NCBI GenBank assembly: GCA_043381765.1
Contig: JBHJMP010001012.1
Span: forward strand, 1 to 35,708
Source of the DNA: Collodictyon triciliatum
Lineage: Eukaryota
DNA length: 35,708 nucleotides
Reading direction: 5' to 3'
Every line of letters starts with the position of its first letter. Positions within the stretch are counted from its first letter, which is position 1. Under the pieces are notes generated by a model that was given only the letters and a program-made list of their open reading frames with translations, had not been told where the DNA came from and ran no database searches. The translations under genes were made by a program, and so were the position numbers. Positions 1-35,708 of the stretch are shown piece by piece.

Positions 1-67
1 ACTCGACTCATTCGTCTCCGGTTTCCTCAGACAGCGTCACAACCACTTTCCGTCCCCCTCCGCCGCC

Positions 68-3000
68 ATGGCTGATCGCGCCGCCCGTCTCGAAGAGCTG
101 CGAGAAATCGTCGGTGACAGCAGCATCGCGGAGCTCGAAAAACGCACAGCGCTGAAACTCAATAACAAAAAACTGACTTCTGTGCCGCCCGGTGTCTGGG
201 ATCTGCCAGGCTTGGTGAAGTTGTGGCTCGGTGTAAATCAGCTTTCGTCGCTGCCGCCGGCAATATCGCGGTTGACGGGACTCGAGTACCTTAATGTTGG
301 TAACAATCAGTTTTCGTTGCTGCCGCCGGAAATATCGCAGTTGACTGGAATCGAGAGACTTTGGGTTGCTGAGAATCAGCTTTCGTCGCTGCCGCCGGAA
401 ATATCGCGGTTGACGGGACTCGAGTCTCTTGATGTTTTTGTCAATCAGCTTTCGTCGCTGCCACCGGAAATATCGCAGTTGACAGGACTCACGGAGCTTT
501 ATGTTCACAACAACCAGCTTTCGTCGCTGCCACCGGAAATATGGCGGTTGACGGGACTCACGTACCTTGATGTTCACAACAACCCTGTAAGTGTTTTGTT
601 GTTTTTGTTTTATTAAAGAAAAGTGACTAACGATGTGCGCAGATCGAGGAGCTTCCACCACAAATCACGGCACTCACGAATCTGAAGTATCTCTACATCG
701 AGTCTGGAGGCGAAATAAGCATCAAACGTGCACCGCGTGGAATCACGAACCTGCCGTGCTGGAACGAAGGCGCAGATTACAAGCATATCCGAAAGCTGCA
801 GCTATATAGGGGGGGACCGGTAAGGCAGCAAACTGGTATTCAAAAAATGTAATCCTTATAAACAAATATTCCCACGCTTAAAAAATAAATAAATATATTA
901 TCAGAACGAACACGAGATTCTGACACCAGGATGGACTCCGAGCCAGCACCAGATCAATACGTGGACTGCGCTAGACTTCAGCGGAATGAAGCTGTCTGTG
1001 ATACCCGAGTCCATTTCGCGTCTCACCAACCTCCGCGAGCTCAGCGTATTCGACAACCCTGTAAGCACACACGTTTGATTGCTTGCCTATTTCTGTTACT
1101 CACTTCTTGTCTATCCACAGAAGTAGCATTAAAAAAATAGTAGAGGAAAAGGAGAGTATGCCGAACATATTTTCATTTACGGTAGTGTCTTTATTTATTT
1201 CTCCTTCTCACATCAAACTAAAATACCGCAGATAAACGAGATTCCGCCATGGATTGAAAACCTCGCCGATTGCCTTGTTACGCTGCACATCGAAGACCCC
1301 AAAGCACTGTTCTTTTCTGGCCGCACCATCAGCAGGGCACCCAAGAGGCTGAAAACCATGAAGTGCTGGAAGCGCGAGTGGGAGAAGAAACTTCATCTCT
1401 ATCAAACAGTAAGTCAAGCAAAAAGCCCATTATTTTCTGATTTTGCCACTGACACTAATTGGTTCGTAAGGTGGAAGAGGCGCGTAAAGAAGAAGAGGCA
1501 CGCAAAGCTGAAGAGGCTCGCAAAGCGGAAGAAGCACGTAAGGCGGAAGAAGCTCGCAAGGCGGAAGAAGCTCGTAAGGCGGAAGAAGCTCGTAAAGCGG
1601 AAGAAGCTCGTAAAGCGGAAGAAGCTCGTAAAGCGGAAGAAGCACGCAAGGCGGAAGAAGCACGTAAAGCGGAAGAGACACGTAAAGCGGAAGAGACACG
1701 TAAAGCTGAAGAGACACGTAAAGCTGAAGAAGCTCGCAAGGCGGAAGAAGCACGTAAAGCGGAAGAGACACGCAAAGCTGAAGAGGAAGCCAAGAAAAAA
1801 AGCTTGCTACTCATCGACCCGAATAGCCCAATCGCAAGGTACCAGCTTCCAGAAGCCGCCACAATAGGAACCAAGATACTTGGAAAGGGAGGCCAAGGAG
1901 AAGTGTTTGAGGGACAGTACCTCCGCAACCCAGTAGCCGTCAAGAAAATCGACACCACCAAGAAGAACGATGCCATCCAGGAGGTTCTGCTCACCAAGAA
2001 GGTCACACACAAGAATATAATTGATATCATCGGAGTGTTTATCAACCCCGACAATTGCTTCTGCATCGTCATGCCGCTGGCCTCTGATTCCCTAAAAGGG
2101 TACATCGAAAGGAACGGCCGAATCACCCCAAAACAGACACTGACTTTCGCCCAGCAAATCTGCGACGCCTTAGCCTTCTGTATATCCGCCACACCCAAGG
2201 AGCCGCTCCACCACTGCGACTTGAAGACAGAGAACATCCTCATCGTCGACGGCGTCGTCAAGGTGGCTGACTTCGGATTAGCCATCACGCGAACAAAGAC
2301 CGGCATGTCCTCAGTTCCTAATGCCACCAAGTTTGTTCCCGAAGACCAGGCAACAGGCGGGACGGAGCGCTGGCAAGGCCCCGAAATCTTTGACGAAGTC
2401 TGCAAGAGTGAGCACCGAGTTACCGAGGGAACAGAAAATGTCGGATTCCGCGGTGAACGCAGTGATGTCTACGCATTTGGCCTGATTGTGTGGTCGATGG
2501 CGATGGGAGAATACCCTTTTGCTAGAATATTCCCAGGCGATATCTCCCACCGTATCATCAAGGGCCAACGACCAGACATTTCTGTGGATATTCCCCCCGC
2601 CATCCGACACCTGATTCGTACGTGCTGGGGCCAGAACTACAAGAACCGACCCAAGTTCTCGAAGATTAAGGAATACATCACCCTTGTGACCGAGAATTCT
2701 CAGACCACAATCGCTGATATAGAAACCCATCTGCCGCTTACATACCCGCCCATCAAGGAGATGTACTACGGGGAGTTGTACGAGTACCTGACCGATAAAG
2801 GTATCTCGAAGGAAGAAGCTTGGAAGCTGACGCAGAGGCGAGTAAACGGAGACACGATTCTGAACAAGTCGGCTGAAGATTTGGCGCAAGACTATGAGGT
2901 CGCCAGTCTCATCGCTCAGCTAATCGTCACTTTGGTAAGAGGCGGGGCACAAGTGAGCTTCCCTTCATCTATAACCTCGCCTCGAAGTGCTCCCGGACCT

Positions 3001-3237
3001 GCCGTGGGTGCAAAGGGCAAGCCAGTCAAGGATATGAACACTGCCGAGCTGGTCGCGTACCTGGAAGAGAAGAAAGTCTTGCGCAAATTTATTGAAACAG
3101 TCCGGACACAATCCAAGATACCGGGAAAAACGTTCGTAGTCCTCGATGTGGATGATTTGACAAGTCACCCCTACGAGCTGAGGGATGACCAAGCTGAAAT
3201 CATCCTCAAGCTCATCGACGAGGCCAAACGTATATAA
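68..3237 (+). CDS. LRR - (AEEARK)n helical linker - TKL-type non-RD protein kinase - 2x SAM-like domains; 5 exons, about 931 aa
   Basis: Exons 68-586, 643-819, 905-1060, 1232-1408 and 1471-3237 join in frame through four phase-0 GT-AG introns (donors GTAAGT/GTAAGG/GTAAGC/GTAAGT; GACTAAC branch site in intron 1). 23-aa LRRs (LxxLxVxxNQLSSLPPEISxLTG). Kinase motifs GKGGQGEV, VAVKK, HCDLKTEN, DFG, WQGPE, SDVYAFG, RP. Two C-terminal 65-70 aa repeats with a SAM-like pattern. Confidence 0.92.
236..580 (+). repeat. Five tandem 69-nt LRR-coding units
   Basis: Units start at 236, 305, 374, 443 and 512 with a near-identical core, aatcagctttcgtcgctgccgccggaaatatcgcggttgacgggactc. Confidence 0.95.
1471..1776 (+). 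repeat. 17 x 18-nt coding minisatellite encoding (AEEARK/AEETRK)
   Basis: gcggaagaagctcgtaaa-type units read directly; 306 nt = 17 units, starting at the first base of exon 5. Confidence 0.95.
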
Positions 3238-3854
3238 ATCCTTCTTTTTTTTTTCTCCATCCGGGTTTTTTCAGCACTTTGCTTTTTCCCGGCCATAAAA
3301 ATGAATCCACTTTCGCCCTGCTCCCACCCAAGACAAGTCAGAATAAAGAAATTTTAAAAAAAAAATACGAAGAGATGATGGCTGCAAATTGTGATGCAAT
3401 GTTTTGAGAGTTTAGTCGGCCTTGAAAGTTGAATGTGTCTGCATCACGCCCTCTGCAAGTGAAGAACTGAAAAGAAAAAAAAAGCCATGATTCTGCGTAT
3501 TTTTTTCCCGCTGCCGTGCAAATTGCAGTTTTTCATCGCAAAATATGTGTTCAAGTAAGACAATAAACATGTTTTTCTTTATTCAGTGAGTGTACAGTGA
3601 GCATTTATCTGCGATGCGAGCTAAACATTTCCTTCATTACAGTAGTATGGTGCAGTCCAAGCAGCAGTCTTCATATACATTTTTCATTTATAACTTACTT
3701 TTCAAAAGAATAAAAATTATCTTTCAAAAATTTTATTTATGAAAAACTTTTTTTTTATTCTTCCTTTCAACTTTTGTGCAGGACCGAGGGTTATTTATGA
3801 AAAACATGATAAGTTTGGAAAACAAACCGGACAATATACATTTTTTTTCAATTT

Positions 3855-6800
3855 TCAAGTAATCGTGCCTTTTCGCCGTTTTGCTGCCTTACTTATGACA
3901 AAAGTTTGTTCCGAACGAATGAAAGGTAACGCGATGATGTTTTAACATCATATTAACATAACCATTCATTTAATTGTGGCTGAATCTCTCCTCCTATGTG
4001 TTCACCATGAGCCGGTCTTTCTTGCGATATGTTGTTCGAACTGAGTGAGGCGCAAAAAATGGAAAAGCTGATTCATCTCTGCATCAAAATATTCTGCGGA
4101 TTAATTCCAATTATGTATTCTAATTTTGGCAAATATTTTATTAATTATATAAATAAATCATTTATTGAGAAAATAACATTTATATGATATAATTAATGTA
4201 TTATACATATTATATTCAATAAATTACAGTATTAAGATTGGAAAATGTAAGATGCCTTGTGCCCTCACCTATGAATACTATTCCTATCATGGGCTCTAAT
4301 GTAAACTCACCTCTTTCGATTTTCAAAAATGGAATATAAATAATTTAAACTATTTTAACATATATTAAAATGATTTTATCATTATACTTTGCTTCAGATT
4401 TACCTAGATGTATTCCTATACAATATTTAATGACTATTACAGCCGTAAGTACATAATTACGAGTTAGACACAATTTTGACACCAAAATATGAGAAACTCT
4501 AAACCAATTGTTTCCTTATCCGCTTTCTTTTGGGACAAATTAGTCAATTTTCTTTGAATAAAAATATATGGTATATTCAAGCGCTAGTCGAAAGGGGCAA
4601 AGATAATAAAATACAAAATGAAAATCAAACCCCATGTAAAGAAAAGCCAAATGAACATATAGGAAGCACCCACACATCTCAATTCAAACCTAAGCCATCA
4701 ATGAGAAGGAAATGTCTCATGTCTGGAGAGGTTGACTTGAGCAAAATGTTTTTTTTTTCCAAAAAAAATAAAAATCAAATGTAGAAGCGAGGTTTGGAAA
4801 TGCGCTTCATTCATTTTTTTCAATTGAAATAGTTATCAAAAAAATAACCCATCAGAACGCTCCTTCAATTAGTCAATTCCTCGAGATACAGTTAATAGAC
4901 TTGATAGCAAATAATATGCAATATAATACAAAGAAAGCGCATATTTTTTTGAAGCGGACTTAATAAAAGATGAGTTTTCTAAAATGTTAAGATAATTGCG
5001 AACCACAGCTAGGTGTGCATCAATTAAAAAAATTTGAAAGACTATTCAAATAAAATTTTATGTATGAGATAAGAAACACAGAGGATTTCTAAATATATTC
5101 GAAAAAGGGCTCTTTATTATAAAAAAAAATTGATTACTACACACTATCACTAATTTTTTTCTTCCAAAACATAAACCAACCAACATGTATACAATGAACG
5201 AAATCATGTACAGTGCTTTTATGCCCGTTACATTGTGAATTACCGAGAGAAAGTACTAGCATATAAATAAATAAAAGACGGGATTTTAGTGTCATAGTAA
5301 GAAAATACAGAAATAATAAGGTTTTTGGTAAGTGCAGTAAATAGAACTTAAATCATACAATCTTAATTCTGTGGATTCGAAACGTCAATAATAGCAAGCA
5401 ATTTCATTTTTAATAAACTCAAACGTGAAATTTATGGACTCTCTTAAATTCTGCGTAATACAACACTAAAATGACTGATCAGCGCTTTATAGAAACATGT
5501 CATCCAATCAAACAATAGTCAAATAAGACATTCAAATCTAGGAATTATCCAACAATAAAACAATATTTCATTTTTCTCTTATCAATCTGACAAGCACATG
5601 TGATTAAAATAAGAACAATTGTCATATTTTACTTTTTATACAGATGAAAAAAAAAGAAGAGTATAAACCAGACTGAAAGGTTTGTAAACGGAGATTTGTC
5701 CAAATGTCAGTTCGAAATATGTATCCAATTTTCACCTAAGGAAAAAAATCAAGATGTCTAGATTACTGTCAATATAACTAAGCGGGATGAATGCCATTTT
5801 TTTTGAATCTTCAATAAAAATAAAACAAAGACTCAATAATTGAAAAACACATTCTTTTGCTAAAAACAATGAAAAATTTACCAAAAAATCTTGTTAATTA
5901 TATGAGTAGCAACCAATTTGAATCCCTATAGGTATGTATCTCATTTTATATAATACTTTCGTTTTGAGTTTTCATTTTCAATCTCGAAATCATAAAATTA
6001 CTTCCTAATAAAGTGTTCAGGTGAAATACTCTCGATGAAAACGCTGCTTATTTTTGTAAGCTTTAGTAATACTCTAAATACCATTTTTTTCAATCAAAAT
6101 CCATTTTATGTTTATTTTTTTTATTGTGATATGCTCAATTTTGATTTTAATAAATAGAATCTTTTATTATGTGTTGAAACAGACTTGAAAAAATGGAGTT
6201 GATGGATTGTGGCAATTCAGTTGCACCGTTCATTTAATATTATTATATATTAGCTGATTTTGTTCTGTAATTTGTAAGCAGCTTATTTCGGTATTCACTT
6301 AATTTTTACTTCTCTTAAATTTATCTCTCCTTTTAGTAAAACAAATAAAGGATAAAAAAATCCCTCCTTGTAGTAGAGTCTGTCACTTTAACGGAAGTCA
6401 TGGTATTTGATGTGATTTTTTCAATTTTCTTGATTTTTTGGACCAGCAAGTCGAATGAAACTAATTTTATGAACATGATACTTTATTCACTCAGTGATCA
6501 CCAGACAAAAAAAAGTTTATATGTTTTTTTTTAAAATTCAGTATAGGAAGAAGATTTTTTAAAAATACTTTGTTAACAAATGAATAATTTTCACAATATT
6601 TGGTGTAATTTCAAAAAAATGTGAGAATATAATTCAAATTGGAGCGGAATGCAAAGTATACTACTGTAAAATCTCTTCAAATTACCTGTTAGGCTCTTGC
6701 ATTTTTCCCTTTATTCGCTTCAAGAATAAGGCTGTTAGCCTCTTGCATTTATTATTTGAATTCAATCAGCTCAATAAAAACTTCTTTAAACGAAATAAAA

Positions 6801-9800
6801 AAATTTTAAAAAACCGTCACACTGAAAATATAGCATATATTTATTGAACACGTGTTAGGCAATAAATAGCAATACCGAAACAAAAGCACCTCAAAAGAAG
6901 CAGGCATCTAGGCAAAGGCAGATTCATCATAGAATAAGTAAATCTGTAACCACATACCTCATAAAAAGGATTCTTTATCTCAAAAGGGATAATCCATCCT
7001 AAAGGCACCAAAAAATTACGTAAAAATGATAATGTCAATTCAGAGGCTAATACAACATATAGCAAGGTATAGAGAAATTAAAAAACAAATAATTATCACA
7101 TAACCATCCTTCATTGTTTACTAGAGCTCAATTCAATTATTATCCACTAAACATTAAGAATGAGGTTGAAAAATAGAAAGTGATAGTTATTAAATATTAA
7201 AATTTTCAAATAATCATTAAATGCTTTTTATTCAGTAAGGCCATTTCATGAAACAATGAAATCCCATTTATCTACATTTTTTGAATTTTCCAAAAAATGA
7301 CACACTGGACTAATGAATTATTTATCCAGATTTTTATGAAAGAGAGCAAAAAATTACTGTATGCTATATTGAGTCATTTTGTCATCAAGATAGATAAACT
7401 TCAAAATATTCGATAATACCTCACTATTCACACAGTTTTCCCCTTAATTCGTTTCAATGTCCTCAATATTCATACAATTATTATGTAACACATCATAAAA
7501 CGCGCAATCTAAGTGATATAAAATATATAAAATAGTTTTTATCAAGGGGAGTGGCATGTTCCTTATCCTAATATCGATTTCTATAAAGTTTACCTTTTAA
7601 AATAGAAATAGTTGATGCTTACAAAAATTTTGAAGAAAACGTTTTGTGCAAATGGGCAGACAACTCTTAATTGCTTCGAATTCATGATATTTTCATTTAT
7701 TTATTCAAATGCTCAAAATTGATTTTTTTTATTAGCATGGTCGGTATTGTGACTATCTTGTGATAATAGGATTCTAGAAACACACATACATGTAATTTTT
7801 TTTTGTTAAATTCAGTTAAATTAACACTTGATTTCAAGTTCCATTAAAAAACGTAGTTTCGTCAAACCAATATGAGTGGTATTTAAACGCAAAAATACTG
7901 TTATAAATTGTAGGTGTTTATGAAACTACATAATGTTTTAATTTTTCTAAAACCTACAAAAAGTAAAATTTTACATTTTTTTCACTTTATTCATCTCAGA
8001 ATATTTTGTATTTACCGACGGATAAATTATTGATTTATACATAGCGGAAACAAAGCAATTTCATTTAGTGAAGTTCATATTTATTGCTATCAGGGATAGT
8101 GACGCCATCTTATGACTTTTAAATATGATTCATGAATCTTTATCCTAATATTGACTTTTGTGAAATCAAATTAAATGCATATGTATACGTAAAAAAAGGA
8201 TTCATGACATTTAACCCTTTATATATTGAAAACATATAATATTTCATCTTCATTATTATGACACTGGTCTTTTATTTTATAGAAAAGTGCGATAGATGAT
8301 TTTTTCATATGACTGAGAATTTTTATAAAATTTTCCCCTTTAAACATAGTTTACTCTGCTTTATAGGTAAATAGGAGCAATTATGTGAGATAGGAATTAA
8401 AATGGATGTTATAGCGATTTTAGGTATAAATGGCTTTGGTGAAAAAAAATGTATTTAAATCGTTTCATCACACAGGCTTTCACCTTGAATCTTTTTTCCT
8501 CTTCAATTTTTGCACACCAAAAAGAAAGTTTAAACAACTAATATCTACCTTTTTATGTTAAATCTACATTCGTTGCATAATTTTGTCAGATATATTTTAA
8601 TCAGATATAAATCATTCTTAAATTACATTTATTGAAAAATTTCAGAAATCATTATCCATGTTCATGCAATCAGGAAAAAAAATGACATATTAAAATAATC
8701 AATATCATCTACTGAAAAAAATAAAGTGTTAGTAATAAACATGCTTTTATCACCATTAATAATAAACTACATCCAAATATCTTTAAATTATTTCGCCCTT
8801 ATTTACTTTCACTTCATTATCAAATAATATTTATATATTAAACAGATTGAAACACAGCTCAAATGCGTCTCTCCCATATATAATTATAAACTCGCGATAA
8901 AACTCACTGGAAGATATAATCTTTTTATTTCGTACCTTCCCATAATTTTTGAATACGATATATCCGAAAAATAAAGTGATATCAATCCATATTTCCATTT
9001 ATCTATGTATTTTAATGTATGAAATATGTTACATTGATTTTTCCTCATGCTAGTACTATTATTCTGTTCAAGAAAATTGACAATTGGCGCATAAGAATAC
9101 CTTTCAATCGTCCATTAAATCTGTAACTCGTTCTGAATTTTGCTCTGAACCTCGCTTCCATAAATAAATAATGAAAATACTGGGCTATAATGTCCTTCCC
9201 CTCCTATCATCTTTAATTAAACGATTGGGCTACAACAACTGTATGATAAATCCAATTTTCAATGCAAAAAGTGGTCTAGTGAATTGAAGATGATAATATT
9301 TATTGATATACTATGCGTAATATATAATTCATAATTATTAAAACATAAGACACTTGTAAATTACCATATATGTCACCAGACAAGTATTCTTATTTTCGCG
9401 GCTAATATTATGCACTGCATAGCTCACTCACCTTTCCTACTAACTATTCATACCTCGTTATATAAGCAGTTATAAAAATATGAAATCCATTCATCACGAT
9501 ACCATGTATCTAACATCCAATCACCCTGTTCTTGAAACGAATAAAGGAAGAAAAAAACAACCGATTACCCTGCAATATCTTTCATTTTTCTCCATGCAAT
9601 TCTGTGTATGTCCTAACCACCGACACAAACAAAAACAACTCCGCTATCGCTTTCCTATCAGCCCTCCTCATCGCACAGAACAAGCTTCGTTGCAAATTCA
9701 ACGCGCTCCCTTTCAGCCTTCTTCGCTGTCCATATAGACACGAGTCTTTGTCCTTATAATAGCAACGACATGTATTCGCCATTGCATATTAATGCGCATG

Positions 9801-11154
9801 CGAGAAGTCCTCCAGCCATATCCAGTCATACTTGCGCGATATCATTATTCATAATAAAAACTTGAAGACACGTAAGGTTTTTGGTGCAGGACTTCTACAC
9901 CAATACACTAATATTTATCGTAATCATAATATTGCTTATATCGCCGCATCGCTTTTTTCCTTTTGCCTTCACTTTTTCCATATATGGTCGTCACCATTTG
10001 TCCCTATAATAACACCCCAACTACCTATACGCCCACCACCGCTTTCTTTATCGCTTACCTACCCTCACAAAAAGAAAAAAGAATCTGTCCAAACTACCTA
10101 CCTTGCTCAGGTACCATACCTTTGGCCCCATCTAATACCACATAAGGCCCATCTATGCCATATCCGGCCTTTCCACAACACATACGGCCCCAACCCTAGC
10201 CCTAGCCCTGACTCTAACCCTAGCTCTGACCCTATAAGGCACAGGCACAGGCCATGATTCATACTATATTGGGTGCCCCTGAATAACAAACAAACAACAG
10301 AATATAATTCATGAGTAATTGCGCCTTCGATCTTGATTGAATGAGATAAGATCTTTTAGTTCGCACATGTGCAGTTTAGCATTTCTTTTCGAACAATTTG
10401 TATTGAATATCATTTATTAAGAAAATTGTGGCATTGATTTAATCGCTAAATTGTAAGCTGAAGTTGGGATTCATTTTTTTTTTATTTAGAGGATTAGGTT
10501 AAATCTACCAACAAATAATTTCATTATTTTAATTTCTAGATGAATATTATTTTACCGCCTTTGTAAGATTTTTTTGGTAAATTAGTTACGTATAAATATT
10601 TTTGTCGAATACAAGATATGACCTTGTGAGTGAAACCAGATTTTGGTGCTAGATAAAGCAGCTTAATATATGTATCGACACTAAATCTTTTTGAAAAATA
10701 ACCAGTTGTATGCTTGCTTCGTTACTGAAAAGAACTAATATTTCTCTTTCAGAATGGCGGTGCATGCTACATGCTGAAAAAAATATATATTGAGCTGAAA
10801 ATGAATAGGGCTTTTAAAATTTCTCTTAGGCTTCTTGTGCCTGACGAAAAAAATGCAAACCGTAACCTATCGAGGGTTTTGCAAGTTGCAGCCAGTTCTT
10901 CTGGTTGCAACACTGGTGCGGAAAACTACGAATAACACGCAAATCCAGGAAGATCCGTGCAAGGAAGCCACTTGTAAGCCCGCCTTAGCGAGCATTATTT
11001 TTGCACAGTGTTAAGCAAGTCCTTTACAACAAGAACAAGGCCCGCAGGCTCACAGATGCACTCGCCTTCTTGAAAGCGAACAAACTTTGGGAGGAATCGA
11101 TGCAATTGTGCTTACCGGCCAGTGAAGGCCTTTGCCTGATCGCTTATTCCTCAT
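3855..11154 (-). CDS. Putative cryptic multi-micro-exon gene of unknown function (possibly BTB-like segments); middle and 3' end only partly resolved
   Basis: Seven consecutive GT-AG-bounded exons (11154-11116, 10925-10867, 10766-10703, 10648-10623, 10278-10265, 9530-9454, 9388-9365) splice phase-consistently into MRNKRSGKGLHWPFSAPVLQPEELAATCKTLDSMHRHSEREILVLFSNEASIQLHQNLVSLTRGTQYKQGDWMLDTWYRDEWISYFYNCLYNENTCLVTYM. Further open AG..GT exons at 9002-8936, 8433-8355, 6998-6958, 6731-6686, 4040-3963, and a possible last exon 3891-3855 (KAAKRRKGTIT*). Confidence 0.55.
10192..10233. repeat. Degenerate telomere-like hexamer array, 7 units related to (TTAGGG)n
   Basis: aaccct agccct agccct gactct aaccct agctct gaccct, read directly. 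Confidence 0.7.
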
Positions 11155-11188
11155 GTTTTTTCCAGTTTTTTCCAGTTTTTTGTATTCT

Positions 11189-11287
11189 TGTTTTTGTTTT
11201 TTGTTTTTTGTTTTGTTTCGTTTTGTTTTTGTTTTTGTTTTTGTTTTTGTTTTTTGTTTTTTGTTTTTGTTTTTGTTTTTGTTTTTG
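11189..11287. repeat. (TTTTTG)n-type simple repeat in the divergent intergenic region
   Basis: Directly visible; source of the spurious Phe/Cys/Val- and Lys/Thr-rich ORFs. Confidence 0.9.
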
Positions 11288-11702
11288 CTCTTCAGTTTTG
11301 CTCTCTCATCCAACGGACAAACACTCCAACCACAACCCGCGCTTTCGCCGCAGCCTTTTCGCCGAATAGAGCGACACTTGCCTTGATCAAAAAGCAAAAA
11401 ATAGATACCATATATTGTATACTATATTAAAATTACCGCACCACTCCAGGCCAGTTCGCAGATTTTGATGCTTGCACGCTAGTTTTTCGCGAGCAGATCG
11501 CACATAGAAGGCTGCTTTGTTTCTGCCAACGAGGAGGGGAAGTTGTTGCATCCATTATTGCGAGCAAATGCTGTCTCTAACCCACCGTTTTCAAGTTGAC
11601 CGGAAAAAAAAAGATAAGATGATAAACTATTCTCCAAGCGCTTTACCGTCGCCTTTCTTTTACACTAAACTCATCTGCGAAACCGAAGAGGCAAATAAAA
11701 AA

Positions 11703-12134
11703 ATGGCGTCTGCATTCGAGGAGCTGGGATTGATGCCGGAGTTGACCCGCGCAGTAGAAGAAATGGGATGGAGGTTTATGCCATTTTTTTTATTTCTTCC
11801 TTTTACTTTAGTCTATTGTAATTTTCGAGGATTATGTGACTATTTTTCTGTCCACAAATCAAAGCATTCCAACCGGTATACAAGCGGAGGCCATTCCTTT
11901 GATTCTCGGAGGTGGAGACGTTGCTGCGGTTGGCTCTGATTCCTATCTTTATTATTATAATTATCATTATTATTATTATTATCATTATCTTTATTATTAT
12001 CATTATTATTATAATCATTATTATTATAATCATTATTATTATCATTATTATTATCATGATTATTATCATCATTTCTCTCAATAAACTGTTGAAAAGAAAC
12101 CAAAAAAATGATTATTATCATCATTATTATCATC

Positions 12135-12166
<32 letters not shown>

Positions 12167-14999
12167 CATTATCATTATCATTATCATTATCATTATCATT
12201 ATCATTATCATTATCATTATCAATATCATTCTCATCATCTCAATCATCAAAATCGATATCACTAATATTTCATTCATCGTTAATGTTCATAAATACTATT
12301 AATCCAAAATATCATCTATTATAATGTTTATGCACCGTGATATGCTTATTCTCTGCTTGTGAGCAAAGATTTGACATTTAGCAGGCCAAATTTTTTGCAT
12401 CATAAAATAAAAATCAAACTCTGATGATTATAAAGTCATCTAAAATCTCCTCTTGGCACTGTAGGCAGCTGAGACTGGAAGCGGCAAAACTGGCGTATGC
12501 ATTTATCATTTGTGTGGCTCTAATGAATATATAAGTCTATATTTCCGAATCACAGTTGATTTACATACTAGGTCATACACATTGTTTAGTTAACAGCCAC
12601 ATTTTCTTATCACCTCCAACCCCTTTATTCGTCCTTTTGCTCAATTTCAATTTCTTACATATTTCTGGATTATATCTGCATTCGATGGGGAATAAATTAG
12701 GCATTTTGTCTCCCCATTTTGCAAATATGTCATGAAGAGCTCCGGACAAAGAGAAGCACATCAACGGCATCTCCCAAGTGTAAATATCAGCTCAATATAT
12801 GTGTCATTATCATCAAACTAAAAATAGCAAAAAACATGTTTGTGATACTTCTCTTTGGAAACGAAAAGTAGCCTCTGCTTTTACCGTTCATCTGAGCATT
12901 GAAGACAGAGACTCTCTTTTTGCTGTTTCCTCTGATGGCCTTGTGGGCCAAGCACGCTGCACAAACTGGCANNNNNNNNNNNNNNNNNNNNNNNNNNNNN
13001 NNNNNNNNNNNNNNNNNNNNNNNNNNNNNNNNNNNNNNNNNNNNNNNNNNNNNNNNNNNNNNNNNNNNNNNNNNNNNNNNNNNNNNNNNNNNNNNNNNNN
13101 NNNNNNNNNNNNNNNNNNNNNNNNNNNNNNNNNNNNNNNNNNNNNNNNNNNNNNNNNNNNNNNNNNNNNNNNNNNNNNNNNNNNNNNNNNNNNNNNNNNN
13201 NNNNNNNNNNNNNNNNNNNNNNNNNNNNNNNNNNNNNNNNNNNNNNNNNNNNNNNNNNNNNNNNNNNNNNNNNNNNNNNNNNNNNNNNNNNNNNNNNNNN
13301 NNNNNNNNNNNNNNNNNNNNNNNNNNNNNNNNNNNNNNNNNNNNNNNNNNNNNNNNNNNNNNNNNNNNNNNNNNNNNNNNNNNNNNNNNNNNNNNNNNNN
13401 NNAACTTATGGCCAGCCCTTCAAAATGGGTGACACGATTGGATGCTGCATCGATTTGGATGATTTCCAAGTTTCTTACACAAAAAATGGTCTGTAATATA
13501 TGATATTGATGATTCTATTCTTAAACAAAAAAAAAAAAAAAAAGAAGAAGAATAAGAGTGCTTCGCTACCTTTAAGCTTTATTCATACTTGTTTCTTTTC
13601 ATTTTTCATCACCAAACTGAAAATCAGGCAAAGACCTTGGTATTGCATTCGATATCCCCAGAGAACTCCAAGGAAGCGCTTTTTACCCAGCTGTATATTT
13701 ACAGGTTTTTTTTTTTACTTTTATTTTACGAATTTCATTTATTAAAGAAAAAAATAATTAAGGCCTCATCAATCTTTGCATATGGTTCTTTACTGATGGA
13801 TATTCAGATATTTGACACAATCCATCACATACTTGTTTCCTTTACATACACACATATTGGTATGTGTATAATATAGAATGCTGAAATTACGATGAACTTT
13901 GGAGCTGCTCCAATGTCGTTCCCTTTAGTTGATTTTCCTGATTATTTGCCCATACAGAAGGTTATTTTTAGCCGGAGAGATTTTTTTTATCCAATATTTT
14001 CCATGACTCACTCAATCATGAGCAAGGACAAACCCAAGAAGCAGTTATTGGAAAAGAAAATGAATCAAATCAGGAATCGCATATAAAATTTTATTTGGTA
14101 ACACAGGCCAATGCCCGCCATGTTTCATTTGCTGATAGCGATGCTTCGACTTCAGAGTCTGGGTTTGTTGCTTCCAAGACAGCTGTATCTTTGATTTAAA
14201 TTTTTTTTATTAGTATCACCGACATGTGCTCGCTTGATTGCAAGGAAAATTGTTGATTATCTCTCTTCCCTAAAGTCGTCTCCCACTTGCCATAATTATC
14301 GAGCCGACCCTCGAAATGTCGAACCAAGTATTTGACGAGGTTGTATATTTATATCAATTTTATCTATGCGAGTAATAACATATCTTTTATATTTAAATCC
14401 CCTCAAAGTCAAAATGCCATTTGGCACAATAACTGACGATATCATAACAATAGCTGACAAAATTGGCAGCGTTTGTCACAGACCCCCCAATTCGTATTTT
14501 GTCTACAAACAAGGCGGATGGTCTCAAAGAAGTCACTCAGGTGTTTAGTCTGTTTTGAGCTAGTGACTTCATCCAGTGATAAAAAAAAAAATAGAAAATA
14601 CAAAGCTTAGAGCAATTTTAGTATGACATTTAAGGTATATTTCTTGTCTCCAGGCTATCCGCCAGGGAGTTGACATAGTCATCGGGACGCCAGGTCGTCT
14701 GGAAGGTAAGATAACGGGCGTACATTTGGTGGAATTGTGCACCGAGTTCTCACTTTGAGCCAAATATGCATATAAAAAAGACAACCCCGTCTTATTTTGG
14801 ATTTATATGGCAGGATTGATTGGGTCTAATGCACTCCCTGTGTCAAATATCCGATTTTTGGCACTCGACGAGGCTGATAGGCTATTGGACCCTGGCACAC
14901 AACCCGTGATACTGGGAATCCACAGCGCACTTCCAAAGCAGCGAGGAGGACATCGCCTCCAAGTAAATATCGATAAAATATAGTAATCATAATCTTCAA

Positions 15000-15057
<58 letters not shown>

Positions 15058-17415
15058 GCACCATCTCCCTGAAAATTAATTTCTGTATCCTTCATAGTGC
15101 CTTCTGTTCTCCGCCACGCTTCATTCACCACATATCAAAAGCTGCCTTGACCAAGTTACTCAGCATGCTACATGGGTTGATCTGAAAGGAAGAGATTATG
15201 TTCCTGAGGTAAAATGCATAAAGGAGGAATTTTCGTTGTCTTTAGTGGTCATTTCCATACACATTTCCCTTGCAAGGAAGCTCTTAAAAACATGCTCGTC
15301 TTCTTTTTTTTTTTTTTTTGATCCCCTTTTGGATTATAATACCATAATTTGCTGTAATTTAACTTTATGCAATCGCCAGACTGTCCATCATGTCGTTATT
15401 ACAGTGGACCCGCTGAAGGACAGCCGACGTGCAAAAGGATACTTCACTGACCGCGTCCACATCTCATGTATTCATAATCATTCCTTGAGCCAAGTTGGTC
15501 CGAACGAGCAATTTTATACATCAACAAAAAAATGACTTAAGATAATCATAATTTTACGAAAAGCGGAGGTGAAGCCAAACGGACAAGACCGAAATTCATT
15601 GTCAGATGCTGTCAAGCAGCTCAAACCATCGGTCTTGGTTGACGTTATCAACGAATACAAAATGGACCAGTGCCTTGTGTTTTGTCGAACAAGGTTAGAC
15701 TGTGACAGCCTGAAGGCCTTTTTCGACACGCTGGGAGGCGGAATATCGTGTAATTTTGAAAAAAAAAAATAATCTCCATTTCAATTGCATAATATTTAAC
15801 GGATAGCTTCTTGAAGAATATAATAGAGTGTGGTCTTGCCACGTATCTATAAATCTAAAATAAAGTACGGGGAACCGCGTAATGATCACATTTAAACTTC
15901 CAAACTCCAGTCCGTGGAAAATCTGAAAAAGGTGTCCTGAATGCCTACTCGAGTGTCGTTCTGCATAGCGGACTGAGTCCGAAAATGAGGCAAGAGAATT
16001 TACAGGTGAAGGAGCTTATGCTCATAAGAAATGATTGAATATATTTACAAGAGATGAATGTGTTTTTTTTTTTTAAATCACTTTGATAATATTTACATGT
16101 CATTCATGTATTGGGCAGATCTATTTATTTTTAGTCCTTGCGTCACCTGTCGAGCTTGCGGATATTTACCGTATTTATTTTGCCTATCCAGAACTTTAAG
16201 GACGGTGATGTTCGATTCCTCATTTGTACCGATGTCGCTGCTCGTGGTCTTGATATAAGGGGGCTTCCATACGTTATAAGTAATTGTGTCGATTAAAAAA
16301 ATATAGATAAAAATAATTATTCAAATGCAAATCGAATCCATCATGAATCCTCTCTTTTCGCTCTTGTTTGTCCTCTCAGATATGACCTTGCCGGACCCGC
16401 CAGAGGACTACATCCATCGTATCGGAAGAGTTGGCCGTGCTGGGCATATGGGCCTGTCCATCTCCTTGGTTTCAAGCCATGATGAAAAAGTGCATAGTGC
16501 AGCCAACTAGACATATTCATATATGAATGAAGGCTTCAGTTTCTTATTCTTTTTTTCCTTTACGACATAAATTTCTCACATGCATTGATTTATATATATT
16601 TGCGATTATGTGGTTTAGGTTTGGTACCATCGATGCCAAAGCAGAGGGCAAAACTGTGAGAATAGAAGCATCGACCCGAACACTGGGTGTTGCATTTGGT
16701 ACAGTGAAGGAAAGCTTCTTCAGGTCATAGTTTCCACATTATTATTTTTTCTCACGAATTTTGATCGATATTTTCGCTTCTCTTTATTTGCTATTATTCT
16801 CATGGATAGCCCGATTGTGCGTCTCAAGCATTTTAAAATATACACAACCCCGTTCGTTTCTTCTTTTTTTTTTTCTCATGCAATTATTTTGTATCATCAT
16901 GTTTATTCTGGTGGTATGCCATCGCACAGATGCTTGTTTTCAATAAAGAATCTATGGTATTTATATCTTAAAAGGAGTGTTTCTTCCCCATCTAGGCTGT
17001 GGAGCAGAGACTTGGTGGCGAAAGCGTCAAGAAAGTCAGCGACATCAAGGAACTCATTGCACTTTTCCCGCCTGGTCAGGCAATCCAATACGGACAAATG
17101 AAAGACTCCGAGGTAGGCGCAGTCATACCTTTTTTCGTTGACCAAAGTTTGTTTGCAACCTGTGGTTGATATTGCGAAGCTATTCAAACCCATAAGTTTG
17201 TCTCCGCCTAATTCATCTCTCACAACTATAAAGTGTGCCAACTCACCTTCGATGAAGCAATCACAATTAACGTATCAAACTCTTAGGAATCGAAGCAGTC
17301 GGCCGAGCACGTGGAGCAGCTGAAGCCAGTCGTGCAGCAACTTCGTGATTTAGAGACAAGCGCGCAACGTTCTTTTCTCCTTCTAGCCAAACGATTCAAC
17401 CAAAAGCCAAAATAA
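11703..17415 (+). CDS. DDX1: ATP-dependent DEAD-box RNA helicase DDX1 with SPRY insertion; about 22 exon segments, interrupted by an N gap
   Basis: N-terminus [57 protein letters not shown] matches DDX1. SPRY insert ([13 protein letters not shown]...[18 protein letters not shown]...[11 protein letters not shown]...FYPAV). Motifs [35 protein letters not shown], and the DDX1-type VWYHRC...GCCIWY tail. TAA at 17413-17415. Confidence 0.96.
11947..12225. repeat. (ATT/ATC)n and (ATTATC)n microsatellites in DDX1 intron 2
   Basis: Directly visible; source of the poly-Ile/Tyr-His ORFs. Confidence 0.95.
12972..13402. other. Assembly gap (N run) inside the DDX1 SPRY region
   Basis: N run. Confidence 1.
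15001..15057. repeat. (TTGA)n microsatellite in a DDX1 intron
   Basis: Directly visible. Confidence 0.95.
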
Positions 17416-17554
17416 ACGCAAGGGCGATGGACACAAATACAATCTATCATTCACCAAAAAAAAAAAAAAACTGTCATCACAATCATCATCTCATACTATC
17501 AATCGTATTCATAATCGCCACGATTTCTATCACCAAAGTTGTTTTGAATTAGCT

Positions 17555-23787
<6,233 letters not shown>

Positions 23788-24826
23788 CAGCCGGTGTGTC
23801 AGATGTCTTTTTCCTGTGGTTTCTGCTCAAAAAAAGAAAGGAAAAGAAAAAGGAGTGGATTGAAAGGAAAAGACAGGTCAGGAGTTTACAGTGCCTGTTC
23901 GGTTGTTGTGATTGTTATTATAGTTCATAAAATATATACATTAATTTCAGATCGACACAGCGCCTTGTTTTATGGGCTTCTTTTTTCCAATGTTTTGATT
24001 TTTGATTTTTGATTTTTGGTTTTTGGTTTTTGATTTTTGGTTTGGTTTTTTGATTTTTGTTTGGTCTTTCACAGTGAATACACGATGGCCGCTGATTAAT
24101 ATTTACAATGCCCAGATGCGAAGCTGTGAGATGGATATTAAAAGGCTACCAATGGGACTAAACATAATCCGTCCATCAACCATGCCTTTGTTCGGGTGTG
24201 AATTAGTACCAAACTCTCACACCTCACCACAGCAACCAAAGGCCAGCCTTTCCAACATTCCGAACAGAAAAAAAAAAAAGAAAAGAAAAGCCTGTCATGA
24301 GCTCGTCGGCTTATGGCATTCGCCGACCAACATCGTGGTACGCCGCTTCCACTGCGGCAAACACTAGCAAAAAAAAAAAAAAGTTTCAAGAGCATGAGGA
24401 CTCTGAATCACAAAATGAACACCAAAACATCTTGAACAGTTTTCTGTTTTCTTCTTTTTTTTTTTTTTCCTTTTTGTGTTATACATCTTTTCTTTCTACT
24501 AATATTTCTTTAAAAAGAAAGAACCAAACGCAATCATTTTGTATTGTAAGCAACCATCATTGAGCTATGCGATAATCTATACTCATCGAAATGAGTCATG
24601 TGATAGCTGTGAGACTTGGAGAAGGGTATTTTTACGTTTCCCCAACATTCTACTCGCCCAGAACGCGGACACTCAATTCGTGCTGTCTCCAACAGCATAT
24701 TAAAAAAAATGGCTTATAACTCATGTCTTATTATGCCTTTCAGAATCCCATGTATGACTAGAGTTACTGAGTCTTCATAGAAATATTATCATTTGAACTA
24801 TTCTGACTTTCTGTTTCAAACTGAGT

Positions 24827-27318
24827 TTATCCGCATAACAGTAAAGCTCCAGGGGTATGGTTGACTACAAAAAGGTCTCCTGTGATGCCAAAAGTGAGAC
24901 CAAGTGGTTTGTCGACTAGCAATTCGTGGTATTTGTTTCCTTTCTGGTCGTAAAAGTGGACTTTGTTGTTGGTGTAATCGCCGAGCAGAAATCCACCACG
25001 AGGTCCGCGGCAAATGGAATTGTAACTTGTTTGTATGACAACGACTGTTTTGACAAGGTCGCCCATGTCTGAAAACACAAACACCTCGTTGCCCGCCTCG
25101 GTTGTCACCATAATGTGATTTTCGTCATTAACTGCCAGGCTAAACGGCTTATTCACCCTCGTTGTTGGTTTATCTGCCCAAACACAGCAAGGAGACCCGT
25201 CCGGTAGGAACTTTTTGACTTTGTTGTTTTTACTGTCACTAACATAAAAATTACCGCTCATGTCGTGAGTGGTATTAACCGGTCCCTGAAAATCACTTTC
25301 TATGCTGCCAGAATTGCTCACCGTCATGATGTAATCAAGGCTTGAGTTATACATCTGGACGCGATTTATATCGTACTCGACTGTAACAATATTACCTGTA
25401 GCCGGGCAAACAGATACTCCCGACAAGTTACTGAAATTTTTCAGAGGACTTTTTTTTCCGTCGATGATACCTATGAGATTGAGGCTTGGGGAAACGATCT
25501 GTACGCGGTGGTTGGATTGATCTGCCACGTACAGATGGCCGGTTTTTGGGCTGATAGAAATCCCATGCGGGTTTGAGAACGATAATGGAGACGACACTGT
25601 TTTCGTGGAAGAAATGATGGTTGCTGGGAGCGGGTCTTTTTCGATGATTGGGAAAAAACCACATTGAATCGAGTTCAACAGAATAGAGTCTTTCATTGAT
25701 GATGAATACTGCATGGTTTTCAGATAAAACAAGGGCATGGCGGTGGGGATTTGCTTGGTCCCAGAATTGTCTAGCACAGACTTCGTTCTCCTCAAGACTG
25801 CGTAATTCAGCGCTGCCTGTGAAATCCTCAGCGGCTGGATTTGAAAAGAAATCTGGTTTGCAATGGATTCATTTTTCCGAACAGCCAAGTAGTTCTGCTC
25901 CATGATGACAAGTTGTTTTGCGGATTTACCTCTCAAAACTCGAGTCTATTTGGTATGTAATGAGATGAAAGAAAATCAAACGAAACTTGGTAATCGTATG
26001 CTCCACTCGAAAGAAACATTACTTATGTTCTTTCAAAATGAATGATAATTTGTAAATTGTAACTTTTTGCACTTTACAAATTATATAAAAATAAACGAAT
26101 AGAATTTTTTTTTCGCTCACTCGTTCAATCAAAGCTTCTTCCACAGAAACCACTTCATCCTGTATTGCATTCAATTTTTGCTTGATAATATCATCAGTCT
26201 TCTCGGCTTCATCACAAAGCTATCAAAGATAAAAAAAAAAGTATTTACTCAACGGCTGAAAAGTCTCACAAGGCCGAGGTTCAGAAGAAAAGGAGTTTTG
26301 GCGGTACGATACTAAAATCACATGTTTCTCAAGCCACCAAGGAAAGGGAAAGTATATCTACTTTATTTACATTTCAATAGATTACCCATTTGTGTTAATT
26401 AGAAGGAGAGGGAATAATTAAATATAAAGCGTGATAGAAGTTTAAATAAAGTAACTCCTAAGTCGGCTAACTGCGACTCAGGTAGTTTTGTTTTAAAAAA
26501 ATGAAGCTCCACCGGAAGAGCAGCAAGTCATTTATACATACATACATACATACATACATACATACATACATACATACATACATACATACATACATACATA
26601 CATACATACATACATACATACATACATACATACATACATACATACATACATNNNNNNNNNNNNNNNNNNNNNNNNNNNNNNNNNNNNNNNNNNNNNNNNN
26701 NNNNNNNNNNNNNNNNNNNNNNNNNNNNNNNNNNNNNNNNNNNNNNNNNNNNNNNNNNNNNNNNNNNNNNNNNNNNNNNNNNNNNNNNNNNNNNNNNNNN
26801 NNNNNNNNNNNNNNNNNNNNNNNNNNNNNNNNNNNNNNNNNNNNNNNNNNNNNNNNNNNNNNNNNNNNNNNNNNNNNNNNNNNNNNNNNNNNNNNNNNNN
26901 NNNNNNNNNNNNNNNNNNNNNNNNNNNNNNNNNNNNNNNNNNNNNNNNNNNNNNNNNNNNNNNNNNATACATACATACATACATACATACATACATACAT
27001 ACATACATACATACATACATACATACATACATACATACATACATACATACATACATACATACATACATACATAAAGAAATAAAATTAATTAAAAGAAAAG
27101 AAAGAAAAGAAAATAAAGAAATAAAAAAAGAAAAGAGAAGAAAGAATAAATAAATAAATAAATAAATTAAAAGAAAAGAAAGGAAAAGAGAAGAAAAGAG
27201 AAGAGAAGAAAAGAAAAGAGATTTGATAACTGCAAAGTACCTGATCGAGGCACCCCTCGAGCATTCGCGTCATTGAAAGGGTCTTTTCCTTCGCTTCCTC
27301 GGCTGCAATCGAGCACAT
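24827..27318 (-). CDS. Coiled-coil + NHL-repeat (beta-propeller) protein, TRIM-NHL-like C-terminus; 5' end uncertain (may extend to 27559 or beyond)
   Basis: Exons 27318-27241, 26219-26121 and 25945-24827 join at phase 0 (MCSIAAEEAKEK...LDQ|LCDEAEKTDD...LIER|TRVLRGK...). NHL motifs FSNPHGISI...LYVADQSNHRVQI, FQGP...FYVSDSKNNKVKKF, GDYTNNKVHFY. Confidence 0.85.
26534..27073. repeat. (TACA)n microsatellite spanning assembly gap 26652-26966, intronic in the NHL gene
   Basis: Same repeat on both sides of the N run. Confidence 0.95.
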
Positions 27319-27983
27319 CTGTCTGCGTCTGAACGGATGAATCGTATAAAACATGAGTGGCTCATAAACCTTCGCGTGGACACGACAAACTCGATGAATA
27401 AACCAGAGAATCTCAGTAGAAATCAAAGGAGCACTCTCCAATATTTCTTATCATCGATAACTGGGAGCAAGTAGGCAGTTTTGAACACGTGTTTATTCTT
27501 CAGAACAGAAGTGTGGGTTGCTCGGGCGACCGGGCTTTCGCATTGTTGGATAAGAGAGACTGCAGAGTCAATATCGAAAGATTTTAATTAATTGTGGGGG
27601 AAATGTATTGTATTATGAGAAGGGTGATGTAGAAATAGTTATGGGAAGAAAAGCAGGCGGGGATTAAAGTTCGGGCGTGGGCTGTGAGAGAAAGTCGACA
27701 GGGAAGGTTTTACGACGCAATTCGTGCTTCGTCCACACTCAATATTATTAGATAAGTTTCGGGGATGAAGCCATAGTTTCGCCCTAAAGCCTCTTTTTTT
27801 TTTCTTTTTTTGTGGTTGCATTATGCTAGTGGTTGGTGTGTTTTTGTTCCTTCAGTTGTCTTCCATTCTCTTTCTTCCCCTTTTGACCTGTATTGCTTTG
27901 TTGTCGTTGTTGTTGCTTTTGTTTTGTTTTGTTTTGTTTTGAAGTAAAAGACAAAAAGTAGCATTTCCTTTCGAACCGAACTG

Positions 27984-32708
<4,725 letters not shown>

Positions 32709-33344
32709 TCTGAACTGCTGCCGAGGTGCGGTCTTTTGTGATCAGGGCTGCTGTCTTTGCCGGATTTCCAAGACGCAGGACCTCCAAGTACAACGTCCGT
32801 AAGGAGAGGCTCACAGAAGCTCACAGAAGCTTGGGAAGGGTATTGTGTATATTGTTTATTCTTCTTATTATTATTATTAATTTCGTTTACTCAGGGAAAA
32901 AACGAAGAACTGCGATGCAAAAGGAATAAGCGGTCGTGGAAGAAGTTTGTGAGGAGACCGATCGATAAGTAGAATTAACAAAGTAATCAATAAATGAAAA
33001 GTAATCGATTGCTAGATCCGCGTTGAAAGACATGACTTTGCGATCGATAAAGCGAGTTAAAGCGCGGTATTCTCAGCTTCATAAGGAACTGAGTAACTGG
33101 GTAGATTCGCCTCTCAGTGAGAAGCCCTCTTGTAATTGCTGCTGTTTACCTGCTGTTTTTACAAACTGTCTTTCAACTGTAGTATCACTATGCTTCGGCC
33201 TTTCTGCACGGCTTGATGGAAAGAAATCGTTTGATGTGTTTGGCGGGGTGAGATTCTTGTGGGAAAATGGCATGTGCCGTTACTTCTACATGTGGAAATA
33301 GAATCTAAAATGGTATGATTTACATGTCTGGTTCTGCGTCATGT

Positions 33345-33598
33345 CTTTTTTTCATTGTTTTTTCCTTTTATTCATTCTTTTTTTCATTCTTTTTTTCATT
33401 CTTGTTTTTTCCTTATCTTCACTCTTTTTTTTTGATTGTTTTCCTTTTATTCATTCTTTTCTTCATTCTTTTTTCTTCATTCTTTTTTCTTCATTCTTTT
33501 TTCTTCATTCTTTTTTCTTCGTTCTTTTTTTCATTCTTTTTTCACTCTTTTTCTTCATTCTTTTTTCATTCTTTTTTCTTCATTCCTTTTCTTTATTT
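33345..33598. repeat. Pyrimidine-rich degenerate (TTCATTCTTTTT..)n tract in the divergent intergenic region
   Basis: Directly visible; source of the Phe-rich ORFs. Confidence 0.85.
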
Positions 33599-33795
33599 TG
33601 GGGTTGCCGAAAAAGAAGAGCATTTTCATTTCACTCGCTGCGGGGTCAGAAGATCGGCGGTGTGTTCGACAGTCTGGTTCGCTGGACGATACTGCGGCCG
33701 AGCCCAAAACTTCTGGACAACATCATCCAGCGAAGGTAGAAAACGAAGGGCCGTAATTAAAAGAGGGGGAAGAAGAGAAAATGTCCAGATTGATT

Positions 33796-34241
33796 NNNNN
33801 NNNNNNNNNNNNNNNNNNNNNNNNNNNNNNNNNNNNNNNNNNNNNNNNNNNNNNNNNNNNNNNNNNNNNNNNNNNNNNNNNNNNNNNNNNNNNNNNNNNN
33901 NNNNNNNNNNNNNNNNNNNNNNNNNNNNNNNNNNNNNNNNNNNNNNNNNNNNNNNNNNNNNNNNNNNNNNNNNNNNNNNNNNNNNNNNNNNNNNNNNNNN
34001 NNNNNNNNNNNNNNNNNNNNNNNNNNNNNNNNNNNNNNNNNNNNNNNNNNNNNNNNNNNNNNNNNNNNNNNNNNNNNNNNNNNNNNNNNNNNNNNNNNNN
34101 NNNNNNNNNNNNNNNNNNNNNNNNNNNNNNNNNNNNNNNNNNNNNNNNNNNNNNNNNNNNNNNNNNNNNNNNNNNNNNNNNNNNNNNNNNNNNNNNNNNN
34201 NNNNNNNNNNNNNNNNNNNNNNNNNNNNNNNNNNNNNNNNN
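33796..34241. other. Assembly gap (N run), probably covering the start of the last gene
   Basis: N run. Confidence 1.
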
Positions 34242-34297
34242 ATCTGTCTATAATTCCTCACAATTCCAATTATCGCCTCATTGTTTGTTTGAAACAG

Positions 34298-35543
34298 AAC
34301 TCGCTACTAAGTCTAAGGCCCTGGAAGAGACGAAGCACCGTGAGTCAAAGCTACAAGAGAGTCTCGTGAGTTCAGTGGCTATGATGAAGAGCATTTTTTT
34401 TCAATGAACCATCTAATACCTTGCTTATAAAAAAAATACAGAGATATAAGGCAGGATTTGAGGAGGAACAAGGATTAAGGATATTCTCCTTGCAGGTTGA
34501 ATCTCCTCTCCGACACTCAACATAAAATCCAAAAGTTAATACCGTGAATGATGGTATTCCTTCGGCTTAAATAATAAATTTTTTCATCGAGTAAAATAAC
34601 GTAGAATAATGGAATAGCACCTGAAAATCTTTCGCTTGACTATTGAATTACATTAACATGGATTGCTGGCTCTGTAATTGAAGCGAAACTGGTACAATCC
34701 AATATAGAAAGAAGTCCAACAGGCTAGGAGTACGATCGATAAACTGACGGAGGCTAATCGCACTCTGGAACAAAGTAACGACAACTTCGAAAGACGGGAT
34801 CGGTAATAATAGTGATATCATAATCCTTAGTGCATGAATATACGAATTTCCTGTCCAATATTCGCTCTATATATGATTTACTATTACTGCATTCTGGTTC
34901 ACGATGGTAATTGTCAAATACACATTTTAGAGAAAACATGGCCTTAATAGACGATATTTCAATAAAGTACGAAAATGCATTTGAGCAGCTCGTTATTCTT
35001 AGGGTTGTTAATTGGAATTCTATTCAAGATTTGTGTTTACCTCACTCGTGATTTTACTTAACCACATCAGTATTGGAAATATATTTCATAGAATGGAGCT
35101 CATTTTGATAACTAGACGCTGGGAATAATCCGAAATCATTTTAATTTACACACATATTAAAAAAAGGAAGAATATAATGAGGACAAAGCTCAAAGTTCTG
35201 AGATAATACAGAGACTCAAAGATGAGCTACGAGGTACGCAAAAAGATATAAAGGAAAACAAGAGAAAAGTTACAATCACTTCATTCACTCATATTCATTT
35301 TCTCTTCATTTTCTCATCTTTTCTTCTTTTATTTAAAATTAATGTGGATTTATTTAGAATCACTGAATTACTGTTGTCCTATTGCTAGACCTTCAATCTG
35401 AGCTTAATGCGCTGCAAAAGCGGCATTCATCATCGGAATCAGACAAGGGCTCGAACGATAAAAATGATCACTCGTCTCCAAAACCACCCGCCGATAACAG
35501 CATTACTAAACCCACTCTTACTGATATCCCGATGTCACCTGTG
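34298..35543 (+). CDS. Partial spliced gene for a coiled-coil protein; start in or before the gap, probably continues beyond the window
   Basis: AG..GT-bounded exons encoding ELATKSKALEETKHRESKLQESL, RYKAGFEEEQGLRIFSLQ, ENMALIDDISIKYENAFEQL, EEYNEDKAQSSEIIQRLKDELR and DLQSELNALQKRHSSSESDK...PMSPV. No family recognised. Confidence 0.7.
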
Positions 35544-35708
35544 GTAATCATTAGAAGAAGAAAAAAGGATTGGCGTGATAATATTGCTACATATTTATTT
35601 CAGTCATCGACGTATATCATAAACTCTCCTTACCATATCGTGTGATAAAGAGTTTATGTCACATACATGCATGCATAAATCCAGAATCAATCATCATAAA
35701 TCAAAGAG

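Follow-up and report, generated by a model that had tools for sequence, protein, structure and literature searches.

A soluble leucine-rich repeat kinase with two predicted C-terminal SAM folds in Collodictyon triciliatum and its relatives in Diphylleia rotans

The window analyzed here, a stretch of 35,708 nucleotides of Collodictyon triciliatum DNA, contains an intact and expressed-looking gene for a protein that combines leucine-rich repeats (LRRs), a charged helical spacer, a kinase domain and two C-terminal domains with predicted SAM folds. By sequence, it belongs to a small, lineage-restricted gene family that is so far known only from freshwater protists of the Diphylleia type. We consider it fairly probable that the gene encodes a soluble Ser/Thr kinase of several domains, with LRRs that would bind a partner and SAM folds that would drive assembly of a MAP3K-like cytosolic signaling kinase. 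An earlier note on this DNA, made from the letters alone, had proposed a protist pattern-recognition receptor. That interpretation is partly supported: the gene model and the domain order were confirmed by Pfam, tandem-repeat and fold evidence, and the link to pattern recognition was not supported.

Results

Gene structure and sequence support

The gene (68–3237, forward strand) consists of five exons with GT..AG borders, all in phase 0, and its frame is intact up to a single terminal stop codon (TAA, 3235–3237; Table 1). The spliced product has exactly the 931 aa that had been predicted before. The GC content of the coding sequence is 52% compared with 26–37% in the introns, and its GC3 of 0.59 exceeds that of the adjoining ORFs (0.41–0.50). 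The adjoining genes are unrelated, and three N gaps are located elsewhere in the window. One of the adjoining genes is an NHL-repeat ORF, whose six distant matches (21–26% identity) gave no indication of the taxon. Upstream, the frame is open as far as window position 2 and a start beyond the window edge is possible; the leader ahead of the first LRR is about as long as that of full-length relatives.

Table 1. Features of the LRR-kinase-SAM gene (positions in the window).
Feature	Position	Strand	Remarks
Exon 1	68–586	+	ATG at 68, GT at 587; 25-aa leader and LRR block 1
Intron 1	587–642	+	56 nt, GT..AG, GC 32%
Exon 2	643–819	+	59 aa; end of LRR block 1 and cap 1
Cap 1 motif	730–762	+	APRGITNLPCW; exon 2, aa 203
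Intron 2	820–904	+	85 nt, GT..AG, GC 26%; based on frame, splice signals and homology only
Exon 3	905–1060	+	52 aa; linker and start of LRR block 2
Intron 3	1061–1231	+	171 nt, GT..AG, GC 36%
Exon 4	1232–1408	+	59 aa; last LRR of block 2 and cap 2
Cap 2 motif	1337–1369	+	APKRLKTMKCW; exon 4
Intron 4	1409–1470	+	62 nt, GT..AG, GC 37%
Exon 5	1471–3237	+	Spacer, kinase, two SAM folds, stop
Charged helical spacer	1471–1800	+	(A)EEARK hexapeptide repeats, start of exon 5
Protein kinase domain, TKL/TK-like	1873–2676	+	Pfam PF07714 (PK_Tyr_Ser-Thr), E 4.8e-36, exon-5 aa 135–402
Kinase motifs	G-loop 1882–1899; Lys 1942–1944; H-C-D 2212–2220; DFG 2269–2277	+	Motif reading
SAM-fold domain 1 (predicted)	2749–2940	+	Five helices; AF2 model residues 22–85, block pLDDT 92–95
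Linker between SAM folds	2950–3009	+	Ser/Pro/Gly-rich, disordered; pLDDT <50, model residues 89–108
SAM-fold domain 2 (predicted)	3025–3231	+	Five helices, long last helix; AF2 model residues 114–182, pLDDT 87–93

Sixteen sequencing runs contained small shares (0.05–0.15), and contigs were examined from four of them, the DNA run X1, the metatranscriptomes X2 and X6, and run X15. Contigs matching the gene exactly were found in X1, X2 and X6. X15 contained 391 contigs 90–99% alike to the gene, many of which fall on LRR and spacer units that are repeated within the gene. Of the 33 listed differences between the gene and the X15 contigs, third codon positions account for 25, and 23 of the 33 are synonymous. 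This pattern indicates purifying selection relative to a close homologue, a property that the earlier note had named as speaking against its own interpretation.

At intron 1, nine contigs (six from X15 and three from X6) carry an exon-1-like LRR end ('..AACCC.') joined directly to 642/643, and relatives align through the exon 1/exon 2 junction with 0–1 gaps. Intron 2 is without read support because a contig joint in this region, from 765 to 888, is ambiguous. The same applies to introns 3 and 4, because positions 1141–1482 are not covered by contigs from X1, X2, X6 or X15. Intron 3 follows the 'NP' of an LRR and is identical to intron 1 in repeat position and phase.

Two capped LRR blocks

The first LRR block comprises seven units of 23 aa each, whose first residues are aa 26, 49, 72, 95, 118, 141 and 164, and the last unit continues into exon 2; on the DNA level, a 69-nt tandem repeat extends from 236 to 582 (5.0 copies, 81% matches). 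Pfam assigned exon 1 to LRR_4 (E 7.4e-23) and LRR_8 (E 6.6e-19). Weak LRR matches were obtained in exons 2 and 3, those in exon 3 being to LRR_4 and LRR_8 with an LRR core at aa 275. Both blocks end in a family-specific cap (AP..I..LPCW). The cap-bearing exons 2 and 4 are homologous to each other (32% identity, E 1e-7), and exon 2 shares 22–26 of 58–59 residues with the Diphylleia rotans relatives P0270, P0271 and P0123.

The nearest LRRs in other proteins were those of Leptospira LIC proteins, LRRD1 and SHOC2 (E 1e-75 to 1e-51), with plant receptor kinases ranking below them. SHOC2 (E ~2e-51) and RSU1 were also among the top solved LRR relatives. Judged from these similarities, the repeats are of the 23-residue SHOC2/LRRD1/RSU1 type.

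Codons of six tandem units were compared pairwise, with the five x positions of the LxxLxLxxN motif set against the other 18 positions. At the x positions, 63 of 75 comparisons differed (62 non-synonymous, one synonymous), compared with 127 of 270 at the other positions (72 non-synonymous, 55 synonymous). Variation between the units is concentrated at the concave face.

Charged spacer

Exon 5 starts with a charged stretch that is encoded by an 18-nt unit repeated 17.8 times (1465–1784, 87% matches). The 115 aa from residue 344 contain 38 Glu, 30 Ala, 20 Lys, 17 Arg and only nine other residues, and lack a hydrophobic heptad. ER/K single alpha-helices are long Glu/Arg/Lys-rich helices without a hydrophobic seam, and the composition of the spacer suggests that it is probably of this type. 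Its length of approx. 106–110 aa is close to the 102 aa noted before. The four full-length D. rotans relatives lack it, with 53–64 gap positions in the alignment, and the spacer appears to be a young tandem repeat. Pieces of it recur in independent DNA and RNA-library runs.

A kinase domain with a cysteine in the catalytic loop

By its motifs (GKGGQG, VAVK, HCDLKTEN, DFG and GPE) the kinase is catalytically complete, with a Cys replacing the Arg that precedes the catalytic Asp. The codons in question read CAC CAC TGC GAC (2209–2220; HHCDLKTEN), which puts H-C-D at 2212–2220 as had been described before. They are covered without any difference by a DNA contig from X1 (2078–2224) and an RNA-library contig from X6 (2131–2304), and this exact match of two independent contigs rules out an assembly error as the origin of the Cys codon.

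The nearest PDB sequences were CSK, DLK, ABL, CTR1, TAK1 and ZAK (ZAK E 1e-18). A family profile placed CTR1, MLK1 and MLK4 nearest, and its top matches also included ZAK (E 8e-37) and tyrosine kinases. CTR1 was the best structural match of the kinase model (TMt 0.80). The pLDDT of this model is mostly at least 84 over the lobes and below 50 at model residues 155–207, which comprise the activation segment and a family insert. RLK/Pelle and IRAK kinases were absent from the best 60 PDB matches in both the single-sequence and the family-profile search. The kinase could not be assigned to a named TKL subfamily. It is followed directly by the first SAM fold, and the post-kinase region contains no leucine zipper.

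No Roc, COR, PF08477 or other Ras-family domain was matched in the five exon translations (Pfam, E ≤1), so the protein is not of the Roco/LRRK type, consistent with the earlier reading. A Kyte-Doolittle scan revealed neither a membrane segment (the highest 19-aa mean, 1.68, lies at aa 526 within the kinase fold) nor a signal peptide (mean of the N-terminal 30 aa -0.46, hydrophilic). This plain hydropathy scan also bears out the prediction of a soluble protein.

Two C-terminal SAM folds

For the last 183 aa, AlphaFold2 predicted two five-helix bundles with a pLDDT of about 90 each (82 for the whole model), whose mutual placement is undefined (pTM 0.44). In a Foldseek search against the PDB, every listed top match of this tail was a SAM domain or a tandem-SAM protein. 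Single SAM domains, namely 2dkz, SAMD1, Ph, Scm, PHC3 and L3MBTL3, matched with TMt 0.70–0.87 and rmsd 1.4–2.5 Å over 57–73 columns (probability ~1.0). The tandem-SAM proteins SARM1, liprin and caskin matched with rmsd 11–17 Å. Foldseek E-values were all 0.03 or weaker (0.03–0.2 for the SAM matches), none of 500 reaching 0.001.

On the sequence level, Pfam SAM_1 and SAM_2 gave no match in the tail or in either half even at E ≤10, and the best Pfam SAM match among the relatives was SAM_2 with E 0.25 in P0192. Similarity between the two folds was not detectable. The C-terminal 184 aa alone, used as homologue query, returned 588 candidates and none at E ≤0.1. SAM-named clusters scored 0.79–0.86 among the ESM Atlas matches listed, all of which were below 0.9, and serve as a lead only. 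Since Foldseek E-values are weak and a sequence match is missing, the SAM assignment relies on fold rank and TM-score. On this basis, both C-terminal domains are predicted SAM folds too diverged for Pfam. The 'two SAM-like repeats' of the earlier note accordingly stand as folds and not as sequence repeats, and, contrary to a possible objection raised there, both regions model as SAM.

The stretch entering the first SAM fold (Y..P...M..GEL) contains family-invariant residues, and the linker between the folds (approx. 20–30 aa) varies in length among relatives. The second fold is 42% identical to the C-terminus of the metagenome fragment P0221, whose kinase differs (EHRD). Prediction of a two-copy complex of the tail yielded a score of 0.02, which counts neither for nor against self-association.

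A family in Diphylleia with different catalytic loops

A homologue search covered 1.84 billion protein representatives, and matches extending past the kinase were kept. These comprised nine 50%-identity clusters, all of them transcripts of Diphylleia rotans (CRuMs, a deep branch next to Amorphea), and fragment P0221. The gene is not single-copy in this lineage, a finding in favor of the earlier interpretation. Four full-length relatives (P0270, P0271, P0276 and P0123) have the common plan LRR-cap-LRR-cap-kinase-SAM-SAM, and the number of LRRs varies among family members.

The catalytic loop was scored in the window protein, the nine D. rotans relatives except P0192, which lacks this part, and P0221. 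HCD is present in two proteins, the window protein and P0002/P0276. Six are RD-type: HRD was found in P0121/P0270, P0123, P0124/P0271 and P0165/P0275, YRD in P0001, and the fragment P0221 completes this group. P0133/P0274 has HED, and P0127/P0273 has HRE with its DFG replaced by GGF. LRRs accompany HRD (P0270, P0271, P0123, P0275) as well as HCD (P0276). As LRRs occur with both loop types and only one relative has HCD, a non-RD loop is not a defining feature of the family. The co-segregation of HCD with LRRs considered before was not found, and the RD-type relatives are of the kind that the earlier note had held to be contrary to its reading. In a weakly resolved tree, the two HCD proteins do not form a sister pair.

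Nine of 150 listed nearest non-family kinases were inspected. These proteins have several kinase domains each, and some additionally carry Ras/Roc, guanylate cyclase or receptor domains. A wider LRR-kinase-SAM clade was not found, because none of the nine contains an LRR or SAM domain. A scan of metagenome contigs with the family alignment gave 330 pattern matches, of which two loci passed (L001 and L002; 24–28% identity, no paralogue information).

Comparison with known LRR and SAM kinases

ZAK (MLTK, MAP3K20) is an MLK-type TKL kinase with an RD loop, and it resembles the C. triciliatum protein in having a kinase, a helical element and SAM. It has one SAM domain, a zipper after the kinase and no LRRs, whereas in C. 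triciliatum the helix precedes the kinase and two SAM folds are present. PfTKL3 of Plasmodium falciparum is likewise a protist TKL kinase with SAM. It has a single N-terminal SAM domain and MORN motifs, in contrast to the LRRs and two C-terminal SAM folds found here, and we know of no sequence kinship to the C. triciliatum protein beyond the kinase fold. According to PMC3019232, ZAK kinases possess both a SAM domain and a leucine zipper, and the kinase activity of PfTKL3 is described as dependent on its SAM domain (PMC2933843), which provides a working precedent for SAM-controlled TKL activity.

Roco/LRRK proteins, as presented in PMC1420674, are also soluble and have N-terminal 23-residue LRRs and a TKL-like kinase. 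Between LRRs and kinase, the C. triciliatum protein has a cap and the charged repeat (residues 344–458, EEARKA) instead of Roc GTPase and COR. Lineage-specific LRR-TKL fusions arose independently in oomycetes and diatoms (PMC3019232, PMC10463195). These are mostly transmembrane proteins with extracellular LRRs, and the text of these papers, supplementary tables aside, reports no SAM domain. We found no account of an LRR-TKL-SAM architecture or of the Diphylleia family in the literature; the supplementary tables of PMC3019232, PMC10463195 and PMC1420674 could list one. Two consecutive SAM folds are also present in SARM1, liprin and caskin, where they pack directly together, unlike the C. triciliatum folds, which are parted by the disordered linker.

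Discussion

In the mechanism that we favor, the concave LRR face would bind a protein partner or ligand, and the rigid charged helix would keep sensor and kinase a set distance apart. The SAM domains may self-associate or dock onto other SAM proteins, by which the kinase domains would be gathered and switched on. The protein might then act as a MAP3K-like upstream kinase, comparable to the SAM-bearing TKL kinases ZAK and PfTKL3; 'MAP3K-like' denotes an analogy, because the kinase belongs to none of the named TKL subfamilies. A non-RD kinase is probably independent of the contact between activation-loop phosphate and Arg, which would fit control by assembly and not by an upstream kinase.

Alternatively, the protein might be a SHOC2/RSU1-like scaffold equipped with a kinase. 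Its LRRs would serve a housekeeping pathway of growth or of the cytoskeleton by holding a small GTPase or a phosphatase, and its SAM folds would bind a different SAM protein and not self-polymerize. The rank of SHOC2 and RSU1 among the solved LRR relatives agrees with such a role, but this similarity is generic to the 23-residue class. Recurrence of the second SAM fold on another kinase type in P0221 is expected of a shared docking module, and the mostly synonymous differences to the close homologue are likewise consistent with a scaffold; the adjoining genes, being unrelated, argue against it. We regard this alternative as unlikely, with a minor but real chance of being correct.

The receptor proposed in the earlier note would be intracellular: LRRs would detect a microbial, viral or prey molecule, SAM domains would cluster and the non-RD kinase would start a defence response. 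In favor of this proposal, non-RD kinases, typically with Cys or Gly, are described in the plant literature as marking all characterized receptor kinases that recognize microbial signatures (PMC3411088, PMC8463890). FLS2, EFR and XA21 indeed combine LRRs with a kinase whose catalytic-loop Arg is replaced by Cys (PMC3411088). In contrast to the C. triciliatum protein, which is predicted to be soluble and has another LRR class and kinase clade, they carry a signal peptide and a membrane helix, their LRRs are extracellular and their kinase is of the RLK/Pelle type. In the protist family, the step from non-RD to pattern recognition is not supported: RD-type members outnumber the two HCD members, which are not sisters in the weakly resolved tree, and LRRs occur with both. 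The LRRs are closest to those of the cytosolic scaffolds SHOC2, LRRD1 and RSU1, and no RLK/Pelle or IRAK kinase appeared among the 60 best PDB matches. The multi-copy nature of the family, its variable LRR number and the many related X15 contigs would suit a receptor, as would the tandem SAM of SARM1. The variable concave face points in the same direction, but such variability is common to LRRs in general. Taken together, we judge an immune receptor to be improbable. A broader version would have Diphyllatean protists build an expanded class of cytosolic LRR-kinase-tandem-SAM immune receptors with diversified concave faces, SAM-driven assembly, non-RD control through HCD or HED and pseudokinase decoys, convergent with plant non-RD receptor kinases and SARM1-type assemblies; this we likewise hold to be improbable.

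That the locus is non-functional or mis-assembled, with spacer and Cys codon as artefacts or products of decay, is largely refuted and has a negligible probability, since the young spacer missing in relatives, the N gaps and the elevated GC3 are opposed by an intact five-exon frame with all catalytic motifs, exact contigs over the HCD codons and spacer pieces from independent DNA and RNA-library runs, and differences skewed to third positions.

It was known that LRR-kinase fusions arose repeatedly, in plants, oomycetes, diatoms and Roco proteins, and that SAM domains control some TKL kinases. New is the independent combination of soluble capped LRRs, an ER/K-like spacer, a TKL kinase and two predicted SAM folds invisible to Pfam. 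Its source is a deep eukaryotic lineage that has received very little study, and it adds a data point on how signaling architectures emerge via domain shuffling. If the immune reading were true, LRR-based innate sensing would extend to another supergroup, which at present is conjecture. Because RD, non-RD and pseudokinase members share one scaffold, the family offers a natural test of the role of the catalytic-loop arginine.

Gene structure and read support

The five exons of the LRR-kinase gene (68-3237) have GT..AG borders, all in phase 0, and join to 931 codons with a single terminal stop. GC content is 52% in the coding sequence, 26-37% in the introns and 36% across the whole window; the introns thus resemble the surrounding genome, indicating a native, eukaryotic gene. 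The reading frame is open upstream as far as the window edge, beyond which the true start may lie; the 25-aa leader ahead of the first LRR is about as long as the leaders of full-length relatives. GC3 was 0.59 in the gene (68-3234) versus 0.41-0.50 in four neighbouring ORFs at 17558-25945, which could reflect either biased codon use in an expressed family or the repeats.

Contigs of four public runs (X1, X2, X6, X15) were aligned to window positions 1-3400. Exact contigs of X1 (freshwater metagenome DNA) covered 2078-2224, 2470-2620, 2692-2932 and 2959-3118, and exact metatranscriptome contigs covered 1743-2013 (X2) as well as 2040-2160 and 2131-2304 (X6). The Cys codon of the catalytic loop is therefore real. 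RNA libraries, too, contain the gene, although DNA carry-over is possible there. In nine contigs (six X15, three X6) the LRR end '...AACCC.' was joined straight to 642/643, showing the predicted intron-1 acceptor in related transcripts. For introns 2-4, none of the four aligned runs contained a supporting read; they are predicted from the reading frame, the splice signals and comparison with relatives, which align gapless or nearly so across junctions 1 and 3. X15 contained 391 contigs 90-99% alike, which suggests many close copies in that run, the count being much inflated by internally repeated LRR and spacer units. X15 contigs differed from the window at 66 exon-5 sites; of the best-supported 33, 25 were located at third codon positions and 23 were synonymous.

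Directly downstream of the gene (3300-9700), GC is 26-29% per kb, versus about 50% in the gene, and this region holds no ORF of at least 110 aa. N runs at 12972-13402 (431 nt), 26652-26966 (315 nt; flanked by a 4-nt-type microsatellite translating as TYIH/MYVC repeats) and 33796-34241 (446 nt), together with a low-complexity stretch at ~11.9-12.3 kb translating into strings of I, IM and HY, suggest a draft scaffold. The ORF adjoining the phosphatase exon (21611-22003, minus strand) had no Pfam match and, from its sequence, probably continues the catalytic core. Six matches to the NHL-repeat ORF were all distant (21-26% identity) and carried no taxonomic signal.

Features of the gene and the surrounding window
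Feature	Position	Strand	Remarks
Exon 1	68-586	+	
Exon 2	643-819	+	
Exon 3	905-1060	+	
Exon 4	1232-1408	+	
Exon 5	1471-3237	+	
23-residue LRR units matching the 69-nt repeat	starts aa 49, 72, 95, 118, 141, 164	+	exon 1
18-nt repeat	1465-1784		17.8 copies, 87% matches
H-C-D codons	2212-2220		
PPP-type protein phosphatase exon, calcineurin-like	22177-22518	-	Metallophos E 1.4e-12
NHL-repeat ORF, 372 aa	24830-25945	-	NHL E 4e-17

LRR blocks and charged spacer

Pfam matched LRRs in exon 1 (LRR_4, 7.4e-23; LRR_8, 6.6e-19), whereas its matches in exons 2 and 3 were weak. A 69-nt tandem repeat within exon 1 (5.0 copies, 81% matches) corresponds to the LRR units. The nearest LRRs were those of Leptospira LIC proteins, LRRD1 and SHOC2 (E 1e-75 to 1e-51), followed by plant receptor kinases, LRRC8 and RSU1; by sequence, the units belong to the 23-residue class that is frequent among cytosolic scaffolds. 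Exons 2 and 4, each of 59 codons, are homologous (32% identity, E 1e-7), and each encodes the final LRR of a block plus a cap with the motif AP..I..(L/M).CW (aa 203 and aa 320). As introns 1 and 3 are both positioned after the LRR 'NP', the LRR-plus-cap module was evidently duplicated as a unit. At the five x positions of LxxLxLxxN in the six tandem units, 63 of 75 pairwise codon comparisons differed, 62 non-synonymously, versus 127 of 270 (72 non-synonymous, 55 synonymous) at the remaining 18 positions, the pairwise counts being mutually non-independent. This contrast indicates a young or homogenised backbone with an individualised concave face, an argument in favour of a genuine and specific binding surface.

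The 18-nt unit at the start of exon 5 encodes (A)EEARK repeats, and the 115 residues from aa 344 comprise E38, A30, K20, R17 and only 9 others. The spacer, having no hydrophobic seam, presumably forms a single alpha-helix of the ER/K type and not a coiled coil. Four full-length relatives (P0270, P0271, P0276 and P0123) are devoid of the charged repeat, indicating that the spacer is a recent addition in the window lineage.

Kinase domain

The kinase domain matched PF07714 (4.8e-36) and displays the motifs GKGGQG, VAVK, HCDLKTEN, DFG and GPE; a codon read-out bore out the position that the earlier note had assigned to H-C-D. The note's view that the protein has neither a Roc-COR unit nor a signal peptide or membrane segment was likewise confirmed: the Pfam scan of the gene matched neither Roc nor COR, nor any domain besides LRR and kinase, and in a plain hydropathy scan the single 19-residue window >1.6 was located within the kinase fold. 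The nearest kinases were CSK, DLK, ABL, CTR1, TAK1 and ZAK by sequence, and CTR1, MLK1 and MLK4, then SYK, Lyn, TAK1 and ZAK by family profile. CTR1 was also the top structural match of the kinase model (TMt 0.80), alongside SYK, TNNI3K, TGF-beta receptor, RIPK2 and CRAF. Neither the sequence nor the profile search had an RLK/Pelle or IRAK kinase among its best 60 matches. The kinase is TKL/TK-like and is assigned to no named subfamily. A long activation segment and a family-specific insert at 2350-2460 (model aa 155-207) were modelled with low confidence; the insert holds a conserved ENVGHRGE.SDVY after the APE-type helix.

C-terminal SAM folds

The last 183 aa were modelled with AlphaFold2 from a family alignment of 11 rows. 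The model (mean pLDDT 82) has one bundle of five helices at residues 22-85 and another at 114-182 (block pLDDT about 87-95), with a low-confidence linker (89-108) between them. In a Foldseek comparison with the PDB all matches listed were SAM domains or tandem-SAM proteins. Single SAMs (2dkz, SAMD1, polyhomeotic, Scm, PHC3, L3MBTL3) matched with TMt 0.70-0.87 and rmsd 1.4-2.5 A over 57-73 columns, and the tandem units of SARM1, liprin and caskin at poor rmsd. E-values were 0.03-0.2, and 0 of 500 counted matches reached <=0.001; weak Foldseek E-values are usual with 65-residue domains. The matches listed by ESM Atlas included SAM-named clusters, under the 0.9 mark, and Pfam SAM matched neither the tail nor either half, even at E<=10. 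We accept both C-terminal domains as SAM folds. The two SAM-like repeats described in the earlier note thus hold as folds, while at sequence level no repeat between the two domains is detectable.

Relatives and catalytic loop variation

Among 5.8 billion proteins, a word-indexed search revealed only two close matches (46% and 41% identity), followed by generic kinases. With the kinase and tail as query, a full HMMER scan of 1.84 billion representatives yielded nine proteins whose match continues beyond the kinase and one 217-aa metagenome fragment (P0221; SAM2 at 42% identity). Each of the nine is a transcript of Diphylleia rotans (EukProt EP00002) in a 50%-identity cluster of its own. Judged by this family distribution, the window probably comes from a diphyllatean. 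The whole plan is present in the longest isoforms P0270 (852 aa), P0271 (823), P0276 (827) and P0123 (810): LRR block, cap, LRR block, cap, kinase, SAM1, variable linker and SAM2. P0221, from a 966-nt contig, carries a different kinase type (EHRDLKPEN) without the ENVGHRGE insert, and its C-terminal domain resembles window SAM2 including the KSVKDMNTAELVAYLE start. From these sequences, the SAM2 module appears to have been shuffled between kinase families in the lineage.

The HHCD loop of the window protein recurs in P0002/P0276 (paired handles denote transcripts of one family member). The loop reads HHRD in P0121/P0270, P0123 and P0124/P0271, LHRD in P0165/P0275, CYRD in P0001, EHRD in P0221, YHED in P0133/P0274 and HHRE, with GGF in place of DFG, in P0127/P0273. 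Judged by these motifs, the non-RD loop is not a family trait, and HCD does not co-segregate with LRRs, which were found alongside both HRD and HCD. Maximum-likelihood analysis of nine family rows plus three outgroups recovered the family (86/94), not its inner order; the D. rotans relative P0192, which lacks the catalytic loop and therefore has no loop score, was left out of this tree. The two HCD proteins are not sisters in it; P0002/P0276 pairs weakly (80/87) with an HRD member. P0127/P0273, with HHREVDAHN for HRDLK..N, is likely a pseudokinase; it keeps both SAM folds, and its observed transcripts lack an LRR part.

Discussion

The window protein, soluble according to the hydropathy scan, combines an LRR solenoid of the binding type with a complete kinase and two SAM folds. 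In the proposed mechanism, the LRRs would bind a partner, the rigid helix would set the spacing between sensor and kinase, and self- or hetero-association of the SAM domains would activate the kinase in trans. The missing RD arginine fits regulation independent of activation-loop phosphate binding.

Precedents are PfTKL3, whose activity is SAM-dependent (PMC2933843), and ZAK, which has a zipper and SAM (PMC3019232); protist LRR-TKL fusions have several separate origins (PMC3019232, PMC10463195). According to PMC3411088, Cys/Gly non-RD kinases mark plant receptors for microbial patterns, the kinases concerned being RLK/Pelle receptor kinases; the window kinase, judged by its best 60 matches, lies outside RLK/Pelle. 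Of the interpretation as a protist pattern-recognition receptor, the anatomy was right, but the conjectured immune-receptor role is weakened by the RD-type relatives. Our literature search, with supplementary tables of kinome papers outside its scope, found no description of the LRR-TKL-SAM architecture or the Diphylleia family. The probability that the protein stands for a truly novel class of intracellular receptors is small; we regard its architecture as a variation on kinds already known.
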